From Eledone cirrhosa (lineage: Eukaryota): 64,000 nt of DNA. The first letter of the stretch is position 1; each line of letters opens with the position of its first letter. Location of the stretch: assembly GCA_964016885.1 (NCBI GenBank), contig OZ024742.1:299026001-299090000 (forward strand). The letters run 5' to 3'. Made by a program: the position numbers and the translations under genes. The notes beneath the pieces are model-generated. The model did not search any database. It was not told the origin of the DNA and saw only the letters and a list, made by a program, of their open reading frames with translations. This document shows, piece after piece, positions 1 to 64,000 of this stretch.

Positions 1-284
1 TTGATAAAGATATTCTACGATGTAAAAATATCCCAATTTATACTGAAACTGCCATTATTATATAAATGACATAACTATGATATAAATAACATGAAAGTAG
101 ATGTTAGTTTGGGATTACCTGAAATTAAGTGCAGCAGAAAGGAAGAGTGACTGTGTAAAAAAGAAATATTGCGTGAGTGAACGAGTGATTGAAGTAGAAA
201 TGGATGAGATAGAGATGGGATCAGTGTGTGAATCAGGAATGGAATTCGAGTAAGAGAGTATTAGTGTAAGAGTCCGTATATGTA

Positions 285-640
<356 letters not shown>

Positions 641-668
641 GTAGTAACACAAGAGTTAATTCACCATA

Positions 669-709
669 CCGAGAACAATTGTTTCACCTTATGCGGATCA
701 TCAGCTCGG
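669..709 (-). ncRNA. minimal type I hammerhead ribozyme motif
   Basis: Minus strand reads CCGAG-CTGATGA-tccgcataaggt-GAAAC-aatt-GTT-CTCGG, with stem I CCGAG/CTCGG and a palindromic stem III. Confidence 0.7.
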
Positions 710-1163
710 ACTGGTAAGGGTTATACGGAACGGGAAGAACAACCGTATTAACGCGCATGCGCAGAATAAGTCCCTCAAAGACTCATATAGACTACTCCAT
801 TCAACGGAAAGCTATCACTAAGTCCAAGCCATACGCTAGAGGCAATCCGTCTTGCGGACTGTGTATTGAAGAAGGGATAAATATTCTAAGGAGATTACGC
901 AATAGCGATTGTCAAAAATCAAGATTTGAAATCTTCTCACGTTGTCCACATGTATGGAAACACCTCTTGCATAATTACAAAGCTCCGGATTGAATAACAA
1001 CATTTTTAATTTTCTAATCAACTCGAACATTTTATTCCGGACATTTGCAGTTTTCTCCATTACACCTTTCGCTGGTGGTTTTGTATCGCTTGGGTGAAGT
1101 GACTGTTTCTGCGCATGCGCGTTCATACGGTTGTTCTTCCTGTTCTATATAACCACTGCCAGT

Positions 1164-1204
1164 CCGAGCTGAAGATCTGCATAAGGTGAAACGATTGTCC
1201 TTTG
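1164..1204 (+). ncRNA. degenerate minimal hammerhead motif (second pLTR copy)
   Basis: ccgag-CTGAAGA-tctgcataaggt-GAAAC-gatt-GTC; the 3' strand of stem I is mutated. Confidence 0.55.
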
Positions 1205-1289
1205 TATGGTGAACTAACTGTTGTGTTACTACTTCTATCAAACTTGTCCCAATGGCTGAGTGCTCTACCACTACGGATATTACCTTCCA

Positions 1290-1300
1290 GTGTTCTACCT

Positions 1301-1390
<90 letters not shown>
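1290..1390. repeat. (CT)n(TA)n microsatellite
   Basis: Seen directly. Confidence 0.95.
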
Positions 1391-1874
1391 GTGCGCACAC
1401 ATGGGATGAAACACAGTTCAAATTCTGAAACTTGCCAATATGACTGAAAAAAAAAGAGAAATCATTTCTTTGACGCCATCAATAGTTTTATTGACCAATT
1501 AACAAAAGACCCGACTCATTCGTGTCAAATGATGGAACCGAAATATCCAAATCTTCTGGAAAATATCAATAACTGTTGGCACAAACATTTCACTCTGATT
1601 TGATAGCACTGTCATCAAATTATTACACCAGAGACGTATATACAGGACAACTGTGTGAATTACATGAAATAATAATATTGATTTTTCAAACCCGATACAA
1701 AATCAGTAGGTTGTATGAAAAAATATATCAAGATGACTTTAAAACCAACACGATAAAATAATCAAAGACGACAGCCGGAGTGACTTCCTTTGGTTTGAAT
1801 CAGAACTTTAAAGACGAGATATGCCTGAGGAAATACAAAAGAACAGATGTTATTATCCACAACTAATCAAATTC

Positions 1875-2060
1875 ATCTATCTATCTACCTATATATCAAT
1901 GTGGCCGTCTACCTATCTATATTTCTACCTACCTACCTACCTACCTACCTACCTACCTACCTACATACATACATACATACATACATACATACATACATAC
2001 ATACATACATACATACATACATACATACATACATACCTTATTTATTTATCTATCTATCTA
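1875..2060. repeat. (TATC)/(TACC)/(TACA)n tetranucleotide microsatellites
   Basis: Seen directly. Confidence 0.95.
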
Positions 2061-2347
2061 TACTCAAGTTCAAAAAAATTAATTTGTGAATAGTAAACTA
2101 ATTAACCGCCGTAAGACACGAATAACTGATAATATTTATCTCATAAACGTATGTATTTATACACCCCTAATATCCATACAATCACACACATATTCATGCA
2201 TATTTATATATTTATACATATATATGCGTGTGTGCGTGTGTGTATGTGTGCGCGCGAGTGTGTGTATGCGTGTATGTGCGTGTGTGCGTGAGTATATATA
2301 TATGTATGTATTTATATATCTATGTGTGTGTCATATATATATATATA

Positions 2348-5300
2348 TCATCATCATCATCATCATCATTTTACGTCCACTCTTCCCTGCTTGCAAGGGT
2401 GGGACGAGTCTTATTCGGTACAGCATCTCTCCACTCGTCACGGTCCTTCGTCATCTCCACCGTGAGCTTCAGCGATCTGAGGTCTGTTCTCATCACCTCC
2501 GCCCATGTTTTTCGTGGTCTACCTCTACCACGTCTTCCTTCAACTGGCATTTCCTGGCACTTCTTCACCCATCGGTCATCATCCATGCGCATCACATGTC
2601 CATACCACCTCAGTCTCCTCTCTCGCACACTACATTCTATCCCCCTCAGACACATTTTCTCTCTCAACACATTCATGCTGGGTCGTTCACGCACATTGAC
2701 ACTGCACATCCAATGGAGCATGCTTGCCTCATTTCTCTCCAGCCGTCGCATATCCTCTGCATTTGCTGCCCATGTCTCACTACCATGCAGCATCGCGCTC
2801 CTCACACAGGCATCATATAACCGGCCTTTCGTACGCATGGAGAAACCCTTCTTCGTAAGCAGAGGAAGCAGCTCCCTAAACTTCTTTCAACCCGTCCTTA
2901 TTCTAGATACTATGGCCTCGGAACCCCTCCCCCCTTCCATGCTAATCTGATCTCCTAGGTACAGGAAGCTATCCACCACTTCTATAGCACCTACCTGCAT
3001 TTGAAAAAATGTGTCTATCAATGCGACTTCTACTGTCTAATTTCCCCGTACATCCACTGCATACGTATTTCTCCCTACCTGCTCGTTTGCCCGCTATCTC
3101 GCCACATCTCCCGTGCACCCAGGATCCACACTGCGTGCATTTTATAGAATTTATGCCAGTTCCTTTTCCGCATATCGAACATGGCCATTTCCCCGACGTA
3201 ATCAGAGCTCTGTCCTCTTTTCTACTCATCAACACTTTTGTCTTAGCTAGGCTCACTCCCATCCTCCTGCTCCCAACTGCTGTTTCCATAGCCAGAATCT
3301 ACTTTCTAGCTCCTCCACCGATTCTGCTACATGGACCAGATCATTAGCATAGAGAAGTTCCCACGGACAGCCAGTCCCAAACTCCTCTGCCATGGCCTGG
3401 AGGACTACAATGAACAAGAGCGAGTCGAGGACCGAACCCCGACGCACCCCCGACGCACCTCCCTAAGAACCTCTCCTGCAACTGTCCCACCAAGAAGAGG
3501 GCATCTACTGTACTCCTCCCAGGCACAAAACCAAACTGCATCTCACCCAGCCTGACCCTTTCTCCAACTAGTTGCGCCAACATCCCCTCTGCCACCCCCG
3601 CAACCCGATCCATCAGCCCCATACCCCCACAATTGCTCCCCCCCCACCCTTGTAGCAATCTATGAGAACACCGCTGCACCAGTCTTTGGGTATGACACCA
3701 CCATACACAGCCCGACCGATGATGCGTGTAACCAGTCCAGTGCTCACGTCCCCTGATGCCTTCAGCATCCTAGCAACCATTCACGATGATCCAGCAACCC
3801 TACCACCCCTCATTTACCTAATCGCCTCTTGGACTCCATATTCGTCAATCTCAATATCCGGTCCCTCCGTCGGATCTACCGGGAGCAACCTCTCTCTCTC
3901 CCACTCGTTTTCTACATTCATCAGTCTCTCACAACGACACGTCCAGCCCCCCCCCCCCTTTCTGATCATTCGTGACACCAAGTACACCGGCACCATTCCG
4001 GACACATCCATATCCAACAACATCCTGATCCGCTTTGACACACTGCCTTGCAATGTGGAACACCGCACGCCTCTGACCTTCCCGTCGCAGAACATTGGCA
4101 AACCTCCTACTCTCAGCCTCCCTGCGTGCTAAGTACACCTGACGTCTAGCTTCTCTCTTAACGGCTGTATATTCTTCCCTACTCCCACCCTTTTTCCAAG
4201 CCTTCCATGCTAGTCTTTTGTCTCTAATGGCCTTATCTACTGTGCTGCTCAACCACCAGGTCACTCTTTGTCTGGTTGGAGCTCTGCTCCAGCCACAAGT
4301 TTCATCAGTAGCCTGCAGCAAGTTGTCACGTAAGAAATTCCAGTTATTATCTATGTCATACGTCTCTAAATCGTCTTCTCTCCCGCCATACACATCCCGA
4401 AGGCCTTTCCTAAATTTGTATTTTAGTGAAAGGTCCTTTAGCTTCCAGACCTTTCTTCTCCACACCTTCCTGTATGCCTCATTCCGTCTCTTGCTTACTG
4501 AGATACCACCAACGACTAACCCATGCTGTGGGAAACATTCTTCCCCGGGCTATGCCTTGGTATTAGACACCATCTGCCTGTCCCGCTGCCTAACTAGTAA
4601 GAAGTCAATCTGGCTTATGTGCTCGACAGTTTGTAGGTTATTAGGTGATGGCAGGTTTCTGGAAGTTAGTGTTGCAAATAGTCAGTGTACCTGCATCACA
4701 AAATTCAAGAAGTCTCACTCCTTCATTTCTTGAGCCGTAACCGTGCCCACCATGTACCCCAGTGTAATCTGGAGCTGTCCAACATGACCATTGAAGTCCC
4801 CTGCCAGCACAACGATGTCTCCATCCTCTGTCATTGCGGCTGCCTGTAAAAGTTGCTCGTAAAAGCAGTCTTTCTCATCTTTGCCTAGGCCTGGTGGGGA
4901 GCATAGGCAGAGATAATGGTCAGTAGTCTCCTGGCTACAACTAATCTAAGCTTAATTATTTGATTACTAACTCGAACTACCTCTATTGTCTTATTGATCA
5001 ATCTCTCAGCCAGGAAAATGCCTACTCCACCTAAACCATCATCCTTACCTACCCAGAAAAGCTTATAGCTAAGATGTTTGCCTACGACTACTCTCGCAGA
5101 GGCATCTCTCCATCTCACTTCTTGCACGCAGCACACATCCACATGCCTTCTTTCCAGCATCTCCGCTTTTTCAGCAGATCTACCTCTGAGAGTGCCAACA
5201 TTAAGCGTTGCAACTCTGAGATGCGACGTCTTCATATTTTGTTGTTGTTCCTATCTATTTGTTGCTGTGCTGCTAAGCGTTTTGGCATTGATACACTGGT

Positions 5301-5430
5301 TGGATGCCTTTCCTAACACCAGCGCCACTTTACAGCATGGACTGGGTGCTTTTATTTGTGCCACCAGCACTAGAGAGGATGTCTTACTAGACTCAAGGGC
5401 CCTCTCTACCACTCCATTTTACAGCATGGT
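2348..5430 (-). mobile_element. near full-length RTE-clade LINE (APE + RT), pseudogenised, with an A>G-hypermutated central tract
   Basis: APE motif VATLNVGTLRGR...CCVQEVRW (4885-5235), RT motif ELLYAND, C-terminal RLRWYGHVMR...RGRGRPRKTW (2371-2838), and a (GAT)n 3' tail at 2348-2369. Collinear with the copy at 24700-29170. Confidence 0.95.
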
Positions 5431-5567
5431 CATTAAAAAAAAACAAAAACACTTATTGACACGCACACACACACACACATACACCAACACTCATGCATAC
5501 AAACTACAAACACACACGTCACTCACACACCAACACTCATGCATACAAACACACACACCACTCACAT

Positions 5568-5613
<46 letters not shown>

Positions 5614-5632
5614 CCGGCGTACAAATATGACC

Positions 5633-5689
<57 letters not shown>

Positions 5690-5749
5690 CATATATATAT
5701 GGGGTCATATGGTATACATATATATGGGGTCATATATATATATATATAT

Positions 5750-5870
5750 ATATGAACAAGTATGACCCCAATGGGGTCATAATTGTCCTATTACCCACTC
5801 TACTACCCTAAGTAGTGAGTACTTTGGTGCGTTAAGGTCCATCTGGTTCCTTACCACAATTCCTTCGTTA
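5750..5870 (+). mobile_element. hairpin-headed mini-insertion (PLE/retrozyme 3' end), family H
   Basis: GTATGACCCC-aat-GGGGTCATA hairpin plus the conserved tail ttacccactctactaccctaagtagtgagtactttggtgcg...ttcgtta, shared with 15703, 48230 and 58335; sits in (TA)n. Confidence 0.7.
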
Positions 5871-5880
5871 TATATATATA

Positions 5881-6370
5881 TATGAAGTATATATAGTGTA
5901 TTTTTCAAAAAGCTGTATGCTTAATTAAAAGCATTTTGAAGACCTTACGATATTGTTTTAAAGTAGCGACAATGTCACTTACTTCAATTTTCAGTAAACA
6001 AGGGGAGATAAGCTGACAGAGCTCTGTTTCGTACTTGTTAGTACTTATCAAAGCTCACCACTCCTCCTGTTTGCTGAAAATTATGAATGTTGGATTCTTA
6101 GAGAATTACAGTAATAATCAGGAACGGATTATACAGAGCGGTTGCCGGTCCAGCTAAAATTGAAAATTAGAAATGGTGCTCTGAAATAGCGATATTTATA
6201 TGAATGTATATATAGTAGAAATTATGAATTGAAGTAAGTGACACAGTCACTACTTTAAAACAATAGCGTAAGGTCTTCAAAATGATTTTAATTAAGCATA
6301 CAGTGTATTGCAAAATACACTATATATACATTCATATATATATCGCTATTTCAGAGCACCAATTCTAATA
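5881..6370 (-). mobile_element. non-coding retrozyme/PLE-like unit with hammerhead and inverted arm
   Basis: 5881-5988 is inverted at 6226-6336, and 6166-6215 is inverted at ~6320-6368. The ~335 bp unit has terminal redundancy (CTATATATAC(A)TTCATA) and contains a hammerhead. Confidence 0.7.
5988..6080 (-). ncRNA. type I hammerhead ribozyme, U3-A8 core variant
   Basis: Minus strand: gagct-TTGATAA-GTAC-taacaa-GTAC-GAAA-CAGAGCTCTG-TC-agctt, with a long extended stem I (ttttcagcaaacagg.../...ttgtttactgaaaa). Confidence 0.75.
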
Positions 6371-6944
6371 TATATATATATATATATATACTCACACGCA
6401 TAGACTACAAATGTACATCGCATCGACTATGACTTGACAATACGTACCATGATTTAACTAACAGTTTTAGGCGCCATGCAGTTGGTAACAGACACAGACC
6501 CCTTACTGTCCTCCCTCTCATGATCCATAGCACATCCCCTGTGTGACAGCTGAAAGAAAATATGTCTGCGTCAGCACTGGACTAGTGCTATCAACGAAAG
6601 GATGAAAGACAAAGTGCTTTTTGAAGGGATTTGTACTCACAACGTAATGACCAGCAACACATACCTAACGACTCTGTCAAGTGGGTTACCTTGATGCACG
6701 CACGCACATATAGACGCATTCACACACACATACAAATATGAAAAGCTCCATGCATTCCTCACCCCACGCCAATGCAGGTGTTTTACTGCTACCTTTAATT
6801 AACGTTCTATAAACTATGAATGTAGTGAGAAATAGAGTACAAATAGCATTGTTGCTACCACTATGGAACCATATATTAGACTTGATCACATACATCGGTC
6901 TATAGACGCCGATCTCTCCACCTCTGTCTCTATAGCTATTTCTA

Positions 6945-7366
6945 TCTGGTTTTACTTGAGACGTGTGCCAGTTCGCTGGTAAGTTTTTGTTGATTTTCTA
7001 AGTAAGAAATCAAAAATTTATTGTTAAATTTATTACTATTTTATAGCTTGACCCCACGTCTGGACTTTCAGACGGTGGGTCAAGTCATCTTCACTCCTCC
7101 CTGGGGTGAAATTTTCGTTTTGAAAAAGATTTCGTCGGTAAAAAAAAAGTGTAAACAAACCTTGCATTCAGTCATGAACGCTGCGTTCATAACTAGAAGT
7201 GGTGGAGAGGCGGTAAGAGTGTTAAGCTCACAGTCACCTCCTCTCACCACCTCATTGAAAGACATCGAAAATGTCGTCAGTTTTGAAAACATGATGCCGG
7301 ACATTGATTGTAACATCAACACTAACACAAACACCAATAACATGCAAAATATAAACAACACCAACC

Positions 7367-7410
<44 letters not shown>

Positions 7411-10000
7411 AATGACAACAAGAACAACAACAGCAACAATGATAACAACACCACCACCAACAACAACAACAATGATAACAACAACACCACCAACAACAAC
7501 TGCAACACGAACAACTCCACGAACAAGGAAAAGATTTATTTTGCTCAAACCGTCCAAAAGACGGAACTGTTCACATACCTTGACATTTCCAATGCTAGGG
7601 AAATGTTAAGCGATGCAAAACAGTACATAACTTTTGGTAAGAGTGGTGCTTTCAGCAACACTTCTCCTCAACAGTTACGCAGAGAAACTGTTCTGAAAAC
7701 AGAAATTTTTAGGACGGTTTCAAATGTGTCGAAAAAAACAGTTCAGTTATCCCAAAACGATATTGAACTGGTTCTGAAGAATTCCATGAAGGATAGCTTT
7801 CATCCAAAAAGGGAAACTTTTTGGAAGCATTTCGGTGTTGTTGAAAGACCAATTGACAGCACAAAAATATTCTGTATCGCCGATTGTGACCCCCTTTATC
7901 CCTTTTTCCCCACATATATGGGAAAAAGAACTAAAAAAATAAAAAATTTGAACATTGCACCAAATGTAAACGTCTGGTGGATTCTAACTGGCTTCATCGA
8001 TTTCGACGAAGACACCATCATTTCGGTGGGAAAGTTCTCCAGAGGCACATTCAATGGTACAAGCATGGAAGTTCTGGTCCAAATGAGGCCAGAACGGATA
8101 GCTAAAATACCCCAACGTGTGACTCTGGATGGAATTTTACACATAAACATTTCTGTTGAAGGTAGGCGGCGACCTTCATGTTACCAATGTTTAAGCAGTG
8201 GTCACCTGGAGGCTTACTGTCCTCAGTTAACTAAAACAAAAGAGGCACTACTGCCAACACCAAAAACAACAACACAACCACCACAACCACCACCACCACA
8301 ACAACAACACACAAACACCAAAACAAGAACAACAAACCAACCTGCAAGCACAATCCCACCCAACCCCACTCCACATAAAACCACTGCCAAAACACCCACA
8401 AACACAACAGCTCCCCAAAACATACCCCTTCCAAATAACACAGACACCACAACGGACGAGGGCCCCACATCATCACCAAGTGATGATGAGGGAGAGCCTC
8501 TCCGTTCGAAAAGAAAGAAGAAAATACACCACAAGAACAAAAAAACAACAAACATCACTACAAACATACAACCGCCAACACAAACATTAGAAACAAAACG
8601 CCCCCGTCCCGAAAACAAAACCACGACATCACTCCAAACACAAACACCTACAACAAAACGAAAGCTCCCACAAGAACAACAGACAAAAACCACCGCAACA
8701 CAACAAGAACATTACACATACATAAACAGTAAAAACAAAACTTTAATGGAGGTCATCTCCAACGACCCTTCGGTGAAAACCGAAGGGAAAACTTTTTCGA
8801 ACTGTGTAGACAAACCTAATTTAAAGATGATTAGGGTCCCTACGGACACCTATAAGTCTTTAAAGGAAAACTTTCGTAAGGACGTGGGTAATCCTTGTGT
8901 TAAACCCATTAACCGCGTCCTTTTAAAAAGTTTCCCCACCCTCACCCCCAGACACCCCACCCCACTAAACATCTCCATCCCCACCCCGCCGGAAACCACC
9001 ACCCACCCAGACAACACCTCTAACACCCCCATGGAAAATGGGCGACTGGCACATCGAATGTGCTCAGGCGCTCACAGCCCTCTAGCAGGCGGACCCGGCG
9101 ATCAGTGGAGACTCCACTTCGTCATTCTATAGAGGGTTGATCCGCAGCAAGTGCGACGATGTGCTCGGTGAAACTCTGGGCGTAGAGGAAGACGAACTGG
9201 CCAGTCTGTTCGCTAGGACCTTCCACCCGGGACCGATGGACAACTTCCAAAAGTCCCTGGCCTGGCAGTGCTAACGAGGAGCTCTACCAGTTCGAGACAA
9301 GCTCTACAGACATGGGCGTCCGGGCAGGGACCCTGCAAAAAAGATCTGTCCGAGGTGCGTGCGAGACGAAGAAACCGTCGTGCACGCATTCATACACTGC
9401 CCGGGCGTCACCGACCTGTGGGGCTATGTAGAACGACTATTGTCGCGGGTGGGACCAATCCGGTTGACCACCGAGTCCATTGTCATGATCAAACCGCCAC
9501 CTCCTTCAAAAACGAAGGAGAGGCGGTTTTCCTTTGTGTGATAGCTATGGCGAAAGAGGTTGTATGGTGGACAAGGTTGAAAGGGCTGAGGTCAGACACC
9601 TTTCTCTCCGGCCAACAACTGATTCTTTTTTTCAAATACCACTTTGGAAGAAGAGTCAGGATGGAGAGAGAGGTGCTGTAACCCAGCAAGTTTTATTAAA
9701 GGTGGGTGAAAGTGGCGAGAATGGCCCGAGTGAATGGGCCTTCTCTCTATATCAGCCTGTAGGTTGAGGAAAAAGAGGAGGAGAGGAAAGGAGTACAAAC
9801 TCTTCGTGCTGCTGAAGCTGAGGGTTGCACATTTTTTTGGGAGTATGTGTTACGCATATGAAATGTCTCCCCTATTGGGGAAAATCGACTAATTTTTATA
9901 TTACATTTGTGATAATATTTTTCGCGTTTATATTGTATGTAAACTTCCCCCTTTATATTTGTCCCCTTCTTTTGTGCTCCTGTGGCTAATAAAGAAACAT
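6945..10000 (+). mobile_element. Tx1/L1-clade non-LTR retrotransposon with internal ORF2 deletion
   Basis: Gag-like ORF1 is followed directly by only the ORF2 C-terminus (SLAWQC*RGALPVRDKL...CPRCVRDEETVVHAFIHCP zinc finger, ~9037-9760). AATAAA at ~9988, then microsatellite. The 5' boundary is approximate. Confidence 0.8.
7174..9132 (+). CDS. retrotransposon ORF1 (gag-like nucleic-acid-binding protein with CCHC zinc knuckle)
   Basis: Open frame 7021-9132 with first ATG at 7174; CYQCLSSGHLEAYC (CX2CX4HX4C), a poly-Asn tract and a Pro/Thr-rich C-terminal half. Confidence 0.75.
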
Positions 10001-11027
10001 ATCTATATATATTTCTCTATATCGATCTAGCTATCGCTATCTATATTTTAACTATCTATCTATCTATTTATGTACTGATGTAGTTCTATATCCCTCTCTC
10101 TCTATATATTAAAGTTTCCTGAAAAATATAGATTTTTTTCTCAGGGGAGTACAAGTTATATCTCGTCGTTCTGTCGTTTCACCATCATTAGTAAATTCTC
10201 ACGGAATTCATAAAGACAGTAATAGATAATGATAAAACTTAGACAATAAAACAGCTATCATCTACGCAAATAACTTTTTGTTAATATTTTGTAGCCCCAA
10301 AATTGTTTGGCAGAAATGCACCAGTATCAAAATCCAGTTTTGGGAGACACATTCTCGTAGGTATGGTAAAAATCTCATAAGAAGTGTAACGGAATAAATA
10401 CACATCCACCAAAATTCAGAGAGAGAATTGCGGAAATGTTTAAAAATAACAAAGTGAACGAATTTGAAATCACTGGAACAAGAATTAAAAGCTGAAAGTG
10501 TTTGAAAGATAAATAATCGATATGTTGGTTCAAAACCAAATTCCAAAAACGAGAGGGCAGCAAATTCAAGTCACGAAATTTCGTCTGAAGTGGGGGTGGC
10601 TTCATACTGGATGAAGAATCAAGTCTGGAAATGTGTTTAAAATAGTGGTCGATTAGGCTAATATAATGTGAACTGAATATTATATTAATGTTCTATCTAA
10701 GAAAAGGAAATGAAAGGAGTCGATCGTTAGACTGGACCGAGGAAACTTATAAACTTATATATAAACATTTATATTGCTGGCATTATCTGCCAGTGGCCAC
10801 CCCTGGTAGAATGTGTAACGGGAACGTGAGATAAAGTATTCTACTCACGAACACAATACTCTGCTCGGAATTGGAACTGCAACATCGTGATCGTCCACTC
10901 AGCACCCTAACTGTTATATATATTTAAAATATATTATCTACCATTTGTAGCGATATGCTTGGAACGATGTTGGAAACATTAAATTCGATTAAACGTTTTT
11001 TACCCACATTACCTTGCCAAACTGGAT

Positions 11028-11059
<32 letters not shown>

Positions 11060-14000
11060 AACATATATGGTCGGCTTCGATCATGATTGTTCCTTTTGTT
11101 TGATCAACAGCGGGGGTCTGCTGTTGGAATTAACATGCAAAATTGAGTGTTTCACAGATACGAGTAGCCTTATTGTAATTCTGAGGACGAGCCAGCTTGA
11201 CAGTGAGTGTTACAAGGCCGGTCCTTCGGATTACCGGTTTAGTCCTTCCATTTAGACGATTTCAGTCTCTTTCTACCTAATTTCATTCACATCTTGCTCA
11301 CGATGGTTGTAAAGCGGAGTTCTTAGACATTCGGACATACTACGTCCATGGGGAAATTAAATACACTAAACATATAACCAATTCTATTTTTCCCTGGTAC
11401 TGGCAGTTTGCGGGAATTCATATACTCAATTGACAATTGCACAGTGAAGCCTAACCACTACGAATAAGGTGACAAGATAGTTAATGTCTACCTTCCAATT
11501 GAATATCTGAATTATATGTATAAATTCTACAAAATGTGTTTGAAAAGTTTTCTTCTTCTACGACTAAGAATTCAATAATGTAATTATTGAGGAACACTAA
11601 CAGTAAAGGAAACATTTTGCGTATATATTGAACAACGTTTGATCAGGAAAACGAGCATCAAACATTCGGAAGTATAGAAAAAAACATGGTTAAAACCTAG
11701 TTGGATTACAAACGAAAGAAGGATTTTGTTCTCCAGCCATTGATGTTAAGTTTATTTCGTCTATTCAGAATACGGTTCTAGAAACAAGGAATAAAGAATA
11801 AATCTGATCATGTGTATATCTGTATTAGTTTTCTTTCAGATTCAAGCATTCAGGCCGTTCTGAGGATATCTTATTCCCTTCCACAATAAAAAAAAAATAT
11901 CAACGTGTGTCGGTATGTTGTGTGTGTAAGTATGCGTATGCGCATGTGTATAGGTACCTACGTATCTCTGGATGTATACGTGCTTGATTTATGATACTAA
12001 AGTTCTAAGATGTTAAAGGTTACATTAAAATATTGTATTTATATTCTTCGTATAAAAGTCGTTTTCACTGACTTGTGAAGTTTAATATATTGTTATTGTG
12101 TTATCTCAGATCGGCCATGATTCTGCACACCTATCATCATTGGAAATCCCGCTTTGATTGTCCAGCATGTTAAGGGCATATTGTATCTAGTAGTAAATTA
12201 TCAAACGGTTTCTTTTCTTTTCTCGGTAATTTGGTTTCAGAAAAATTCGGCTGCGTAAAGTTGCCTCTGTGTCTTTTGTGTGGAGATAATCTTTTCAAAA
12301 TCTGCGTTACTAATTGTTCAGGTACACATATTATATGGCTGGTAATTCATAAACGCTGGATATAATTATTTTAATTCCTGGTCATAATTTATAGACATCA
12401 AAGGATTGATTCCCTGAAGTATGTGAACCCGAACAGCAAACAATGGCATTTCTTTACAAACTCTCATTATTTTGAAATATTCCAAGCTATGAACTTGCAA
12501 TTACTGTAATCTTTTCAGGGTTTCATTTGATCACGTTACATAGGTATCTTGCCATACAATAAAACGCTCGACTTTTGGAGAAAAATTATACTTCTAAACT
12601 TGACCTTAAATGTATGACTCTTGATTGCTTCTAATTAGTAACAGAAATATAATGTTCAAACGATCAAATAATTCAATTGTGTTAAATTCATTAAACACGT
12701 TTAAAATCCCTAAGATTACATCTATTGCTGTAGTTACAAAACTGATAACAACACGCACGAAATAAAGAAACATCTTATATAATTGTTCCTAATGCAGAAT
12801 CATGGTTAAATTAATTTCGCTTCTTTAAGATGAAACTAAAGAGTAAATAGCTACAGTGCAAATAAAATAAAATGCTTTTGTTCCCGTTTTTAGATATCGG
12901 TATTTGAATATTTACAATAAACACAAAAATGTACAAAAAATGAAAATGTAGATGAATATTAATAGCTTCCAGTCTCTTTATTTCCATTTACTTATATTCC
13001 AAACAATATTTCTACTTAGTGTGTTTTATTGCCACTTATCACTAGTCTACTTGTTCCCATCTTATTTACAATCTATATTCGCAACATAAGATTTAGATGA
13101 AATTCAGTTTCGATTTACATCTTGAACAACACAAATGAAGCAAATATAATATATGAATACTTTTGTAAATAATAGAAATAAAGATTTATAACTCACATAG
13201 CAATAAAACTTTATACTGTGTAAGATATACTATCGCGGTACATATTAAATAATATAAGTTACAATAAAAAGGGGTGGGCAATGGAATGTAATAACTATTA
13301 GAATTCTGACAACACAAAAACACCAGTACAACCGTCTATACTTTTTAGTTTCGCCAATTTAAGTTCTCGTACCATGTTCTCGCTAAAGTAACTAGCATTT
13401 TCCTCTATTACAGTGTGATTTCATTTTTGCTGTTTATGAGTATATAAAAATATTTTAATGTTGTTTCAACCATTCAAAATCTATAGCTTAGGGAAGCCCT
13501 AAATGCATAACAAGAAATATGAAATATAACCAGATCTCAACATATTTGCAAGTTATCAACGAAATTTATGTTTTCCCTCATATTCCTTCTTATCCCTGCA
13601 TTGATGTTGCTTAACTACCACTGACGGGATTTCCCTTTATCTCTTCTATCGGGCGTTTGTCTGACAATATTGATTTATAATGTCATTGTGTGGTGTTAAA
13701 TGTCCAAATTATTTCCTTTTCAGCGCTTTGACAATTTTTGAAATATTTACATGATTCTTAGTCTTCATAATAATTTATCTCCCTAGTGGAATTTCACTGT
13801 TCCCATTCGAAGGAGATAAATCCCTCATCTAGGACGCGACATGCAGTGACACGTTCTCCGCCTCCAACATAATTGATTCGGCCACAAATCCAGGGACTAC
13901 CACCCGGAATGCAAAAGGGAGAAAGACAAGCAAATAACGGGGCTTGTCCAGCCGGGCTCATCCGTAAAATCGGAACGTAAGCAGCGGGTATCGCAGGCCA

Positions 14001-14304
14001 TTGACCGCGAAAAGGCCTTTGTAGTTTTGCTCACGGGATGCAACCGAAACACCACTCCGACCATGGCACAGTTTCTCTCACTTTCTCCACTTCCTCCTCA
14101 CTTTCTACGGTTGCCTAATAATTATTTGCCTTTTCCCCTCCTTTTCTTCACATTTATGGCATTTGTAGTCCTTTCCTCTACCGCCTGTACAACCACATCT
14201 GCCTTTCCCCTTGTTTTATCATTACCTAATTAATTGCTGGCCATATGCCTCAATTAGAAACCATTATTGTTAAATGGGTATCTATCAAATCTGTCAAATC
14301 TACC

Positions 14305-14710
14305 CGTCAGACGTGGAGAAATCCAACACGATTTGGGTGGGTGAGAGATGTCTTCTCTTGGAAAAATATATATAGCTTTCATTATGTAACATCTCATTAT
14401 GTAACATTTCATTAGGTAACATTACTGGTACTTTATTTTATTACCCTGGGTAATTGCTGGCCTTGTGCCTAAAGTAGAAATAATTATGTAACATCTCAGC
14501 ATTTTACCTCATTTCTCCCCGTTTTGGGGCACTTCTTTTCATGGTACTCCCTGGGGTTTTTAGATGTTAGCAGCTCTAGTGTCTATTAACGTTCCTCCTC
14601 TTTTTACTTTTCTCTTTAACATACATAAAACAATATGTTCAGTAACCACTATCTTCATTCTCTTTACCTGCTACAAACGATAATATCACATGAAGAATTA
14701 GTGGAATGCC
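14305..14710 (+). mobile_element. degenerate MITE-like repeat (same family as 56171-56350 and 61377-61742)
   Basis: Collinear similarity to 61395-61690; contains a SINE fragment at ~14425-14490. Confidence 0.55.
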
Positions 14711-15270
14711 GAATTAATTTATTGTTGCTAAAACAGCACCACACCGGTTGCCTCAGATTTCAGATGTCAACATATTGTAATATCACACCTTAGTTTATTT
14801 CTATTAAATAATATTTTTGTTTAGAGATGTCAACCTTACGCAAGAAATCAAATATGTTCCAACCTAAAGTTTTTCGTTTTCTGTATCAACATGCGTTACA
14901 TCACAGGTTATTCCCACATCTTACTTACAATTATCTACAACAATTTTCTGCATATAACTGTGTAGCGAATTACTTTAAAATGTGAAAATTATATTTTGGT
15001 CAGAAATCGTACAGATGCAATTTGATTTCTCATGAGAATATGGTATTCTCATGAGAATACCACGTCATTTCTTGTGGATGACATATCAGCAACAATAGTA
15101 ATATAATCAACGTTTTTATTATCAAGGTATGGATTACAGCATAAGTTTATTTTCTTTGATATAAAATCATGATGGAATATAAACAGTTTTGTATCATAGA
15201 ACTAGCAACCTTTTGAGGTAGGCTGGGGTGAATGCTCTAATGTTTCTTCTTTTCAATATATATATATATA

Positions 15271-15340
15271 TCATCATCATCATCATCATCACCATCGTTT
15301 AACGTCCATCTTCCACGCTAGCATGGGTTAGACAGTTTTG
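15271..15340 (-). mobile_element. RTE-type 3' tail fragment (SINE or truncated LINE)
   Basis: (CAT)n followed by gtttaacgtccatcttccacgctagcatggg, resembling the RTE 3' ends in this window. Confidence 0.6.
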
Positions 15341-15369
15341 TCCCATTTGATGCGGGAATGGGCGCGAGA

Positions 15370-15406
<37 letters not shown>

Positions 15407-15619
15407 AATAAGATGGTGTAGGATAAAACAAAGGAGAGACGCACAAAATAAAAACCTAGTCACCGAGTAGGTCACAGAATGTGTGACGAAAGAGCTTTGA
15501 CAATATATAAACAACCTTCCGGTTATCGAACAAACGAAACAAAAATTTATAATGAATTGAAGTGAAAACCAACAGGTGCGAATGTTTTTATTGGCAACAT
15601 GACCCTCCAAAGTACAACA

Positions 15620-15702
<83 letters not shown>

Positions 15703-15704
<2 letters not shown>

Positions 15705-15901
15705 GGAAAAGAGTCAGAACCCCGACGGCTGAGCCCCGGCTGTTAGACAACTAGCTCTGAACACAGACCTAGCTGTCGAAACGGCCAGAGCTCAGCCCTC
15801 AGGGTCCTGACTCTTTTCCTATTATCCACTCTACTACCCTAAGTATCGAGTACTCTGGTGCGTTATGGTCCACCTGGTTCCTTTCCACACTTTCTTCGTT
15901 A
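15703..15901 (+). mobile_element. family H hairpin mini-insertion carrying the 3' half of a hammerhead
   Basis: Palindrome taggaaaagagtc...gactcttttccta, containing ctagctgtc-GAAA-cggc...gcc-TC-ggg and the shared tail. Confidence 0.7.
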
Positions 15902-15904
15902 TAA

Positions 15905-16080
<176 letters not shown>

Positions 16081-17389
16081 ATGTATATAAACACTACACG
16101 TTTTCTATAGATATGTTTAATGTTTAATTCAAGAAATTCTATTAACTTATCTTTCCGGCAGAAACGTTTTCACATTCGATTTGATTTCAATTTCTTTCAA
16201 TTCCTAATACTAGTTTTCATATATTGAATCTCACACTACATTAATATACACTATCCTATTTAATTTACACCTTTCCACGCTGAACAAATAATGTTCCCGG
16301 GGTAATTATTTATCCATTTTAACAAGCTCATAAACATATTTTCAAGATACTAATATTCAAACGGGGTATGTATATTATTAATGTTAAAATTACATGAAAT
16401 ATTTTTTATAGTTTACATAATCTAGATCCTTATATAATGGTTGACATAGAAAACGGAATCGGAGAGTTTTCTTCACTTACTTTAGAAATACGCTCATTAA
16501 AAGTTTGCTTTTCAATTCCAAATAGGACATATCTGTTAATGCCTTCGAACATTAATTTGGAAATTATTCTCAATAAACTGGAATTATTCTTGTTAAAATC
16601 GAATTTCCCTTCTGTCTCTGTACAAGTACGTAGTTGACTTAAAATCTTCCAATATAATTTTATATATGCGCCATATCTAAAGCTAGTATACTAGTAATTA
16701 AATGGTTTTAGTAAATCACACAAAATCCTTTATTAATTAATTGAAATTTATTAAATAATTGAAATGGAGTGTATTGCATTAGAAATACAGTCACGAAAGA
16801 GATAAAAGCAAACATCATAGAAACTTGCATCAGGTCACGACACGAAATCAATTGAAAGACTATAATGTCTTTATCGGAATTTGATCGAAATCCAAAGTAA
16901 TAAAAACCACCCGCTAATTCTGGATCAAATATCAACTAGAGGATTAGATCTACTGCAAAGAGACGATCTAAACATGCGACTAACTCATTCATCACTACGA
17001 TATAGCAGTTTAGGTGTAGTTTAATGTCAAGGACTAATTCAAGATGTTTCGGCACATAATCGAATCTCGTTAAAGTCGAAAGACTAAGCAAACCCATTTC
17101 ATCACCTATATTCTACATTACTACTATTGTTTAAGACAGTCATTTAGAGTTTCCCTTCCCAATCGCTTCTTTCTTCTTTCTAACTGTCTCGTTTTGATTT
17201 CTGAGATAGAGAGGCTAGAAATAATGTTTTGACCCACGGATGCACACCGCAAGTACGCACACACTAATGTATGCTCGTATGTGGTTCTGGCTTAATTTTT
17301 TTAACTTTCTCATATAGAGAGAAATAGGCAGCTGCTAAGTCATGAAGAAAACTTTCATTCGAAATTAGACAGCCTCAACAAAGTAGATG

Positions 17390-17830
17390 GGTATGTGTGT
17401 ATGTATGTATGTATGTATGTATGTAAGTATGTATGTATGTATGTATGTATGTATGTATGTATATATGTATGTATGCTGAGTCAAAACTTTCAACGTTCAA
17501 AGAACACCAGCATCTACAACAACAACAACAACAACAACAGCACCGGAACACCAACACCAATATCTACAACAACAACAGCATCCGAACACCAACACCAATA
17601 TCTACAACATCAACATCAAGAGGAACAACACCAACATCCACAACAACAACTGCGGCATCAAACGATAAAAAGCCAAACAACAACACCAACTGCCACCACC
17701 ATCACCACCACCAATCGGTCAACAATCAAATCTTATGCAAACAACAACAACAGCGATAAATCTAAACAGTATCACATGAACAGCTTCAATTGTACGAACT
17801 CTTTCAAAAGACAACAGTTGCCACATCTAT
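17390..17830. repeat. (TATG)n and degenerate (CAA)n low-complexity tract
   Basis: Seen directly. Confidence 0.85.
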
Positions 17831-17839
17831 AGTATTAAT

Positions 17840-17990
17840 AATTGTTTCTACTTTAGGCACAAGGCCAGCAATTACCCAGTGTAATACTGATACTTTATTT
17901 TATCGACTCCGTAAGGATGAAAGGCAAAGTTAACCTCAGCGGGATTTGAACTCTGAACCTAAAAGGCCGTAACTCTTTGCTGCAAAGCAT
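17840..17990 (-). mobile_element. tRNA-derived SINE (octopod-type)
   Basis: Matches the other copies (ggcacaaggccagcaa...tttatcgac...ggatgaaaggcaaagttaacctc...gatttgaactc). Confidence 0.8.
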
Positions 17991-18006
17991 ATTAATAATT
18001 ACCGTA

Positions 18007-18112
<106 letters not shown>

Positions 18113-18237
18113 ATGTGTGTGTGTGTGTAAGTGAGTGGCATGTGTGTGTTTGTTTGTATGCATGAGTGTTTTATGTGTGCGAGTGTGAGTGTGTGTGTGT
18201 CGTATGTATGAGTTTCACTAAGTGAGTTTATTTTTTC

Positions 18238-21200
18238 AGGCGCGGAGACATAGAAATAATCGGGCTGGATACCCGATCGCGCGGTTAAATCACTGGGAGT
18301 GAAGGGCCCCTAGACTTTGTCAGGGCATTCTTCTGGGCGAAGGCAACTCAAGAAACTGGGATAACTCCGACATAAAACCTGCGGCTCAGTAGTTACCGAT
18401 AATGTTGATCCTTTCTTCTTGTCGGGTTATAGCTACTGCTCAGAGAGTGGGATTGGCTCAGTGCACAGTCTTTCCTCACTTTAAAAATAATCTTCACTCA
18501 CAGGCATTGCACGATAGCATTAATTAATAATTCCTCTTCTTCTTCTTCTTCTTCTTCTTCTTCTTCTGAATTGCTGGCTGTAGCCTTAAAAAGCAACCAA
18601 TTCAATGATGTTCCAAAACAATATAAAAGAGATAATTGGCAATAAGGGCTCTGGAACCACGCCAGGTGATAGGGCTTGGCCCGGCAGGGGCCCCGGGGTA
18701 TCACAGCCTGGGCCCGCCCGTCATCGTGCCACTGTGATAGAACCAAACAAAGCATTGAATATTGTCTGTTGGAATGTACGGACGCTGCTTGACAGGGATT
18801 CCTCCGAACATCCTGAACGAGGGATCACTCTTATTGCAAAGGAGCTTCGTCGTTACGATCTTGACATTGTGGCTTTATCCAAGACGAGGTTAGCTGGAGA
18901 TGGTCATCTTACAGAATTTTGTGGAAAATATACATTCTTCTGGAAAGGGAGAGATGAAGGAACCAGAAGAGAAGCTGGGGTAGCATTTGCTGTTAAGACT
19001 GCTCTTGTAGATAAATTGGAAAGATTCTAAGTGGGGATCAGTATGCGTCTTCTGTCCATGAGAATTCCGCTGGACAAAGGAAGATATGCGACCCTGGTGA
19101 GTGTGTATGTTCCAACTATGAATTCTGTTGATAAAAAGTGTCTTTCTACCATGCTTTGAAATGTGTTTTAAGAAATATCCCTCCAGCAGACAAGGTCATC
19201 GTGCTTGGTGACTTTAATGTTAGAGTGGGTAGGGATTTTAACACATGGAATGAAATCGGAAGACATGGGGCCGGAAAGTGTAACAGCAATGGTATGCTCC
19301 TACTGCAGATATGAGGTGCTGGATCTGTGTGTTACCATCACCATATTCCAGCAAAAAGAACAAATTTAAGACCACATGATGCACTCTGCATCTAAGGAAT
19401 GGCATATTTTGGACTACGTCCTTGTCATGGTGCGTGACAGACGGGATGTGCAGTGTGTTCGTGTTCTTCGTGGGGCTGTGTTTTGAACGGACCATCGCCT
19501 GGTACATGCAAAAGTGAAACTAATCACTAAAAGTAAAATCCGGGCTCCTGGTGTTACCCTGCCCAGGAGACTGAATGCTGCTCGTCTTAGAGATAATAGT
19601 GTGAAGAGAACATTGCGAGAAGAGACGCATGTTGCAGATTTTGGTGAGGATTGGTCGACCCTTAGAAAGTCGGTTTATCATGTAAGCAGGCGTGTTCTGG
19701 GATTGGTGCAGAGAAAGCATCAAGACTGGTTTCAAAGAAAATGATGAGCATATAGATGAATTGTTGGCTGATAAGATACGTGGTCACGCTACTTGGCAGC
19801 AAAACCACAGGAGAAGAATATGTTGCACACGGAACTCAAGGATGTGTAATCACGTGTAAGGCGGAGGCTTTCTCAGATGAAGGATAAGTGGTGAAGTGAG
19901 AAGGCTGATGAGATACAAGTTGCATCAGATTCCAATAACACAAAGTTGTTGTACAGTCTCTTGCGTGAAGTTTATGGACCGTCTTCTTCTCTGGTGAGAC
20001 CGCTTCGCAGCAAGGATGGCAAGGAACTTCTTCGTGAATCAGGGAAATCTGCGAAGGTGGCAAGAGCACTTTGATGAACTTTTGAATCAGCCGTCTGTCG
20101 TCAATGAAGATTTCCTCAATCTCATTCCTGAAAAACCTGTGAAAGGAGCTCTCGTGGAACCACCAACGCTTGAGGGGTTGCAGTAGTTATCTCGAAGCTG
20201 AACAGTGGAAGGTCTCTATGTATGGGTGGCATACATGCAGAGCTCCTACAATATCGTGGTGAGAGACTTCTGCGACATCTTCACTATTTGTTTGGCAGGA
20301 TAAGGGCTATTGAATCCGTACCTGAGGACTGGAGAGATGCAGTAATTGTAGTCTTGTACAAGGGTAGAAACTACAGGGATATATCATTGCTTTCTGTCGT
20401 AGGAAACATTTTATGTAGGGTGCTTCTGGACCGTCTCCTGACACACATTGCAGATTGTGTTCTACTTGAAAGTCAATCTGGTTTTCGTGCTGGACGCGGC
20501 ACTACTGATATGATCTTCTCAGCTAGACAACTCCAGGAGAAGTGCATGGAACAAGATTTGGATCTGTATCAGGTTTTTGTCGATCTGACAAAAGCTTTCG
20601 ATAGAAATGCATTGTGGAACGTTCTCCAGAAACTTGTTTGCCCTGATAAGTTCCTTGATTTGGTTAGGTCTTTCCATGACGACATGAAGGCTTGGGTTAA
20701 TGTCAGAGGTAACATGTCGGAGCCTATCTCAGTGAAAAATGGAGTGAAACAGGGGGATATTCCAACACTGACCCTGTTTGCCATATACTTTGCAATGGTT
20801 TTCTATATTAAATTCAGGAATTGCAAGCATATCCAACTTCTGGCAGCATATTTAATATCAGGCGCTTTGCTGCAAGAACAAAAGTATTTACATCAATCAT
20901 AAGAGACTTCTTGTATGCAGATGATTGCGATCTTGTAGCGCACACAGAGACTCATATGCAGCGCATTTTGAATGCATCTTCTGATGCTTGCACTGCCCCA
21001 GCATTGACTGTCAGTCTCAAGAAAACTATCGACATGTACTAACCTGCCCCTGGTAGGCAGTACAGGGAACCAAATATCTATGTGTATGGTAAACGACTTG
21101 GAGTGGTTGATCAGTTTGTCTATTTGGGAAGCACTGTCAATCGATACAGCAATCCTGATAATGAAATTCCACTCAGGATTAGGAAAGCAAGTGATGCTTT

Positions 21201-22275
21201 CGGAAAGCTAGAAAGGCGCCTCTGCAGTAGGCGAGGCATATGCAAAAAAACAAAGGTAACGGTGTACAAGTCATGTGTGCTCTCTTCTCTTCCATATGCC
21301 TGCGAGACCACCTTAAACACCACCTTAAACAAATGGAGCGGTTCCATCAGATGAGTCTCAGACGGATCTATGACGTTCACTGGAAGGCCCACATCAGAGA
21401 TGTCAAGATTTTGGAAAGTTCTCTGTCTGAAAGTATAGGAGCTATTGTGCTTGAGCAAGGACTCTGTTGGAATGGTCACCATGCCAGGATGAAGGATTCT
21501 AGAATACCGAAACAACTCTTTTATCGAGAGTTAGTTAAAGGGAAACGACCTCCACATAAACCCCAAAAGAGATATAAGGATTCGTTGAAAGCCTCTTTGA
21601 AAGACGCTAACATCTCTACTGATACATGGAAAAGCGTAGCTGGTGATCATAATAAATGGAGAAACACTATAGTTGAAGGGAAAGTTGCTTTTGAAGCATC
21701 TCGAATCGCATACAAGAAAGTGAAAAAGGATGTGAGGAAAGGCATTGCTGTTGCATTTCCAGACAGCGAGGGCCCTCTTATGGCGCTGACATGCAGAGTC
21801 TGTGAGAGACTCTTCGCAGTCATAAAGTGAGACCAGTGGTTGACTACCAGGCTGCTGTTGGAGATGCTACTCATCATACCTGCCAAGCTTGTGAAAGAGG
21901 GTGTAGATCAGCAGGAGGACTCAAACGACATGCAAAAGTACATGAAATCCAACCACAGACGGCTATTGCCAGTGAATGTTTTGGTTGCGACTCTGTGTAA
22001 TAAATTTTAGATCATTGTCTTGGCTAAAATGCCACATTCGATCGCAGTACCATTAATTGTTAATATATATATGTGTATATGTGTATGTGTGGGTGGGTAT
22101 GTGTGTGTGCCTGAGTGTGTATGTGTGTATGTATATGTATGTGTGTGTGTATATATATATGTATGTGTGTATGTGTGTATATATTTATATATATATATAT
22201 GTGTATTATTTTATTATTTTTATTATTATTATTTTTCGTGCAATGGCCATACTCGATAACGAGGGGGCAGCCATC
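18238..22275 (+). mobile_element. RTE-BovB-like LINE, full-length but pseudogenised
   Basis: APE CWNVRTLLD...DIVALSKTRL; RT NYRDISLLS, QSGFRAGRGT, FVDLTKAFD, GVKQG, LYADD; WNGHHARM...RIPKQLFY and a CxxC finger. Many stops and frameshifts; probable 3' end at ~22240-22275. Confidence 0.9.
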
Positions 22276-22322
22276 ATGTATGTTTATATAAGCATGCATG
22301 TATATATGTATGTAGGTTTCTA

Positions 22323-22369
<47 letters not shown>

Positions 22370-22403
22370 ATATATATATATATATTCATGCATGCAGGTA
22401 CGT

Positions 22404-22487
<84 letters not shown>

Positions 22488-23274
22488 GTGTACTCCTGTA
22501 TGTAAGTATGTAAACATATATAAAGGTACGTGTATGTATATATATATTTATGAATGTACGCTTGTAAGCATGTATGTATGTACGTGGGACTCTATATATT
22601 TGTGTAAGTATACAAGCAAGTATATAAGTGTACATGTATGTATGCGTGCAAGCGTGTATATATGTGCATGAGTGAACCTCAATGTTTTTACTTTTTGTGT
22701 ATAAATATTCATAATTTTCAATTTCTACACATGCTTGTATGCATTAATCATACTAAATATATATTCATGTATGCCTGCAAGCCTTTGTGTATGTGTGCAT
22801 GTATAATTGGATGTACGTATCTATGTATTTACATTTATAATTGTACTCGAGTAACCTTTATTCAAATGTTCATATTTGACAATGATAAAGGTTCATTAAA
22901 ATGCAGATAATCCAAGTCAGGAAATCAGAATAATTAATTGCACTTAAACACATGTGCCAATTCAATGTTTTGTAATCAACCAGTCAAAAACAGTGCATTG
23001 GCCTTCAATATATCAATTTATCCGATGAAGTAACGGAGAAAACGATACATTTACATCTGTAAATGATTGAAAATCCAATACATTATTTAGATTTAAACAT
23101 ATCGTTAAAGGTTCATTCGTATAAAACAGCTCTGGCGTTATAGAATTCATTTCTATATAAAATAAAGATGCCTATACCTCACCAATGTATTAAATACCTG
23201 TTTAACTGTAGTCACCTCACCATACCGATCGGGAATCTATCCATATATATGTATATGTGTATGTGTGTGTGTGT

Positions 23275-23370
<96 letters not shown>

Positions 23371-24699
23371 GTGTGTGTGTGTGTGTGTTAGTGTGTGTGT
23401 GATATAGTAGGAAATGAGTTTTAATGTATTGTACGTTTGTCCTTCATCAAAAGAGAGAATGAGAGACAGAAGAAATAGAAAGATTGGCAAGAATTAGAAA
23501 ATGAAGATACGAAAGTTTTCTGTTACAGTTGGAAAAGACATGTCAGCATTTTTAGGAAAATGCGTGTCACAATAAATTTTGGATAAAAGAGTAGTTTTTA
23601 AAAAGATTATCCTTGCATATTTTGTAGTAACGTGTGTGTTTGTGCACATGTGTGCACATACGAGCTGACCAACCGAGGGAGCAACAAAGGTTGGCTGGTA
23701 GGGTAGGTGTGTAGGCGTACATGTGCGTGAATGTGTATATTCTCACGAACACATGTGAGAATAGTTAATCTTCTCTGTATATATCTGTGATACACAGATG
23801 GAAGCGATCATTTGGTTGTATAGAGAATGGAAGGTGGTGGCACATGCCTATACTTCACCACGTCTCATTGCTTTTAATTGTTTCAGAAATCATTAAATAA
23901 GTAAAATACTAGCCCTGAGCAATGGATTGGCAGAATTGGTAGTGTACAGGATGCTTAGCAATATTTCGTTTGACCCTTTGTATTTTCAGTTCAAATCCCG
24001 TTGTAGTCTAGATCTTGTGTGTTTTTATCGGAGTCCATTCTGTTGCAAACACAGAGGCCAATCTGTTATTTCAGGATACATCAATTCCACACGGTCTCCC
24101 CCACACTAGTCTCTGGGGCTCTATAACATGTTATTGGCACTGCTCTCTATTCTCTTACTGAAGAGGAAAACTAATTTTTTATAATGATATTCCGATATTC
24201 TCATCTTTAAGTCAAACGTTTATCAGTGAAGTAATCCAAACATTAAAACAACATTAAATTAGATTCCCTCAACTACCAATGTGTTGCTGCAACCAAACTT
24301 TATATCCGTTAAATTACGCAAGGAGAAAACTAACACAATGATGTATTACCGATAAAGCTAGCAGTGAAGAAAAACCTAATTGCAAACAAAATTAATCAAA
24401 AATTCTACAATCTTTAAAGTGACTCGTGTTTCCTTTAGATCAAAATATACAATGTGAACATGAACAATCGCAAAATCAAATTTGATTTATTTCCTTCAAT
24501 TCCTGATTTATTATCAAGTAAAGCCCAAAGAAAGTTTCTGTCATAAACATACATTTAAATTGATAGTTTGGCTATAATATATTGCAGAAATACGAAATGG
24601 GAAGTTTATTATGTATTTTCTCTGCTATATTTTATTTCACAAACAATGAAAATATGGGCAAAAATGAAATTTCAAATAAGAAAACTATTTATAGGAGAC

Positions 24700-27600
24700 T
24701 CTGTAAGCCGTAGTGTAGACAAACCGTCTAGGAGAGCTACCACTCCGAATAAATTGGTGCGGGGTGGAGAAGTTCCCTAAGTCCAATAAGATGACTTCGC
24801 TAGTGCTGGTGGCACAAATAAAAGCACCCGGTCCGTGCAGTAAAATGGAGTAATGGTAGTAGCATTCAGCTATTAAAAACAATGCCAAACTATGGGGTGG
24901 AGAGGGCCTCTAACTCCAGTAAGACAACCGCTCTAGTGCAGGTGGCACGAATAAAAGCACCCAGTCCATGCTGTAAAGTGGTGTTGGTGTTAGGAAGGGC
25001 ATCCAACCAGTATATTAATGCCAAAACAATTATGAGCATAACAAATAAATATCGCAATAACTGCGTAAACAGCAATGACACTAACCATGTTAGTGCTGCG
25101 CACGGTAGTGGGGTGCCTAGTGCAGACATGTGCGAGAACGCCCCCCCCCCCCCGACCGTAATCAAGAAAACGCACAAACACATGATTATAAACCATTTTT
25201 CTTTGCAGAAAAGGAAGAAACAACGAAAGACGTCGCATCTCAAGGTTGCCACACTTAATGTTGGCACCCTGAGAGGTAGATCTGGTGAGTTAGTGGAGAT
25301 GCTAGAGAGAAGACAAGTGGATGTGTGCTGCATGCAAGAGGTGAGATGAAGAAGTGCCTCAGCAATACTACTCGTAGGCAAACAGCTTAGCTATAAGCTT
25401 TTTGGGGTAGGAAATGATGATGGGTTAGTCGGGGTAGGCATTTTATTATCCGGGAGGTGGATCAATAAGACAATAGAGATAGTTAAAGTCAGTAATAGAA
25501 TAATTAAGATTAGATTAGTTGCAGGCAAGAGACTGCTGACAATTATGTCTAGCTATGCTCCCCATGCGGATCTAGGTAAAGAAGAGAAGGACTGCTTTTA
25601 CGAGCAGCCCCTAGAAACAACCACAATGACAGAGAACAGAGACCTAGTTATACTAGCATGGGTCTTCAATGGTCATGTTGGACAGCTCCAGGATGGTTAC
25701 ACTGGGGTACATGGTGGTCATGGGTATGGCTCAAGAAACGAAGAAGCAGTGGGGCTTCTTGAATTTTGTGATGCAAGTGAACTAACCATTTGCAAAACTA
25801 ACTTCAAGAAACCTACCAACCACCTAATAAAATACCAATCAGGCGAGCGCATAAGCCAGTTTGACTTATGCTAGTTAGGCAACGAGACAGACATACGAGG
25901 TGGGTCAGAAAAGTTATAGGACTGATGTCACAAAAGATTTATTTCAAACCCAAACTTTACACTAGGAGTTTTCTCCTTCAAAGTAATTCCCCTGGAGTAT
26001 GTAACTGTAATCTTAACTCTCTGCAACGATCAAACATTTTTCTTCATAATGTTATATACATGTCCTCTGTTTCAGGTCGTCAAGCAATGAGCACAGAGCA
26101 ACGAACACACTTGAAAACTCCGTCAGAAGCACTGGGATTGCTGCAGCAAGTGTATGGAGATGAGACGATGTCACGCTCACGTGTTTTTGAGTTGTGCAAG
26201 AGGTTTAAAGAAGGACGCGAGGACGTGGAAGATTACCCCAGGAGCGGAAGGCCCTCAACAACCAGGACTGAGGTCAACGTTGAGCGCGTTAGGCAGATGG
26301 TGCGTAGCGATCGTCGGCTGACTGTTCGACTGATGGCAAATGAGCTGGGCATGAATCAGGACAGCGTCTGGAAGATTCTCACTGAAGATTTGGACATGCG
26401 GAAAGTCTGGCGAAGATGGTGCCAAAACTGCTGAACAATGACCAGAAGGGTCGACGGATGCAAGTGTGCCAGGACATCCTTGAGCGTCTTGAAACAGAAC
26501 CAGACTTGCTAGGGCCGGCCATCACCGATGATGAGTCGTGGATCCTCGAGTACGACCCGGAGGGGACCCGTTTTGAAAACGTGGACGACATCAAAAAAAG
26601 GCCGTAACGACGGAACTGTGGAGGATCCCGGAAGAATCCTTCCAGGAGTGCACGCAAGCGTGGCAAAAAAGGATGGAAAAGTACATTAGACGCCAGGGGG
26701 ATTACTTTGAAGGAGAAAACTCTTAATGTGAAGTTTGGGTTTGAAATAAATCTTTTGTGACATCAATCCTGAAACTTCTCTGACCCATCTCGTATGGTAT
26801 CAAATACTAAGGCATACCCCGGGGAAGAATGTATCCCCCAACATAGGTTCGTCGTTAGTGACATCTCAATAAGCAAGAGACAAAATTAGACACACTGGAA
26901 GGTGTGGAAAAGGAAGGTCTGGAAGCTAAAAGACCTTTCACTAATATATAAATTTAGGAAAGCCCTTCAAGATGTGTATGACGAAAACAAGACGAGTTAG
27001 AATCGTATGACATAGATGATAATTGGAATTTCTTACGTGACAGCGTACTGCAGGCTACTGAAGAAACTTGTGACTGGAGCAGAGCTCCAACCAGACAGAG
27101 GTTCACCTGGTGGTGGAACAGCACGAAGGATAGAGCCATTAAAGACAAAAGACTAGCATGGAACGCTTCGAAAAATGGTGGGAGTAGAGACCGATTCACA
27201 GCCGCTAAAAGAGAAGCTAGACGTCAGGTGTACTTAGCACGCAGGGAAGCTGAGTGTAGGAGGTTTGCCAATGTTTTGTGACAAGAAGTTCAGAGACGTA
27301 CGTTGTTCCGCATTGCAAGGCAGTGTGTCAGTGTAAATCAGGATGTTGTTGGAGATAAGTGTGTCCTAAATTATTCTGGTGCACTTAGTGTTACTGATGC
27401 GCAGAAAAGGGAGGCTTGGAAATGTCATTATGAGAGGCTGATGAATGATGAGAACGAATGGGAAGGAGAGAAACTACCCCCAGTAGACCCGACAGAGGGA
27501 CCAGCTATTGAGATTGTCGACTATAGGGTCAAATAGGCAATTAAGGAAATGAAAAGTGGTAAGGCTGTTGGACTGCCAGAGATAGTTGCTGAGATGCTGA

Positions 27601-29170
27601 AGACATCAGAAGTAGGAACTAAACTGGTTGCACGCATCGTCAATCAAGCTATATATGGCAGAGTCATACCCAAAGACTGGTGTAGCAGTATTCTTATAAA
27701 TTGCTACAAAGGTAAATGGGATGCTCTGGAGAGGAGCAAATTTAGGGGCATGAAACTGTTGGATCAGGTTATGAAAGTGGCAGAAAGGATATTAGCGCAA
27801 CTAATTAGAGAAAGGGTCAAACTAGATGAGATGCACTTTGGTTTTGTGTCTGGGAAAAGTACAACAGATGCCCTCTTCTTAGTGAGACAACTACAAGAGA
27901 GGTTCTTAGAGAAGTATAAGCCACTATACTTAGATTTTGTTGAATTAGAGAAGGCATTTGATAGAGTCCCCCGATCTGGTGGTCCTTAAGGAAACTAGGT
28001 GTAGAGGAATGCAAGCTATGTACAGGTGTGCTGTCAGTAAAGTGAAAGTAGGAATGGAGTTTAGTGAGGATTTCCAGATACAAGTAGGAGTACATCAGGG
28101 TTCGGCCCTCAGCCCGCTCTTGTTCATTATAGTTCTCCAAGCCATAACAGAGGAGTTTAAGACTGGTTGCCCATGGGAACTTCTCTATGCTGACGATCTG
28201 GTACTTATGGCAGAATCAGTAGAGGAGCTAGAGAATAAATTCTGGCTATGGAAACAGCAGTTGCAATCAAGAGCACTGAGAGTGGAAGTAGCTAAGACTA
28301 GTGTTGATAAGTAGAAAAGAGGATATAACTCTGATCCACCAGAGAAATGGCTATGTTCGATATGTAGAAAAAGAGTTGGCTTAATTATATAATATGTACA
28401 CAATGCAGATATTGAGTACACAAGAAATGTAGTGGGATAGCAGGCAAACTAACAGGTAGGGAAAACTACATATGGAGTAGATGTTCAGGAAAATTTGACG
28501 GTTGAAGTCAGCGATAGACACATTTTTCAAATGCAGGTAGGATCTATAGAGGTGGCTGATAGCTTCCGATACCTAGGTGATCAGTTTAGTAAGGGAGGAG
28601 GGTGCTCCAAGGCCATAATATCTAGAATAAGGACGGGTTGGAAGAAATTTAAGGAGCTGCTTTCTCTGTTGGCAAAGAAGGGTTTCTCCCTACGAACGAA
28701 AGGCCGGTTATATGATGCCAGTGTGAGATGCGCGATGCTGCATGGTAATGAGACATGGGCAGCAACTGCGGAGGATATGCGACGACTGGAGAGAAATGAA
28801 ACAAGCATGCTCCATTGGATTTGCAATGTCAATGTGCGTGAACGACCAAGCATAGACGAGTTGAGAGAGAAACTGTGTATAAGAGGCATAGGTTGTAGTG
28901 TGCGGGAGAGAAGACTGCGTTAGTATGGACATGTAATGCGTATGGAGGATGACCGCTGGATAAAGAAGTGCCAAGAAATGCCAGTAGAAGGAAGAGGCAG
29001 TAGAGGAAGACCACGAAAATCATGGGCGGAGGTGGTGAGAGCTGACCTCAGATCGCTCAAGCTCACGGAGGAGATGACGAAAGACCGTGACGAATGGAGA
29101 GATGCTGTGCTGAATAGGATCCGTCCCACCCTTGAAAGCAGGGAAAAGCGGACGTAAAATGATGATGATG
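24700..29170 (+). mobile_element. RTE-clade LINE (sister of 2348-5430), pseudogenised, interrupted by a mariner
   Basis: APE VATLNVGTLRGR, RT GVHQGSALSPLLF and LYADD, C-terminal RGRPRKSW, (GAT)n tail at 29159-29170. The 5' boundary is approximate. Confidence 0.95.
25896..26792 (+). mobile_element. internally deleted mariner transposon with ~100 bp TIRs and TA target-site duplication
   Basis: TA at 25894-95 and 26793-94; TIRs 25896-25995 and 26693-26792. Transposase motifs FKEGREDVED.PRSGRP, DRRLTVR, VPKLL and DESWILEYDPE, then a jump to the C-terminus GDYFEG. The RTE frame rejoins across the insertion. Confidence 0.95.
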
Positions 29171-30299
29171 TAGAGAGAGAAAGAGAAATTATTATTGTGA
29201 TCTAATACAGGCGCGTAGGTGTCAGAAACGGTAAAATCCCGGATTAACTACGTGCTGTTATTTAGTTACCATGTGGGTAATACCTACGCTCCGAGTTTAA
29301 ATCTCGCTGAGATCAACCTTGATTTTCATAATTCTGATGTAGTTAAAAATATTACACGAACATCATTTTTTTGTCTTAAATTTTCACATTCGATATAAGT
29401 AGAAACCAAACATAGATGACTATGCCATCCTCAGTGAGTTATTTTCTACCAAAGGTAATAATCAATATCATAAGCTGATCATTGATTTTCAATCGATCAA
29501 ATTTACAACGTAGTACGTGCATACGACGCCTTTCAAAGTATACAATATACAAAAGAATTTGTAGTCATCGATTTTTACGTTTTTTTAGAAAACCAATGAT
29601 ATACCTCATACTAATATAACCGATTCGATCAAACATCACTAATAGTCCCTTCATATTTGTTGCATGATTCATACAATTGTAAACGAACATGAAAAGATCC
29701 GGTGTTAACAGGAGGATTTGGTACTATCTATAAATATAGTCAATCAATTCAAAAACTTTCAATAAAATAATTGTAAAACAAATATTAATAACATTCAGTT
29801 TTACGGAATAATGAAAGGGTTTGGTATCTAATATTCAATAAACGTGTTAAACATGACTACATAAACTATTTTCACTCGTTATATATATATATACACACCC
29901 ACATATGTGTATCGGAATAGACTAAAATAAAACTATTCAGCCATATTACACCTTAAATACATCACATAGCATATAGGCTAAAATCTATAATTTGTACAAC
30001 TTCATTTTTTAAAATTATGTGTAGGTGTAAACATTTACAGTATATAAAAAAAATAAGCATGGCAAGCAAAAATACATACATCTATGTAAATAAAACTGTT
30101 AGTCCCACGGTGGAAGTAGGGTGGTGAACATTCTACGCCGAAAAACTAATGAAACAGCGTTTCTGCTCTGTATGAGTATATGTGTGTATGTGTGTAAATG
30201 TATCTAAACTATAATAAAGGAAGGTCTGCGGGATTTGCGTACGGTTTATTTTTTTTTATCCCGTTTGTAAAATAAGTTGGATTACTTTGAGTAAATAAT

Positions 30300-30485
30300 T
30301 GTTTCTACTTTTGGCACAAGGCCAGCAAATACCCAGTACATTACTGGTACTTTATTTTATCGACCCCGTAAGGATGAAAGACAAAGTTAACCTCGGCGGA
30401 TTTGAACTCAGAATGGCAAGGGTCGTAACTCTATGTGTCAAAGCATGGCGTCCGACCCTCTACCAATATTACCAATCCAACGCCC
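30300..30485 (-). mobile_element. tRNA-derived SINE with TSD
   Basis: Full SINE flanked by the direct repeat tactttgagtaaataat (30283-30299 / 30486-30502). Confidence 0.9.
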
Positions 30486-30799
30486 TACTTTGAGTAAATA
30501 ATGAATGAATATTACATCATTTATGTACTGAATTTAGTAAACAAAAATAATTTCGTAAAAATAAATAACTTCAAATTGACTTCTTTTCAAAGTTGCACTT
30601 CCGGTATATCGTCGCCACCACGATCATTTCAACTACCTTATATATAGAAAGAGAAAGTTTGTGATGAGAGAGATAGAGAGATTATGCTTTTCTACACCTG
30701 ACGCGTATGATTGTGCACATATATACATCTATATGTATGAGTATATGACTATTATGAGTATATAACTTTAATCGCGCAAACACAAACTTATAAAAATAC

Positions 30800-31585
30800 A
30801 CTCTCACGGACATAATTCACACAAATACACATACTTTCATACAGATATACATACATTCACACATCCTTTCACACAAACATACATACTTTCACATAAATAT
30901 ACATACATCACACATATACTTTCACACAAACATACATACATTCACACATATACATTTACACAAACACACACAGTCATGATAGCGTTCGGTTTAATTGAAG
31001 ATGGGAGGGTATACATTCACACAAATATACATACATTCACACATACTTTCACACAAACATACATACATTCACACATACTTTCACACAAACATACATACAT
31101 TCACACATAAAATATATAGATTTACATGTACATAAACTAGACAGAGCCATAGATATATATATGTGTTTTTGGCAACCATTCACGGTGTGGCTCAATGACG
31201 AATTAATTAATTAAATAATCAACAATCAGAGCAATATATAAGAAAGTAAGTCCATAGAATCATTTGATAAAATATATACAGTATTTCTTCTCCCAATCAA
31301 CATAATTAACCACACAATAAATCAATTAAACGAGGTTATAAGTTTAAAATGTACCTATGAAAAAAACAATAGATAAATAAATGATAGCTATGTTATCCGC
31401 GATCAACAGCCCCAGAAGATTTACCCAATGATACCCATTTAACAAATGATTCTATGGACTTACTTTCTTTTATACATTCACACATATACATTTACACAAA
31501 AATACATACATTCATACATATACATTTACACAAACACACACATACAGTCATGATAGCGTTCGGTTTAATTGGAAATGGGAGGGTA
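30800..31585. repeat. ~31-33 bp CA-rich minisatellite with local duplication
   Basis: Repeated cacaaacatacatacattcacacatactttc units; cagtcatgatagcgttcggtttaattg...gggagggta is duplicated at ~30971 and ~31546. Confidence 0.8.
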
Positions 31586-31652
31586 AAACAAGTATAACGT
31601 TGTATTTATTTATTAACTCTATTTATTTATTAACACTTTTTTTTAAAACTCA

Positions 31653-32655
31653 TCTAAACTATAATAAAGTAAGGAGCGCGGGACTTCTTTAACATTTCTG
31701 AAATGTCAACACTTCCGGTTGGCCATCGCTTAAATAAACATACTAATTTTCTGTCACTAATTTTCTCCTAATTCAGTTTATATATAATCGTCTTTTTTAA
31801 TGTATCATGGATTACGTTACTGATTAAATAAGACAGTGTAACGCAGTCTTCGTTCAATTTCTATGTATTATATATTGTCAATTACGATTTTATTTGATGT
31901 ATCATATCTACATGTATATATATACCTGCGTATAATATCAATATACACACTACACACGCTATCAGAAAACCACTCGAAGGGTGGTTTTTCTGCTAGTGTG
32001 TATAAAAGCCAACAGACTTCCAACCTTTTCTACTGGCGTCTGTGTGTAACATTCCATATTTAAGTATGTGCACTATTATATAAATGCAAGCGCAAAGGGG
32101 TATATCAAGTCTTGGTCAGGCGTTTGATAGCAGCTACCAGTGGTTGTGGCTAACTGTAAATCCCTGACTATCAAATACCTTCTGGTAGTCCAGCCACACC
32201 ACAGAAAATCTCCCGTAATTCCTCAGTTGTTTGTGTACAAGTATGTGTATATAATAATTATTTTTAACCAACGTTCTTCCAGTAACTCTACATAAACAAA
32301 CCAGCGTTCTTTCAGTAACTAAAATCAAATGGATTCAAATACGATGATCGATGTCACATCTTAAATTGCAATCATTAGATAATATTGAGAAGTGTATTAA
32401 CTTGAATTACCATCCATATTCTATCTGTGTTGTTAAAAATAATTATTACAATCACACATATCTATCTATCTACCATCTATCAATATACCTACCTACCAAT
32501 CTATCTATCCATCTCAAAACTTTCTGCAGCGTCTATGTTATGACGTCACACACCTACTCTTACTGCCACTGTTGTGTGTACTCTTATTGCTACCACGACT
32601 CGCTCACACCAACACCGCCAAGTTATGTGAGAGAGAGAGAAATAGAAAGAGAGAA

Positions 32656-32701
<46 letters not shown>

Positions 32702-33710
32702 TGTGGCTGTATGTTTACTTAGGGTTGAGAATTACATGATTGGCTGTATATTATGTCACTGACACGCACGCATACGCATAAACCTACACATACACATACG
32801 AGTAATAGAACAAATACAGAAAGAAACTATTAGGTCGTCGAGTTTGATTCTCGGTGAAAGTTTGCTAAGAGTGAACGTATCTGTGGAAATCGTTAATTTC
32901 ATGATCAGGTGGTCAGTTGTTTCAACAATTGGACCAATCTATTCTTTCTTCCCCCAACCTATTGTAGTGACCTATGAATCAGCACTATCTTATTTCATCT
33001 TACTCTTCCTTGTCATCCATATTCTTTCGCCATGGAAGCAAACGACACAAATTCATTTAACAGTGTCATTTCAGAAAAATTACGATATCAATAATTAACT
33101 TAACAATAATGATGTAAGAAAAATTTCAAATAGCTCAGAAACAAAGCGCCGAAAGAGAAAGGAAATAAATGAACCAGAGAAAGAAATACAGAGAGCAAGA
33201 AGTCGAGAATATCAAAGACATAGATGGGAAAGGCTCTCAATTCAAAGGAGAAATGAAATTAGGGAAGAAAACAAATTAGCTCTTCAAGATTTTGAGAGGA
33301 AATTTGACAGAAAAAAAGAAGAGATGAAATAAAACAGGAAAATAGAATTTCTCACAATGAAGCAAGACATAGGGAGGAACAAGAAATTGTAACTCAAGTA
33401 AAAAGATCACGGTATGTTGAGCTGAGTAGTTCTGTTAAATCATTTACAAATGCAGCATTTGAATATGATCCAAGTAAAAATTATGATAATCTATCAGATT
33501 TAGGAACAATGTCAGTAGTTTGTGAGCATTGTTGTGCAAAACTATTTAAAGATGAATCTAAGGGATTATGTTGTTCAGATGGTAAAGTTAAATTGAAAGA
33601 CCACCTGGATCTTTAAATGCACTAATGCCGGGAGAAAACACAGGATTCCCAAAACTTCTTAAAGAATATAAAAAAATATAACGAATTGTTTTCAATGACA
33701 TCTTTTGGTC
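31653..33710 (+). mobile_element. Helitron 5' fragment (Rep/Hel N-terminus, pseudogenised)
   Basis: 33450-33710 encodes AAFEYDP...LGTMSVVCEHCCAKLFKDE.KGLCCSDGKV...KYNELFSMTSFG, typical of Helitron Rep/Hel N-termini. An A^TCTAAACTATAATAAAG 5'-end-like motif lies at 31653 (also 30203); its link to the coding fragment is inferred. Confidence 0.7.
32135..32230 (-). pseudogene. tiny non-LTR RT fragment (WLDYQKVFDS motif)
   Basis: Resembles RT domain 3 W.DY.KAFDSV.H.W; very short. Confidence 0.35.
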
Positions 33711-34525
33711 GGGCAAAAGTAGAGAAGAGGTGGATAATGGTGTGGGAATCTCTCGACTGGAAGGTTCTGAGGATCCAGGAACACATTCTGCGGGCCATGT
33801 CAACTTTGCTACTTATATGCGTGGCCCAGCTTATGTTGCTGTCCACGGTTACTCCCAAGTCTCTGATGTTGTTAGATGCCACAAGAGTTTCACCGGAGGG
33901 AAGGGAGTACGGGAGTTTCAGAGCATCCTCTTTTCCAAAGTGGATCAGTTCGAATTTGTCTTCGTTCAGTAACATGTTGTTCTTTTCCGCCCATTGGGTA
34001 ACAGCCAGTAGGTCTGACTGAAGGCTTATCCGGTCATCCACGCCATTGATGACCTTTTGGAGCTTGGAATCATCAGCGAAAATTCTAATGTTGCTGTGTT
34101 TGATGATGTCAGTGATGTCATTAATATAGATGATGAAGTGAAGTGGACCCAACACAGTGCCTTGTGAGACCCCACTACTGACTTTGGCTGGGCTTGATTT
34201 GACTCCTTCAACTACAACATGTTGGGTTCTGTTTGACAGGAAGCTCTTGATCCACTGCAGCAGCTTTCCAGTGACACCAATATTGGACAGCTTTCTCAGT
34301 AGAATGTTGTGATCAACCCTGTCAAAGGCCTTGTTGAAATCAATGTAGATAACATCAGTGTTGGAACCCTCCCCCAAGGCTCTCAAAATGTCATCAAAGT
34401 GATGCAGTAGCTGCGTCAAGCAATCCCTTCCATTACGGAATCCATGCTGGTTGGAGTTCAGCATATTTTTACTCTCAAGGAAGTGGGCCGTTCGCGATCT
34501 CACCACTCTCTCAAATACCTTAATG

Positions 34526-34527
<2 letters not shown>
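33706..34527 (-). mobile_element. CR1/Jockey-superfamily LINE reverse transcriptase fragment
   Basis: Open frame with NQHGFRNGRDCLTQL, YIDFNKAFDRVDH, SGVSQGTVLGP, IFADDSKL, IRDLGV; truncated at both ends. Confidence 0.9.
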
Positions 34528-37169
<2,642 letters not shown>

Positions 37170-37644
37170 ATTAAATAAATGGAAAACTATATTTATAAAA
37201 CCATATCTATTTCATTATATATATTTCGGGGATATCATATTAACAATATGCTATGCCTTCATCAGACAAAATACAATATAAACAGTTTTATAGATAAATA
37301 TATTCGACATACCGTAATAAACATCAACTTCATTTGAAGAGGTTCACTCTAGCAGTGAAAATACAGAGAGAAAGAAAGAGAGAGAGAAAAGAGGGAAATA
37401 GGAAAGAAAGAAAGACAAAACGAAGAAAAGGAAGAAAAAGAAGAAAAAGAAAAAGAAGAAATGCATGGGACAAAATAGAGAGATGGAAAAATAGATAAAG
37501 CGAAGAGCTTCATGTAAAGAGACAGAAAGAGATATATATATATATAGAGAGAGAGAGGAAGTAGAGATAGATACATATATAAATATAGATATAGAAAAAT
37601 TAGGTAGTGGGAGGTCATTTTGAGTAAGTGTATCAATGATGCAT

Positions 37645-37679
<35 letters not shown>

Positions 37680-37809
37680 GCTCAAGTATTAATGTAAGGG
37701 AGATATATAGAGAGATATAGAGAGATATAGAGAGAGAAAAAATTTAAAAATAGCCAGACATATTCGAGGCGTAGAGAACCCTATGTTTTAATGTATTAGT
37801 ATTTATAAT

Positions 37810-39522
37810 TGAGAACAGAACACAACCTTTCGTGCCCAGGAAACCGAAGATCAATATGAAGGACCACAAGAGGAATTTTGAGATTGACCTGCCAGTTAGA
37901 TTGATCGCACCTTCAAAATCGGACCTGGGCAAATTAAGCAAAAACATTCTTGACAGGGTGATACTGCAAATTAAGAACTTGGATTATGTATCTAACCTGA
38001 GCTTGTGGAAGGGAACTGGAGAGGTTTTTGAGTGGTTTAGGCAAATTAAATATGACAATAATAATAGGTTTATTCAACTTGATATAGCTAACTATTATTC
38101 TTCTATTACCCCTAGTCTACTAAATAAGGCACTAAATTACGCATTCAAACATACGGACCTAACTAGCAAAGAAATGCATATTATATTATCGGCTAGGAAA
38201 ACTTTGATAGAATTTGATGACAAATTATGGACCAGAGCAGATAGAGATAGCAATTTTGACATAACTATGGGATCTTCCGACTCAGCTCAGGTAACTGACC
38301 TTGTGGGCTTATTTTTAATCAATTCGCTACATAGGAAAATACCTGGTACTACCGGAGGTTTATATAGGGATGACATGCTTTTACTTATTAATAATAATAA
38401 CCCTGAACTAAATAGAAAATGTAAACAAATTACAAAATTTTTTAATTACTTTAACCTTAAAATAGAAATTGAGAACAACCATAGAATAGTCAATTTCCTA
38501 GATATAACATTAAATCTCAACACATGTCTCCACTATCCTTTTCACAAGTTGAATGAAAACTTAAACTATGTCAACTTTAACTCTAACCACCCCAGATCTG
38601 TCAAAAACACTATAGTAAACTCAGTCCAAAAACGTATCTCTAGGATCTCGTCGAATAGAAAGATTTTTGACGAAAAGGCCCAATACTATAATGATGCACT
38701 AGCTAGGGCAGGGTATGCTGATAAGATTATGTACATAGATAATGATAAACAAACTAAACAAAGTAACAACTTTTTAATGACGGCAACAACATTAACAACT
38801 ATAATAGAAAGCATTACAATAATTCCAAAGGACAAAAAAGAAATAGAACTAGGAACATAATTTGGTTTGCCCCCCCTTTCTCACTAAACATTAAAACCCA
38901 CATCGCTAAATTATTTTTCAAAGCTCTTGATAATCGCTTCCCTAGAACACATAGGTACCACTCAATCTTCAATAGGCATACAATTAAATTAACCTACTCA
39001 TCCACCAAAAATTTAGCACAAAATATTAATAGAATAAATAATAGGAACTTAAAACCTACTGATAATAGCATAAATAATATACAAGTTAACAAATGTAACT
39101 GTAGAGATAGATCTAAATGTCCGTTAAATAACAACTGCTTAGTTAAAAATATAGTATACAATTGTAATGTTAATACTGACTCTAATTCTTTTAACTACGT
39201 CGGTTCCACATCGACGGAATTTAAACTTCGCTATAATAACCACAAGAATTCTTTCACAGATCCAAATAAAAAATCTTCAACGGCACTATCAGGCGTACTA
39301 TGGCAACTTAAGCTAGATAACGTTAGATATTCGACGGCTTGGAATATAGTCTCAAGAGGGATTCCTTTTAATTCATCCTCTGAGACATGTGACCTCTGCG
39401 CAGAGGAGATATTCTTTATACTAAAATCTAAAAATTCCCTTAACCTACGGACAAATTTATTCAGTTGTTGCAAACATAGATTAAACTCAACGTTTAAATA
39501 TAAATTTAAATTTAAAATGTAG
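37810..39522 (+). pseudogene. PLE reverse transcriptase + GIY-YIG endonuclease, 5'-truncated, with a frameshift near 38770
   Basis: KDHK, VRLIAP, FIQLDIANYYSSI, TMGS, GGLYRDD, NFLDITL, SNHP; then WFAPPFS, CPLNNNCLVKNIVY...YVGST...FKLRYNNH...CDLCAEE...CKH; stop at 39520-22. Confidence 0.9.
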
Positions 39523-40641
39523 TATATTTAGTTTGATTTATATTTATATGAGAACTAGCCGATAAATCTTTTGATTCCTAAATCTTTGATTCCCTCTTTT
39601 TACTCTTTTTATTGTTTATTTTATTTTATTTATTTTTATTTTTATTTTTATTTTTATCTAAACATTCCTCATGAAAAATTAAGCTACCCTAAAAGTCGAT
39701 GCTACAAATTTTTTGAATTAACCTTACACTTGATAAACTTATATATTAAATATAGGAACATATGTAGACATTATTGGACATCATAATCTTTTTTTGCGAT
39801 ATTCCTTGCTAGATGTGATTTGATAGATAATTTTTGGCTTTGTCTTGTAGTGAACTTGGCAATATATTGTCAATTAACTTTGAAGGGTTGTTCTTTGTGG
39901 TTTATTTTTATTTTCATTTTTATTTTTATTTTTATTTTTATTTTTATTTTTATTTTTATTTTTATTTTTATTTTTATTTTTATTCTTTTAGTATTGTAGT
40001 ATTCTATAATATTTTTATTTTTTATTTTATTTTATTTTTATTTTTAATATTTTTATATGTATATTTTTATATGTAAAGTTTTAATACGTAATATTTTTAA
40101 TACGTAGTATTTTTAATATGCAATATTTTTATTATGTAATATTCTTTCGTAATATTCTTTTTTAGTTTTCTATTCTATATTTTTATATTTTTATATATTT
40201 TTACTTATTATCATTATTATTGTTATCTCTGCTTATAATATAATATATATTTTCGATTAGTATATTGAAATCTGCTCTCTATTTCTGCTTGATAGATAAT
40301 CTTGTAGAGTAATCGCAAGAATAATAATACGCTCAAATTTTTATACCACATTGAGAATGTTTTCCGGTAACTTTGAATTTGCGGAGTGAATCAGTTGGAT
40401 TCACATAGACATATGAATTTTTTAAAAAACTAAACATAAGATAATGAATTTTCACGCATTGTGAATACTTGTTTCATTCAGGAATACTGATATTTACAAT
40501 ATAGTGTAAGTTTTATAAATACTAATACATTAAAACATAGGGTTCTCTACGCCTCGAATATGTCTGGCTATTTTTAAATTTTTTCTCTCTCTATATCTCT
40601 CTATATCTCTCTATATATCTCCCTTACATTAATACTTGAGC

Positions 40642-40676
<35 letters not shown>

Positions 40677-41049
40677 ATGCATCATTGATACACTTACTCA
40701 AAATGACCTCCCACTACCTAATTTTTCTATATCTATATTTATATATGTATCTATCTCTACTTCCTCTCTCTCTCTATATATATATATATCTCTTTCTGTC
40801 TCTTTACATGAAGCTCTTCGCTTTATCTATTTTTCCATCTCTCTATTTTGTCCCATGCATTTCTTCTTTTTCTTTTACTTCTTTTTCTTCCTTTTCTTCG
40901 TTTTGTCTTTCTTTCTTTCCTATTTCCCTCTTTTCTCTCTCTCTTTCTTTCTCTCTGTATTTTCACTGCTAGAGTGAACCTCTTCAAATGAAGTTGATGT
41001 TTATTACGGTATGTCGAATATATTTATCTATAAAACTGTTTATATTGTA

Positions 41050-41112
41050 TTTTGTCTGATGAAGGCATAGCATATTGTTAATATGATATCCCCGAAATAT
41101 ATATAGTGAAAT
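41050..41112 (+). ncRNA. hammerhead motif in PLE pLTR (mirror copy on minus strand ~37210-37272)
   Basis: ttttgt-CTGATGA-agg...catatt-gtt-aatatg...ccc-GAAA-tatata-TA, with palindromic ATATATAT stem III; stem I is weak. Confidence 0.6.
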
Positions 41113-41247
41113 AGATATGGTTTTATAAATATAGTTTTCCATTTATTTAATATTGTAAATATACTCCAAGTATTTGTCGAGTGCTTTTATATCAGTTATA
41201 AATATTTACTAGTTGTAACCCAACAATTTTAAATATAACTTTACATG

Positions 41248-41344
<97 letters not shown>

Positions 41345-41363
41345 ATTTATTTATATATATATA

Positions 41364-41448
<85 letters not shown>

Positions 41449-41465
41449 TTTATATATATATATCG

Positions 41466-41629
<164 letters not shown>

Positions 41630-41682
41630 GTAAGTATGTATGTATACGTACATACATATATGTATACAGACGTACAGTAGCA

Positions 41683-41736
<54 letters not shown>

Positions 41737-42797
41737 TACACATACATATATGTACGTATCAGTTTAGCGGACGTTTATTATAACGCCCGCTTTGTCCGTT
41801 TGTAAACAAACTGACAAAAATCAATAATGGAACCCCTGGGGACATCTTTACAATGGAGAAGAAGAGAGAAGACTGCATGTTAAAACGAGGCAATAAATTC
41901 GTACTTGTTAATTGTAACATGCCGTCTTTGAGAGTAGAATTTATTTTGTCAATATTTCGAGGTGTCGGATCGTGGGAAGTTTGTTCTTGTGATATAAACG
42001 TGTGCGTTCCCTATTGAATTTACATTAAATGAATTGTCCTTTTAAACGTAAGTAACTCCATTCGTTTTCACTTAAACAACAGTCTTTTTGCTTGCAACCT
42101 TTACACTACTCGGCAAGCCCATATTGGATTTTCAATAAAACCCATGTTTAATGCCTTTATGTTAGAGTACTATATCTAAGCAATTCAATTTCTTAAACTC
42201 CAAGTGTTGAACTTACTAACTTACACAAAGCAACCTACATATAGTGTGTGCTTCTACTTACAATATCAGGATGCAGAACGCCAACAGTCATTAGCGATTA
42301 ATGGTTTCACTGCTTATTTACTTAGCGACACAGATCATCAGATGACCCCCCCCCCACACACACACACACGCACACACGCCTTCAAAGGCAGTCAGCCAAA
42401 CTGACAACTGGCCCTTTTGATCACCTTCGAGTCAAAAACTTTTTCCTCTGCTTTTTCTTTCATCTGCTTTATCTCCTTATAACCTCTTGGATTGTGTTTA
42501 CCATTATTCCTATATTATATAACCATTATGCAATATACACCTGATAATGTCATCATGATCTTATGTAACCTGGCCACTGAAATGTACATAGTGTTTGCTG
42601 AAATAAATCTTTGGAGGAATTTCACCAGTCCGGCCACCTTCCATTTTACTCAATAATAATTAACTCCGTTCTAGTACAACCAACAAGATTCAACATGAAA
42701 CATGGATGAGATGTATAGCGTCGAGAGCTTTTCATAATATTACATCTTGGTTGGCTATACTGAATGACCAGTTCTATTCAGTGGATAACCACCAAAC

Positions 42798-42832
<35 letters not shown>

Positions 42833-43016
42833 ATACTTGGGGAGGGTCATATTGTTGTAATAATATTGCCAGAAATAATAACAGTACACACTCACTGTTT
42901 GGTTGGTTTTCGCTTCTGTATCTTTTATATCTCCATAGTTAATTCATTTGGTCATAAATGTTATCATTGTTTGACCACCAGTCAAAAATGCAGATATAAA
43001 TACATATATATAGTCT

Positions 43017-44388
43017 AATAATAATATTATTTATAGTTATGTATACACTATATACAACTATAAACAGGAAATGTCAGTAATTTATTACTACCTTATTATC
43101 AGTATGAAAAAATAGCTCAATGAGATTTTTACAGAGCCGGAATATAAATTGCACAATAATCAAAGCTATGTTCAAATCATTTTATTGCTGACAATCGTTT
43201 CTTCCAAACTATCGTTTGGAATCATCGGAGCAGTAGCAATGTTTGTACATTAGAATAAACACAAAGCTAACACCATTTAATATAACCACTATAGCTTGCT
43301 TATATTATATTCAGTAATGGATAGATAATAATATGATGAGACACTTAATGTAGTATAGAAAAATAAATTGTATTTATAATTAAATATATAAATTAATAGC
43401 ATTATATATATGGGATTCACTTATAACATAATATAATGTATATTAATAGCACAAGAGATTTAACTAATTAGACCTGTAAACAACTATACATTTTTTTCCT
43501 GTAACTTTCCTATACTTTAGATAACACTATAATGACACCTTTAATGTATTATAGGAAAATAGATTCTATTCAAAATTAAATATAAACTAATAGCATTATA
43601 TAAAAGGGATTCACTTGTAATATAATGTATATCAACACAATGATTTTAGCAGATTGGAGCTGTAAACAACTTTACATTTTTCTAATTCCTATCATATACA
43701 ATGTAATCGCTAGTTACCTCCCTTTTCGTATTAGCTCCCCTTAATATAGATCAAACTCACTTTCGGAAATTAAACCGTTAGTAAAATCACTCCACAGAAA
43801 CTCTGAAAGCAATATAATAGGACCGGTGTACAATCCATGGCTGTGACTGATTAAAAACATTCATTACATTGGCTATGTTTTAACAGCTTTGCCTCATATG
43901 CTTATTTCATGTGATACCTTTGCCTTGCAAAAAATTATATATGCCTAATACCATTGCTTGTTTTCTTCTTATATAAGACTAATGCATTTGCACTCTCTTA
44001 ACGCTTGCATATGTACTGATAGTGTCCTCGTTTTACGAGTAACTGTCTACCGTAATGCATCTTTAATTGTTATACTATTCCCTTATAATCTCTGTCGCTT
44101 GCATTCCACTCTGTATCTTATAATTTTTATTTTTAATTTGTAATTTTAATTATTGTACAATTCTCTTGTAATCTATGTCGCATCAATTTCACCTTGTAAA
44201 TAAGAAACTGTTGACAACATTAATATCCATGTATCTATATGATTGTTCAGTTGAATAGGAGGTTAATTATATGTACAAACATAGCTGCTGCTCCGATGAT
44301 TCCAAACAATAGTTTGGAAGAAACGATTGTCAGCAATAACATGATTTGAACATAGCTTTGATTATTGTGTAATGTATATATATAGTCT
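43017..44388 (-). mobile_element. nested hammerhead-bearing PLE/retrozyme-like insertion with 13 bp TSD
   Basis: Inverted arms 43147-43249 / 44271-44375; TSD ATATATATAGTCT at 43004-43016 and 44376-44388; internal ~190 bp diverged tandem duplication at 43325-43680. Confidence 0.8.
44286..44336 (+). ncRNA. type I hammerhead, CCGAUGA (U4C) core; mirror copy 43186-43232 on minus strand
   Basis: tgct-CCGATGA-TTCCAAAC-aata-GTTTGGAA-GAAAC-gatt-GTC-agca. Confidence 0.7.
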
Positions 44389-46771
44389 CATAAAGTTCTT
44401 TCGTTGCACATCTGCAACATCATGAGTGGTACTATAATGTTTCTTCCTGTTGTATTGTATGACTACGCCATTTTTATTGTATCTATTTATTTATTATTAT
44501 TTTTTTGTCTTCGTCTCTGCGCATGCGTTTGCGTGTGTGTATAGTGTTTGGTGTGTGTGTTCGCGTTTGGGTGACTGTGTTTTGGTTATTGTATTCTATC
44601 TTAGTTTATTAGTGTGTGTTTATATGTGTTTGTTGTTATTGTGGCTGTGTATATATTTATTTATTTATTTATTTATATTTCTCTTAAGTCAGTATTGTTT
44701 GATTGGGTGTTGTTGTTATTCCATTCATTTTTCTGTTTAGCTTTGGCTTTCTAAGCTCTATTTCGCTTTCTTCTCTGATTTGCCTACCTGTTGGGTCATT
44801 TCTATGTTTAGATATTATTTTAATTTCTATGTTGTCTATGTTACCGTCATGCTGTTGTCTGGCGTGTTCGTATAGTACACCCCCGTTTTTTGTCCTTTTA
44901 AAATGTGTTGGTCTATTCTTTCTCCTATGCTTCGAGCTCTCTCACCTATGTATGTTGTTGTCATGTTTCTGCAAGTACCCTCTGTACATCTTATGCTATA
45001 GACTACATTTCTAGTTTTACAGTTTATCTGGGGGTTTACTTTACATATAACACATTTTTTATTAGTACAATGGGTTTTCTTAAAAGGGTATGTTTTGCTG
45101 ATTAGGGATTTTATGGTAGTTCCTGGCTTTTCTACCACTTTAATCTTTAATGCGTCTTTCCGAGGACCTTTCTACGTTGGTTAGCTAATTTCCCTCCAGG
45201 GGTAGCATCCACGAACATGACACTCTGGTATCTCTAGTTGTCGTACCATGAGGTGGCTTTCCCTACATACATATAACCTGTACATTGAACATCTACAGAC
45301 AGACTGGGGGGGTACATGTTGCGTAGGCCACTTCACATTCCCCGATCACAGTAGGTTCAATTATGTTGTGGAGATCTCTGTTGATGGGGACACGTCATAT
45401 GGTCACCGACGAAAGTAAAACCGGCGGAGCCAATGAGAATGGAAAACCCGGTAAGGTTGCCTGTTTCTATCTGGTGTTACCAAGCCGGACGTTACATATC
45501 TCTTCAGCAGTCCATCGGATGCAGACGTCATGATCTGTAAGGAGAGATGCTTTGTTGTAGCAGTGGGCACTGTCGAATGGGTATAGAAGCCTCAGCATGG
45601 TGAACAGAAAGAGAACCGGGTAGATATCGATCACCAAATTGCAATATCTAGTAAACTGTTATTCTAATTAGGTGTTGCTCTAGTACAGTTTTTATTCTCT
45701 TCTTTTTTTTTTTACTTATATATCAATTGAACGACGAATAATATGATTTTAGCTAGAGGAGAACTGAATCTGAAATTCTATCATTTCCGGTTGAAGTCTT
45801 GTCACTTGTGTTAAACGTTATACAAGAATTGTATGAACGTCCTCAAAACAAATATGTTCTTCTCGCTTCCTACTCACAGACAAAAGTAATATATATTTTC
45901 CCCGTCCAATGTTGTTACCATAGAATTACTTTAGCGACATTTGATTCTCAGAACGTAGTTTTAACTATCTTTGATGAAGTATATCATCAGTGAACATATA
46001 TCATTTGTCAAATCTCATTTTCAGGCGATGTGAAGGTATTCGCTTTCAGTGGTCAAGATAATCAATCGTTGAATAATATCACTCCAAAGTAGACCACTAT
46101 TTACTCATTGTCACGTCCACAAACAGCGATCAATTTACTCCATGCTGATGTTAAATAACAGCAGAAAAATCTCTTAACAGGTCGCCAGGCATGAATTGTA
46201 TCACATATAAGCATTATGTTTCTCCTCAAACAAAACACTTTCCAGCTTAATTTCTTATCAAACTGGTTAGGTATGAACAAGTTTTTCGAGTCCTTGTTGT
46301 TAATGTTGCGGTTGTTAATGGTAATTTTGCCAACATTGTTATTGGAGAATGATATGAAACGAACGAAGTTTGTGATTCCCATCTCACTTCATTAGCGTTA
46401 CCAACGCAACCAGAAAGAACAAAAAGCATTTATCAGCAAATTTCTACCGTATCTTTCCTTATAATAATATTTGAATTGGGGCTCACATGAGAAAATATAA
46501 TTAATTTCAATATTTCCAAGAGATTTTACAAAGGTCGAGATAATATATTTAACCATACACACCAATATGTACATAACATCAAGAGAAAAATAATATTCCT
46601 AATTTCGAAAGTAACGATTGTATTGGATCATACGCCCGCCTGTCACACGAACGTTACGTTCTAAAATTTTCATTTACAATTCATTAAAAATCTCAGCCAA
46701 AGGCTGAGAGGTAATATTCTAAGATGCGTTCTCCGTCAATGATATGGTATTGCGTGTCTGTTTGTCTCCGA

Positions 46772-46854
<83 letters not shown>

Positions 46855-46904
46855 TACTTCCTATATGATCTCGTCTCCGATTCTATATATACATATATAT
46901 AACA

Positions 46905-46966
46905 AAGTTCGGATCTAGCTGTCAAAACGGCCGGAGCTCAGCCGATGGGGTCCTGACTATTTTCCA

Positions 46967-46967
<1 letters not shown>
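46905..46967 (+). mobile_element. family H fragment
   Basis: ggatctagctgtcaaaacggccggagctcagccgatggggtcctgactattttcc matches the 15703 and 58335 copies. Confidence 0.6.
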
Positions 46968-46997
<30 letters not shown>

Positions 46998-47039
46998 CAT
47001 ATATATATATGTGTGTGTGTGTGTGTCTGTATATATATG

Positions 47040-48212
<1,173 letters not shown>

Positions 48213-48229
48213 ATATATATATATATATA

Positions 48230-48350
48230 TAGGAACGAGTAGGACCCCTTTGGGGTCCTACTGGTTCCTATTACCCACTCTACTACCCTAAGTATTGAGT
48301 ACTTTGGTGCGTTATGGTCCACCTGGTTCCTTACCACATTTCCTTCGTTA
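48230..48350 (+). mobile_element. family H hairpin mini-insertion
   Basis: taggaacgagtaggacccc-ttt-ggggtcctactggttccta plus the shared tail, in (TA)n. Confidence 0.75.
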
Positions 48351-48366
48351 TATATATATATATGTA

Positions 48367-48445
<79 letters not shown>

Positions 48446-48565
48446 TTGACAGGCTTTCGCAATGAATTTTTTTTATGTTTGTCACCACCGTCACACATCC
48501 TTAGTTTCAGCAAAGATGTATATATATATTGTTATACTTGGGGAGGGTCATATTTGTGTAATATT

Positions 48566-48763
48566 GTTTCTACTTTAGGCACAAGGCCAGCAATTACCCA
48601 GTGCATTACTGGTACTTTATTTTATCGACCCCGTAAGGATGAAAGGCAAAGTCAACCTCGGCGGGATTTGAACTCAGATCGTAAAGGGACGTAACTATGC
48701 TGGAAAGCATGGAAAGCATGGAGTCCGACTCTCTACCGATACTGCCAATCCACCGCCCTTAAG
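48566..48763 (-). mobile_element. tRNA-derived SINE inserted in PLE pLTR, with TSD
   Basis: TSD atatttgtgtaatatt at 48550-48565 / 48764-48779; absent from the mirror pLTR at ~53660. Confidence 0.9.
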
Positions 48764-49224
48764 ATATTTGTGTAATATTCCCAGAATTAATAACAGAACA
48801 CACTCACTGTTTGGTTGGTTTTCGCTTCTCGCTGTGTTTTATATCGGTAATCTGACTTACTCGGTCCTCAATGTTGCCATTGATTGACCGACGGTCAATA
48901 ATAATACAGATACAATATAGACACAAACACATATATATAGTTTATCATAAATCTTTCGTTGCACATCTGCAACATCGTCAGTGGTGTTATATTTTCCTCC
49001 TGTTGTGCTGTATGTCTACGCCATTTTTATTCAGTCTGTCTATATATTTATTTATTTATTTGCTTGTTTTTTTCTTTTATTTTGTCTTCTTTGCGCATGC
49101 GTTTGCGTGTGTGTATAGTGTTATGTTTGCTGTGTGATTGGTGACTAGTGTGTATTTATGTGCTTGTTGTTATTGTGCTTGTGTATGTATTTATTTATTT
49201 ATTTATCTTATTTTATTTACTTAT

Positions 49225-52200
49225 TTATACTTCTCTTAGGTGAGTGTTGTTTGTTTGGGTGTTGTTGTTATTCCATTCATTCTTTCTGTTTAGCTTTGGT
49301 CTTCTAATTTCTATTTCCCTGGCCTCTCTGATTTGCCTATCTGCTAGGTCATTTCTATGTTTAGATATTATTCTAATTTCTATGTTGTCTATGTTACCGT
49401 CATGTTGTTGTCTAGCATGTTCGTATAGTACTGACCCGTTTTTTCGTCCTTTTAGTTCCCCCCAGTGTTGGTCTATCCTTTCACCTATGCTACGAGCTGT
49501 CTCACCTATGTATGTTGTTGTCATGTTTCTGCAAGTACCCTCTGTACATCTTATGCTATAGACTACGTTTCTAGTTTTACAGTTTATCCGGGGGTTCACC
49601 TTACATATGATACATTTCCTATTGGTACAGTGGGTTTTCTTAAAAGGGTAGGTTTTGCAGATCAGGGATTTTATGGTGGTTCCTGGCTTTTCTACCACCT
49701 TTATTTTTAAGTGGGTCTTTCTCAGAGCCTTTCTACACTGGTTAGCTAATTTCCCTCCAGGGGTGGCGTCCACAAACATGACACTCTGGTATCTCTGGTT
49801 GCCGTACCATGAGGTGGCTTTCCCTATCTTATGTCTAGACCTATCTAAGCTATTCCATGATTTGCTCCTTTCATGTCCAGTTCTATGAGGGTCTTATACT
49901 TTTCCATGGCTCCTTCGTATACTCTGACTCTGTCTCTTTGGTTGTAGCCAGAGAACTGCATGCGGTTGCTGAAGTGTTGGATGTGTCTTTCCATTTCTGT
50001 TGGGTCGCACATGCGGGACACATTCTTCATCACTCGTACCAAATCTGCGATCAGAATATTAAACTTAGCACTACTGGACATTGCTGAGTTTTTGAGTATC
50101 AGGTATTTGGAGGCCACGGGTTTAGCATAGTGTGAGTGGAGAATTTGGGCTCTCTCGTCTATAGTGTTAATCCAGAGTTCTGTGTCTAATACAGGTAGTC
50201 TATTGTTAGGGTGTTTGGAAGGGAAGTCGATCGTTACAGTTATACTCTGGTGTATGGAATTAGCTATCTGCTGGATGCTTTCCATCGTGCTACGTTCTAA
50301 ATCAAACTTGTTAGTGCTCTCTAGTGGGGGTGTTCTTATAACTATATTGATATCGTCTACATAACGGGAGTACATGATGAGGTCTATGGGGCTTTCATTA
50401 AGGAGATCTTTAACTCTCCTTTCCCACCATACCATGAAAAGGTTGGCAACATCACCAGCTATGCTGACGCCGATGGCTGTTCCCTCATTTTGGGTGTAGA
50501 TTTTCTCGTTGAACTTAAATATGTGGCCCTTTAGGGTAGTTTTGATACTACCCCCTATTGCATGTGCAACCATTTTTCTTACCTGATCATTGTTTTGGGG
50601 GGTCCGTATAGCTTTGGTCCACCCAATCCACCTTCCCATGGGAGTCTTTTTTGCCATTGAGGTTATGGTGGGGGTCTACCTTTTATAGGTCTTCTAGGGC
50701 AGAAACATCTAAGGTCATGGCTGTCTAGGTAGTCAGTGTCGTAGGTAAGTCTAGGTAGGAGGCCCAGTTCGTCTGTGTCGACGTCGCAGAACTCCACCTC
50801 ACTCTCAATGATCACCTCCACTCATCTTTTCACAGCAAAATCAATGTTAATGGATGGGTACAGTGACACCACATCCATGCTGCCTATTATGTAGTTGGAT
50901 AGGCTCCTGTTTTTGTTGCACTCACTGATTCTGCTGAGGAGGTCCTCTGTACTGTCACATACATCTGGGGACATCTTGATTACGGGGCGTATAACCATTG
51001 AGGGGAAGTAGGAGATCCTGTAGTTGCTAGCTATATTAGCTCCGCATACGGGTCTTGTTGGTGGTCCTGTTGTCGGGTCGTCGACTGTCTTGTGGTCTTT
51101 GCGGAGCTCATACAAGGGTGGTATGCCATTGTTAGACGCCTGGAAGTTGTTGGCAGTGCGTCTGCTTGGCTTTAGGATGTCAGTCCACACCATCATGTGA
51201 GCGTTGAGGATTTTTTCTCTCCCGTCGTGTGTTTGTTGTGCAATTTCGCTCGTGTTGGTGATGTGGGGTTGCATAGCCTCGATGTAGTTCGGCATGCTAT
51301 CTATTTACATCCTACCAGACTTATCCGTGGGTAGACACACTACCTCACCATCCCGTGTGCGCTGCTTGAGGTTAACCAAGCCCTCTACAGGTTTCCTCCC
51401 AAGTTGTTGGGCCTCTGGTCTGCTCTGTCTCTTAGTATACCTGTCTACTATTTGTCTAATCTTATTTCTAGCTATGGTGAACTGTGCCTCTGTCTCGTCA
51501 TCTATTTGTTGTGGTATGCAAACTCTTTTATTAAAGGGTAACCTCGTAGGATAGATATTACCCATCTTATATGTTTTGTCAGCTGGGTTGAAAAATAGTT
51601 TCTCTAAGGGGTTGTCATTATATCTATCGTCATAGTTGTGTGTGTTGCTATTATTGTTATCAGGGTGGTTGTTGTTGTTTCTATCATTAGCATTATTATT
51701 ATTGTTATGATTGCTAGATGTATTGTTGTTTACTTCACCGTTATTGTTGTTGTTGTTACTGTTATTTCTACCATTGTGGTTGTTACTTTTATTATGTTTC
51801 TTGTTTTTGTTGTGTCTATCATTGATGTTGCTACATGTACTATTTCCATTATTACCACTGTGGTTATTGTTGTTGTTGTTCGTATTGTTACCGTTATTAC
51901 TACTGTGGTCGCTGTTGCTGTGTCTGTGGTTAATGTTTCTATTATTATTATTATTGTGGTTGTTGTTGTTCTGTCTATCGCTAGTATTATTACCATTATC
52001 ACTATTTCTCACTTTTCTGCTATTGTTATAGTTATGGCTGTTATTTCTATACTCAGAGTTATTGTTTATATTACTACTACCGTTATTATTGTTGTTGTTG
52101 TTTACCTTTGCATTCCAACGTATTTTTGTGAAACACTTTTCCAGCTCCGTTTTGCACTCCATAGGGTTAATCTTTTTGTAGATGGCAAATTTTGGTGGTA

Positions 52201-52234
52201 GCCGCAGGATTTGTTGTTCTTGTTCACTGATTAC
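49225..52234 (-). pseudogene. PLE polyprotein (N-terminal domain, poly-Asn linker, RT, GIY-YIG), frameshifted
   Basis: LPPKFA, PTDKSG, LRKDHK, PTRPVC, SMDVVSLYPSI, GTAIG, RYVDD, LPVLD, NVVYSIRC...YIGETAR...RQIREA. Confidence 0.9.
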
Positions 52235-53204
52235 CTGGATTAACACTATAGACGAGAGAGCCCAAATTCTCCACTCACACTATGCTAAACCCAAGGCCTC
52301 CAAATATCTGATACTCAAAAACTCAGCAAAGTCCAGAAGTGCTAAGTTTAATATTCTGATCGCAGATTTGGTACGAGTGATGAAGAATGTGTCCCGCTTG
52401 TGCGACCCAACAGAAATGGAAAGACACATCCAACACTTCATCAACCGTATGCAGTTCTCTGGCTACAACCAAAGAGACAGAGTCAGAGTATACGAAGGAG
52501 CCATGGAAAAGTATAAGACCCTCATAGAACTGGACATGAAAGGAATTTTCCCATTATACAGGAGCAAATCATGGAATAGCTTAGATAGGGCTAGACATAA
52601 GATAGGGAAAGCCACCTCATGGTACGGCAACCAGAGATACCAGAGTGTCATGTTTGTGGACGCCACCCCTGGAGGGAAATTAGCTAACCAGTGTAGAAAG
52701 GCTCTGAGAAAGACCCACTTAAAAATAAAGGTGGTAGAAAAGCCAGGAAGCACCATAAAATCCCTGATCAGCAAAACCTACCCTTTTAAGAAAACCCACT
52801 GTACCAATAGGAAATGTATCATATGTAAGGTGAACCCCCGGATAAACTGTAAAACTAGAAACGTAGTCTATAGCATAAGATGTACAGAGGGTACTTGCAG
52901 AAACATGACAACAACATACATAGGTGAGACAGCTCGTAGCATAGGTGAAAGGATAGACCAACACTGGGGGGAACTAAAAGGACGAAAAAATGGGTCAGTA
53001 CTATACGAACATGCTAGACAACAACATGACGGTAACATAGACAACATAGAAAGTAGAATAATATCTAAACATAGAAATGACCCAGCAGATAGGCAAATCA
53101 GAGAGGCCAGTGAAATAGAAATTAGAAGACCAAAGCTAAACAGAAAGAATGAATGGAATAACAACAACACCCAAACAAACAACACTCACCTAAGAGAAGT
53201 ATAA
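52235..53204 (+). CDS. PLE thumb + GIY-YIG endonuclease fragment (open frame, 5'-truncated)
   Basis: Near-identical to the C-terminal part of the minus-strand copy; the ORF start at 52182 comes from antisense sequence across the junction. Confidence 0.75.
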
Positions 53205-53771
53205 ATAAGTAAATAAAATAAGATAAATAAATAAATAAATACATACACCAGCACAATAACAACAAGCACATAAATACACACTAGTCACCAATCACACAGC
53301 AAACATAACACTATACACACACGCAAACGCATGCGCAAAGAAGACGAAATAAAATAAACAAACAAGCAAATAAATAAATAAATATATAGACAGACTGAAT
53401 AAAATGGCGTAGACATACAGCACAACAGGAGGAAAATATAACACCACTGGCGATGTTGCAGATGTGCAACGAAAGATTTATGATAAACTATATATATGTG
53501 TTTGATAAACTATATATTGTATCTGTATTATTTTTGACCGTCGGTCAATCAATGGTAACATTGAGGACCGAGTAAGTCAGATTACCGATATAAAAGACAG
53601 CGAGAAGCGAAAACCAACCAAACAGTGAGTGTGTTCTGTTATTAATTCTGGCAATATTACACAAATATGACCCTCCCCAAGTATAACAATATTTGTTTCG
53701 ACACACGATTTCACATAAAAACCCTCGCAAAACTAATTCATCGCCGCTGTATATATATATATATATCTATA

Positions 53772-53821
<50 letters not shown>

Positions 53822-54024
53822 TATATATATACAATCCACAAACAGCTTAGTTAAAATTTGTCGAGGAAACCGATACAATGCGCTATGTGTTAGTAGAATA
53901 TCAACGTATTCGATAAACTGTTGACCATGACGGTGATGCTTCAATGATATAGATGTGTTTGGATAGATATTATTTTAAAATATAACATTAACTTATTCAT
54001 TAACAGGAAACATTATTAACAGTA

Positions 54025-54210
54025 TTGGTGGATTGGCAGTATCGGTTGAAGGTCGGACGCCATGTTTTGACGCATAGAATTCCGGCCCTTGCCATTCTGA
54101 GTTCAAATCCCGCCAAGGTTAACTTTGCCTTTGATCCTTACGGGGTCGATAAAATAAAGTACCAGTAATACACTGGGTAATTGCTGGCCTTGTGCCAAAA
54201 GTAGAAACAA
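54025..54210 (+). mobile_element. tRNA-derived SINE with TSD
   Basis: A-box-like tggcagtatcgg and B-box gagttcaaatcc; TSD attattaacagta on both sides. Confidence 0.9.
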
Positions 54211-54480
54211 TTATTAACAGTACTCAACATTGTTTTAATTTAGTGTACATTTATTTATTGATATAAAAAGGTGGATATATAGACATGGTCTCTCCCAAAA
54301 ATGTATACACACTTCAGTTAGAATGTTGTTGAGAACACATGGTATATATATATATAGGTGCATGAACGTATTTTTTTATTCTTAAATTTCCTTGGTATGG
54401 GTAGGAGGAGAAATGTTGATTTACAGTGGTAATGTGTTGGACCACCCCCAATGTCATCGACTATTATTATTATGGGTCCT

Positions 54481-55203
54481 GCCGAGGTTAACTTTGCCTT
54501 TCATCCTTACGGGGCCGATAAAATAAAGTACCAGTAATACACTGGGATAATTGCTGGCCTTGTGAAAAAGTAGAAACAATTATTATGGGCGGTGGAAGGG
54601 TGGTGGATCGGTAGTATCGGTAGAGGGTCTGACGCCTTCCTTTTCAGCAAAGAATTACGGCCCTTTATAGTCTGAGTTCAAATACCGCCGAGGTTAACTT
54701 TGTCTTTCATCTTTACGGGGTCGATAAAATAAAGTACCAGTCACGCACTAGGGTCGATTTAATTTGACTTTCCCCTCCCCCAAAATTGCTGGCCTTGTGC
54801 CTACATAAGAAACCATTGTTATTGGCAGTATCGGTAGAGTCGGACATCATGCTTTGCAGCATAGAGTTACGGCCCTTGCCATTCTGAGTTCGAATCCCGC
54901 CGAGGTTAACTTTGCCTTTCATCTTTACGGGGTCGATAAAATAAAGTACCAGTAATGTTCTGGGATAATTGCTGGCCTTGTGCCAAAAGTAGAAACAATC
55001 ATTATTATGGGCGGTAGATTGGCAGTATAGGTAGAGGGTCGGACGCCATGCTTTGACGCATAGAGTTACGGCCCATGCCATTCTGAGTTTAAATCCCGCC
55101 GAGGTTAACTTTCCTTTCATCCTTACGCGGTCGATAAATAAAGTACCAGTAATGTTCTGGGATAATTGCTGGCCTTGTGCCAAAAGTAGAAACAATTATT
55201 ATT
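54481..55203 (+). mobile_element. head-to-tail array of ~4 SINE copies
   Basis: Four repeats of ccgaggttaactttgcctttcatc...aagtaccag...gctggccttgtg...agaaac. Confidence 0.9.
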
Positions 55204-55309
55204 GTGGTAATTTGCAGTACGACGCACACATTTTAAATTATTTCAAAGCTTCTTAGGTTAATTGTTGTTTACACCTGTAGCTTGTGACTAGAGACAATTA
55301 GTTACAAGT

Positions 55310-55366
55310 GGCTCTTTAATGTAGTGGTACTAGAGAGATGCAGGGTTCGATTCCTCGCAGGCGCCT
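55310..55366 (+). pseudogene. tRNA-like relic or SINE head lacking an anticodon arm
   Basis: tagtggta A-box and gggttcgattcc B-box too closely spaced for a full cloverleaf. Confidence 0.35.
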
Positions 55367-56170
55367 CTATCCACTTTCTTCTGTCTCCAAAAGTGCATTA
55401 CTTTATTTTTTTCCAACTATTATTTATCATAAACGTCTATTATGATCATTTGCATTGGGACTCAGACATATCGAATTTTCCCCCTGCTTTTTAAGTCAAT
55501 AGTTATTACATATATATGTATGTATACGTACATATATATGTATGTATACATATATATGTATGTATACGTACATTTATATGTATGTATACGTACATATATA
55601 TGTATGTATACGTACATATATTCACATACATATGTGGGAAATGTAAACGGAAAATAACTTATAACAATGATGAGGTACAATGAAAGATATATTAATTTTA
55701 AGCTCGATATAGCAGAAAACTTTTATTAACGTTTCGGGTATTAGTCCTCCATCTGAAGATAGAATGAGAAATAAAAAACGAAATAGGATACGAAAATGCG
55801 AACGGAAAAAAGGTTATGGAGAAAAAGCATGTGTTCACTGTATATATCTCTCTCTCTTTCATATATATATATATATATATATGAAAGAGAGAGAGAGATA
55901 GTGGAGAGAGAGAGATTGTGTATGTGTGTGTATGCGCAATTGCAGAGAAAGATTTTAGACTATTGTATTTACCACCCGCCAGATAGAATCTGACATTCTG
56001 TGGCTGCATCAATGCTGCTTGGCACTGCGGGAGGGAACGATAGTGTTTGAAGTTGCAGAAATAATTGAGATCTCTAATTGACAGATGATGAATGGGATGT
56101 ACTGTGGTGCAAGCTGTATTTAGAATATTCTGTACCCTCAAAATTTGCAGTCTGCTATGGAAATCACCTA

Positions 56171-56350
56171 CAGACCTGCCAACCTCTAAAAACTCAAACG
56201 GGGAGTACCATGGAAACAAGGGGTGAAATGAGGCAAATTGGAAGATTTAACAGAATGAAGGCTATACCCATTTTCACAAGATATAACATCTCTCATCACT
56301 CCCAAGTTGGTGGGACATCTCCCCGTCGGACGGGAGATTTTCAAGGTCTG
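56171..56350 (-). mobile_element. MITE with CAGACCTGCCAAC-type terminal repeats (hAT-like)
   Basis: Starts cagacctgccaacc and ends aggtctg; reverse-complement similarity to 61377-61570. Confidence 0.55.
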
Positions 56351-57893
56351 ATCATCTACATCGGTTGACGATGAATGTTCCTGTTTTTCTGTTTAACGGA
56401 ACTCTATGCTAAACAAATCAACATGTGAATGATTAAGCAATCTAGAAACACGCATATCTCATGGGAATTCAGTGTAACACCGTGTGTGTTGACTGATCCT
56501 ATGAATTGCAGTCGATCCAACGCGCTTCCAAAGTGTTCGTCTAGCCAATTTCAGTCACTAGTCTTAGGATAACCCTTGTTAAGGCAAATGGCGCCCTCCG
56601 AAGATGCCACGCAATCGGATCGAACCAAAGCAAACTTCTTAACAATTTCGCCATGCTACGTGCACTAATTTGAGTTAACAATTCACACTTAGGATTCGAA
56701 ATCTAAAGATGGTTTCGAACGCCGTTGTCAAATGTTGCTGCCTACCACGAATGAAATTATTATAATTTCTTTAAGTAGTCATGACATACACTTGAAATAA
56801 TATCAACTACTATCCTAACGGTAACAATGGTTTATTTTTTTTATCTAACTCAAGATATGACAGAACAGCTAGAAGGACATAAATTCATCAAAATAAATGA
56901 ATAGATTATTTCTAATTTCTTCTGAATTCAGTTGAATGTATTTATTAAGTTCGTGTGCGTTTATATTAATGATGAATAGTGAGAAATTACTTTAGTATGT
57001 GTCAATACTACAGGAAAGTAAGAAAACAAGACAACATAAAAAGACATTTCAGCAAATAGATAAGAAATAAAATTTGTGTTCCACTTACTATAACACCATC
57101 AATCAACATTATTATTATTATTATTATATAGATATATCGTTTATTAAGAGATCGACAATGATGCAATGACAGAAGACATAGAATTACGTTCAAAATAATG
57201 CATTATTGAATTATATCAGAACTGTTGAAATACTACTGATAATGTAACGAGAGATTGGTTGAGTGCCGATATCGCCATTTCTTACGTAAATTAAAAGAAA
57301 AACGAGAGAAAGCAAATTAATGAGGGAAAGATGGACTGATGAGATAAAGGGCGAAACGACGGAGGACAAACGGACCAGCGAGAAAACTTAGAGCGCCGAG
57401 AAAATGGTGGGCTAACTAGGGGAAGATGGTTCAACGAAGAAAAGACGGACCAGCGTGTAAGACTGCTAGAAATGTGAACAAGATTGTCATGACGTGAGCG
57501 CCCTCAATCATAGATATGAAGGTCAGATGCGATATAAGCAGACTCCAGCCAGACGAATAAGTAACCCCGAACTATTGCAATATTTGGTTGACACGTCTAT
57601 ATAAGTGTGTGTGTGTGTGTGTAAAGTATTGTGGTGGAGTGATTTCCAGGCTGTCAGATGGTGGAGCCGGCAATACAGGTCATTTAAAGTTCAAGGCGAG
57701 CGGGAAAGGGGGAGGGTACAGTGAGAAATGTTAGTGTTTCGGTGTTAGTGTTTTGTACGAAGAATTAGGAAAAAAGGTTTTAGAATTGCGGGGAGATAAT
57801 TTACCTTTTTATATCGAGCTATATACATAATTTATCGATTACTCTTTTTTATTCGAACCTATAAATTACAGGATATAAACAAACACACGCACG

Positions 57894-57976
<83 letters not shown>

Positions 57977-58334
57977 TCTTTTACTTTTTAATCTTTTACC
58001 AGTTCCAGCCATCCGGCTGAGGCCATGCTGGGACACCGCCCCTATATATATATTTATATATATATATATAAAATATATATTTGTGTGTGCTAAGTTTTTG
58101 CGTAGAAAAGGTAAAGGAAAAAAGAGTATTGTACAGAGCTATTTAATTACATAAGAAACAACACAATATATTATTTCATTACCGATGGTTTTAAGAAACT
58201 AGATGATTCTTGTAAGGAACATCCTTATTTTGTCTGACAAATGAACTGGATGTTCTTTACAAGAATCCTTTGTTTCTTGAAACCTTCGGTGATGACATAA
58301 TCATATTGAATTATATATATATATATATATATGA

Positions 58335-58465
58335 AAATATTCAGAACCCCGACGGCTGAGCTCCGGCCGTTTCGACAGCTAGATCCGAACGGCCGGAGCT
58401 CAGCCATAAGTATTGAGTACTCTGGTGTATTATGGACCACCTGGTATCTTACCACAGCCTCTTTG

Positions 58466-58468
<3 letters not shown>
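58335..58468 (+). mobile_element. family H mini-insertion with internal deletion
   Basis: Inverted arm cagaaccccgacggctgagctccggccgtttcgacagctag plus partial tail taagtattgagtactctggtg. Confidence 0.7.
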
Positions 58469-58504
<36 letters not shown>

Positions 58505-58505
<1 letters not shown>

Positions 58506-58810
58506 ATTCATTTCTACTTTTGGCACAGGGCACCAGTGCATTACTGGTACTTTATTTCATCGACCCCGTAAGGATGAAAGGCAAAGTTAACCTCGGCGGG
58601 ATTTGAGCTCAGACCATAAACGGCCGTAACTCTTTGCTGAAAAGCATGGCGTCCGACCCTCTACCGATACCGCCAATCCACCGCCCTATATATATATAAT
58701 AATAATTGTTTCTACTTTTGGCACAAGGCCAGCAATTACCCAGTTCATTACTGGTACTTTATTTTATCGACCCCGTAAGGATAAAAAGCAAAGTCAACCT
58801 CGGCGGGAAT
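58505..58810 (-). mobile_element. two tandem tRNA-derived SINE copies
   Basis: Same family as 54025-55203, reverse orientation. Confidence 0.85.
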
Positions 58811-61376
58811 AATGATATACACTCACACTGCAGTCGGGACTTTGGAGAAAAATAGGTATATTGTTGTCTATTATTTCCTTTGAAATTTAAGTGCTATTGT
58901 CTACCATTTTATATATAAAGCCCAAAAGGATTAAAAGCAAAGTTAGCCTCGGTGAAATGTGAACACTGATCTCAGAATGTCAGTAAACGGTGCTAAATGT
59001 AGCAAATACTTTTATTTTGTGCTCTACTGATTCTGCCTGACATGGTTTTTACTGTCCAAAATAACCCAAATATTTCTCCATTTAGATAAAAACTGCTTTG
59101 TCGATTAGAGAGATGTATATTAGCTATTACGTGCAACGTCGTCGATATGACATCTGATATTTAATAGCAGTAAGCAGTTACGTGTTCTCACATTCTACAT
59201 GAGAATTTTTAGGCGAAATTCCATTTTCATTTATCATTTAGCAAGTCATGTTAATAATCTACATAATAGTAACCTTTCAACATGTTGATATCACTTTCAA
59301 CATAACTATATTTATAGGAATATGTGTTATACAAGGCGTAATATGCATATGAAAAATGTACAAATATAAAATTCAAAACAATGTAGAGATATATGTTGAG
59401 GACCTGAACCCACGACTTCTGATTCACCACTGCATCCTCGTTATTTGCGCTTAGAGTAGAGAATAGAATACCATGGATATATTTCAATTGGTATTGGAGT
59501 GCGTTCATTACTGCCGTCTTAGACCACTTATTAGCACAAGAGGCCAGCCTGTCGAGATAGGAGTATCGTGATTTGAACATATAACACACAGAGCCTGAAC
59601 ACATACCTAAAAGCATCACGATCCCACCACTTCGTTACCCCTGAAATTGTACTTTATTTATCGACACCAAACGGATGAAAGATAAAGTTGACTCCAGTGA
59701 GATTTGAACTCAGATTTCAGAGAGCCTGTACAAATACCGAGGTATTTAATGGTATGCTCTAATTACTTTTCAAAGTCTTTGGCACTGTATCATACTTTTA
59801 AAAAAAACTCACAAGGATAATTATTTTCATTCTCCTTCGGTGAATATAGACTTAGTAAGGAGCAGTTGATATTCTAATACGATGTCCCCGCTCCTGATGC
59901 TGTATCGGTAGTGATGGCTAAATCTTCTTCTCCTAGTTCCCATCTTCTCTCTCTTCCTCTATAACCAACATGAGGCAATTTCTGCTGCCACCCTCATTCT
60001 GAAAGCAGTTGGCTAATATTAAGCGTTCAACATTTTTACATAGTCGACACATTTTCAGTATACGTTTTTGTGACACAATAAATAATATATTTGTTGGTCA
60101 ATAAATAATTAGTCATCTGTCTAATTTTGTGCAATGATTTCAGGTCACAAATATACTTCACAATTAAATATTTGTAAAAATAATGTTCAAATTTGGCTTA
60201 ATTCTTCGGAAGCGTTATCGTAAACTTAATTCTCAAAGATATTTAACGGTATATGACAAAGATTCCACGCAGTGTGATAAATTGTATGACCTTATAATTG
60301 CGAAACGAACTTCTATGTTGCATACTAATATCTATATGTCTGTCGGTGACGCTATTACAATCGGGTTTTATTACTACCATAAGTTAATTTCTTTCATTGT
60401 CAGTGTGGTTTTGATTTGAATGAATCCTATGTAGGTTTAGCTGATCCTTTTGAAGCATATCTCTCATATGAGGTTTCGGGGATGTTTTAATGATACGGTA
60501 CCTATTTATATCCCTAAAAACAACGTAAGAAGTGCCTTGTCCAAGAGAACAACGGACCGCCCGATTCAGGAATCCAATCCATGCCTTTATAATCATGAGT
60601 CCACCACTTTAACCACATGACTACACACCTTCAGTTTTGACTTAATTAAATTACTAATGGTTTACTTTATAACATAATTAATACGACAGAAGTTAATTAT
60701 ATATTTATTATAAAAGATGAAAATAATTTTAAAAATTCTTTAAGAGCAGAGAAGAATTTCGAATGCATACACTTGGAAACACAAACATAAAAAAACAGAC
60801 ACGCACTCAATCTAAAATACACTTGTACACACTCACAAACACGAAAATGTAATACGCACACAAACTTGATGTAGAGACATACTTCACATACGAACACACA
60901 CATATACACACTACACACACTTTGATAATGAGCGCACAACCAAAAGATGAACTATACAAACATTAAAATCGACAATACACATACACATAAACACGCATAC
61001 GAAAAGTATTACACACACTCACACACAAACTTGCTACACAGCTATATTTCACAGACGAATACACTTGTACACACACACAAATTCGTTGACAACACACACA
61101 GATTTAGAAGTAAAGCGAACTACAACCACCCACACTGACAATACACACAGACACACGTTAGACTGATATTTTACAACACACAACGCAATAAATACACACA
61201 CCATAATGAACGAACATACATACGTCCACTTTAAAACACGCACTTAGCACTCTGGCAAAAACATATAAATACAGCAAGACACTCACACCTATTCACACGC
61301 ATCTAACCTCACGTTAAACTCTTTACTTCTTAGAATTCCTTTATATACTCCCTGTCCAGTTTCACGAATCCCACAT

Positions 61377-61742
61377 CAGACCTATCAGCCCTCCCCGTCC
61401 GACGGAGATCACCCACATCATTTGGAGTGGGTGAGGGATGTCTTCTCTTGTGAAAATGGGTGTCGCTTTCATTATGTAAAATCTCCCCATTTTTGCCTCA
61501 TTTCTCCTCGTTTTGGGGCATTTTTTTCATGGTACTCCCAGTTTGGGTTTTTAGAAGTTGGCGGGGCTGGTATCTATTAACGTTCCTCCGCTTTTTAGTT
61601 TTCTCTTTAACATGCATAAAACAATATGTTCAGTAACCATTGTCTTTACCTGCTACAACGATAACAGCACATGAAGAATTAGTGGAATTGCACTTTTTTT
61701 CGTGGTACTCCCCGTTTGGGTTTTTAGCGGTTGGCGGGTCTG
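61377..61742 (+). mobile_element. MITE-like repeat (family of 14305 and 56171)
   Basis: cagacc... start, gttggcgggtctg end; shared internal sequence with 14305-14710. Confidence 0.55.
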
Positions 61743-61944
61743 TTTACACATTCAACAACATATCTCATTACCAACACAATTTTCATCAGATCATAGGAAT
61801 ATAAATATCTCCTGGAATATTAAGGATTTTAAGCATTTATTTGGAATCCCTACCACACTCTGGACTACTTACATAACTGCCACTTGCATCATAATTTCGT
61901 CGTACATTTTCGTCCCTCTATATTGTATGAACACACAAACATCT

Positions 61945-62835
61945 ATATATAAATGCTGCACATACGGAACTCTCTTCCAATATCCCTCTCTATATCAATT
62001 AACACCAATCTCTCCCCCTCTCTATATCTACTACACGAAACTCTCTTCCAGTCCAAACAATAAACATCAATCTTTCCCCTTCTTTATATCTAATGTACAA
62101 CACACTCTTCCAACACCCCTCACTATATTAATTACCACCAAACTTGTCCCCTCACTATATTTATGATACAACACTACGTCTCATTCTCTCCCACTCTACC
62201 AAACTCTCCCCTCTCTATATAAATCAATACCTACCTCTATCAATCCTATCACTCTATTCATTACCACCAAATTCTCCCTCTTCTTCATCAACCATATAAC
62301 ACTCTCTCACAATCACCCCCTCTATATCAATTGACAAGTAACTCTCCATCACTCGACGTCAACCATACAACATCTTCTCCCATCCCCCTCTCTCTATCAA
62401 TTAACACCACACTCTCACTGTCTCTGTATCTACTACACGTAACTCTCTTTCAATGCCTCTCTCTATATGAATAGCACCAGACTTTGCCCCACTCTATATC
62501 TATCAATACTTTTATCTCTATCAATCCTCTCACTCTATTCAATAACATCAATCTCTCCCCCTCTCTGTATCTAATATACAACACACTCTCCCAACCCACC
62601 TCTCTATATCAATTAGCATCAATCTTTCCCCTCTATATATCTACCATACAACACTCTCTATCAATCCTTTCACTCTATCTATCACTTCCAGACTCTCCCC
62701 CTCTCTATATCTATCAATACCTACCTCTATCAATCCTCTCACTCTATTCATTACCACCAAATTCTCCCCCTTTCTATATCAACATTACAACACTCTCTCC
62801 CTATATAAATTAACACCAAATCCTCTCCCTCTCCA
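61945..62835. repeat. degenerate ~45 bp CT-rich minisatellite
   Basis: Recurring ctctctatatcaattaacaccaa.ctctcccctctctatatcta units. Confidence 0.8.
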
Positions 62836-62963
62836 TATCAAGTACACGGAAGGATGAACGTCAGGGTTGATCCCCGCGGGATTTGAATTCGGGCCCATTT
62901 AATTCGAATGCTCATGACTGCCAATTCGCAGCCTATACATTGAAGCAAGAAATGAGAACTTAC

Positions 62964-63243
62964 CTGTTGTTTCTCGATGGCGACTCTTTCGATTTGGTGG
63001 CGGTATATCCGTTTGTGTTCCTTGAGAGACTGCTGCAGTGTCGCTTGATTTGATACGTCTGTAAGATCCACACTTGAAATCAAGTCGATGCATGCGATAG
63101 CAGTTTAGACAAGTTCTATCTTGTTGAATACTTATCATAGAGTCTGTTTCCTTATCGGGGCTTTCCATTAACTGACACTGACAGGAATTTGTTTTCGGTA
63201 AAATGACTTTGTCAGTTGGTGCTTTGCTAGCACACGAACCCAT
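62964..63243 (-). CDS. probable first coding exon of a host gene encoding an N-terminally acylated protein of unknown family
   Basis: ATG with A at -3 and G at +4; MGSCASK myristoylation/palmitoylation-like start; non-repetitive 93-codon frame ending at a consensus donor CAG|GTAAGT (phase 1). Confidence 0.65.
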
Positions 63244-64000
63244 AATTTATATACAATGCCTAGCACGTTTAGCACACCCTTCGTTCTGCTTGACGATTGA
63301 TTCCTTTTTAGATTTTGTTTTACTCACGAAACGTAATTTTTTGTTTTACTCACGAAATGTAATTTTTTTTTTCAAATTTGTTGAAACGTATGTTGCCAAA
63401 ATAACCTACCACCTACTAACTGCATTGTATTTGGATGTCTGTGTTTGTTCCACTTATGTTCCCTGCAAAAGAAAAGCATACAGTAGGAAATAATAATATG
63501 ATGACGGAAACAGTAAACAAATATAGAATATATTATTTTATTATTTCATCAAAATCTTGTTTAGTTCTTGATTTTTAACATTAGTATTTGAGTCGCATGT
63601 ACACCACAGTAAATATTATTAAATGTTTCGCTTCTAAAGAAATATATTTTATATGTACTTGTTCCGCTGAACCTTTGTGCAGTTGAAACTCTAACCTTTC
63701 GATGCAGTTCGTGATATGGCTGGTTCCTGCTTATTTTTACTCTTAATTCAGCAAGTAGTAGCTGGAGATATTTTTCTTTTGTAAAATGCTACGGAGCATT
63801 ACTTCTCAAACTTATTTCGTCGCAGAACTAACAAACCTTTCTAAACATTCCAGAACACATATGCGTATTTTACAGGCAATTCTCACCTCCTAATTAAAAG
63901 GAAAATATTAAATGAAATAAAAAGTGCATTTGTGACAGAATTTAATAATACAAAATTACCCACACATGCAAATGCATGTGTGGGTAAATATGGTTACATT

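Follow-up and report, generated by a model that had tools for sequence, protein, structure and literature searches.

The focal element and its setting

The window analysed here is a stretch of 64,000 nucleotides from Eledone cirrhosa (assembly GCA_964016885.1, 3.0 Gb; OZ024742.1:299,026,001-299,090,000, forward strand). Its minus strand carries a dead, full-length copy of a non-LTR retrotransposon (LINE), which we label RTE-type from the single-ORF architecture of the family, with APE endonuclease and reverse transcriptase (RT), and from its short-repeat tail. Features referred to in the text are listed below.

2348..5540, minus strand: full-length RTE-type non-LTR retrotransposon, dead copy (end-to-end alignment with intact copies)
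2348..2369, minus strand: (ATG)n 3' tail passing into a (TA)n microsatellite (read in the sequence)
3045..4090, minus strand: main A>G tract, up to and across the RT domain (103 of 329 As are G; T>C 2/227)
3437..3458, minus strand: junction where a 197-nt RT deletion meets an 11-nt tandem duplication (three A>G changes common to both units)
3947..3958, minus strand: G12 run; a mixed A/G stretch in relatives, extended by 4 nt relative to the sister copy (alignment)
4380..4522, minus strand: weaker second A>G tract (11 listed sites; 12/169 As changed in 4091-4600, p 2e-7 against 1%)
24761..29170, plus strand: inverted sister copy of an older subfamily, unedited, used for comparison only (alignment)

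An intact relative (L051) has a single ORF of 1048 codons with the domains PF03372/PF14529 (APE endonuclease), PF00078 (RT) and PF00628 (PHD finger). Homologues found were almost all unnamed; active RTE LINEs are known in octopus (PMC9115989). The RT region is abundant in the genome, a first search with an 801-nt stretch having returned 7,210 candidates. The focal 5' UTR is common to two other copies (L036 and L060) to at least position 5540, and a target-site duplication sought at the focal insertion could not be called, both flanks being microsatellite. Judged by its other divergence of 2.6% (8.3% in the sister), the focal copy is an ordinary middle-aged copy. Deletions and frameshifts are present in it as well, and its RT core aspartate codon is altered by an ordinary G>A change. 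Since both 11-nt units at 3458-3437 share three A>G changes (the duplicated edited sites include 3445, 3443 and 3440), the rearrangement probably postdates editing. The G12 run, which falls within the gap-free contig of run X1 described below, may likewise reflect slippage after editing.

A short interspersed repeat carries the last 85 nt of the LINE (reference 3377-3462, many loci) and is also resembled by the LINE 5' UTR (window 5250-5410); this repeat is likely a SINE partner. Many copies (L068-L090, on C18, C28 and small contigs) are truncated at one position, reference 1942, which points to segmental duplication of a single insertion. Other inverted pairs in the window lie at 36562-37808/40513-41754 (91% identity, with 41 T>A differences) and at 48764-50175/52235-53668 (96% identity).

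Comparison of family copies

Each copy was scored, column by column, against the letter most frequent among the other copies. In total 142 copies were mapped, 10 of 150 loci having been dropped (the window's own locus, repeated hits to one place and one identical twin), and the 131 unedited family copies form the yardstick set. Further edited copies were retrieved with short edited queries, and the set was chosen after the counts had been seen. Run X1 holds 1,394 million letters of contigs; its type is not on record and, from its size, is probably genomic.

A one-way A>G tract in the focal copy

An earlier note, made from the sequence of the window by hand, had counted 28 A>G, no G>A and 6 other differences over 165 columns between the focal copy (3622-3458) and the sister (27750-27914); our recount returns the same figures, as it does for the sparing of As that follow G (5/18 changed, against 23/39 of the other As). 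The flank described there as balanced (4360-4090) has 9 A>G and 8 G>A relative to the sister, and the reported RT motif changes (GVHQGS>GVRRGS, KLLDQVMK>GLMDRVAG, RQLQE>GQLQE, EEFKTG>EEFGTG and HYE>RCE) can be read directly in the alignment. Column-wise comparison with the 131 other copies confirms the A>G polarity beyond the sister alone. The extent of the tract has to be redrawn: of the span 2870 to 4090 proposed earlier, the upper bound holds and the lower does not, the dense part stopping near 3045, and the weaker tract at 4380-4522 lies outside it.

Against the 131-copy yardstick, the A>G count in 3045-4090 has a binomial p of about 1e-73 even with a 3% background, and G>A and C>T there stand at 10/291 and 7/159. 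A>G is 7/257 farther 5' than position 4600 and 6/195 in the 3' 680 nt. The family background over the 131 copies is 0.49% for private A>G and 0.39% for T>C, free of context bias. A>G amounts to 0.3-3.1% in the first 59 comparison copies, where its density peaks at no more than 5 per 100 columns, against 22 per 100 in the focal copy; private changes in the sister (9 A>G, 7 T>C) form no cluster. APOBEC-type DNA editing was rejected, the sense-strand G>A cluster being absent. Within the focal tract, changes affect 71/233 As at non-synonymous sites and 31/92 at synonymous ones. Among the 40 best genomic matches none is a near-identical offspring of the tract, the closest reaching 83%.

Recurrence in other copies

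Ten further copies carry A>G tracts of their own and make up, with the focal copy, eleven loci on seven contigs.

L062: A>G at 75 of 424 As
L063: A>G at 74 of 653 As
L064 (C5:28815300-28816330, minus strand): A>G at 95 of 273 As, the most heavily edited (35%)
L066: A>G at 35 of 471 As
L092: A>G at 22 of 678 As, among the two weakest
L112: A>G at 23 of 239 As
L114: A>G at 37 of 420 As
L116: A>G at 23 of 234 As
L122: A>G at 16 of 357 As, among the two weakest
L124: A>G at 39 of 543 As

After removal of subfamily variants, private A>G changes in these ten number 11-68 and T>C changes 0-2. In other changes they diverge by 0.9-6.6%, and only 0-3 such differences are common to the focal copy and any one of them, so the tracts represent separate events in old and young subfamilies. 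Edited sites are shared more often than context alone would predict in 9 of 10 pairs (10 against 4.4 and 12 against 6.0, for example), by up to about twice, which could reflect hot spots or a partly shared history.

Edited copies are rare. Copies picked without regard to editing, by an unedited 3' stretch, gave 0 edited of 29, the best 58 matches of two similarity searches gave none, and the hot zone of L062 used as a seed gave no new edited copy among 19. As a rough estimate, the edited share may be a few per thousand copies. An exact genome-wide motif search returned one match for the A>G motif, the focal copy itself, and none for its T>C mirror. With two mismatches allowed, the A>G motif had 8 matches, 2 of them edited (the focal copy and L064, both already known) and 6 of them copies from the old subfamily that are unedited and carry a common G variant, against 0 for the T>C motif, numbers too few to decide. 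T>C reaches at most 4 per 100 columns in the 142 copies, among which sampling by edited queries favoured A>G.

Other repeats for which a yardstick was available (163 kb) contain 3 small single-type clusters. In one of them, at L205:9385-9667 (near C5:28825385), 12 sense-strand A>G changes, 8 of them after U, are confined to the 3' 300 nt of a copy from a second family, which from its motifs we take to be CR1/L2-like.

The tracts may also relate to how copies end. L112 has a sharp edge, with 23/77 As changed in its first 200 nt and 0/174 thereafter, and among other 5'-truncated copies the first 200 nt are edited at 12/69 in L116, 26/69 in L064 and 10/66 in L066, and are nearly unedited in L114 (2/56) and L124 (2/65); copies may have been cut short where the RNA was edited or paired. 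There is no clear enrichment of internal deletions (5 in 17 kb of edited copies against 42 in 293 kb); the numbers are small, and that for L064 is inflated by an alignment cut-off. L064 consists of an edited RT segment joined to an unedited SINE-like one that bears the LINE 3' end, possibly a template-switch chimera or the product of a later insertion accompanied by deletion.

Drive of the active lineage by ADAR was considered separately and rejected: columns that differ from old to young subfamilies comprise 52 A>G, 32 G>A, 18 T>C and 29 C>T, and these changes are unpolarised, fall mostly at third codon positions and have a slight 5' skew also seen in the reverse direction.

Presence of the changes in genomic DNA

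A 313-nt contig of run X1 (depth 5.1) matches 3676-3988 with 0 differences and 0 gaps and spans 29 edited sites. This match argues against assembly error rather than for fixation in the population, since X1, the sole run resolving the locus, may come from the assembly's own animal. Runs X4 and X5, examined for an orthologue in other organisms (B and C), have depth 0 over 3709-4017 at 92% likeness, a gap that in itself proves nothing, and in RAD run X9 the signal at the focal locus is swamped by other family copies and carries no information on fixation.

We consider it highly improbable that the tract is an artefact of assembly or of polishing with RNA. Such an explanation could draw on the unrecorded type of X1, on its perhaps being the assembly's own sample, and on support that consists of a contig rather than raw long reads. 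It is opposed by the exactness of that contig at depth 5, by the duplication at 3458-3437 that repeats three edited sites, by a GT/G microsatellite expansion within the edited stretch of L064, and by the occurrence of tracts of differing ages at eleven loci on seven contigs.

Sequence context of the changed adenosines

The probability of change in the focal copy depends on the 5' neighbour (U 27/70, A 37/95, C 18/71, G 13/110; p 5e-6), a bias absent from unedited copies (p 0.13). Pooled within the tracts of all eleven copies, change follows the 5' order U 35%, A 26%, C 15%, G 8% (p 1e-27) and the 3' order G 23%, A 20%, C 20%, U 14%, the effect of a 3' G having p 0.009 in the pool and 0.05-0.08 in the focal copy alone, and positions -3, -2, +2 and +3 are nearly flat. 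For metazoan ADAR, Zhang et al. (PMC9989829) report that 5' U or A is favoured and G disfavoured, and that 3' G is favoured and U disfavoured; Eggington et al. concur on the 5' preference (PMC3113232). In the pooled copies, the 5' and 3' neighbour pattern matches this published motif.

These neighbours bear on two other origins. A burst of RT misincorporation opposite A, or a different adenosine deaminase acting on RNA or on the new plus strand, would also account for strand bias, clustering and arrival of the copy in a dead state, which suit any process tied to retrotransposition. The preferences on both sides of the changed A are, however, those published for metazoan ADAR, and other changes within the tracts stay at background (in L062, 10 against 75 A>G), so that we assign this origin very little probability. 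Hypermutation of double-stranded DNA directed at TpA is suggested by TpA being the most changed context, yet ApA is also heavily changed (194/730) and the mirror change remains at background, with T>C before A at 7/506 against A>G after T at 171/493; its probability is in our view negligible.

Pooled over the eleven copies, 164 of 727 synonymous As (22.6%) and 350 of 1887 non-synonymous As (18.5%) are changed, a near-blindness to codon effect that is expected from one burst followed by little later selection.

Editing before or after insertion

The sharp edges of some tracts, together with the lack of enrichment for inverted neighbours and of any mirror signal, fit editing of the template RNA before insertion. 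Under the alternative, the copy would have been inserted unedited and changed later in place: ADAR would have edited the DNA strand of an RNA:DNA hybrid, or an edited host transcript paired with the sister would have served as a template for repair. ADAR acts on the DNA strand of RNA:DNA hybrids, and the inverted sister, 22 kb off, covers the tract; L062 and L124 also have inverted neighbours, and another retroelement, 9 kb away from L064 and on its strand, has a small A>G cluster.

We nonetheless regard change in place as unlikely. An inverted copy of the same family that covers the tract occurs within about 10 kb of 2 of the 10 other edited copies and of 2 of 10 controls, leaving 8 of the 10 edited copies without one. 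Neither the sister nor the inverted neighbours of the other edited copies bear a T>C mirror, and focal edits show no preference for would-be A:C mismatches with the sister (4/13, against 99/312 elsewhere). Four other repeat pairs in the window, including inverted pairs closer together than the focal copy and its sister, have no one-way A>G excess, and a second-family copy that sits between L064 and the nearby A>G cluster was itself used as the unedited yardstick.

Proposed mechanism

We hold it very likely that a LINE RNA, probably paired with antisense RNA, was hyper-edited by ADAR and then reverse-transcribed into the germline. The reading of the earlier note is supported in part: an ADAR-type signature that entered DNA through retrotransposition is backed by strand, clustering, neighbour motifs and recurrence, by the sequencing-run match and by an ADAR2 gene with intact catalytic motifs in the exon seen.

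ADAR requires dsRNA. About 1-1.5 kb of the sense RNA would have become double-stranded, with a partner supplied in trans or within a read-through transcript, since a 1.3-kb stretch of an intact copy forms short helices and no long hairpin in a single MFE fold, run without shuffles. ADAR would then have deaminated about 30-55% of the As in the double-stranded part. In target-primed reverse transcription inosine would be read as G, as RT is described to copy it (PMC5224506), and only A>G would be recorded because the sense strand is the sole template in such copying. The tract alters about 70 codons, RT motifs among them, so the copying enzyme would have come from unedited RNA, through translation ahead of editing or through supply in trans. 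The focal copy would have been dead on arrival, leaving no offspring.

The genome has three loci with an ADAR deaminase domain. That of ADAR2 lies at L190:1246-2067 (C6) in two large exons; the other two ADAR-family loci, also of several exons, are on C1 and C25. In the ADAR2 exon seen, the CHAE, PCGD and SCSDK motifs are intact and the sequence is 95% identical to ADAR2 of Octopus vulgaris.

At another locus (L055:5-884 and 963-3459), a near full-length copy adjoins an inverted RT fragment (88% to the reference). A locus of this type could produce a transcript that forms dsRNA.

Relation to known systems

A-to-G hyperediting by ADAR is on record for the avian retroviruses RAV-1 (Felder 1994) and avian leukosis virus (Hajjar and Linial 1995), according to the review PMC8586724. 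The focal tract resembles these in its clustered sense-strand A>G changes and in an RNA genome that replicates via reverse transcription, and differs in that the element is non-LTR and copied by nuclear target priming, is found in a germline-derived assembly and recurs over copies of different ages. With the APOBEC fossils that Knisbacher and Levanon describe in LTR elements (PMC4866542) it shares strand-specific host-deaminase clusters seen by comparing copies, although theirs are G>A changes from cDNA editing and ours are A>G. That screen, as described, was confined to LTR elements, LINEs being excluded; other mismatch types were very rare in it and invertebrates came out blank.

ADAR hyper-editing of repeat dsRNA in metazoans and cephalopods likewise involves young repeats and an equal neighbour motif, in RNA only as reported (PMC9989829, PMC9068888), whereas the focal change is in DNA. 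Human ADAR1 also encounters LINE RNA (PMC5224506). According to that report its restriction of L1 is independent of editing, unlike the focal case: L1 RNA was unedited by ADAR1 in cell culture, with no edits in more than 2.5 kb, and the authors left rare editing possible. Zaranek et al. (PMC2873906) surveyed mismatch clusters in sequencing traces, and the A>G clusters are taken there as RNA-level events. A literature search, with most subscription journals outside its reach, returned no report of ADAR-edited genomic LINE copies. A>G hypermutation of avian retroviruses and G>A fossils of APOBEC are known, and what appears to be new is an ADAR-type scar in genomic LINEs.

Implications

Transposon defence is named as an unexplored function of editing in a cephalopod genome paper (PMC9068888), and the earlier note had also raised the possibility. 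The low edited share suggests leak-through rather than proof of a main defence, with the qualification that surviving copies, none of the 29 unselected ones being edited, say nothing of RNAs that were degraded or failed to insert. The killing of the focal copy by editing alone is unproven, because of its deletions, its frameshifts and the G>A change in its aspartate codon, and L1 restriction by human ADAR1 is mostly independent of editing (PMC5224506).

We lean towards the broader view that ADAR has repeatedly mutated non-LTR retrotransposons in the germline, and that octopus genomes, and probably animal genomes, hold datable hyper-editing fossils in several LINE families. Edited genomic copies can be counted from assemblies alone, by frequency, family, age and strand. 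They would distort estimates of repeat age and may mimic editing sites when RNA-seq data are mapped. If this view is true, edited copies, in needing RT from unedited RNA, would provide a record of trans-mobilisation and of the sites of antisense coverage. That edited full-length LINE RNA can enter germline DNA would mean that RNA editing may become heritable through retrotransposition.
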